36,763 bases of DNA from a virus (taxonomy: Duplodnaviria > Caudoviricetes), in the IMG/VR virus record IMGVR_UViG_3300048576_000532, positions 1 to 36,763 of that record; one strand, 5' to 3'. The notes below the pieces were generated by a model that had not been told where the DNA came from, searched no databases, and was given only the letters and a program-made list of their open reading frames with translations. The translations under genes were made by a program, and so were the position numbers. Shown here piece after piece: positions 1 through 36,763 of the stretch. Positions within the stretch are counted from its first letter, which is position 1; each line of letters starts with the position of its first letter.

Positions 1-1344
1 TTAGCGGCGGTTCTGGAGGGCATTTTTTATTTCGTGCAGCCAACGCGGCTTCGTTTTGGCTGCGTCAAGCACCATCCGCAGCCGCTCAAACTCCGGCGCC
101 GTCTCCAGTCGATGCTCGCCAACGCTCAACCGCAACGTCTCCGCCGCGTCTTCCAGCGCGCCAATGACGTCCTCAAAACCCGGCCCGGCGACGCCGACAG
201 ACGGCACGATATTGTCCAGGCCGGCCCGCACGGTTGCCAGGACCGGATGGGAGTAGCCCATGCTCATAGCTTCCGTGGTGTGCCCCAGCACCTTGCGCCT
301 GGCTGTCAGATCAAGTTCAGAGAGCGATGCCGCCGTGTGCCGTAGCGCGTGCCAGTGGAGCCAGGGGCACCCGACCTTTTCACCGGCCGGCGCCAGCACG
401 CGGGCCGCTATATTATGCGCGTCCATTGGGTTTCCGGTGGCCGCCGCGAACACCGGCGCGTCCAGGTCGCGCCCATCCCAGCGCGTCGCCATTTCGCCTA
501 GGGCCAGATCCGCCGCGGCCGACAGCGGCACGATGCGGCGGCCGGCGTGGGTCTTCGGCTTACCCCAACCGTGCTTCACTGACCACGCCTGGACTACGAC
601 GAAGCAGAGCGGCGGTATCACGGTCCCGTCAACGCCCAGCGGGGCGGCCGTCCGGTTGGTCCAGCGCCAGCGCAGGCCCATAACCTCACCGATCCGTAGG
701 CCCGTCGCCGCGGCGAACGTCACCAGGGGCTTATAGCGCTCGGGCAGCGCGTCCAGCACGGCGCGCAGTTGCTCGGCCGTCAGCGAGCGCGCTTCACGCT
801 CGGCCGCGCCGTAGACGACCACGCCATCGGTGGGCAGCTCCCCCACATAGGCCCCCTGCCGTTTAGCGTAGCGGAACATGGCGCTCAAGCCCGCGCGGAA
901 GCGCTGGACGGTGTTCTTCGCCAGCCCCGAGCGGGCCGCCGTCGCGAGAAAACCCTGAACCACGGCTGTGGTGACGTCGTGGAGCCGATACTGCCCAATC
1001 GCCGGGATGATATGCCTCGTGAACACGTAACGGTGGTATTCCTGCCCTGCTGGACGCAGGAACGCAACGTGATTTAGCTTAAAATCCCCCTCATAAAATT
1101 GCTCAACTGTGACCATGCCGCGCGGCGCCGCCGCCGGCACGTTGGCGCGGGCGACAACCCGGTCAGCCTCCGCTCGCGCGCGGGCGGCGCTCCACTTCCC
1201 CGGGCCTGCCGCCGGGCCAAGTACTTCGCGAGTCGCGCGGTACACGATGCGGCCGGCCTCGTCGGGGACATGCCGGCGGAACTGCACCACCCATTTGTCC
1301 CCTCGAATCCGGACGGAGCCGCGTTGCGCGCCGCGTTTCCTCAT
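1..1344 (-). CDS. int: Tyrosine recombinase / phage integrase
   Basis: Catalytic set TGLRIGE (R), KPKT (K), HALRH, LGH, GYSH (Y), with an N-terminal arm-binding-like region. Start placed at ATG 1344 behind an AGGAGG RBS; the ORF is open to 1407. Confidence 0.95.
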   Translation of the reverse strand: MRKRGAQRGSVRIRGDKWVVQFRRHVPDEAGRIVYRATREVLGPAAGPGKWSAARARAEADRVVARANVPAAAPRGMVTVEQFYEGDFKLNHVAFLRPAGQEYHRYVFTRHIIPAIGQYRLHDVTTAVVQGFLATAARSGLAKNTVQRFRAGLSAMFRYAKRQGAYVGELPTDGVVVYGAAEREARSLTAEQLRAVLDALPERYKPLVTFAAATGLRIGEVMGLRWRWTNRTAAPLGVDGTVIPPLCFVVVQAWSVKHGWGKPKTHAGRRIVPLSAAADLALGEMATRWDGRDLDAPVFAAATGNPMDAHNIAARVLAPAGEKVGCPWLHWHALRHTAASLSELDLTARRKVLGHTTEAMSMGYSHPVLATVRAGLDNIVPSVGVAGPGFEDVIGALEDAAETLRLSVGEHRLETAPEFERLRMVLDAAKTKPRWLHEIKNALQNRR

Positions 1345-1418
1345 CGCCTCGACCTCCTGAGGCGATAGTATCATGCGCGCTACTGCTCCTGTTGTGTGTT
1401 TATGCACGCCAGAACCTC

Positions 1419-1453
1419 AAACAGAAGGGGCGCGGATTTTTACCTCCGCGCCC
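1419..1453 (-). terminator. Putative intrinsic terminator between the early operon and int
   Basis: 9-bp stem GGGCGCGGA/TCCGCGCCC (1428-1436, 1445-1453) followed on the minus strand by CTTCTGTTT. Confidence 0.55.
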
Positions 1454-1476
1454 GTCACCCTCCGATCTCCCCAGCC

Positions 1477-1725
1477 CTACAGGACGACCCAATCCGTGGC
1501 GAGCATGTCCGTCTGGGACGCCAACCACGGAACACGGCACCCGTTCGGGTACGCAGCATGACCCTCCGGGTACTCAATGTAGAGGTACGGGAGCGTCATT
1601 TTCGAGTGTTCATCCGGAACCTGAAGGGCAAGCCACATCCCCCTCCCGTTCCAGCCCACACGAGCAACTCGCCGGCCATTTTTCAGCGCGGCGAGCGCCC
1701 AGCCAAAATCAATGCCGTTCTCCAT
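1477..1725 (-). CDS. tad2: DUF2829 / Thoeris anti-defence 2 (Tad2)-family signal sponge
   Basis: Hallmark motifs F.WAL.ALK.G..VAR.GWNG.GM and VPWLASQTDMLA.DW in an 82-aa protein. Confidence 0.85.
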   Translation of the reverse strand: MENGIDFGWALAALKNGRRVARVGWNGRGMWLALQVPDEHSKMTLPYLYIEYPEGHAAYPNGCRVPWLASQTDMLATDWVVL

Positions 1726-1735
1726 GAATCCCTTT

Positions 1736-2293
1736 CTAAAGCAGATCCGCCAGAGCCGCCGCCGGCTCGGCGCCGCCCATCGCGTCGAACTCGTCCCGGG
1801 CGTCTTTGCGGCCGTCCAGGCGGGGGCCGTCGTCGAGCTTCTGGACGTTCCCCAGGCTGAACGAGGCGCCCTTGTTCCCGTTGGTGTCGTACGCGAACGC
1901 TCTCAGGCTCGCCCGGACGAGGCAGCCCGGGTAAATCTCCTCCTCCGTGACCGGCTTCGGCTTGCCGTCGGCGCCGGCGTACTTGGACACGACGCCGGGC
2001 CGGGTCTTGCTCTTGCAGTTGATAAAGATGGACCCTTCCGGGTATCCCTTCTCCGCGCCGTCTTCGCGGAACGGCAGGCGCAACTTCCCGGCGGAAAGCA
2101 GCTTTGCCGCCTGGTCGCCGAACTTCTCCTTGATCGCCTCCGCGGCGGCGGCCTTCAACTCGGCCAGGTTCGAGCCGGCCGGAAAGACCAGCGTCGCGGA
2201 AAACTGCGAATCGCCGCCGTTCATGCCAGGGCGCGCTTCGAAAAGCGCCGGATAGGACAGAATCGCCGTCGGTGTAATGATCGTCTTTGCCAT
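1736..2293 (-). CDS. DUF2815 phage single-stranded DNA-binding protein
   Basis: LSYPALFE, LPFREDG, IYPGC.VRASL, LGNVQKL.DG.RL motifs, acidic C-terminal tail; adjacent to DUF2800. Confidence 0.9.
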   Translation of the reverse strand: MAKTIITPTAILSYPALFEARPGMNGGDSQFSATLVFPAGSNLAELKAAAAEAIKEKFGDQAAKLLSAGKLRLPFREDGAEKGYPEGSIFINCKSKTRPGVVSKYAGADGKPKPVTEEEIYPGCLVRASLRAFAYDTNGNKGASFSLGNVQKLDDGPRLDGRKDARDEFDAMGGAEPAAALADLL

Positions 2294-2326
2294 CGTTTAC
2301 GAACCTTCCTTCAGATTTTGATTGAC

Positions 2327-3520
2327 CTACACGAAGAACTCACCGCCAGCGCCGGCGTCCACGGCGCCGCGCGGGTCCACAAGCCGCGCCAACGTGTTGC
2401 CGCTCGACTCGGATTTCACCAAGTCCGCCGGCAGTCGGCCCTTGCCGAGCGCCTTCTCCATCTGGGCAACGCTCTTAAGCGACACGTCGAACGCCACATC
2501 ACGCTTGAGCCTGCGGCGCTTGATCCACTCCAGCACCCGCGGCTCGTCAGCCCACTTGCGCGTCGCACGCTTCGGGACCAACTTCCAGCCGGGCAGATCG
2601 GCGCCGTTCTCCAGCCGCCGCAGCCCCTCGCCGCGCACCGCTCGGCACCAGTTTTCAAGCCAATCGTCCACCGTGTCGAGCAGCGATGCGATGGACTCCT
2701 CGGTCGCGTCCGACAACGTCGCGGCTGGGAATTCTGACTGCGCCAGCTCCAGGGCCGTGGCCTTGGCCTGCGGGCACTTCGCCAGCGCCCGGCAGAACCG
2801 GCAGTGGCTCCCCAGCGCCAGCGGCGCGCCAGGCTCCAGCGCCCGCTCGGCCGCCGCAATCAGTTCGTTGCCCCAGTCCAGCAGCTCCTCAACGGAGTAC
2901 GTCACGGTCCGAATCGGCCCGTCAATGTGTTGGGCGCGCGGCTGCACGATGGTGGCGTTGATGAGCGGAAACCGCATTCCCCGCGACGCCAAGTAGCAGT
3001 ACGCCGCCAGCGCGTAGTACATGAGCTGCGTGTTGCCCTTCACCTCCACGGCCACGCCAGCGCCGTGCTTGTAATCGACGACGTGCAACCACTCACCGGG
3101 CACGTAGGCAAGGTAATCGCCCGTGCCGTACATTTCCGCCGGCGGCTTCAGCATGTCGAGATTGACCTCGACTTCCACCTCCGTACGGACGTCCGGACGG
3201 GAATCTGCCAACTGGCGGCAGAACCGGACGTAGACCTCAACGGCCGCCAGCAGGTCCGGCGTCACCGGGATACGCCCGCCGGCTTCCACGGCCACGCTTT
3301 GGACCGCCAGGCGCGTACCCAGGCTCTCCAGCCCCTTCCAGTTCGCCGTCGGCACCCACTCACCAGTCAGAATTCCCTCCGCGACCGCGTGCGCCGCGGT
3401 GCCCTCGCGGGCGTAGCTGCTCCCGCCGTCCTCCAGGCCCCGGGAGAGCGCGATGGAACCCGGGCAGGCCATCCACCGCTTTGACGAGCTGGGCGACAGC
3501 TCGCAGTGCTGGCCCGGCAT
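2327..3520 (-). CDS. DUF2800 Cas4-like PD-(D/E)xK exonuclease
   Basis: LSPSS..RW..CPGS, EGT.AH, GTGD, VVDYKHG, QL..YA, and HCRFC..C Fe-S cysteines. ATG 3520 overlaps the upstream stop (TGATG). Confidence 0.9.
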   Translation of the reverse strand: MPGQHCELSPSSSKRWMACPGSIALSRGLEDGGSSYAREGTAAHAVAEGILTGEWVPTANWKGLESLGTRLAVQSVAVEAGGRIPVTPDLLAAVEVYVRFCRQLADSRPDVRTEVEVEVNLDMLKPPAEMYGTGDYLAYVPGEWLHVVDYKHGAGVAVEVKGNTQLMYYALAAYCYLASRGMRFPLINATIVQPRAQHIDGPIRTVTYSVEELLDWGNELIAAAERALEPGAPLALGSHCRFCRALAKCPQAKATALELAQSEFPAATLSDATEESIASLLDTVDDWLENWCRAVRGEGLRRLENGADLPGWKLVPKRATRKWADEPRVLEWIKRRRLKRDVAFDVSLKSVAQMEKALGKGRLPADLVKSESSGNTLARLVDPRGAVDAGAGGEFFV

Positions 3521-4119
3521 CAGCTCTTCCCCCCTGTCAGCTTCTCCAGCTTTTCGACGAAGCACGGCAGCTTGTCGTCGGCCAGATCGGACAGCCGAAC
3601 GGCGCCGAATGACTTCAGGAGCTCACGCACGGCCGGCAGCACTTCAGGCGGCGAGGCCACGACAACGGCCTGCGCGGCCTTGCGGTAGTCGATGGGCGCG
3701 GCGGGGACCGGGACCACGGCCGGCTGCGGCTCAGCAGCCTTGCGGCTTTCCGTGCCGTCGTAAGCTCGCGTCATCTCGCTCACCGGCGCGGGCGTCGGCG
3801 GCTGCTCGGCGGACGTCTCCTTGATGTTGGCCGCGAGCGAATGGATGGTATTCCGAACTTCGGCGTCCATCTCCTCCGGCGTCGGCACCGGGTTGGCCTC
3901 GGGCTGCGCCGTGGGCTCCTTATTCACCGGAGGCGCGGGAGGCGTGGGGGGCACAGCCGGAGCCGCCAGAGCGCCCCGCAGGAAGTCCTCGGTCCAGACG
4001 GGCAGGAAGGCCAACCCCCCGACGATGGCGGCCTGCTGCGCCGGGGTCAATCCCTCCGTGGTGATGTCAAAGTTCGTTTTTCCGCTCTCGCGGACGTGTA
4101 GGCAAAGTGAGAGTGTCAT
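3520..4119 (-). CDS. Conserved replication-module protein (Pro/Ala-rich linker plus C-terminal helical domain)
   Basis: C-terminus VRELLKSFGA.RLSDL is typical of the gene preceding DUF2800 in APSE-like modules. ATGA overlap with the helicase stop. Confidence 0.7.
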   Translation of the reverse strand: MTLSLCLHVRESGKTNFDITTEGLTPAQQAAIVGGLAFLPVWTEDFLRGALAAPAVPPTPPAPPVNKEPTAQPEANPVPTPEEMDAEVRNTIHSLAANIKETSAEQPPTPAPVSEMTRAYDGTESRKAAEPQPAVVPVPAAPIDYRKAAQAVVVASPPEVLPAVRELLKSFGAVRLSDLADDKLPCFVEKLEKLTGGKS

Positions 4120-5426
4120 GCTGCTTTCTCGAAAATGGCGGCCGTCATCTGAGCCTTGCGAGCGCAGGCGGCGGCTGTTCTGTCGTCCAGACTTCCAGCC
4201 AGGCCGAAGACGCGCACGTAGACGGGCCGCCCTTGGCCGATCCGATGAACGCGTTTTGCCGCCTGGTACATATCCGCCGGCACCCATTCGGGCTCGACGA
4301 AAACAACGTGCCGGGAGGCGTGGAGGGTGACGGCGACGCCGCACGCTTGGACTTGCCCCAGAAAAACACGGCACGAGGGATCACACTGGAACCGATCCAT
4401 TGCGGCGGTTCTAGCGGTAGGTGATGTGTTCCCCGTAACCTGCACAGGATTAAAGGGATATAAAACCGAATGAAGAGCGTTAAGGACGTCGTGGTGGTGT
4501 GCGAAGACGACCACCTTGTCCATCTCGCCGTTTCGCAGCTCCTCGGCCAACTGTTCGGCGACCACGGGCGCTTTCACGCAACCGACCCAGTGGCGATATG
4601 AGGCGATATGCGCGGCCGGTGGACCCTGCACGCCCTCGCGCTCCATCTCGGCCACCAGCTCGCCGACTTCCGGGTGCTCGCGCTCCCAGGTCTTCAGCGC
4701 TTCCAGCGTGTCCGTCGCCTCAATCGGTACGGAGGCCCACGTCCAGTCTGGAAGGTCCGTTAACACTTCCTGCCAACGCCGGCGCAGGAAGAGCTCTTTC
4801 GCCAACGCGCGGATTTCATCCGGCCGCTTCAGGCGGTACGGAATGGGCCCGAACTCGGTAGCCCGCAGGTGGCAAAAATATTCGATGAACGTGTTGTAGT
4901 CCATCGGTCCGCCAGCGCGGCGAATCAAGTCCGGCCGCAGGGCACGCAAGTGGCTCCAGAGTTCCCCCGGATGGTTCGGCGTGGGCGTGGCCGTCAGTAG
5001 CCAAGTTGCACCACAAGCCGCGCTAATGCCCTTCGTGCCCTTGCAGCCGGTCCCGTAAATCGCCCGTGTTCGGCGGGCGCCTCGGGTCTTCAGATAGTGG
5101 GCCTCGTCACAGATCAGAACGTCCGGCCTGGACCGAGCCCACCGCCGCCGCAAATCACCATCAAGTGCTAACGCATCATAGGACTTCACCTCCAGATCGA
5201 GATTTTCCGGAAGCCCGGCCGTCTCGCGCCATTGCTCAACATGGCGTTCCCAGACCACCCGAGCGATAGCCGGGCAGGCTACCCGAATCCGCGTTGCCCC
5301 GGCCCTGCCTGCGGCGAGGATCGCTTGCGGGGTCTTCCCAAGGCCCGCGTCGTCGGCTAAGCCGCGGCGCAGTCCCGAGGCGAGCCAGGCCGCGCCCTCT
5401 TCCTGGTAGGGGTATGGCTTCAGCAC
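4116..5426 (-). CDS. SNF2-family (SF2) helicase
   Basis: PYQ Q-motif, DAGLGKT, DEAH, TATP, QA..RVHRIGQ. Confidence 0.92.
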   Translation of the reverse strand: MLKPYPYQEEGAAWLASGLRRGLADDAGLGKTPQAILAAGRAGATRIRVACPAIARVVWERHVEQWRETAGLPENLDLEVKSYDALALDGDLRRRWARSRPDVLICDEAHYLKTRGARRTRAIYGTGCKGTKGISAACGATWLLTATPTPNHPGELWSHLRALRPDLIRRAGGPMDYNTFIEYFCHLRATEFGPIPYRLKRPDEIRALAKELFLRRRWQEVLTDLPDWTWASVPIEATDTLEALKTWEREHPEVGELVAEMEREGVQGPPAAHIASYRHWVGCVKAPVVAEQLAEELRNGEMDKVVVFAHHHDVLNALHSVLYPFNPVQVTGNTSPTARTAAMDRFQCDPSCRVFLGQVQACGVAVTLHASRHVVFVEPEWVPADMYQAAKRVHRIGQGRPVYVRVFGLAGSLDDRTAAACARKAQMTAAIFEKAA

Positions 5427-5828
5427 GCCCGCCCCCCCTGGTCGGCTGTGAGGTTGCCGTGGGCTGCTACGCCTCCAGCGCCTTCCAACAGCTTCATGAA
5501 CTCTTCCGGCACGATGGCCAGAGGAAGCACGATGACCCGGCGGGCAAAGTAAATGTCGTCCGGCCGAATCATCTTGCCGATGCGAGCCTCTTCGAACAAC
5601 CCGTCGTCATCAACGCCGACAACGGTAATGCGCGGGACCATCTGGCCCCAGACGTTCTTGCAAAATTCCACCTCCCGAACCACCCCGACTCTGACCAAGG
5701 CGCCGCGATGAAGGCCGTGGCCTTGGTCTCCATAGGCCACAAAGACGCCGGGCGTGACCTGCTGACCGAACTTGTCGAGGACCGGTGCCGAAGCCGACCG
5801 GGGCGTCCCCTCTTCCTGGTAGGGGTAT
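5395..5828. repeat. 21-bp perfect direct repeat CCCTCTTCCTGGTAGGGGTAT at 5395-5415 and 5808-5828
   Basis: Read directly. Both copies encode YPYQEEG at the N-termini of two adjacent genes. Confidence 0.95.
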
Positions 5829-5836
5829 AGTTTCAT
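5420..5836 (-). CDS. Hypothetical protein carrying a duplicated helicase N-terminus
   Basis: 138-aa ORF overlapping neighbours on both sides; begins MKLYPYQEEG. Confidence 0.7.
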   Translation of the reverse strand: MKLYPYQEEGTPRSASAPVLDKFGQQVTPGVFVAYGDQGHGLHRGALVRVGVVREVEFCKNVWGQMVPRITVVGVDDDGLFEEARIGKMIRPDDIYFARRVIVLPLAIVPEEFMKLLEGAGGVAAHGNLTADQGGRAC

Positions 5837-6054
5837 CCGATATAGACCCCCGCCTTGCCGGCGTTGTCGATGGCCCGGGCCGTGCCGTGCATACGATCGC
5901 GGAGAACTCGCGAGGCGGCGCTCGGCAGCGTAAAATATGAATGCGGCGTCATGTCCTCGCCGCGGACATGCTTGTCCAGCGCCAGCGCGAACTCACACTC
6001 CGCTGCCAGCAGCTCGGCCGCATCCTTCATCTCGCCCAAAATCTCGCGCGTCAC
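5833..6054 (-). CDS. Hypothetical protein
   Basis: GTGA and ATGA overlaps with neighbours; GGAGG RBS upstream. Confidence 0.65.
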   Translation of the reverse strand: MTREILGEMKDAAELLAAECEFALALDKHVRGEDMTPHSYFTLPSAASRVLRDRMHGTARAIDNAGKAGVYIG

Positions 6055-6356
6055 TGAAGCCCCTCCATCGCGTCCTTCATGCCCATCACCGAGCGGATGA
6101 ACTCCGCCGCTTGCCACGGATTGATCGAGTTACCGTAGGCGCGCTCGCGTTCCGCTTGATGACGGCCGTATGCGCGGAGGTCTTTGGTAAGGACCGCGTA
6201 ATACTCAGGCCCCAAGGTAAGCACCAGATTGCCGCGCATTGTAGCCGTGAGCTCGACGCATACACCGCTGGCGTGCCGCGCGTGGTACGCCACGACCTCG
6301 GACAGCCTGAAGCCTTCCAGGCCAGAACCCGTAGAGCAGTAAAACCAGTCCATCAT
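6051..6356 (-). CDS. Hypothetical protein, paralog family A (copy 3)
   Basis: F.LSEVVAY motif shared with 6616-6912 and 6909-7115; ATGA coupling. Confidence 0.7.
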   Translation of the reverse strand: MMDWFYCSTGSGLEGFRLSEVVAYHARHASGVCVELTATMRGNLVLTLGPEYYAVLTKDLRAYGRHQAERERAYGNSINPWQAAEFIRSVMGMKDAMEGLQ

Positions 6357-6619
6357 GCCCGCTCCTCCAGCTCGGCAATCCGGTCAGCCAACTGGCCGGC
6401 GTAGGCTTCCCACTCGCACGCCGCGTCAAAGTATGTGTCCGCGATCCCTTCCCACTCGGCGCAGCGGTCGCGTAGTTTCCCGTTGGTGTTCCGAAGTGCG
6501 ATCAACTGCGCTATGAATGCGTCAATTGCCGGCCAACTCCCATCCGGCCCGTCCTTGGCCGGTTTGTCCATAATGGCCGGGACCGGCGCGGGCTCGCTCA
6601 ACGGCTTGCGGAGGCTCAT
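6353..6619 (-). CDS. Hypothetical coiled-coil protein
   Basis: ATG 6619 overlaps the upstream stop; helical heptad-like C-terminus. Confidence 0.65.
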   Translation of the reverse strand: MSLRKPLSEPAPVPAIMDKPAKDGPDGSWPAIDAFIAQLIALRNTNGKLRDRCAEWEGIADTYFDAACEWEAYAGQLADRIAELEERA

Positions 6620-6912
6620 AACGCGTCGCTCCCTGCTGGCCGGAAGCCAAACTTCTCGGCCAGCCACCGCGCAGCGTCCGCTTCGGCCCGCGTCGGGAGC
6701 CTTGCAGCCTGCTGGACCTTCTCCCACGCTTCGTACTCGCGGAGGAACCGGGCGCGTTGTGACGCCGGAAGGACGCGGACCTTGCCCGAACAGAACTCTA
6801 CTTCAAGCGTCGGCTCGCAGGCGCGAAAAGGTGTCACAACCTCCCAGGCCGCCACGTCCGATATCAGGAAAGCAGCCTCCGCGCCGATGCTCGTAAGGTA
6901 ACGGAACATCAT
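6616..6912 (-). CDS. Hypothetical protein, paralog family A (copy 2)
   Basis: FLISDVAAW motif; ATGA coupling. Confidence 0.7.
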   Translation of the reverse strand: MMFRYLTSIGAEAAFLISDVAAWEVVTPFRACEPTLEVEFCSGKVRVLPASQRARFLREYEAWEKVQQAARLPTRAEADAARWLAEKFGFRPAGSDAL

Positions 6913-7115
6913 GACCGGCCCGCTTTCTTTCGGAACTCCGCGAAGGCCGCCTCAAATTGGGCGAACGACTCGGGGGCCAGCTCGACCACTCCGCCACCGC
7001 GCAGGTAGACGTCATAATCCACAAACCCGGCCGGCGCTCCCCCTACCTTCCACGCGACCACCTCCGAAAGGTCAATCTCGCCGTAGGCCTGGGCCGATGA
7101 GAAGTGGAACATCAT
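6909..7115 (-). CDS. Hypothetical protein, paralog family A (copy 1)
   Basis: IDLSEVVAW motif; ATGA coupling to the RuvC-like gene. Confidence 0.7.
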   Translation of the reverse strand: MMFHFSSAQAYGEIDLSEVVAWKVGGAPAGFVDYDVYLRGGGVVELAPESFAQFEAAFAEFRKKAGRS

Positions 7116-7714
7116 GACTTCGCGCCCTCCGAACTGGTGCGAGGCGCGCAGATGCGGGCGGACGAAAAAGCGGGGGCCGGGAGGCAGCCCGAACGGCCCC
7201 CGTAAAGAGCCGAGCGGCCAATGAGCGCCGCTTCAGCTCGACCGTCATCTTTCACACGAGAGAAAACATGGGCCTCGTTCGGCCACAATTCCATTGCCCT
7301 GGCGCGTGAGCCGTCCTTGCCTTGCCGGACGCGGCACACGCGGCGCCATTCCTGCGGCGTCACCATGGACATGGGAATGCCAAGGCCGGCCAGCACGCCC
7401 TCGATAACACCCACCGCGCGGCCGAAAGCGAACATGGACGCAACGCCCTGGCCCGGCATAGAATGGACCTTCTCGACCACGGCCGAGACGGACGGGTTAC
7501 AGATGCCGACAGCCCAGCGAACAAGGGCCGTGAGTGCCGGCGCTGATACCTCGTTCACCTGCCGGGTGCCGCGCTTGACGCTCACCGTCGGCATGTCCGT
7601 GATGCGGACAATCTCGCCACTCGGCGTCAGTAAGGCAATTGCGCCCTGGGCCCCCGGGTCAATGCCCAAGATGAAAGGCCGTATATCAACGTCGGTACCC
7701 TGTTCGCCGTTCAT
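7112..7714 (-). CDS. RuvC-like Holliday junction resolvase
   Basis: ILGIDPG, VVEKV, F.FG...G, P..W, DGRAEAALI motifs. Confidence 0.88.
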   Translation of the reverse strand: MNGEQGTDVDIRPFILGIDPGAQGAIALLTPSGEIVRITDMPTVSVKRGTRQVNEVSAPALTALVRWAVGICNPSVSAVVEKVHSMPGQGVASMFAFGRAVGVIEGVLAGLGIPMSMVTPQEWRRVCRVRQGKDGSRARAMELWPNEAHVFSRVKDDGRAEAALIGRSALYGGRSGCLPAPAFSSARICAPRTSSEGAKS

Positions 7715-7816
7715 TCGCTAGTATCCCTTTACCACTTGTAGTACGGTTGCAGTAGCAGGATGTTGTAATCAACATGCTGCGTGAACAAGTTTCACGATAC
7801 TACAACGCTACAAAAC
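7715..7816. promoter_or_regulatory. Divergent promoter/operator region (putative genetic switch)
   Basis: AT-richer gap between divergent genes. TTGTAGTA-like boxes at 7736, 7747, 7763 and inverted at 7798, 7806; near-palindrome GCAGGATGTTG-TAAT-CAACATGCTGC (7755-7780). Confidence 0.6.
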
Positions 7817-8113
7817 ATGACAAGCAAGAAATCGGGGAAAACCGCGAAAAACTCGGAAGTCACTGAAAAAGTGGCGTCTGAAACCGTTGTGCAATCCATC
7901 CGCCTAAACGCGGTGGCCTGGAAGGCCGCCCAGTTGCGGTGCTTGATGGAGGGGTATCACCGACAAGACGTTGTGTCTCGGCTGCTGGAAGCGTGGGCCG
8001 GGCCGGAGTACATGGCCGCTGCGGGCCGCATCATGGCGCAGAACGCGCCCGAGCCGGAGGACGAGCCGGTCCGCCTCGCTGCGGAACTGGTGAATAAGGG
8101 AAGGAAAAAATAG
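7817..8113 (+). CDS. Ribbon-helix-helix DNA-binding protein (putative repressor)
   Basis: VVQSIRL strand, helix, EG turn and RQDVVSRLLEAW helix match the Arc/CopG/ParG pattern; divergent from the early operon. Confidence 0.65.
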   Translation: MTSKKSGKTAKNSEVTEKVASETVVQSIRLNAVAWKAAQLRCLMEGYHRQDVVSRLLEAWAGPEYMAAAGRIMAQNAPEPEDEPVRLAAELVNKGRKK

Positions 8114-8213
8114 CATTCTTGAAGCCCGGGGTACGCCCCGGCGCGCTCCGGGCAGCATATCAACCGGGGGGCCGATGCAACACCAGGGGTAACAACGGGC
8201 TGCAAGGCGAAAG

Positions 8214-8269
8214 CGCCCAAGGGCCAACTTGCTGAATGGGACGCCATTCAGCAAGTTGGCCCTTGGGCG
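8214..8269. repeat. Perfect inverted repeat, 26-bp arms with 4-nt loop
   Basis: CGCCCAAGGGCCAACTTGCTGAATGG-GACG-CCATTCAGCAAGTTGGCCCTTGGGCG, between convergent genes. Confidence 0.97.
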
Positions 8270-8271
8270 TT

Positions 8272-8715
8272 CTAGAGCAGCATTTCAGCCGTCAGTTGCA
8301 GTGTTGGCAGTGGCGGAAGCTGCCGGGCGGCTCTCAGGCCATAATCACCCCGGCACCTGGCGGAGCAGAAATACCCGTCCCGGGTGAGCGCGGGCCGTTG
8401 CGGCCGGGCCGGCGCGTCCTCCATCACGAACTCACCGAACTGCACATCGCCGCACTTGGCGCAGCGATACGTGCGGTCCGTTACCTGCTGCCAGTTGGAC
8501 AGGGGCATATGGTGGTCGGCCCCGCACTTGTAGCAGTGCCGGTGGGGCTTCCACCGGCCAACTCGGGGCGGGCGGCCCGGTCGGCCAGGCGGCGGGGGCA
8601 CCCGAGTGAGCGGGCGCGAGCAGTTCAGGCAGTTGGGTGCGTGGGTTTCCATGCCCACACTCTCCGGCGGCCAGAACTTTCGCGGGTTATTTGATTCGCC
8701 ATCCATGAGCACCAT
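8272..8715 (-). CDS. Putative multi-zinc-binding protein
   Basis: Four Cys pairs (CLNC, CYKC, CAKC, FCSARC) and a GRPGRPPR basic segment; start uncertain. Confidence 0.55.
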   Translation of the reverse strand: MVLMDGESNNPRKFWPPESVGMETHAPNCLNCSRPLTRVPPPPGRPGRPPRVGRWKPHRHCYKCGADHHMPLSNWQQVTDRTYRCAKCGDVQFGEFVMEDAPARPQRPALTRDGYFCSARCRGDYGLRAARQLPPLPTLQLTAEMLL

Positions 8716-8729
8716 TCGGCCGCCCGGCC

Positions 8730-8950
8730 CTCTGCTGACAGATAGAGGGCGGGCTGACGCCTTTTTTGCGCCCTGTCATTCGATCCGTCAACCCGTAAGT
8801 TGCTGAAGCCTATAGCTCTTAGTGGTATTTGTGACTGAATGACACATATATATTTACTATTAGTACCCTACGCTATGTGTATCTAGCTCTTACGTGTATG
8901 CGTTTCTACGCACATAGCGCGGATACCGGAAACCGGGTCTTTTGCGTCAG
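8730..8950. other. Candidate replication origin / AT-rich control region
   Basis: Markedly AT-rich tract (8820-8900), TGAC/GTCA short repeats at 8736, 8755, 8775, 8787, 8832, 8840, 8946, and inverted repeat CGCTATGTG/CACATAGCG (8871-8919). Confidence 0.4.
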
Positions 8951-9316
8951 ATGCGACATGGGCCCGGCGGTGCCCTTGGCGCGGGCCGAAACATGGCCTT
9001 GGGGTATGCTGGTCTCGTGGATGCGCGGCTCACACGATTGATAGCTTGGTTGGCTGAAGGGCAGGGCCCCCGGACTGCGGAGCAGTGGGCCGACCTCGAA
9101 CAGGGGGCGGCACTGTTGACATCGGAGCAGTGGGCCGACCTGTTGCGTCTTGCACCAGCGGACGCTCTGATGGCCGAAGCCGGGCGTAGGAATGCGGACA
9201 AGCGAAGTTCTTTTGGACATCGGCCGCTAGTGATGCGGCCCTGCCCGTTCTGCGGCCTGGAGCTCGGCGCCCGCCAGATGCGCGAGCATCGACCGCATTG
9301 CCCGCGCAAGCCGTAG
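8951..9316 (+). CDS. C2HC zinc-finger protein, paralog family B
   Basis: C-x2-C-x11-H-x3-C at the C-terminus preceded by AEAGRRNADKR; start uncertain. Confidence 0.6.
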   Translation: MRHGPGGALGAGRNMALGYAGLVDARLTRLIAWLAEGQGPRTAEQWADLEQGAALLTSEQWADLLRLAPADALMAEAGRRNADKRSSFGHRPLVMRPCPFCGLELGARQMREHRPHCPRKP

Positions 9317-9551
9317 TCCTGGATAGTCCTTCCACCGCGGCTCCCGCCGCATCCAAACCCAGAATTTAGGGAACCGCGAAAAGTTGCAGTCCATCGCCGA
9401 CTGAAACGTGCCAGGCGGAATTTGCCTTATGCGGGTCTGCCGAGTTCAGCTCATATACGTGCGCGCGGGCGCCCCCGCCGGCCGCTCCCCTAGCTGTCTT
9501 GGGTAGCCGCCTGACTGCCCTCGGCCCTTGTCGCTCCGCGCTACAAATCGC

Positions 9552-9580
9552 TTGCACCACTGCTGATGTGGTGCTAATCT
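9552..9580 (+). promoter_or_regulatory. Sigma70-type promoter with overlapping palindromic operator
   Basis: TTGCAC-17 bp-TAATCT with extended TG; GCACCAC-N7-GTGGTGC palindrome at 9554-9574. Confidence 0.7.
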
Positions 9581-9624
9581 TTCTTTGGCGGCCGACATTT
9601 CGGCCGGCCGGAAAGGGGACCACA

Positions 9625-9879
9625 ATGGGCGAGAAAATCAGGCGATATTGCGAGCCACAGGAAGCGGGCTTTTGTAGCGAAGCGCGCGCCGTCGGGCGCA
9701 GGATTGCCAGACTGTTGGACGCGATGGGGGACGTCAACACCTGGATTGTTGAGGGCCAGATTGCGGACGACTGCCGGGATTTCCGAATCCAGGTGATCGA
9801 CCGCTTGCGCGCCGAAGGCTGGCGCATCAGCATACCGGCGGAACATTATCGCGTTCTCCCGCCGAAAGGGGGCCGCTGA
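9625..9879 (+). CDS. Hypothetical protein (accessory operon gene 1)
   Basis: AAAGGGG RBS before ATG 9625; TGATG coupling to the next gene. Confidence 0.7.
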   Translation: MGEKIRRYCEPQEAGFCSEARAVGRRIARLLDAMGDVNTWIVEGQIADDCRDFRIQVIDRLRAEGWRISIPAEHYRVLPPKGGR

Positions 9880-10424
9880 TGGTGCGCAACACTTTCCACG
9901 CCAACTTTGAGGCCCAATACGGGCCTGACGACTTCGTGAATCCGGAGGCCTTTGACTCCCAAGATATGGACCAACGGGCTTACGTGCTGCTTGATGGGGG
10001 CCTGGTTACGGCCGTGGTGTTCGCGGAATATCCCACGTTCTGTGAGGATGACGCTTTAGGTGTTGCAGCGGGCGCGGGCCGCCTGGACGCGTTCAGGCTC
10101 ACGGACGCCGAGCTGGCGGACTACCAAACCGGGACGGATGGGGATGGGAAACCGGAATATGACGGGGTAGTCTTTCTGGGAGGCAAACAGGAGCCGTTCG
10201 CCCTCGAATCGCTGGAGTGCTGGGCCGTGTCGGCGCGCCAGTTTTCTGAAGATCCGGCGTTGATGTCGTTGGATAGGGTTTTGGCCGCGTTAGACCGGGC
10301 GGCCGACGATGCTTTTGAGCGCGCCAATCGGGCCCCAGACGATTTGGGGTACGCGGATGCGGAACGGTATGAAGATGCGATCACACGGGCGCGGATTGTT
10401 TCGATGCCGGAGGCGGGTAAATGA
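9879..10424 (+). CDS. Acidic hypothetical protein (accessory operon gene 2)
   Basis: 181 aa, Asp/Glu-rich, coupled on both sides. Confidence 0.75.
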   Translation: MVRNTFHANFEAQYGPDDFVNPEAFDSQDMDQRAYVLLDGGLVTAVVFAEYPTFCEDDALGVAAGAGRLDAFRLTDAELADYQTGTDGDGKPEYDGVVFLGGKQEPFALESLECWAVSARQFSEDPALMSLDRVLAALDRAADDAFERANRAPDDLGYADAERYEDAITRARIVSMPEAGK

Positions 10425-10771
10425 GCACGGCGCGGGAAGAGCGTGACGCGCGGAACCGCGCGACTGAGCGGGCCGAAATTGAGCACCTGAAGACGGGGCC
10501 TGAGCGTGCTTTCCTGTACGTTCGGCACGTGCCGGACGCATGGGCAAAGCACCACAGCCCGTGCCAGATTATTACGTGGATGGGGACCGTTCTGGACGCG
10601 CGAGCCGAAATGGGCCCACGCGTCCCGATTGGCTCAATGGCTGTGTTTGTCGCATATAAGCGAGCCGTTCGCTGTGTCCTGTTCGGCCGTGCGTATTACG
10701 GGTGGTATTACGAGTCCTCGGGCGAATACTGCCGGTTGAAGCGGTCGGCCGTGCGCGAGGTGGCAGCATGA
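10421..10771 (+). CDS. Hypothetical protein (accessory operon gene 3)
   Basis: ATGA overlaps at both ends; aromatic beta-rich sequence. Confidence 0.75.
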   Translation: MSTAREERDARNRATERAEIEHLKTGPERAFLYVRHVPDAWAKHHSPCQIITWMGTVLDARAEMGPRVPIGSMAVFVAYKRAVRCVLFGRAYYGWYYESSGEYCRLKRSAVREVAA

Positions 10772-10989
10772 CGCGCCCAGACGAGACGCGCGCGCATTGG
10801 GACGTGATATTGAGGCAAGCCCCAGACGGGCCGCTCCAGGCCGAAGCGGCGCGCCGCAATCAGGCAAAGCGGATCGAGAGGCGCGGGACGGCGCCGAAGA
10901 AACGGCCGTGCCAATGGTGCGGAGAATGGCTGGGCGTGCGGGATATGCGGCGACATGTTCCGCGTTGCCCTTGCAGAGGTTTGGTTTGA
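10768..10989 (+). CDS. C2HC zinc-finger protein, paralog family B (operon terminal gene)
   Basis: GAGG RBS, ATGA overlap; AEAARRNQAKR followed by CQWC-x11-H-x3-C. Confidence 0.7.
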   Translation: MTRPDETRAHWDVILRQAPDGPLQAEAARRNQAKRIERRGTAPKKRPCQWCGEWLGVRDMRRHVPRCPCRGLV

Positions 10990-11013
10990 CGGTTAGGCGT
11001 TCCGATTTAGAGT

Positions 11014-11047
11014 AGGGCCCTGGGGAAACCTGGGGCCCTTTCCGTTT
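11014..11047 (+). terminator. Intrinsic terminator of the accessory operon
   Basis: 11-bp stem AGGGCCCTGGG/CCTGGGGCCCT with GAAA tetraloop followed by TTCCGTTT. Confidence 0.75.
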
Positions 11048-11056
11048 GCCCTGTTG

Positions 11057-11163
11057 CCCCGCCCCTGCCCATGCTGCCCTGCCCCTGCTGCTGCCCTGCC
11101 CCTGCTGCTGCCCTGCCCCTGCTGCCCTTCCCCTTGCAGGCCGAACCAGGCCGAACCAGGCCG
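11057..11163 (-). repeat. Tandem repeat array containing five KOPS-like GGGNAGGG octamers
   Basis: Three perfect 17-bp units GCTGCCCTGCCCCTGCT (11073-11123). CCCTGCCC at 11063, 11077, 11094, 11111 and CCCTTCCC at 11125. Then (CAGGCCGAAC)x2.7 at 11137-11163. Confidence 0.9.
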
Positions 11164-11335
11164 CAAGAGTCACGCAAGGTGCGCATTAAACCTGCTCAAT
11201 GCTTGCCCGTCCGGGCCCGTAAGCGACATCCGACCGCGCGCGGCGCCCGATGTTTCCGCGCGGGTGGGCATCTCCCCTTCCATAATGGTCTTAAGTGCTG
11301 TGCTGTCAATGCGTTAGCACTACGTCAGCCATCGT

Positions 11336-11363
11336 AGTTTACATAATGGAGATTATCAGAAGT
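11336..11363 (-). other. dif: dif-like XerCD recombination site
   Basis: Minus strand reads ACTTCTGATAA-TCTCCA-TTATGTAAACT, an 11-6-11 layout. The XerD arm is identical to that of B. subtilis dif as recalled (ACTTCCTAGAA-TATATA-TTATGTAAACT). Confidence 0.85.
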
Positions 11364-11370
11364 ACGCCCG

Positions 11371-11383
11371 TAACCTACTGATA
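11371..11383 (-). promoter_or_regulatory. IHF-binding consensus next to dif
   Basis: Minus strand TATCAG-TAGG-TTA matches WATCARNNNNTTR; one-mismatch copies at 11304-11316 (+) and 11541-11553 (-). Confidence 0.5.
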
Positions 11384-11643
11384 ACAAAGGCAGTCGGTTA
11401 CGGATGGGCGCGAGAGGCGGCCCGAATGGGCGGAAAGTAGGCGGGCTCGGAAGGTACGGGGCGGGGGTATCGTACTGATTCGGTTGGGGTTAGCTGGCGG
11501 CGGGGCGCTGGGCGCGCGCTGTACGGTGGGGCCTTTGCTGTACAGTGTTGATTCCATTGGGTTTTCTCTTCGAGCCCCCCGGCACCCCGGGGCCGCCGCC
11601 CGAGTTATCGCGACCTAGGTTTGAGGGCGCGCCGTTTTTTTTT

Positions 11644-12354
11644 CTACAAACAATCCAATACCACGGAGTCTAGAAGAGAGTCAAGGTCGCCCAGCGTCGA
11701 AGGGTCGGGCTCGGGAGGTGGCGTCGCCTTTTTCTTACACCCCACCGGCTCATGGACTGGCGCATCGCTACGGCGCCCCGCGGCCCCAAGGGCACCCGTC
11801 GAATTTTTTGCAGACAAGGCCACCTGGGCAACGGCCACGTCTGCGGGCAGCGTGCCGCCGTCCCAGTCCCACTCAGCCGCGGCGGTAGGCGTCTGGCCGC
11901 CGGCGGGCAGTGCGAGCGTTTTATGGGCCTCCTGGAGGCCGGAAGGGGCGTTCTGCTCGACGTGCTTCAGCGCGAGGAGGTGCATGTCGCCGATGTTGAT
12001 ATTCACGGCCGCCTTCTGCTCGCCGTATTCGCCGGGGCTTAATTTCGAGGCAAGCCATTTTCGGCTGTCAATCTGAAGTCTGGCGACGCGCTCATCCGCC
12101 ATCGTGGCGTTGTCCGCGATATCCACGGTCTGCTCCGCCAGCGCAGTGGCGCCGCGGCGGCGGGCGTCCTGTACGAGCGTGGTCCCCTTGGTGTGCATCC
12201 AAATCCAGCGGTCCAGCAACCAGCGGGAGCAATCGAACTGGCGGGCCATCGCGTTGATGGTTACGCCGCTGGCGATCTGGGCGAGCACCCAAGGCAGGCC
12301 GCCAAGGGCTTCGATATCTGCGTTCAACCTGGATTTGAGTGGATGGCCGGGCAT
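11644..12354 (-). CDS. terS: Terminase small subunit (Sf6-like), inverted relative to terL
   Basis: N-terminal HTH and the signature LAE..VDIAD...ARLQIDSRKWLASKL.P..YG; long low-complexity C-terminal tail. The ORF is open to 12378. Confidence 0.85.
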   Translation of the reverse strand: MPGHPLKSRLNADIEALGGLPWVLAQIASGVTINAMARQFDCSRWLLDRWIWMHTKGTTLVQDARRRGATALAEQTVDIADNATMADERVARLQIDSRKWLASKLSPGEYGEQKAAVNINIGDMHLLALKHVEQNAPSGLQEAHKTLALPAGGQTPTAAAEWDWDGGTLPADVAVAQVALSAKNSTGALGAAGRRSDAPVHEPVGCKKKATPPPEPDPSTLGDLDSLLDSVVLDCL

Positions 12355-12383
12355 AACCGCATTGTCGGCGAGTCTCAACTTTG

Positions 12384-12416
12384 CATGTTGACATACGCAA
12401 CATGTAGTTCCATACT
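12384..12416 (+). promoter_or_regulatory. Sigma70-type promoter for the rightward operon with palindromic operator
   Basis: TTGACA(12388)-17 bp-CATACT(12411); CATGTTG-N7-CAACATG overlaps the -35; GGAGG RBS follows. Confidence 0.75.
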
Positions 12417-12431
12417 ACTTGTGGAGGTCGC

Positions 12432-12707
12432 ATGGAAAACGACAGACCAAAGAGCCCCAGCCGGCCGCGCACGAGCAAGTGCAATATCAAGCGGCCTGTC
12501 CGCCGGGTGGTGGACGAGGAGGTGCGCGGCCGCCCTATCGTGGCCGAGATGCACCCCGGTTTCGTTCGGGTGCGCGAGTACGGGCGCCGCTCGTTTTATG
12601 AGGTGCCCTGGAGTGCGGTCTACATGCTCGGGGCCAGGATGCAGGCCGCGCAAGCAAAGCGCGAGGTGGACGAGCAGCGGGCGGTCAGCATCGCCGCACG
12701 GAGGTAA
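12432..12707 (+). CDS. Basic hypothetical protein
   Basis: GGAGGT RBS; first gene after the promoter. Confidence 0.75.
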   Translation: MENDRPKSPSRPRTSKCNIKRPVRRVVDEEVRGRPIVAEMHPGFVRVREYGRRSFYEVPWSAVYMLGARMQAAQAKREVDEQRAVSIAARR

Positions 12708-12713
12708 AGGCGG

Positions 12714-12908
12714 ATGGATTTGACGATTTCAGGGTTGCCCGTCGTTTGTCCGAAATGCGGCGAGCGGTTCGAGCGCCCGGTGACGGAAGAACAGCTCCGG
12801 AGCATGTGGGGGCGCTACAGCAACAGTAAGCGCCGCGTGGTTCGCGGCTGGCCGAAGGGAGTTCTGAGGAAGAAAGGGGAAGAAGAGGCGCATGGCACGA
12901 CGCGCTGA
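12714..12908 (+). CDS. Small CxxC basic protein (distant relative of family B)
   Basis: GGAGGT RBS; CPKC followed by LRSMWGRYSNSKRR..GWPK. Confidence 0.65.
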   Translation: MDLTISGLPVVCPKCGERFERPVTEEQLRSMWGRYSNSKRRVVRGWPKGVLRKKGEEEAHGTTR

Positions 12909-13230
12909 AGTGTACTACACGCCGGACGCGAACGGATTCCGGCTGATGCTGAACGACGACAGCCGGCACCGGCAGGTCGGATAATTGCCGGCGGCCGAAG
13001 GCTGGACGCTGGCGCAGGCCGGCCGGATGGTCGAGATGTTGCAGCGGCTCGCGGACCTGCTGGGGGGCCGCATGATGGCCGCGGCGTTCACGGCCCTGAT
13101 GTTTACGGGCCTCATGTGCTTGCGGCAGAGCCACCGCTACTATGTGGCCGGGCTGAAGCTGGAGAGCGACATCCTGGCCCTGTTGACCAGTTTGTGCGCT
13201 GTTCTGGGGATGTACGTATGCGCGGCGTAG
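12892..13230 (+). pseudogene. ORF interrupted by an in-frame TAA at 12982-12984; C-terminal part has two hydrophobic segments
   Basis: ATG 12892 with GAGG RBS gives 30 codons, then TAA, then the same frame continues for 81 codons. Confidence 0.5.
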
Positions 13231-13445
13231 GGCTCGCGCTTTTCTTCGCGCTCATGGGCGCGGCGGAGGGTTGCGATTTGCGGGCTTGCTACCTGTACGG
13301 CCATTGGCAGGAGTACACGGAAGGGCGGGACGTGATGGAGGCATTGAACGGGCTGAGCTGGTGGATTGTTGCGAACGCCACATGTTGCGCGGCGGCCGTG
13401 GTTGTCCTGTTCACGGTGTTGTGTCTGGCAATCCTGAGGCGTTAG
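13218..13445 (+). CDS. Small membrane protein (2 predicted TM)
   Basis: Hydrophobic N- and C-terminal segments; overlaps the upstream stop region. Confidence 0.55.
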   Translation: MRGVGLALFFALMGAAEGCDLRACYLYGHWQEYTEGRDVMEALNGLSWWIVANATCCAAAVVVLFTVLCLAILRR

Positions 13446-13465
13446 TATACCCGTCAGGGGGAATC

Positions 13466-13642
13466 GTGCTTTATCTCATAGTCAAGGCGATTGTCGTGAT
13501 TCTTTGCCTGTATTGGGCGCTGGGCCGCCGAAACGTCGCGGTGGCGCAGGACGAAATGACCGGCGGCCTATGCGGGGGCTGGGATAATCTGATGGCCCTG
13601 TTTTACCTGGCCGCCGCGCTTTTCGTGCTGTTCGTCGTATAG
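13466..13642 (+). CDS. Small membrane protein (2 predicted TM)
   Basis: AGGGGG RBS and GTG start; two hydrophobic segments. Confidence 0.55.
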   Translation: MLYLIVKAIVVILCLYWALGRRNVAVAQDEMTGGLCGGWDNLMALFYLAAALFVLFVV

Positions 13643-13672
13643 CGAAAGCTCGGGCCCGCTGAAAATGCGGGG

Positions 13673-15085
13673 GTGACGGACACATCCGGGCCGGTTGCCG
13701 AGTTCATTCGATTTATCACCCTGTACCGGGACAACCCGGTCGCCTTCGTGCGGGAGGTGCTTGGGGTAGAGCCGGACCCGTGGCAGGCCGAGCTGTTGCA
13801 GGCCATCACGGCCGGAGAGCGCCGCATTTCCGTTCGTTCGGGCCACGGTGTTGGAAAATCCACGGCCGTGGCCTGGGCGACTCTTTGGTTTGTCGCGACC
13901 CGATACCCGGCAAAAATCGTGGTGACTGCGCCGACGGCGCCGCAGCTCTTTGACGCTCTTTTCGCCGAAATCAAGAGATGGCTTCGCGCGATGCCTCCGG
14001 CACTGCGCGAACTGTTCGAGGAGAAGGCCGAGCGCATCGAACTGCGGAGCGCGCCGTCTGAGTCCTTCATCTCGGCCAGGACCAGCCGCGCCGACCAGCC
14101 GGAGGCCCTCCAGGGCGTCCACGCCGATCACGTCATGCTGGTGGCGGATGAGGCGTCTGGTGTGCCGGATTCCATTTTCGAGGCCGCCGCCGGCTCTATG
14201 TCGGGGCACAGCGCCGTTACGCTGCTGCTCGGGAATCCGGTCCGGTCGAGCGGCTTTTTCTACGATACACACCACAGGCTTTCGGCCACCTGGAAGACGT
14301 TCCACGTCTCCTGTACCAACAGTCCGCGTGTATCCGCAGATTACGTGCGCGACATGGCCGAGCGCTACGGCGAGAATTCCAACGCGTTCCGTATTCGCGT
14401 TCTGGGCGAGTTCCCGCTGGCCGACGACGACACGGTAATCCCGATGGAGCTGATTGAATCGGCCACCATGCGTGATATCACGCCAAACCCCGACGCGCCG
14501 GAGGTGTGGGGCCTCGACGTGGCGCGCTTCGGGTCTGATAGTAGCGTGCTCATCCGCCGCAAGGGCTTCATCGTGGAAGACCCGCTTTCGTGGGCCGGCC
14601 TGGACACCATGCAGACGGCCGGCGTCGTCATGAACGAGTACGCGGACGCGAAAAGGAAGCCTGTTGAAATCCTGGTGGACGTGATCGGGCTGGGCGCTGG
14701 CGTCGTGGACCGACTGCGCGAGTTGGGTTTGCCGGTCCGCGGCATCAACGTGAGTGAGAGCCCGTCGTCGGGCCAGAAGTACGTCAATCTGCGGGCCGAA
14801 TTGTGGTTTGAGGTCAAGAACTGGCTCGCGCTCCGGGCCTGCCGTATCCCGAAGGTGGAAAAGCTCGTCCAAGAGCTTGCCGTCCCGCGATACAAAATCA
14901 CGTCGAACGGCAAGATGCAAGTCGAGCCGAAAGACCAAGTGAAAAAGCGCATAGGCCGCTCGCCCGACTTCGCCGACGCGCTGGCGCTCACGTTCGCGAG
15001 CCGGGCCGCGACGCTCACCCATGGATGGTCGCAAGAGGGCGCATGGAACAAGCCCCTCAATTTTCGTGTGCCGGGGCTGGTCTAG
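13673..15085 (+). CDS. terL: Terminase large subunit
   Basis: PWQ, Walker A SGHGVGKS, Walker B LVADEA, GNP, nuclease motifs GLDVARFG.D and SPD.ADALAL. Confidence 0.95.
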   Translation: MTDTSGPVAEFIRFITLYRDNPVAFVREVLGVEPDPWQAELLQAITAGERRISVRSGHGVGKSTAVAWATLWFVATRYPAKIVVTAPTAPQLFDALFAEIKRWLRAMPPALRELFEEKAERIELRSAPSESFISARTSRADQPEALQGVHADHVMLVADEASGVPDSIFEAAAGSMSGHSAVTLLLGNPVRSSGFFYDTHHRLSATWKTFHVSCTNSPRVSADYVRDMAERYGENSNAFRIRVLGEFPLADDDTVIPMELIESATMRDITPNPDAPEVWGLDVARFGSDSSVLIRRKGFIVEDPLSWAGLDTMQTAGVVMNEYADAKRKPVEILVDVIGLGAGVVDRLRELGLPVRGINVSESPSSGQKYVNLRAELWFEVKNWLALRACRIPKVEKLVQELAVPRYKITSNGKMQVEPKDQVKKRIGRSPDFADALALTFASRAATLTHGWSQEGAWNKPLNFRVPGLV

Positions 15086-15124
15086 TTTATCGCCGAAAGT
15101 TCGGGTTCGGTGAGAATGCGACCG

Positions 15125-17245
15125 ATGGGTGATCTCTTGCAGTTCCCGCATAACCAATCTGCTCCTCCCGGTGCGGACGCAACGCCGGAGTCATCGCCCA
15201 TCACCCATCGCGAGCCCCTGACTGACGAGGAACTGGCGGCCGTGATCGGCGCGGAATGTGACGACGCCGCCAGCTACGTGGACATGGAGATTGGCCCATA
15301 CCGGGCAGAGGCAACTCGCTACTACAACCGCGAGCCGTTTGGTGACGAGGAAGAGGGACAGTCCCAGTACGTCTCCGCCGACGTCGCCGAAGTGGTGGGC
15401 TCGCTCATGCCCGATCTGATGCGTATTTTCTTTGGCCAGGAGCGCATCGTTGAGTATCAGCCGGTGACGATGCAGGACGAGCCCCTGGCCCGCCAGGCGA
15501 CGGAGTACGCGCTCCACGTCATCCGCAAGGATAACCCCGGGTATCTGGTCATGCAGGGCACGTTCAAGGACGCCTTGATTCGCAAGACAGGCGTTGTGAA
15601 GTGCTGGTGGGACGATTCCGTAAAGGTCCAGGTGGACGAAGTGACGGGACTAGATGAACAGTCCGTCGCCCTATTGGCGGAGGAGACCGCGAACGACCCG
15701 GACGTCGAACTGGACCTGCACATGGAGCCGGAGAACGGCAGCATCGGGGGCTCCATTCGGCGGAAGTCACGGCTGGGCCGGTTGCGGCTCAAGTCTTTGC
15801 CGCTCGAAGAATTCCTGATCTGCCGCGACGCCACCAGTGTGGAAACGGCGCGGTACTGTGCGCACCGCACGATTTTGACCGTCTCCGATCTGGTTGCCAT
15901 GGGCGTGGAGTACGATCTGGCGCTTGAAAATGCCGGCGCCACGATGGAGCTACAGACGCAGGAAGCCATCGCCCGTAATCCGCTGGTGCTGTACCGGCCG
16001 GGCGCCTGCGGCGGCGAAGAGGGCGCCATGTCGCCGGTGCTCTACACCGAACACTACATGCTCGTGGACTACGACGGCGACGGTGTGGCGGAATTGCGCC
16101 GCGTCGTGACCATCGGGCCGGGGCGGACGGTTATCAAAAACGAGCCGGCCGACGAACGGCCTTTCGTGATTTTCCAGGTGGACCCCGAGCCGCACCAAGT
16201 CTTCGGCAACTCGGCCGCCGACAAGGTGATGGACATTCAGCAGCTCAAGAGCTCACTTGTCCGTCGGTCGCTCGATTCACTCGCCGCGTGCATTTACCCA
16301 CGCTTGGGCGTCGTGGACGACCAAGTGAACATGAAGGACGTCCTGAACACGAGAATCGGGATGCCCATTCGGATGCGCCAGGCCGGCGCGGTTACGCCCA
16401 TCGTCGTTCCGTACGTCGGGAAAGAGGCGTTTTCGCTCGTCGCGTATTGCGATGAGGTGAAAGAGGATCGGACGGGTGTCTCAAAGGCGGCGGCCGGCCT
16501 GGACGCCGACGCGTTGCAGTCGTCCACAAGGGCCGCGGTCTCGGCGACCGTCGCGGGCCGCAATCGCATGGTCGAGCTGATTGCCCGCAACTTGGCCGAG
16601 ACGGGCATGGTGCCCCTGTTCAAGCTGATTCTGCGGCTGCTGGTGCGGCACCAGCAAAAAGAGCGCCTGATCCGCATTCGCGGCCAGTGGGTGCCCATGT
16701 CGCCGGCCGGTTGGAACGCCGACATGGACGTCACGACGCATGTCGCCATCGGCGCCGGCACGATTGACGAACGCAAGCAGTTCTTGAAAGAGCTGGCGCA
16801 GACGCAATCGGACCTGTTGCAGCGCCTCGGGCCGGGCAATCCGCTGGTCACGTTCACCCAATATCGCGCAACGCTGGCGCGGCTGGTTGAGCTGTCCGGG
16901 TTTGCTAATCCTGATGAGTTCTTCCTGCCCGTCATGAACGAGGAACGCGCCGCGCAGGCCGTTCAGCAGGCATCGCAGCCGGACGCGCAGACGCAGGCGA
17001 CGCAGGCGCTTACGCAGGTACAGACGGAACAGATTCGCGCCGACATCGCGGTAAAACACGCCGAGCTGGAGCTGAAGCGCGAGGAAATGATGCGTAAGTT
17101 CGGCCTGGAAACGCAGAGACTTGAGCAGGACGCGCGGCTCAAAATGGCGGAATTGCAGATGAAGTACAAGCAAGCGGTGGAAGTCGCTGATATCCAGCAG
17201 TCCAGCGCGGGCAATCCGGAGGGGGGAGCGCATTGGACGACGTAA
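15125..17245 (+). CDS. Portal protein (P22-like, long C-terminal barrel)
   Basis: ~700 aa directly after terL; FKDALI.K.G..K motif and Q/A-rich helical C-terminus. Start approximate. Confidence 0.9.
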   Translation: MGDLLQFPHNQSAPPGADATPESSPITHREPLTDEELAAVIGAECDDAASYVDMEIGPYRAEATRYYNREPFGDEEEGQSQYVSADVAEVVGSLMPDLMRIFFGQERIVEYQPVTMQDEPLARQATEYALHVIRKDNPGYLVMQGTFKDALIRKTGVVKCWWDDSVKVQVDEVTGLDEQSVALLAEETANDPDVELDLHMEPENGSIGGSIRRKSRLGRLRLKSLPLEEFLICRDATSVETARYCAHRTILTVSDLVAMGVEYDLALENAGATMELQTQEAIARNPLVLYRPGACGGEEGAMSPVLYTEHYMLVDYDGDGVAELRRVVTIGPGRTVIKNEPADERPFVIFQVDPEPHQVFGNSAADKVMDIQQLKSSLVRRSLDSLAACIYPRLGVVDDQVNMKDVLNTRIGMPIRMRQAGAVTPIVVPYVGKEAFSLVAYCDEVKEDRTGVSKAAAGLDADALQSSTRAAVSATVAGRNRMVELIARNLAETGMVPLFKLILRLLVRHQQKERLIRIRGQWVPMSPAGWNADMDVTTHVAIGAGTIDERKQFLKELAQTQSDLLQRLGPGNPLVTFTQYRATLARLVELSGFANPDEFFLPVMNEERAAQAVQQASQPDAQTQATQALTQVQTEQIRADIAVKHAELELKREEMMRKFGLETQRLEQDARLKMAELQMKYKQAVEVADIQQSSAGNPEGGAHWTT

Positions 17246-17505
17246 GGGGCTGGCGCGAGGACGTGCAGCGCGGCCGGGAGGCCGAGGAGCTGCTGAATTC
17301 GCCGGTTTTTCGGCGCGTGGCCGAGGCGGTGAAGCTGAAGTGCGTTGAAAGGTGGCGCGGGAGCGAGCCGGATGCAGTTTCAGTGCGCGAGAGCGCCTAC
17401 GCGGTCTGCAAGGCCATTGACACCTTTCTGGACGGGTTTCACGCGGAGATTTCACGCGGCGAGATGGCCGCGGCGCAACTGAAACGGAGAAAACTGGATG
17501 CTTAA
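17233..17505 (+). CDS. Conserved small protein between portal and scaffold
   Basis: RG.EA..LL.SP.F motif, syntenic position, GGAG RBS. Confidence 0.75.
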   Translation: MDDVRGWREDVQRGREAEELLNSPVFRRVAEAVKLKCVERWRGSEPDAVSVRESAYAVCKAIDTFLDGFHAEISRGEMAAAQLKRRKLDA

Positions 17506-18436
17506 AGACCAAGTGGGGGCCGACCCCGCAGTCGGCGCATCTGCCGATGATTTTGAGGCGCTGCTGAGCGACGGCGCCGACGTCGAACCGGAAAGCGGCG
17601 AAGCCGAACCGGAGGCGGACGAAGAGGACACGCCTTCTGATGAAGACGCGTCCGAGGATGCCGGGGACCAGGAAGAGGGGGACGACGAGCCCGCGCCGGA
17701 GACTTCCTACACCGTGAAGGTGGCAGGGGAGACTCGCAAGGTGCCCTTGTCCGAACTGCTGGCCGGCTATCAGCGGAACGCTGACTACACACAGAAGACT
17801 CAGCGGCTCGCGGAGGAGCGCAAGGCTCACGACGCAGAAGCCGCTGCAACCAGAAGCGAGCGAGAACGCTACTCCCAGGTGCTTCAGGGGCTTGAGGCGC
17901 GAATGCGCCAGATGACCCCGGAGCCGAACTGGGATCAACTGCGGGCAACCGACCCGGTGGGCTTTGCAATGCAGTGGGCGGACTATCAGCGACGCCAGGG
18001 CGAAGTGGCGGCCGTGCAGGCCGAACAGCGCCGTATTGCGGAGCTGAATGATGCGGACCGGCAGAAGCAAGTGGCTGCGCTTTCGACGCAGGAACACGCC
18101 AAGCTGCTGGAAGTGCTCCCCCGCTGGAAAGACCCCAAAGTCGCATCGGCCGAGCGGCGGGCGTTGGTGGAGTACGGGCTATCGCAGGGCTTTGACGCTG
18201 ACGAACTGGCCGGCGTGCTCGACCATCGCGCGGTGAACATGCTGTGGAAGGCCCACCAGTATGACCGGATCAAGGCCCGCCAGGGTGACATCCGGCGCCA
18301 GGTGGCGGAGTCTCCCACGGTTGCGGCACCGCCGAGTACGCCGGCACGCCGGAACAGGGTCACGCAGGCGAAAACGCGACTCGCTCAGACCGGCAGCGTC
18401 CGAGACGCTGCGGCGGTGTTTGAGGGAATGATGTAA
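17498..18436 (+). CDS. Capsid scaffolding protein
   Basis: Acidic N-terminus, YTVKV.GE...V.L.EL..GYQR..DYT.KTQ.LA motif, C-terminal TGS..DAA. Confidence 0.88.
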   Translation: MLKDQVGADPAVGASADDFEALLSDGADVEPESGEAEPEADEEDTPSDEDASEDAGDQEEGDDEPAPETSYTVKVAGETRKVPLSELLAGYQRNADYTQKTQRLAEERKAHDAEAAATRSERERYSQVLQGLEARMRQMTPEPNWDQLRATDPVGFAMQWADYQRRQGEVAAVQAEQRRIAELNDADRQKQVAALSTQEHAKLLEVLPRWKDPKVASAERRALVEYGLSQGFDADELAGVLDHRAVNMLWKAHQYDRIKARQGDIRRQVAESPTVAAPPSTPARRNRVTQAKTRLAQTGSVRDAAAVFEGMM

Positions 18437-19405
18437 ATGGCCATTAAAACCGGCACTCTGACGACTTTCGCGGCAAAGGGCATCCGTGAGGATCTTTCCG
18501 ATACGATCTATCGGATTTCCCCGGAGGACACGCCGTTCATTTCCAACATTGGCAAAACCGAGGCCAATGCCACGTTCACGGAATGGCAGACGGACGCGCT
18601 CGACGCGCCGGACACCACCAACGCCCAGCTCGAAGGCGACGACACGGACAGCGTGGGTTACCAGACGGTTACGCCCACGGTCCGCCTGGGGAATTACTGC
18701 CAGATTTCCCGCAAGTCCGTCGTCGTGTCGGGCACGCACGAAAAGGTGAACAAGGCGGGCCGGAAAAAGGAAATGGCCTACCAGTTGGCCAAGCGCTCCG
18801 CCGAGCTGAAGCGGGACATGGAGGCCATCGCCCTAGCCAATCAGGCGGCCGTCGCCGGCAACGCGACCACGGCGCGCAAAACGGCGTCCTTTACCACGTT
18901 TCTGGTGACGAATACGGACCTGGGCGCAAGCGGCGCCAACGTCACGTATACGACCACTCCCCTTGCGGCCCGCACGGACGGGACGGCGCGAGCGTTCACG
19001 GAGGCGATTCTCAAAGGCGTTGCACAGAAGGTGTGGGCCGCTGGCGGTGATCCGAAGCTGCTCATGGTCGGGCCGGTCAACAAAATGAAGGCGAGCGCCT
19101 TCACCGGCATTGCCCAGATTCGCCATGAGGTCGGCGGCGCGAAGGCGGCGCAGATCATTGGCGCGGCCGACGTCTACGTGTCGGACTTCGGGAACATCAG
19201 TATCGTTCCCAACCGCTTCCAGCGCGAGCGTGACGGCCTGGTGGTGGACCCGCAGTACGCGTCGATTGCGTATCTGCGGCCGTTCCAGACCGTTGACCTG
19301 GCGCAGACCGGGGACGCGCAGAAAAAGCTGCTGCTCGTCGAGTGGGCGCTGCGTGTCCACGCCGAGGGCGCGCACGGCATCGCGGCCGACTTGCTGACCA
19401 GCTAG
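18437..19405 (+). CDS. Major capsid protein (DUF5309/SU10-like)
   Basis: GIREDLSD.IY.ISPEDTPF, EWQTD.L, N.CQI, ELKRD.E motifs; TAAATG coupling to the scaffold gene. Confidence 0.92.
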   Translation: MAIKTGTLTTFAAKGIREDLSDTIYRISPEDTPFISNIGKTEANATFTEWQTDALDAPDTTNAQLEGDDTDSVGYQTVTPTVRLGNYCQISRKSVVVSGTHEKVNKAGRKKEMAYQLAKRSAELKRDMEAIALANQAAVAGNATTARKTASFTTFLVTNTDLGASGANVTYTTTPLAARTDGTARAFTEAILKGVAQKVWAAGGDPKLLMVGPVNKMKASAFTGIAQIRHEVGGAKAAQIIGAADVYVSDFGNISIVPNRFQRERDGLVVDPQYASIAYLRPFQTVDLAQTGDAQKKLLLVEWALRVHAEGAHGIAADLLTS

Positions 19406-19470
19406 TCGGTGGCTGAGTGACCAGCGGGCGGCGTGGCCAGGGCTGCGCCGCTCGGCAATCAGGAGGAGAC

Positions 19471-19779
19471 GTGGGCGAAGTTCTCGAACACGTGCCCGAG
19501 ACGGGCACGACGCGATATTTCCACTACGACGATACGGACGACTCTTTCACGATTGAGACCGTCCAGGACGTCGGCGAACTGGTTGAGGACAATAAGGCGC
19601 AGTTCAACGAATACACGTCCCTGGACCGCATGGGCGAGGGCCGCCGCGTGGCGTCCATTCCGATGAACGTCTATTGGGACTTGAAACAGCGGGGCATCGT
19701 GGACGACCCGGCGGCGTTCAAGCGGTGGCTGAACGACCCGGATAACAGGTTCTTTCGTACCTCGCCGGGGACGCTCTGA
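19471..19779 (+). CDS. Conserved hypothetical protein following the capsid gene
   Basis: AGGAGG RBS and GTG start; VASIP and WLNDPDN..FRT motifs. Confidence 0.8.
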   Translation: MGEVLEHVPETGTTRYFHYDDTDDSFTIETVQDVGELVEDNKAQFNEYTSLDRMGEGRRVASIPMNVYWDLKQRGIVDDPAAFKRWLNDPDNRFFRTSPGTL

Positions 19780-20384
19780 TGGACTACGGCACGCTGAAGG
19801 CGCATGTGGCGGCGTGGTTGAACCGCACCGACTTGACGAGCCAGGTGCCCGTTTTCATCGCCCTGGCCGAGCTCGACGTGAACCGCAAGGTGCGCGCGCC
19901 GGAAATGATGACCAAGCTGACGCAGGCCATCTCGTTATGGGCCACACTGCCGGTGGACTGCCTGGAAATTGCGAGCTTGGCGCTTCCGGCCAGCGGATAC
20001 GCGCCCGTGAGCATCACATCGCAGGCCGAGCTCGACAGGCGCCGGGCGGAAAAGCTGAGCGCGGGCGGCATTCCGGCATGGGCGGCCGTGATTGGTCGGG
20101 GCCTTGAATTTGACGCGGACCCGGAGTCTTCGACTCAACTGTTGGGCCGATATTACGCCCGAATTCCAGCTATGTCGGACGCTTCGCCGTCCAATGTTCT
20201 GCTGGACGCACACTGGGACTTGTATTTATACGGCGCGCTCATGCACGCAGCGCCGTACCTGGAAGATGATGGCCGGTTGCAGGTGTGGGCGACGGGATAC
20301 CAGCGCGCGATGGACGGGATAGCGGCCAATGCTGAGTCGCTGGAAGCGGCGCCGGAGCTGAACGTGAAGCGGTGGAGTTTCTGA
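19779..20384 (+). CDS. Head-to-tail adaptor protein
   Basis: Y..LK..VA.WLNR.DL...P.FI.LAE and DLYLYGAL..AAPYL.DD.R...W motifs. Confidence 0.85.
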   Translation: MDYGTLKAHVAAWLNRTDLTSQVPVFIALAELDVNRKVRAPEMMTKLTQAISLWATLPVDCLEIASLALPASGYAPVSITSQAELDRRRAEKLSAGGIPAWAAVIGRGLEFDADPESSTQLLGRYYARIPAMSDASPSNVLLDAHWDLYLYGALMHAAPYLEDDGRLQVWATGYQRAMDGIAANAESLEAAPELNVKRWSF

Positions 20385-20385
20385 C

Positions 20386-21051
20386 GTGGCGGACACACAA
20401 ACAACGAACCTCGCGCTCGTCAAGCCTGAAGTCGGCAGCTCGGCCGATACCTGGGGTGACAAGCTCAATGCCGACCTGGACGTGGTGGACGGTCTCTTTG
20501 ACACGGGCCCCGTTCTGAGGCTGGCGAAGGGCGGCACGGGCGCGGCCGATCAGGCGACAGCGCGAACGAATCTCGGACTCGGAACGATGGCCGTGCAGGA
20601 CGCCGCGGCGGTGAGTGTGGGCACGCTGGCGGCCTCCGGTGCTGTGACAGCGGCGGGCAATATTGGCGCCGGTGTGACCGCGCCCGCGTACCCGGTGGAC
20701 TCGGCCGGCGCCATCCGGTCGCGAGCGGGGGGCTTTATATTCCCCGACGGTTCCACGCAGGCGTCGGCGGCTGTCGGCGCGTCCAATGCGTACACGGATC
20801 GGGCGGCGAGCTACACGGCCGTGTCGGGCTCCCGTGCCCGGCTGACGGCGAACAACGTGACGGTGACCCTCCCCGCGTCTCCGGCAGATGGCGACGTCGT
20901 CTCATTCGCCGGCTTGGTTACAGGATGCGTGCTGGCACGCAACGGCAAAACTATCGGCGGTGTGGCGGAGGACTTGGCGCTCGACGTGGCGCCCTTTTTC
21001 TTCGTGACGCTGGTGTACTCGTCGGCCGCGTCTGGCTGGCTGATTTCATAG
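20386..21051 (+). CDS. Tail fibre / tail spike anchor protein
   Basis: T.NL.LVKPEVG.S.DTWG..LN N-terminus, GGTGA.....ARTNLGLG repeat motif, TVTLPASP domain. Confidence 0.75.
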   Translation: MADTQTTNLALVKPEVGSSADTWGDKLNADLDVVDGLFDTGPVLRLAKGGTGAADQATARTNLGLGTMAVQDAAAVSVGTLAASGAVTAAGNIGAGVTAPAYPVDSAGAIRSRAGGFIFPDGSTQASAAVGASNAYTDRAASYTAVSGSRARLTANNVTVTLPASPADGDVVSFAGLVTGCVLARNGKTIGGVAEDLALDVAPFFFVTLVYSSAASGWLIS

Positions 21052-21059
21052 GAGTAACG

Positions 21060-21668
21060 ATGCTGCTGAGTACGTTCATGAATGGCGTTTCCCGCGTGCA
21101 GGCGTTCACAGCGAATGGCACGTTTATCGCTCCCGCGGGGGTTAGCCTGGTGTGGGTTTTCCTGGTTGGTGGCGGGGGTGGCGGTGGTGGCGGCACGTAC
21201 GCGGGCGGCGGTGGTGGGGGCCAAGTCGTGCTCGTGCCCGCGTTCGTGACGCCTGGAGCGGGGTACAGCGTAGTTATCGGTGCTGGCGGCGCCGGGGGCA
21301 CGGTCACCGCCGGCACGGCCGGAGGAGCGTCTACGTTTGGGACCAAGGCCCGCGCCGGTGGTGGCGGCGGGGGTGCAGTCGACGGGGGCACCGCGTCGGC
21401 CGCGACGGGTGGGGCGGGCGGCGGCGGCGGGGGGTGCCTGGCGACTGGCGGCGCAAACGGCGGTGCCGGGGCGGTGACTGGTGGGGGGAGTGCTTTCGCG
21501 GCGGGCGGGGCGTACGCGGGCAGTTGCGGGGGTGGTGGCGCGGCATACGGCGCCGGCGCCGCAGGTGCTACTGCGGCGGTGGCGAACTCGGGCGCGGGGG
21601 GCGGGGGAACCAGCGGCGGCGCGGGTGGCGGCACCGGCGGCTCCGGTTACTGCGTCGTGATGTATTAG
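21060..21668 (+). CDS. Glycine-rich tail/receptor-binding accessory protein
   Basis: FT.NGTF..P.GV..V.V.LVGGGGGG...GSG..VV.Y pattern; AGGAG RBS. Confidence 0.8.
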   Translation: MLLSTFMNGVSRVQAFTANGTFIAPAGVSLVWVFLVGGGGGGGGGTYAGGGGGGQVVLVPAFVTPGAGYSVVIGAGGAGGTVTAGTAGGASTFGTKARAGGGGGGAVDGGTASAATGGAGGGGGGCLATGGANGGAGAVTGGGSAFAAGGAYAGSCGGGGAAYGAGAAGATAAVANSGAGGGGTSGGAGGGTGGSGYCVVMY

Positions 21669-21671
21669 GCC

Positions 21672-23144
21672 ATGCGGTTACGCCTTGATCTTCAGCCGGG
21701 CGTGGTCAGCGGGGGAGCGCCGTCAAGCGGCATCGGCCGCTTCACGAAGTCCAATCTCGTCCGCTGGGTCGGAAACTCTATCCTCCCAATCGGCGGCTGG
21801 GCAAAGGCTTGCGCCACGCAAGTGGATGGCAAGGCCCGCGCCGCGATCGCCTGGCGGCAGAACGATTACACGCTGCGCACGGCCATAGGCACGCACAAAA
21901 AGCTCTACATCCTTTACGGCGGTAGCCTTTTCGACGTCACGCCGGCGGGGTTTGTCACGGGCCGCCCGGACTCCGTGGCGGGCTTCGGCTACTCCTACGC
22001 TGCATACGGCCGCTCGGCCTTCGGGGGCTCGGGTGTGCCGGGCGAAGTCGTGGATGCCTCGGTTTGGTCACTGGACACGTGGGGCGAGCAACTTGTCGGG
22101 TGCTCGGCGGCGGATGGCCGTCTTTGGGCGTGGAAGAACGACCTTACGCAGCCCGCGGTTCAGATTCCGAATAGCCCGACCGGATGCGCGGGGCTCATGG
22201 TGACGCCTGAACGGCACCTAATTGCAATCGGGCCCGGCGGCGACAAGTACGCGATTCAGTGGTGCAACAGCGAGGACTACACCACCTGGGTGGCAGCGGA
22301 CACAAACTCCGCCGGTGGTCTTCGGCTGAACTCGCACACGCCCATCGTAAACCTCATTCGCACTCGCGGTGAGACGCTACTCTTTACAGGCGATGAGGTT
22401 TTCACGCTCGACTATAAGGGCTATCCGTACATCTACGGCACCACTCGCATCGCCGGAGGCTGTGGCATCGCCGGGCCGAACGCGGCCACGGCGCTGGAGA
22501 TAGGCGTGCCATGGATGGCGCGCTCGGGCTTCTTCATCTACGACGGCAGCACGCAGGCGATTAAGTGTGACATTGCGGACGACATCGTAGCCGCAGTGAA
22601 TTGGACGCAGCGCCAGAAAATCGTCGCTGCGCCTATGTCCCGATTCGGTGAGGTCTGGTGGTTGTACCCGTCCACGAACAGCACCGAAATTGATAGCTAC
22701 GCGGCCTGGAACACGCGAACGGGCATCTGGTCGGTGGGCAAGTTGACGCGGACGGCGTGGTCTGACGCGGGCATTCTGCGGCGCGCCATGGGCGTGGACG
22801 CGGATGGCACGGTGTACGACCACGAGCAGGGCTGGACCGCCGACGGCGCATCCATCGGACGCACCCGAATGGTGCGGACGGGGCCCGTGTGCGTTAACAA
22901 CGGGTCCACGGTGATGGCCGTGCGGCGCCTGGAGTCGGACGCCACAACGCCGATTGAGGCGACGTTCTACGCCCGGGATAAGCTGGCCGACGCGCCAACC
23001 GTCTACGGGCCGTACACGGGCGCGGGCCGCCTGGACGTTCGATTTACCGCCCGGTTCGTGGACGTTGAAATTCGCTTCCTGGAAGACGCCGATTGGCGCG
23101 CGGGGGTGTTTGAGCTGGACGTGGTGGCCGGGGGAGGCCGATGA
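21672..23144 (+). CDS. Tail nozzle / packaged-DNA stabilisation protein
   Basis: NLVRW..PIGGW and WSLDTWGE.L motifs, beta-propeller-like composition, position after the adaptor and fibre genes. Confidence 0.8.
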   Translation: MRLRLDLQPGVVSGGAPSSGIGRFTKSNLVRWVGNSILPIGGWAKACATQVDGKARAAIAWRQNDYTLRTAIGTHKKLYILYGGSLFDVTPAGFVTGRPDSVAGFGYSYAAYGRSAFGGSGVPGEVVDASVWSLDTWGEQLVGCSAADGRLWAWKNDLTQPAVQIPNSPTGCAGLMVTPERHLIAIGPGGDKYAIQWCNSEDYTTWVAADTNSAGGLRLNSHTPIVNLIRTRGETLLFTGDEVFTLDYKGYPYIYGTTRIAGGCGIAGPNAATALEIGVPWMARSGFFIYDGSTQAIKCDIADDIVAAVNWTQRQKIVAAPMSRFGEVWWLYPSTNSTEIDSYAAWNTRTGIWSVGKLTRTAWSDAGILRRAMGVDADGTVYDHEQGWTADGASIGRTRMVRTGPVCVNNGSTVMAVRRLESDATTPIEATFYARDKLADAPTVYGPYTGAGRLDVRFTARFVDVEIRFLEDADWRAGVFELDVVAGGGR

Positions 23145-23587
23145 ATCTGCCAAAGGCTCCCGAGCGGTACGATGCCGCCGTGGAGCGTCAGCGAAACCGG
23201 GTTATCGAGCAGGCGGATGACAGGAACCTGAAGCGCGGTTCGGATGTCGAGGTCGGCACCGGGAGGCTCATTCTTGCGTCGCCGGCGGGCAAGCGGTACG
23301 CGGTAGCCGTGTCGGACGCGGGCCGGTTGCTCACGCAGAGCGCCGTCGACCAGACGTCCCCCGTGCAGCCGAACGTCGTCCTATCGACGGTGCATTTCAC
23401 CGCGGCCACGACTGTCACGTTCGCGGACGCGGGCACACCCGTTCCGATGGTGACGTGCCGTGATGCCGTCGGGAACGCGCTGGTTCCGCAGATCGTTGTG
23501 GCGCAGTCGTCGCCCTTTCGGGTGACCGCTACGTTCGGCGCGCCGACGTCTGGTACTCTCGGCGTGTACTCGGTCCTGCCGCTATGA
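23141..23587 (+). CDS. Virion-associated hypothetical protein
   Basis: ATGA coupling; RLIL.SP.G.RY...V...G.L motif. Confidence 0.7.
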   Translation: MNLPKAPERYDAAVERQRNRVIEQADDRNLKRGSDVEVGTGRLILASPAGKRYAVAVSDAGRLLTQSAVDQTSPVQPNVVLSTVHFTAATTVTFADAGTPVPMVTCRDAVGNALVPQIVVAQSSPFRVTATFGAPTSGTLGVYSVLPL

Positions 23588-23991
23588 CACTGGAGCAAGG
23601 CGCCCGCGCAGGCCGGGCTATGGCGCGCTTCTATTCCGGCCTGTCCAGGCTGCTGGCCATATCGGGGACGCACACAGTAACGGACGTGCTCGATGGCATC
23701 CTGGCCGGGCAGTTTGTCCTGTTCGATGCGCCAGATGCGCTGGTAATTGCCACGGTGCTTGAATACCCGCGATGCCGGGACGCCTTTGTGTTTGCGGCCG
23801 TCGGCTGTCTGGCGGGCGTCGAATCGTTAATGCCTGAGCTGAGAGTGTGGGCCGTCGCGCAGGGTTGCCGGCGGGTGGTTTGGCACGGCCGGAAGGGCTG
23901 GGCGCGCACTTTCGCGGCGAAACTTGGGGCGGCCCCAAAATGGACGGTGATGGAGGTGGAACTTGGGCGGCACGAAGACGACCACAAATAG
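23584..23991 (+). CDS. GNAT-fold-like virion assembly protein
   Basis: EYP, WA..QGC......GRKGW.R motifs typical of the gene before podovirus ejection proteins. Confidence 0.7.
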   Translation: MTLEQGARAGRAMARFYSGLSRLLAISGTHTVTDVLDGILAGQFVLFDAPDALVIATVLEYPRCRDAFVFAAVGCLAGVESLMPELRVWAVAQGCRRVVWHGRKGWARTFAAKLGAAPKWTVMEVELGRHEDDHK

Positions 23992-25852
23992 CAGCTCCAG
24001 CACAAGCATTGACCCGGCCGTCCAGCAGAACGCCTATACGGCGATGAATCAGGGCATGGCCGGCGCGTCGGCGTACCATCCCATTACGATTGCTAACCCG
24101 ACCGGGTTTACATCGCAGCAGCATGATGCGTTCGATCTGATTTCCAACTTGGGGAGCGTTACCAGTGGCTACGGCCAGAAGGCGGCGGACCTGAGTGACC
24201 AGATTTCCGCATTCAAGCCGAAGGACATCACGTACACGGGTTTCACGCCGGCCCAAGCTACGGGCGACTACAGCTATACGCCGGTCACGAGTCTCGATAA
24301 GGGCCAGGCGATCGTAGATTCGTACTACGACAAAGCGAAGTCCTCGGCACCGGACTTGAGCGTGCTCAAAGACTGGGCGCTGAACAATTCGGGTGTGGAC
24401 ATCTCCGGCGTAAACTTCGGCGGGGCCGGAAACGCGGTAGCGGCGACAGCGGAGGCTGCGAAGGCGAACCGTAGTGACATTCGCGACGTGAAGGCCGGCA
24501 TGACGCCGGACCTGCTGGCCAAGTACATGGCTGCGGCAGACCCGAGCTACACGCAGCCGCTCATCGCGGCACAAACCGCAACGCTGGACCGGGCCCGACA
24601 GATCGCAATGCAGCAGGACGCCGCCGCGGCGGCCAGCGCCGGGGCCTTTGGCGGCAGTCGCCAGGGCACCGTGGAGGCCGGTACGAACCGGGCCTACCTG
24701 GACAGCGTGAACACCGCTACGGGCGATATCACATACAAGACGTACCAGGACATGCTCGGCGCGCTTCAGAAGGATCTGGACCGTCAGCTTACTGCGGACA
24801 CGACAAACCAGGGTGTAGACCAGAATGTCGTGCTGGCCAACTCGGGCTATCAGCAGCAGGCGAACATCGCGAACGCGAACAATCAGACGTCCGTTTCGCA
24901 GAGCAATGCCGCCATTGGCGCGCAGGCTGCCGCTCAAGCTGCGTCCCTTCAGGCGCAGGCCGCGCTCGCCAAATACAACATGACGGGGCAGATGCTCTCC
25001 AGTTGGGGTAATGCGGCAAACCAGCAGTACGGCATCAACATGGACGCGGCGGGCAAGCAGTCGGGTCTCGTGGGTAGTTTCCTAACGAACGACACGAACG
25101 CCCAGAACGCGGCCGGTGCATCGAACGCGCAGAGCCGCTACAACGCGGATACGTTCAACGCGAACCAGTACAACAATTCGATGGCCCAGCAGGGCCAGCT
25201 CGGCGTGAACGCGCAGACAGCGGACGCGCAGAACTGGCAGAACTACGGGAACTGGCTGAACCAGGCGGCCAGCACGCAGATGGGGCTGGGGACCGAGGCC
25301 CAGAACCAGCAGATTACGCAGGCCAACGCCCTGTTCAACGCGGGTGAGGTGCAGCGCCAGATGGGCGATGCAACGAACAACGTTGCCTATCAGAACCAGT
25401 ACAACGAAATGATGGCGCCTTACGTCCAGGCCATGATGATGCAGGGCGCGCTCAGCATTCCCTACGGCACGTCAAGCACGGGAACCAGCACGACCCAGCA
25501 GAGCACGAACTGGGCGTCTATGCTGGGCCAGATGATGCAGGGCGGCGCGGCGCTCGCGCCCCTTTTCACGTCGGACAGGCGGCTGAAAAAGGACGTGGCC
25601 CCGATTGAAAACCCACTTGCCGCGGTGAAAAAGCTCAACGGTGTTAACTATCGGTGGAAGGCCGACGGCCGCCCGGACACGGGACTGCTGGCGCAGGACG
25701 TCCAGAAGGCCGTCCCGAACGGTGCCGTAGACGTGGGGGGCGTGCTGCGCGTCTCCGCGCCGGCCGTGCTCGGCCTGTTGACTGAGGCGGTGAAGGCGCT
25801 CGACGCCAAGATTGACGGGCAGGCCGGAAAGGCCACACGGAGGAAGGCATGA
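23963..25852 (+). CDS. Ejection / DNA-transfer protein with C-terminal peptidase S74 autocleaving chaperone domain
   Basis: MGG-T/S-rich start, GAFGGSR motif, Q/N/A-rich body, SDRRLKKD...G..AQDV C-terminal domain. Confidence 0.8.
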   Translation: MGGTKTTTNSSSSTSIDPAVQQNAYTAMNQGMAGASAYHPITIANPTGFTSQQHDAFDLISNLGSVTSGYGQKAADLSDQISAFKPKDITYTGFTPAQATGDYSYTPVTSLDKGQAIVDSYYDKAKSSAPDLSVLKDWALNNSGVDISGVNFGGAGNAVAATAEAAKANRSDIRDVKAGMTPDLLAKYMAAADPSYTQPLIAAQTATLDRARQIAMQQDAAAAASAGAFGGSRQGTVEAGTNRAYLDSVNTATGDITYKTYQDMLGALQKDLDRQLTADTTNQGVDQNVVLANSGYQQQANIANANNQTSVSQSNAAIGAQAAAQAASLQAQAALAKYNMTGQMLSSWGNAANQQYGINMDAAGKQSGLVGSFLTNDTNAQNAAGASNAQSRYNADTFNANQYNNSMAQQGQLGVNAQTADAQNWQNYGNWLNQAASTQMGLGTEAQNQQITQANALFNAGEVQRQMGDATNNVAYQNQYNEMMAPYVQAMMMQGALSIPYGTSSTGTSTTQQSTNWASMLGQMMQGGAALAPLFTSDRRLKKDVAPIENPLAAVKKLNGVNYRWKADGRPDTGLLAQDVQKAVPNGAVDVGGVLRVSAPAVLGLLTEAVKALDAKIDGQAGKATRRKA

Positions 25853-26271
25853 ACGTTCCGCTCACGATGGCGATGTTGCAGAACCAAGGCGGGCTCGGGG
25901 GGCTGGGCGGCGTGCCCCAGACCGCCCAGCCGTACAATATCGACGAAATGATCGGGCCCAACGACCCGGGCGTCCAGGCGCTGAACCGGCAGTACGCCCA
26001 GATGCAGCAGGCCCAGAAGGTGACGGACGCCATGTCTCAGCTTGGCGGCCTGGCGCAACAGATGGGCCAGCAACAGCCGCAGATGGGTGCGTCCCCCGTG
26101 ATGAGCGCGCCCGCGCCGAACAGGATGAACGGCGGAAACGCCGTTACGCAGCAGATCGGCGCGGGGCTCCAGCAGCAAATGATGGGCGGCGTCAGCCCGC
26201 AGGCGCAGGCTCAAGCCAGGCCCAATAACTTCCAGGCGTTGATGCAGCAGCGGATGTTCGGCGGGAGGTAA
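25849..26271 (+). CDS. Gln/Met/Gly-rich internal virion protein
   Basis: ATGA coupling, low-complexity composition, position in the ejection cluster. Confidence 0.7.
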   Translation: MNVPLTMAMLQNQGGLGGLGGVPQTAQPYNIDEMIGPNDPGVQALNRQYAQMQQAQKVTDAMSQLGGLAQQMGQQQPQMGASPVMSAPAPNRMNGGNAVTQQIGAGLQQQMMGGVSPQAQAQARPNNFQALMQQRMFGGR

Positions 26272-26273
26272 GC

Positions 26274-27638
26274 ATGGGCTTGCTCGACTACGACGAGTAC
26301 GACGATCCCGACGGGTTGGGTGACGGCGCCGCGCCGTCCGGCGGCGTCATTGCGCCGGCGGCTGTCGCGGTGGCCAAGAAGAAGCGCGGCGGGCTGCTCG
26401 GCCTACTGGCTGCCGCCGGGCAACACGTCTCTCACGGGCTGGACAACTTCATCGACACGTCCGCGTCGGCCGGGATGCCGGGCTATGACCCATCGCTCCT
26501 CGACAGCCGCCAGCGATCGGCGCTGAAGTGGAAGTATCTGGCCGACCTGGGGCGCGGAATCGCTGGCGGCGCGCCGGCCCTGCCGCTGGACACTGTAGGT
26601 CAGCAGGCCGGTGCGATGGCCGCGCAGCGGTACGCGCTCCAGCGCCAGCAGGTTCTCAACGCCGCGGCGGGCCGTATCATGGGCTCGGACATGCAGCCCC
26701 ACGAGAAGTACGGGCAGATGTCCCAGCTCTTCGCGAGCATCGGCGACGTGGAGAAGGCCAACACGTATGGCAAGCTGTCCCACGACTTGACGCCTGCTCA
26801 CGATGAGTTCGGGGCCGCGCAGTTCGGGCGCGACGCGCAGGGCAACCCCATCGCGTTCCAGGTATCCAAGGACGGCCGGACGCGCGTCATGAACGGTGTG
26901 TTGCCGCAGGCCCAGACGCAGGTTGTCAACACCGGTGGCGCGCAGAATCTCATCGACACGCAGACTGGCCGCCCCATTGCCCAGTTCGGCAACACGGTCA
27001 GCCCCGATACGCAGCAGACCAATGACGTGCGACGCGACGAGATGGCGCAGCGCGGCCAGCAGTTCCGCCAGCAGCTCGACGAGACGATCCGCAATAACAG
27101 CCAGCAGAACGGGCTCGGCTGGGCGAACGTAGGGTTGGGCCGTGATCGGCTCACGCAGGAGGGCCAACTCGGGAATCGTCGCATTGACGTCGAACAGCAG
27201 AACGGCCAACGCTCGGCCATGCAGCCGATTGCCCACCAACTCGACGCGGTTGTCCAGTTTCAGGAAGCGCTCGACGATTACGCCAAAACGCTGCAATCGC
27301 TCGGGACGCAAGCGATGCCCACGACGGAAGCCAAGGCGTTGCTCCAGAGCCAGCACAAAACCGTCCAAATGCTCGGCAAAAATTACTTCCAGCTTGGCGT
27401 GCTGAGTGACAGCGACGCGAAACTGCTGAACGGCGTTCTCACGGACCCCACCACTTTCATGGGCAGCTTGACCGGCCGGAACGCCATCCTAAAGCAGGCT
27501 TCAGCGTTCCGGGGTATGCTGGACGGCCGCGAGGCCCACCTCCGGAACGTCCTTCAGAACGGCATCCAAGGCGTTCGGGCGACGCAGCACCAGCTCTGGG
27601 AGAAGGACGGCAACGGCAATCTGGTGAGGGTCTACTAA
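26274..27638 (+). CDS. Internal virion / ejection protein
   Basis: GGAGGT RBS, MGLLD start, Q/G/A-rich. Confidence 0.75.
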   Translation: MGLLDYDEYDDPDGLGDGAAPSGGVIAPAAVAVAKKKRGGLLGLLAAAGQHVSHGLDNFIDTSASAGMPGYDPSLLDSRQRSALKWKYLADLGRGIAGGAPALPLDTVGQQAGAMAAQRYALQRQQVLNAAAGRIMGSDMQPHEKYGQMSQLFASIGDVEKANTYGKLSHDLTPAHDEFGAAQFGRDAQGNPIAFQVSKDGRTRVMNGVLPQAQTQVVNTGGAQNLIDTQTGRPIAQFGNTVSPDTQQTNDVRRDEMAQRGQQFRQQLDETIRNNSQQNGLGWANVGLGRDRLTQEGQLGNRRIDVEQQNGQRSAMQPIAHQLDAVVQFQEALDDYAKTLQSLGTQAMPTTEAKALLQSQHKTVQMLGKNYFQLGVLSDSDAKLLNGVLTDPTTFMGSLTGRNAILKQASAFRGMLDGREAHLRNVLQNGIQGVRATQHQLWEKDGNGNLVRVY

Positions 27639-29551
27639 TGCCTATCAACGTGGTATTCAACGGGGAGAACATCCCGTTCCCCGACGGCACGCCGGACAGC
27701 ACAATTCAGGCCGAGCTGTCCAAGCGGGCCGCGCAGGGCGCGCAGGACAACGCGGCCGGCCTGGCCTCTGGCCTTGCGCGCTCCGCCGGGCAGGGGCTCA
27801 CGTTCGGCTTCGGAGATGAGATCACCGCGGGCGTTCGGTCCCTGATGGGCGAGAAGTACGATGCGGCCCTGGCCGACGAACGCCAGAAGCTCCACGCCTT
27901 CCAGCGGGAGCACCCGGTTGCCAGCATGGGCGCCGAACTGGTCGGCGGCGCGCCACTTATGCTCATTCCTGGCATGGGTGTAGCCAAGGGCGCGGGCATG
28001 GCCGGGAACATGCTTCGCATGGCCGGGACTGGCGCCGTATACGGCGCGCTGAATGGGCTGGGAACTGGCGAAGGAATCGAGGATAGGCTGGCCCGCGCCA
28101 AGCGTGGCACCATCGCCGGCGGCCTGCTGGGCGGCGCCATGCCGCCGGTGGCCGCCGGCGCCGGCAAGGTGGCGCAGCTCGCCGCCGACTACGGGAGCGT
28201 CATCCCGGGCGTGCGCTGGGCCACCAGTCGCCTACCAGGCGCGACGGCGCCGGGTGCCGAGCGCGGCGGGCAGAAGGCCCTCGAAGCGATCCAGCGCGAC
28301 GGCTTGACGCTCGACGACGTGGAACAACGTCTGCAAGCCGGGGCGCAGATGGGCAAGCCGATGGCCGTTGCCGACGTCGGCGGCGCCAACACGCACGGCC
28401 TGGCCGACGCGGCCATGCTGACGCCGAGCGCCGCGCGCGGCGCAGCGGCGGACGCACTGCAAGAGCGCGCCGCCAACCAGCCGGAGCGCATCTGGACGGA
28501 CCTCCGCCAGCATAGCGGCGTCAATCAGTCGGATGCCTACGCCCTGGCCCAGCAGATTGCCGAGCGGCGTCAAGCCGCCGCTGCGCCGCTGTACGCGCAG
28601 GCTTATTCGGCCGGGGACGCGCCGATTGTGGACCCCGAGCTATTGAAAATTCTCGGTATGCCGCACATTGGCGACGCCTTCAAGTCGGCGCAGCGAATCG
28701 CGACCCTGGAGGGAACCGCACTCCCCCAGATCGCGACGGCCGACGGCCGCATTTCCCAACCCCCGAACCTCCAGACGTGGGACTACATTAAGCGGGGCCT
28801 CGACGACCTGCTCTATCAGGGCAAGCGCCAGGGTTCACTAGGCCGAACCGAAATGCGCGCGCTCGGCGACGTACGTAAGCAGATGGTGGACAGGCTCGAC
28901 ACCATGTTCCCCGACTATGCCAAGGCCCGCAGCGTTTACGCCGGTGACACTCGACTGCTGGACGCGATGGAGCAGGGCGCTGACTTCGACACCTTGGACC
29001 CGCGCGCGATCAAGGATCTGCTCGATACCGAGTTCACTAACCCGTCCGAGCGCCAGCATTTCCTACTTGGCGCGATTGACGGGCTGAAGCAGAAGATTAG
29101 CCAGGCCCCCGACGGCGCCGACATCTACAAGCGGGTTTTCGGCTCGGACTGGAAACGGCAGCAGCTTCGCGAGCTGTTCCCGTCGCAAGACGCCTTTGAC
29201 AAGTTCCAGCAGGCCATGAGCGCCGAGAAGGCCATGCGGATTACGCAGGACGCCGTTAACGGCAACTCGAAGACCGCTCTCCGGGCGTCCAACCTGGCCG
29301 ATATTTCCACGGGCACAACGTCACACCTGGACCCCGTACACATGTTGTGGGGCAACTTTGAGCAGGCAGTTCGGCGCAAAGTGCAAGCCGCGAACTCCCA
29401 GGCCATCGTGCCCCTACTGCTGGACACCAAAGACCCGCAGGCGCAGCTCCAGGCGCTCCGGGGCATTGCGGACCGGGTCACGCGGCGGGGCGCACGGCCG
29501 TACCGATCCGCGCCCATCACCGGCCTACTGGCGGGCCAGTACCCCGACTGA
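27638..29551 (+). CDS. Large ejection (DNA transfer) protein
   Basis: FPDGT N-terminus, GQGLTFGFGDEI motif, Gly-rich membrane-like segment, GNS.TA motif. Confidence 0.8.
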   Translation: MPINVVFNGENIPFPDGTPDSTIQAELSKRAAQGAQDNAAGLASGLARSAGQGLTFGFGDEITAGVRSLMGEKYDAALADERQKLHAFQREHPVASMGAELVGGAPLMLIPGMGVAKGAGMAGNMLRMAGTGAVYGALNGLGTGEGIEDRLARAKRGTIAGGLLGGAMPPVAAGAGKVAQLAADYGSVIPGVRWATSRLPGATAPGAERGGQKALEAIQRDGLTLDDVEQRLQAGAQMGKPMAVADVGGANTHGLADAAMLTPSAARGAAADALQERAANQPERIWTDLRQHSGVNQSDAYALAQQIAERRQAAAAPLYAQAYSAGDAPIVDPELLKILGMPHIGDAFKSAQRIATLEGTALPQIATADGRISQPPNLQTWDYIKRGLDDLLYQGKRQGSLGRTEMRALGDVRKQMVDRLDTMFPDYAKARSVYAGDTRLLDAMEQGADFDTLDPRAIKDLLDTEFTNPSERQHFLLGAIDGLKQKISQAPDGADIYKRVFGSDWKRQQLRELFPSQDAFDKFQQAMSAEKAMRITQDAVNGNSKTALRASNLADISTGTTSHLDPVHMLWGNFEQAVRRKVQAANSQAIVPLLLDTKDPQAQLQALRGIADRVTRRGARPYRSAPITGLLAGQYPD

Positions 29552-30114
29552 TGCGGCCCTGGATTTTATGCGGCCTCGTCGCCCTGGCGCTGACGCGGCC
29601 GTCGGGCCCGGAAAGCGGGCCGGAATTACTGACCGAGGACAACATGACCAGAGACCAGATTATTGACAAGATCGCGCACGCGAACGCCCAGATGGAGGGC
29701 TACAACGTCACCGAGGCGGAGGCGAAAGCGCGCGGCATTTCCTACCCGACCACGGCCCTCAAGCACGCCAACCCGGGCAACATCCGCGCGTGGGCCGATG
29801 CGCACGGCCGGCCGTACCCGCAGGCCCACGGCTACGTGGACTTCGTGGCTTGGGCCGCCCAGCAGTTTCCAGGCCTGCCACGCGAGGAGATGAGCGCCAG
29901 GGCTACGGCTGAAGGCTGGCGTGTGCTACGGGTGTTGATTTCGTGCTACCTGGACGGCAAGTACACGGAGGGCAAGCCGCCGACCGTGCGCCAGATGTAC
30001 GCCAAGTACGCGCCGGCGGCGGACGCAAACGACCCGAATTCTTACGCCGGCCACGTCGCCGCGGCGCTCGGTATCCACCCGGATACGAAAATCAGCGACC
30101 TGATTACGGCCTGA
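29551..30114 (+). CDS. Putative endolysin (lysozyme-like fold)
   Basis: MEG, NPGNI, F...EGW, YAP..D.NDP..YA..VA..LG motifs; adjacent to the holin. Alternative start at 29644. Confidence 0.7.
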   Translation: MRPWILCGLVALALTRPSGPESGPELLTEDNMTRDQIIDKIAHANAQMEGYNVTEAEAKARGISYPTTALKHANPGNIRAWADAHGRPYPQAHGYVDFVAWAAQQFPGLPREEMSARATAEGWRVLRVLISCYLDGKYTEGKPPTVRQMYAKYAPAADANDPNSYAGHVAAALGIHPDTKISDLITA

Positions 30115-30142
30115 AGTTCGGGTGCCCCGAGAATGGGGACAG

Positions 30143-30808
30143 ATGAGAGCGCGGGACAGTGCGGCCGTTTGCCTGATGGCGACGGCCGCAATTTGTCTCG
30201 GGCTACTGACCTATCGAACGCTGGCGCTGCTGGACGATGTACGCCTGGAGCTGAAGGCAACGGCCGCCGTGATGCGCGCCGCGCCGGACCGACTCACCGC
30301 CGCAGCGCGCGACGAGCTGGACACCACCCGGCGCGAAACGCTCGCGGAAGCCCGCCGCCAGGGTGACCTACTGAGAAACCAGTTGGACACCCGCCTGGCC
30401 AGTATCGAGGCCAAGGCGGACACTCACGCCGGCGCCCTGGTGGGCAGCGTGTCCACGGTAGCCGGCCAGTACGGCGCCCTGGCGGACCGCTATCGAGCCA
30501 TCCCCGACCAAGCGGCCTATGCGAACCGCTGGCTCTGGGACTGCGGCCATTACTCGGCCTGCCTGCAATCCCAAACACTGGCGCTCACCGGGAGCGCCCG
30601 GGTTACGCTGGGGTCCGTTGCGCGGGCCGCGCCGAGCGTAGCGGCGAGCGTTCAAAAATCCTCTGAGGCATTCGCGGCCGGTTTCCCGCGCATCGTGGAC
30701 AACACGGACGGCGTGCTCGACAACGTGCGCCGGTTGACGAAACCGCACTGGTACGACCGGCTCATTAACGGCGGCATTACCGCCGGAATTTTCGCAATCG
30801 GGAGGTGA
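30143..30808 (+). CDS. Membrane-anchored coiled-coil lysis-cassette protein (spanin-like candidate)
   Basis: N-terminal TM, long helical region, Cys pair; lies between endolysin and holin. Confidence 0.5.
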   Translation: MRARDSAAVCLMATAAICLGLLTYRTLALLDDVRLELKATAAVMRAAPDRLTAAARDELDTTRRETLAEARRQGDLLRNQLDTRLASIEAKADTHAGALVGSVSTVAGQYGALADRYRAIPDQAAYANRWLWDCGHYSACLQSQTLALTGSARVTLGSVARAAPSVAASVQKSSEAFAAGFPRIVDNTDGVLDNVRRLTKPHWYDRLINGGITAGIFAIGR

Positions 30809-30809
30809 A

Positions 30810-31244
30810 ATGAGCGACTTGCTCATTCGGTCTTTGAAGTTCGCCGCCGGCGCCGCGGGGGCCTTTTTCTTGGGGCTGCACTGGATGATTCATCTGCTGC
30901 TGTACGCGATCCTGTTCGACGTGGCCACCGGCATGGTGGCTGCCTTTCAATCGGGAACGCTCAACTCCACGGTGTCGCGGGCTGGCGTGGCACGCAAAAT
31001 CCAAATGCTTCTCATGGTCGCGGCCTGCGAAGTCGTGAGCCGATACCTGCACATGGACATCGCGACGCCGTGGGGCGGCGTCTGGGGCTTGGGAGCCGGC
31101 GCGGCCGGCTACTACTGCGTGCATGAGGCCCTGAGTATCACGGAAAATCTCGGCCGCTCGGGCGTGCCCTTGCCGGGCTTCATCACCGCGCGACTCGAAA
31201 AACTGAAGGAAGAGACGGAGGTTGAAAGTGGGAAAATTCTTTAG
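30810..31244 (+). CDS. Phage holin (Phage_holin_4_1 / TcdE-like)
   Basis: D..TG...A.....L.S.....G..RK and E.LSI.ENLG..GVP.P motifs; TM segments. Confidence 0.88.
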   Translation: MSDLLIRSLKFAAGAAGAFFLGLHWMIHLLLYAILFDVATGMVAAFQSGTLNSTVSRAGVARKIQMLLMVAACEVVSRYLHMDIATPWGGVWGLGAGAAGYYCVHEALSITENLGRSGVPLPGFITARLEKLKEETEVESGKIL

Positions 31245-31569
31245 CAAACTGGCCGCGATGTTCGCGGCCCTGTTCGACGGCCGGTTCGGGAACGCTCTGC
31301 TGGCTGGCATCGAAAGGGCCGCGCCGTTCATGGACCAGGCGTACAACATCGTCAAGCTGGTGGCCGAGCTGACGCCGACCCGGGCCGACGACGAGATCCT
31401 GGCCGCGTGCGATAGGATGGGCGTGCCGGCGGTATTCGCGGCCGGCTCGGACAAGCCCGCGGCGTTGCGTTATATTGCGCTCGAAGCGCTGAAAAAGGCG
31501 TTCCCCCACGCGGAGGAACGCCAGTTGAACCGGGCCCTCGAAATTGCCTACGGCGCGCTGAAGCCCTAG
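31228..31569 (+). CDS. Amphipathic helical lysis-cassette protein
   Basis: GGAGGT RBS and GTG start; TP..ADD motif; last gene of the late operon. Confidence 0.7.
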   Translation: MGKFFSKLAAMFAALFDGRFGNALLAGIERAAPFMDQAYNIVKLVAELTPTRADDEILAACDRMGVPAVFAAGSDKPAALRYIALEALKKAFPHAEERQLNRALEIAYGALKP

Positions 31570-32093
31570 GTCCGCAGGCCGTTGGACGGCGCGTAGTTCA
31601 AGGCCGACCCACCGCCGGTCATGGTCATGGCCTCGGCCTGATTCAAGCACGCCGCCATGTGGCGCTGGGCCCGGATCTCCTCGGGCGTTGCACTCTTTTC
31701 GGGCCAGATGTACTTGGGCATGTCGTCCAGGTCCGTCCGGCCCGTTTCTTGGAAGTGCATGATGAACATGGCGTTCGCAATGAGCGCCGCCAGGTGGTCC
31801 TCGTCTTGTTCCCCCGCTGCGTACTTGGCCTGATGCCGACAGAGCGACGCCCAGCAATCTGAGAGCGGGATACCCTTCTCCCAGTTCCGGGCCTCATACT
31901 TCTCAGCGCCCATTGCCAGCCACCGGCCGACACGCAGCAGCATAAACGGGGAAATCAGGTCCGGCCGGGGTTTGCCCTTGGCCCGGTCCCGCACCGCACC
32001 GCTGGGGAATTTCCGCCGCTCCCCCGAGTCCTTCATCGCGAACTCTCTTTCGTAGGCCTCTTTGACTATCCGCTCCCTCTCTTCGTCCGTCAC
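31566..32093 (-). CDS. dATP/dGTP diphosphohydrolase-domain protein (DUF5664-like)
   Basis: KDSG.R..F.SGAVRD...GKPR.DLI, GA.KY..RNWEKG, RH, EDHLAA...NA motifs. GTG 32093 has a GGAGGT RBS and overlaps the primase stop. Confidence 0.85.
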   Translation of the reverse strand: MTDEERERIVKEAYEREFAMKDSGERRKFPSGAVRDRAKGKPRPDLISPFMLLRVGRWLAMGAEKYEARNWEKGIPLSDCWASLCRHQAKYAAGEQDEDHLAALIANAMFIMHFQETGRTDLDDMPKYIWPEKSATPEEIRAQRHMAACLNQAEAMTMTGGGSALNYAPSNGLRT

Positions 32094-34456
32094 CGTTTTA
32101 CCTCCAGTCCAACAAACAACCGGGACGCGCCCGTTCGCCCGCGACGATAGCCGCGGTTCGATAGCTTGACAGAGAACGCCTTCACCGACCCGCACACCTC
32201 GCCTGAATCGCCACACCAGCCCGCCCAAGAGTCGTACAGGTCGGCCACCGGGGCAGACACCCCGGCCGCCACGACGCAGCGCTCGGCCAGCCACCGAGTC
32301 ACCGGGTCATGCTCTGAGAGATAATCCTCCGTCTCGGCCAGCACGGCCGCCGGCGGGCAGAGCCCTTGCTTGTACCACGCCTGCGCGCCCTGGACGGCCC
32401 ACGCCAGAATGCCGGGCAGTTCGGCGGACAGTAGATGCCCCTTCAGCTTTGGGTCTTTCTTGGCCGGCTGGTGCGTGCAGGGGACCATGTGGAGCCGGCG
32501 CCGCAGGGCCTCATCCATCGTGGCCAGGCGCGGCTTGCCGTTGCCGGCGAAAAGCAGTTTGAACTTGGGCAAAAAAGTAAACTCGTCCTGCCGCATGAAT
32601 CGCGCCTTCACCCGGTCCCCGCCGGTGAGCGCCTTGATTCGCTGCTCGTCCCAAGTGTCGCCTTCCTTCAATTCTTGGGCAATGACCAGCCGGGCAAAGG
32701 CGAGGCCGGCGAGCTCGGTCGGGTGCCGCTCATACTTCGAGCTGGTGAACACGCTCATGCTGGCTGTGGTGGCGTAGCCGCCCAGCAGGGCCTCCAGCAC
32801 GTCCAGAAACGTGCTCTTGCCATTGCCGCCGGGCCCCCAGATGAACACCAGCGTATGCTCGATTGTGTGGCCGGTCAGAGCATAGCCGGCGAGCCGCTGG
32901 AGGTAGGCCTCAAGCTCGCCGTCGCCGCCGGTCAAGTCCTTCAAGAACGCGGCCCAGCGAGGGCATGGATCGGGCCGCATGGCAACGGCCGTCTGGCGCG
33001 TCACGAATCGGCTCGGGTCGGCCGGCAACAGTTCGGCCGTGCGAAGGTTCAGCACGCCCACCGGCGTGCCCAGTAGGTCCGGGTCCGTGTCGAGCTCGTC
33101 CGTCCGAATCACCAGGCGGGAGTCGTGTTCGGCCAACCCGAGCATGGCGTCAAGCTGGCGCCGACTACAGATGGCCCGGGCCTGCGCCTCCGCCGCGCGC
33201 TTCGCCTTATCGCCTTCGGCCATATCGATAACGTGGTTGGCCGTTTGCACGCAGAGTTTCCGCGCGAGCTGGGGGACAGCGTACTGGAGGTCTTCGCGCC
33301 ACACATGGCCGTCAAAGGCCAGCCACTTCGCCAGATCGGGAACGCGGCGAATCTTGCCGCCGAACCGCTCGACCAGCTTGTCCTCCAGCCACATGTCCGA
33401 ATTGCGCGCGCCGGGCTTCGGAAAATCGTCCTCTGGCGGCGGGGCCGTGAGTGGCGCGGGCTCCGCCGGGAACTCGACCGCGGCCACGTCATATCCGAAT
33501 TGTTTCGCCATGTCGAGCGCGTAGTTGGCGCCCAGCTCAAACGGCGGGTGCATCCGTTCCCAGTCGAGCCGGACAGACTCGGGTGTGTTCCGCACGCCGT
33601 TCTTTCCGGGGTAGCGCAGCGCCCACTCCTCGAATATGGCGAAGCCCCTGGCCGGGTCTTTCTGGCACGCGCCGCGCAGCGCGTAGCCGAGCCGGATGTA
33701 ATCCTCCCGCGTCGGGAACACCGCAACCGTGTTCGGAATGCGCCGAACGGCTTCGGCCAACACGTCTAGGCTATCGGCCAGAAGCGTGTCCTGGTTGACG
33801 TCGCGACGGTGCGCGACGCCGCGGTGCCCGATCCGCTCGTAGTCGATGCCCACCAGATCGAGCACGTCCGACGCGATGGCGTCCAGCACGCGCTCGGCCT
33901 GCTCGGCCGTGATTGTCGGCAAGGCGTCCGCTCGGATCACCCGGTCCCAGTAATATGGGGCGTTGGTGCGTGGGTGGATGCCGTCAACAACGTACTGCTG
34001 GCCGGCGCCCAAAATCTCGACTATGTGGCGCGCGTCCTCGTGCTCGAAGTGGAGCTGTAGCCGGGGGAACGGCTCAGCGCCAGGCGCCAGGCGGAACGGG
34101 TAGAGCCGTTTCGGCGCCCGGCCGACGCGCACGGGCCCCGTCGGCAGGACGCGCTCTATCACGTCGCTGATGAGCCGCACCAGTCCGGCGTGCGTGACGT
34201 CCACGTCAATGGCCGGGAAGTGGTCGGCCCGAAGGCCAACGCTCGCGCCGGTTGCGTCAATCTCGTCCGCGAAGGCCGCCGTAGGTGTGGAGTCCATCCA
34301 TGGGTAGCCGCCCCACTGGCCGCTCTGGTATCGCCGGCCCGGAGCCTTGCCCCGCGCGTCCGGGTTGATGCGCGAGCCCGGCGACAGTGCCGCGCCCGGC
34401 GGGACCACCGAGACCAAATCCGTGTATCCCGCTTCGAACCATTGACGTGCCTTCAT
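32090..34456 (-). CDS. Primase-helicase (Prim-Pol + PriCT + D5/P4-family SF3 helicase)
   Basis: IDVD and V..GIHP prim-pol motifs, D5_N region, Walker A GPGGNGKST, IKALTGGD...ARF; ATGA overlap at the start. Confidence 0.93.
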   Translation of the reverse strand: MKARQWFEAGYTDLVSVVPPGAALSPGSRINPDARGKAPGRRYQSGQWGGYPWMDSTPTAAFADEIDATGASVGLRADHFPAIDVDVTHAGLVRLISDVIERVLPTGPVRVGRAPKRLYPFRLAPGAEPFPRLQLHFEHEDARHIVEILGAGQQYVVDGIHPRTNAPYYWDRVIRADALPTITAEQAERVLDAIASDVLDLVGIDYERIGHRGVAHRRDVNQDTLLADSLDVLAEAVRRIPNTVAVFPTREDYIRLGYALRGACQKDPARGFAIFEEWALRYPGKNGVRNTPESVRLDWERMHPPFELGANYALDMAKQFGYDVAAVEFPAEPAPLTAPPPEDDFPKPGARNSDMWLEDKLVERFGGKIRRVPDLAKWLAFDGHVWREDLQYAVPQLARKLCVQTANHVIDMAEGDKAKRAAEAQARAICSRRQLDAMLGLAEHDSRLVIRTDELDTDPDLLGTPVGVLNLRTAELLPADPSRFVTRQTAVAMRPDPCPRWAAFLKDLTGGDGELEAYLQRLAGYALTGHTIEHTLVFIWGPGGNGKSTFLDVLEALLGGYATTASMSVFTSSKYERHPTELAGLAFARLVIAQELKEGDTWDEQRIKALTGGDRVKARFMRQDEFTFLPKFKLLFAGNGKPRLATMDEALRRRLHMVPCTHQPAKKDPKLKGHLLSAELPGILAWAVQGAQAWYKQGLCPPAAVLAETEDYLSEHDPVTRWLAERCVVAAGVSAPVADLYDSWAGWCGDSGEVCGSVKAFSVKLSNRGYRRGRTGASRLFVGLEVKR

Positions 34457-34629
34457 TCCCCGTCCTCCCAGCCGCATTCATCACACCGGAGCGGATTCTC
34501 TGTACAGGCCCGGCAAGGCGGGTTAATGTGGCAGGCGCAGTTTTCGACGGGCTCATACCAGAGCGTTCCGCCGCACCCGTTCGGGCACGGCCCGCCTTCC
34601 TCTATCAAGGGCTCTTGCTGTCCATTCAT
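34453..34629 (-). CDS. Small Cys-rich zinc-binding protein
   Basis: 58 aa with 8 Cys (CPNGC, CACH..PPC..C, CDEC); ATGA-coupled to polymerase and primase. Confidence 0.7.
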   Translation of the reverse strand: MNGQQEPLIEEGGPCPNGCGGTLWYEPVENCACHINPPCRACTENPLRCDECGWEDGE

Positions 34630-36539
34630 TTCCTGTACCGCGCCCCCTCCCACGCTTCGGCCGTCACCGGGCAGCCGAGGGCCCAGTCTGGTAACTCCGT
34701 CATCAGGCCCACAAACTCGGGCACGCTTCCCTTGCCCAGTGGCACCTCGGAAACCACTTCGTCGTGGACCGTCAGCACCACCGGGTAACCGTTGGCGTCC
34801 AATCGCAGCATGGCGTCCGCCATCAGGTCGCGGGCAACGGCTTGGACCAGATTCTCTGTCAGCAGACCGCCGAACAAGCAACGACGTTGCCAGGACTTCG
34901 TCTTGCTACTCCAGACGTCCGCTTCAATCGACTTTGGGAACGAGCCTGTAAGCGCGACGTTGTGATACCAGATGGATCGGCCGGACGGAATCACCATTCG
35001 CAGCTTGTCGCCGCGCGGCTCAAACATAGCGCGGCCGACGCGCACGGCCGACCGCTCGGTGAGCGCCTGGCGGGCGCCGCCCTCCAGATCCCACCAGAAG
35101 GCCGTGATGCGGCTGTTGCGAGCGCGGTAGGTCCGCACGATGCGGCCGCACTCCTCTGGCTCCAGGAACACGCCCAAGCCAGCCGCATAGTCAACGAACT
35201 TCGCGTGACCCATGCCGTAGCCAAGCCCGAGGATGGCGACCTTTCCAGCCTGCCGTTGGCTGCCTGAGACGTCGGCCAACTCGCGGCCGTAAATATGCGT
35301 CGCCATGCGCTTGTACGGGTCGACGCCGGCGCGGAAATCCGCCAGGAGATCACTCTGGCCGGCCAACCAGGCCAGGACGCGCGCCTCGATTGCCGAGTAG
35401 TCGGCGGCCATCAGGCGCCGGCCTGGCGCCGCCATGAGGCAGGCGCGCAGCAGAGACGCCAGCAGCGACGGAATAGGACGCAGCATAGCCAGCCGCTCGA
35501 AATCACCGGCCTGCACCAGCGGGATATACTGCTCGGCGTCTTTGACGTCGGGACGCGGGAAGTTCTGCGGCTGGGGGCCTCGCCCGGCCCATCGGCCTGT
35601 GGCCGCGCCGTGGTAGAGCAGCATTCCCCGCACGCGACCATCGGTGCCGGCGAAGTTGAGAAGTGCCTGGAACTTCGCGACGCTCGACTTGCCGCCTTCC
35701 TGCCGCGCCTGGACAGCACGCCGTACCTCAGGGGCCAGCGAATCGTCCGCCAGCACCTCGGTTACGGCGCGCTTGGCCAGACTCTCCACCTGGACGCCCT
35801 GCGTCGCAATCCATTTCCTGAGGCTCTGGACCTGGGTTACCGCCGTGACGGTGCCGCCGGTGGCGCCCGCTATCTCCTCGTCCAGCAGTTTCGCCGCGGC
35901 GCCAGCCATCTTCACCGCCTGCTCGGCCAGCCGTCTATCCACCAGCACGCCCCGGTCATTGATACGCTGGTCCAGGTGGTAGACCTCGACTTCAGAATCA
36001 ATGACGCGCGGGATTCGATGGCTAAGGGCCGCTTCGACTCGGACATCCTGTTGGCAGTATTCGCCCAGCCGCCGGATATTTTCCTTGCCGCCAAACCAGA
36101 CCGGCCGGCCATCCACGTAGCCGAGCGGCGCGCACATTTTACGCATCAGCGCGGCGCCTTCCTTATCCTTGCGGACCTCCAGGCCGAACGCTTCGGCCGC
36201 GGCGTCCAAGCTGGCACTCAGGCCGAACGCGGCGCACTGCGCCATCGTGCAGCGCCACTGAGCGAGCGGCACGTCCGGCCAGCCATGCCGGCGAACCAGG
36301 ATAGGCCAGAGATTCCGCTCGAAGGCCGCATTGTATGCCGCTACCAGGCCGCCGCCGCGCAGGTAATCCGCGACGCGCTCCGGCACCGGCTCGCCCTCCA
36401 CCCAGAGCGCTGGCTCGTCTGTTCCAAAGGCGAAGGCCGCGAGCCAGATGCCTGTGTCCTGGTGGGCGGCGTAGGTGTAGACGCCGTGCCGCTTCAGGTC
36501 CACCGGCGACCGCGTTTCAAGGTCCAGATGGAGCATCAC
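34626..36539 (-). CDS. Family A DNA polymerase with 3'-5' exonuclease (APSE-type)
   Basis: Exo DLET, YNAAFER, YCQQD; motif A DYSAIEAR, motif B RQAGKVAILGLGYG, motif C VHDE. Confidence 0.95.
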   Translation of the reverse strand: MMLHLDLETRSPVDLKRHGVYTYAAHQDTGIWLAAFAFGTDEPALWVEGEPVPERVADYLRGGGLVAAYNAAFERNLWPILVRRHGWPDVPLAQWRCTMAQCAAFGLSASLDAAAEAFGLEVRKDKEGAALMRKMCAPLGYVDGRPVWFGGKENIRRLGEYCQQDVRVEAALSHRIPRVIDSEVEVYHLDQRINDRGVLVDRRLAEQAVKMAGAAAKLLDEEIAGATGGTVTAVTQVQSLRKWIATQGVQVESLAKRAVTEVLADDSLAPEVRRAVQARQEGGKSSVAKFQALLNFAGTDGRVRGMLLYHGAATGRWAGRGPQPQNFPRPDVKDAEQYIPLVQAGDFERLAMLRPIPSLLASLLRACLMAAPGRRLMAADYSAIEARVLAWLAGQSDLLADFRAGVDPYKRMATHIYGRELADVSGSQRQAGKVAILGLGYGMGHAKFVDYAAGLGVFLEPEECGRIVRTYRARNSRITAFWWDLEGGARQALTERSAVRVGRAMFEPRGDKLRMVIPSGRSIWYHNVALTGSFPKSIEADVWSSKTKSWQRRCLFGGLLTENLVQAVARDLMADAMLRLDANGYPVVLTVHDEVVSEVPLGKGSVPEFVGLMTELPDWALGCPVTAEAWEGARYRK

Positions 36540-36763
36540 GCGCTCGCCCCTGCGCGGCGGTCATACGGCGGCGTCACGCGGTACGAGTCCCAGAGCACTA
36601 CCTCGGGCTCTCTGACCTTAGGAAACTTCCGGGCTCTGTCACTCCCGGCGAGCCCGCCCGCGCGCATCATGGCGCGCACGCGATCTTCGGGAATATCGAG
36701 CCGGTCCCCTATCTCCCGGGCGCCCAGCCCCGCCTCCAGCAGCAGCCCGATAGCGCGGGCCAT
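36536..36763 (-). CDS. Small helix-turn-helix protein (may extend beyond the window)
   Basis: GLGAREIGDRLDIPEDRVR HTH pattern; GTGA overlap with the polymerase. Confidence 0.6.
   Translation of the reverse strand: MARAIGLLLEAGLGAREIGDRLDIPEDRVRAMMRAGGLAGSDRARKFPKVREPEVVLWDSYRVTPPYDRRAGASA

Follow-up and report, generated by a model that had tools for sequence, protein, structure and literature searches.

A dif-like XerCD site with IHF-like flanks beside the terminase genes of a provirus: a candidate genome-end element of tailed phages

What does a recombination site of the host XerC/XerD type do inside a prophage that carries an integrase of its own, and why do the KOPS octamers clustered next to it point away from it? 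Both questions are raised by positions 11057 to 11383 of the DNA analyzed here, the complete 36,763-bp record IMGVR_UViG_3300048576_000532, which is called the window throughout. An initial sequence-only reading had taken this locus for a phage-borne dif site, used in multimer resolution or alternative integration and kept silent in the prophage state by the octamers, which would act in cis as an FtsK deflector.

The prophage state agrees with the record, which is classed as a provirus at a completeness of 93%. Its genes encode a tyrosine integrase, an exonuclease, a helicase, a Holliday junction resolvase, a DNA polymerase A and a primase; the packaging and head genes form a module of the podovirus type. 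The gene content is much like that of Sinorhizobium phage phiM5, whose large terminase subunit is 55% identical to that of the window (terL, 13673-15085, plus strand). The record begins at the stop codon of the phage's own integrase gene (PF00589; 1-1407, minus strand) and finishes where the coding sequence of a small HTH gene starts, and the attachment site is therefore placed beside the integrase. Integrase and putative att (window 1/36763) separate the ssb, exonuclease and helicase genes from those for DNA polymerase and primase, while in phiM5 the integrase follows the primase. A Tad2-like gene (Thoeris anti-defence; 1477-1725, minus strand; Pfam PF11195, E 1e-22) lies just upstream of the integrase. 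The dif-like site is found 11 kb inside the provirus, in a gene-free stretch that extends from an intrinsic-terminator-like hairpin on its left boundary (11014-11039, plus strand) to the gene for an Sf6-like small terminase subunit without an FtsK-gamma domain (11644-12378, minus strand). This small terminase gene is inverted with respect to terL and sits between a C-run motif and terL; most relatives have it in the orientation of terL and on the far side of the site.

The site itself is present exactly as it had been described, as a 28-bp minus-strand element of 11-6-11 organization at 11336-11363, with the XerC arm at 11353-11363, the centre at 11347-11352 and the XerD arm at 11336-11346. 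The XerC arm ends in ATAA and the XerD arm begins with TTATGT, as in dif-type sites, and both arms and the 6-bp centre are intact. No second copy occurs in the window, where a Markov-1 model predicts about 8e-5, and a matrix trained on 35 other phage sites scored it at 29.2 bits versus 0.7 for the best unrelated place; uniqueness, expectation and score together rule out a chance origin. The arm pattern is common to at least 120 chromosomal loci listed (an estimated 480 or so), from many Acidobacteriota, from Bacillota and from other phyla, and both arms are identical in 19 of those listed. This match to chromosomal dif arms speaks for the proposed host-type XerCD site, as far as sequence can tell. 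The surroundings contain further elements: site and adjacent 13-bp inverted repeat fold into two hairpins (11325-11410; z -4.26), a 10-bp tandem repeat of 2.7 copies lies between array and site (11137-11163), and a sigma-70-like promoter (11282-11309, minus strand; 10/12 match) is directed away from the site, to the array and the convergent terminator.

Identical arms would also suit integration at the host dif, and the centre of the site bears on this point. Among 40 phage sites we counted 33 distinct centres, which vary by lineage. The centre of the window site is absent from 51 chromosomal centres, differs at three to five of six bases from 20 Acidobacteriota centres and is one base away from the commonest centre of its terL relatives. 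Tyrosine recombinases require matching centres, and centre drift therefore fits recombination between the phage's own copies and argues against use of the host dif; such a private centre probably already blocks cross-recombination with it. Phages of the IMEX type are well known (PMC5357621), and the window site could in principle be a second attachment site of that kind, a reading we regard as highly improbable. It has the arms identical to chromosomal dif arms in its favour, but the phage owns an integrase, whereas IMEX are defined by having none, and the centre is unlike all 51 chromosomal ones and drifts between lineages. Moreover, the window has one intact internal site instead of split, dif-derived borders, and on its left the provirus ends at the stop codon of the integrase gene. 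Use of the site as the attachment site was rejected on these grounds, and alternative integration is not supported, as the site is internal and unsplit and att is placed beside the integrase.

The host of the provirus is probably a member of the Acidobacteriota, judging by the dif arms and by integrase look-alikes, which come mostly from this phylum and are a lead only. A search of 401 Acidobacteriota genomes found no close terL relative, the one match being 33% identical. XerD scored above cut-off in four candidate-host genomes and an FtsK-gamma domain was present in five. Around the listed chromosomal sites (at least 120 loci), GGGNAGGG points toward the site in 64 cases and away from it in 7, and in two Acidobacteriota chromosomes, over the 100 kb that flank dif on either side, the counts are 80 toward versus 19 away. 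Of all octamers in two Acidobacteriota candidate-host chromosomes, GGGCAGGG is the most dif-polarized (34:4), and the control GGGNTGGG is unpolarized in two Acidobacteriota chromosomes (35:36). GGGNAGGG is thus likely the KOPS of the host group, with a polarity taken from candidate hosts. The sequence-only reading had proposed deriving the skewed FtsK octamer of the host as a check, and in candidate hosts its octamer showed the expected polarity.

Five exact copies of GGGNAGGG lie at 11063, 11077, 11094, 11111 and 11125, all on the minus strand and all pointing away from the site, the nearest being 203 bp from the XerD arm; number, strand, direction and the distance of roughly 200 bp had all been given correctly. 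The copies are units of a single G-rich tandem repeat (11051-11134, minus strand; period 17, 4.2 copies, 89% matches, with period 14 also detected) that points away from both the site and the terminase genes. Their clustering therefore counts as one event and not as five. Over the whole window GGGNAGGG occurs 10 times versus 8.0 expected. Within 1.5 kb, the XerD side has five KOPS directed away from the site and no KOPS points toward it; the convergence typical of chromosomes is not seen. The array holds two G-quadruplex-type motifs and gave no blastn match among cultured phages.

The sequence-only reading had missed the main context of the site, its neighborhood to the terminase genes. We collected 80 loci of terL relatives, 71 of them with at least 400 bp upstream; many are near-duplicates, so that the counts overstate independence. 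An XerD-type arm lies on the strand opposite to terL, at most 2.5 kb upstream, in 47 of the 71 loci, or in 54 of 71 when a one-base variant is allowed. On the other strand none was found, nor did any appear in 193 kb downstream. The exact arm is absent in 24 of the 71, and the XerC arm is degenerate in many of the terL relatives. A second, independent set comprised 120 viral loci chosen only by a dif pattern, of which 80 had flanks and 76 were tested. In 25 of these 76, terL is at most 2.5 kb away, with the site upstream of terL in 23; there the XerC arm faces terL in 17 cases and the XerD arm in 6, and the remaining two sites lie between terL and portal. Many of the pattern-picked sites have a G/C-run motif on the XerC side. 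Placements of a dif-like site between terL and portal genes were seen in L221 and L233 and in L400. Scanning with the small terminase (43 distant loci) yielded no convincing site, and a loose dif pattern gave 118 loci that are mostly chance matches in AT-rich phages, 12 of which were kept by eye and three used later. A metagenome scan with the capsid protein returned 11 loci, two of them with an XerD-type arm on the strand of the capsid gene.

In seven other terL relatives (about three lineages: L015, L019, L021, L036, L061, L067 and L078) and in MW202879 (L446), a serine resolvase gene occupies the dif slot upstream of terL and no dif-like site is present. Taken at the level of sequence comparison, the window site appears to be an element of the genome end that is conserved next to the terminase genes.

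The probable position of the genome end was estimated from phiM5, in which the annotated direct terminal repeat of 357 bp ends 35 bp beyond a C-run motif. A similar motif in the window (11572-11580, plus strand) serves as a putative genome-end marker, and phiM5 geometry would place the terminal repeat of the window phage at about 11260-11615. Such a repeat would include the site and both IHF-like motifs described below and would exclude the octamer array, into which a repeat 460-520 bp long would extend. No dif-like site occurs in phiM5, the sole relative whose repeat has been mapped. In cultured phages, dif-like sites do lie inside annotated terminal repeats, namely those of Gotham (1-459), Hena1 (1-519) and TV16 (1-340), and in Gotham the site is present at both genome ends. 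The Enterococcus phage MN939408 (L781) has a terminal repeat with a dif-like site (90-117) and an overlapping GGGNAGGG doublet (294-306); its site is matched by many related Enterococcus phages and by some Bacillus and Staphylococcus phages.

An IHF consensus had been reported 7 bp from the XerC arm. The position is correct (11371-11383, minus strand), yet the motif has one mismatch to WATCAANNNNTTR, the IHF consensus used for scoring. It overlaps the 13-bp inverted repeat (11368-11403) as well as a stretch that repeats part of the XerC arm in inverted orientation. Another motif with one mismatch lies 19 bp from the XerD arm (11304-11316, plus strand). The window contains 11 one-mismatch matches versus 6.2 by chance, three of them within 11304-11553. 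At most 70 bp separate an IHF-like motif from 21 of 40 phage sites (window included) versus 9.7% in shuffled flanks, and chromosomal dif sites show no such enrichment (18 of 80 sites versus 20.6%). Five candidate-host genomes contain HU/IHF-family genes, none of which scores above the IHF-alpha cut-off. Accessory proteins assist Xer synapsis at cer and psi, and IHF takes part in packaging at lambda cos. By analogy, the IHF-like motifs may help Xer synapsis or, alternatively, packaging.

We hold with moderate confidence that the window contains a genome-end XerCD/IHF cassette beside the terminase genes, likely within a direct terminal repeat, whose two copies are recombined by the host XerCD for circularization or monomerization. 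The site, its placement, the conservation of place and strand across relatives, the IHF-like flanks and the lineage-specific centres are the observations behind it. Location in a terminal repeat, binding and recombination by XerCD and the barring of host dif by the private centre are what we infer from them, and IHF bending might aid a route independent of FtsK. Several points weigh against the cassette: phiM5 has no dif-like site, the exact arm is missing in 24 of 71 relatives, no IHF-alpha scored above cut-off in five candidate hosts, the degenerate XerC arms of many relatives could mean binding without recombination, and the IHF-like sites could serve packaging and not Xer.

After injection, both genome ends would carry the site in direct orientation, and host XerCD would join the two copies into a circle or later split circular multimers. 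A clean monomer circle would be needed before the phage integrase acts at att beside its gene. The annotated Holliday junction resolvase (7112-7714, minus strand) could complete an exchange begun by XerC. FtsK reaching dif from the XerC side does not activate XerD. Translocase loaded on the array would move away from the XerD arm, meet the next copy of the site from the XerC side and leave XerD inactive; arriving from this side, FtsK stops at XerCD-dif (PMC2800217) and fails to activate XerD (PMC2673442). In the prophage, the array may damp activation, as on the KOPS-2 plasmid (PMC2680272), or let FtsK load again beyond the roadblock. The cassette as such needs no array. We regard the GGGCAGGG array as a separate, optional genome-end element, likely a loading pad that sends FtsK away from the end.

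Arrays of this type were followed through the viral collection, which has about 240 triple-GGGCAGGG arrays and about 210 arrays of the control GGGCTGGG. By one local profile, terL is adjacent in 12 of 80 array loci versus 2 of 80 control loci (Fisher p 0.009); 7 of the 12 arrays point away from terL, 4 toward it, and 1 lies downstream. Adding PHROG matches raised the terminase-adjacent array loci to 16, two of which have dif. A perfect dif site occurs 160-360 bp from the array in 4 of 118 array loci versus 0 of 116 controls, a difference that is not significant (p 0.12) and involves two lineages; 38 of the 118 and 36 of the 116 had flanks of 300 bp only. In all four loci the array points away from dif; L492 has it on the XerD side, whereas it is found on the XerC side of the other three (L523, L565 and L497). 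L492 (69-97) and L523/L565 are near-identical phage ends with the same flanks and array and with the polarity of the site reversed. L565 and L497 repeat the layout of the window, with array, site, G/C-run and terminase in this order. L608, the one locus found by a degenerate array pattern, has terminator, array, C-run and terL and no dif site; L493, L517 and L544 likewise have arrays beside terminase without dif. The near-identical phages L493 (2400-2700) and L517 (2300-2700) differ in the unit of their G-rich, end-proximal repeat, which suggests a fast-changing repeat. The terminal repeat of TV16 has a GGGNAGGG doublet on the XerC side, pointing away. Single KOPS at most 1.5 kb from 32 other terminase-adjacent phage sites, some of them close kin, point toward the site in 10 cases and away in 1. 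Triple-KOPS arrays also occur in 6 of the 401 Acidobacteriota genomes, and in eight such loci checked neither a dif arm nor terL was nearby. Neither the window nor 16 array-bearing records, 13 of which are fragments, has an FtsK-gamma gene, and no integrase was found in five array-bearing records, an uninformative result since all five are fragments.

These data bear directly on the proposed deflector, according to which the array was selected in a temperate phage to stop FtsK from activating XerD, or to reload FtsK past the XerCD roadblock toward the host dif. For the likely host group its premises stood up: no octamer is more strongly dif-polarized than GGGCAGGG in two candidate-host chromosomes, plasmids with non-permissive KOPS recombine less at dif (PMC2680272), FtsK halts at XerCD-dif from either side (PMC2800217) and the record is a provirus. 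The window phage is integrated, while none of 24 relatives (7 of them at least 90% complete) encodes a tyrosine integrase and no terL relative has such an array; this keeps the reading alive, albeit through a lysogeny link of one genome. The four other array-plus-dif loci all point away from dif, against no dif at any of the 116 control arrays, but this comparison is the non-significant one from two lineages, just one of the four recurrences is on the XerD side, and L492 and L523/L565 combine the same array with opposite site polarity. Further objections are that no more than two of 16 terminase-adjacent arrays have dif, that single KOPS at other phage sites point toward it by 10:1, and that the mismatched centre should already bar recombination with the host dif. 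What did not hold is a general module. The search among relatives for dif with a one-sided XerD-side cluster found no KOPS pointing away on the XerD side among terL relatives, and arrays beside terminase mostly lack dif. A conserved XerD-side shield was rejected in view of this absence, the 10:1 orientation of singles and the XerC-side position of three of four recurrences; selection for silencing in the window phage itself we consider unlikely.

Equally, the whole stretch may be a platform for packaging or end processing, in which XerCD and IHF have an architectural or end-protecting role without recombination, and the array is a slippage or G-quadruplex repeat, or one that binds terminase, and matches KOPS by coincidence. 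Many relatives have kept the XerD arm and let the XerC arm degenerate, as this account would have it, but the window site retains both arms and the 6-bp centre, and in other relatives a resolvase occupies the dif slot. For the array, the four terminase-adjacent examples without dif, the differing repeat units of L493 and L517 and the two G-quadruplex-type motifs fit such a role, while a non-KOPS array just as rich in G shows no enrichment beside terL (2 of 80). Small terminases fused to FtsK-gamma do exist (PMC8190038), but no FtsK-gamma gene accompanies the arrays in the window or in the 16 records, 13 of them fragments. On balance, we give this account a low probability.

The genome-end cassette remains our preferred reading, and it can be extended into a wider and rather doubtful proposal. 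Many tailed phages might carry a miniature chromosome terminus at their genome ends, made of dif, IHF sites and, in some, a KOPS pad. Host FtsK would load on the pad next to one copy of the site and run through the full genome length to the second. Site polarity would then be the switch. With the array on the XerC side (L523, L565, L497 and the TV16 doublet), FtsK would arrive at XerD and close the circle; with the array on the XerD side (window prophage, L492), the site would stay silent or FtsK would be reloaded past it.

If the cassette is real, host XerCD would be a common partner of tailed phages, lytic and temperate, for handling genome ends, beyond its part as integration target of small filamentous or tailless phages, and the way in which phages with short terminal repeats circularize or stay monomeric would have an explanation open to testing. 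Cultured E. coli and Enterococcus phages carry such sites. Prophages would then also be able to supply chromosomes with additional dif sites at ectopic positions, where FtsK meets a roadblock. The KOPS arrays of phage ends would, if confirmed, be a natural case of a virus steering the host DNA translocase. In the open-access literature we came across no account of tailed phages with dif sites at their ends, nor of a natural module that combines dif with reverse KOPS. What is new is the conservation across the family, the enrichment of IHF-like motifs relative to controls, the exchange of the site for a resolvase gene and the occurrence of KOPS arrays at phage ends.

The window locus shares with the chromosomal dif/XerCD/FtsK-KOPS system (PMC5357621, PMC2680272, PMC2800217 and PMC2673442) the 11-6-11 organization, arms identical to those of Acidobacteriota and Bacillota, and GGGNAGGG nearby. 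It differs in lying on a phage by the terminase genes, with a private centre and IHF-like flanks, and in having KOPS that are clustered and point away instead of converging. The IMEX phages and islands CTXphi, TLCphi and GGI likewise offer a dif-like site to host XerCD (PMC5357621). In contrast to these, the window phage has its own integrase, its site lies away from the border of the provirus and the centre is unlike known host centres. Non-permissive KOPS beside dif were engineered in the KOPS-2 substrate (PMC2680272); the array of the window is natural, one-sided, five-copy and 203 bp from the site. Lambdoid prophages have polarized KOPS under selection (PMC3603311), which are dispersed, whereas those of the window are clustered. 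KOPS-type recognition is also tied to packaging in the Bacillus phages Sam46 and Sam112, through a small terminase fused to FtsK-gamma (PMC8190038). No FtsK-gamma domain was found in the window phage.

The plasmid sites cer and psi are Xer sites with accessory sequences for PepA, ArgR or ArcA. As proposed for the window, host XerCD acts there on a mobile element's own site for monomerization, next to sites for a DNA-bending host protein, although the flanking motif of the window is IHF-like and short. Phage P1 circularizes by Cre/loxP within its terminal redundancy. The window phage has no Cre-like gene and its recombinase would be host XerCD, but in both phages a tyrosine-recombinase site would give a direct copy at both genome ends, given the placement in the repeat proposed here.
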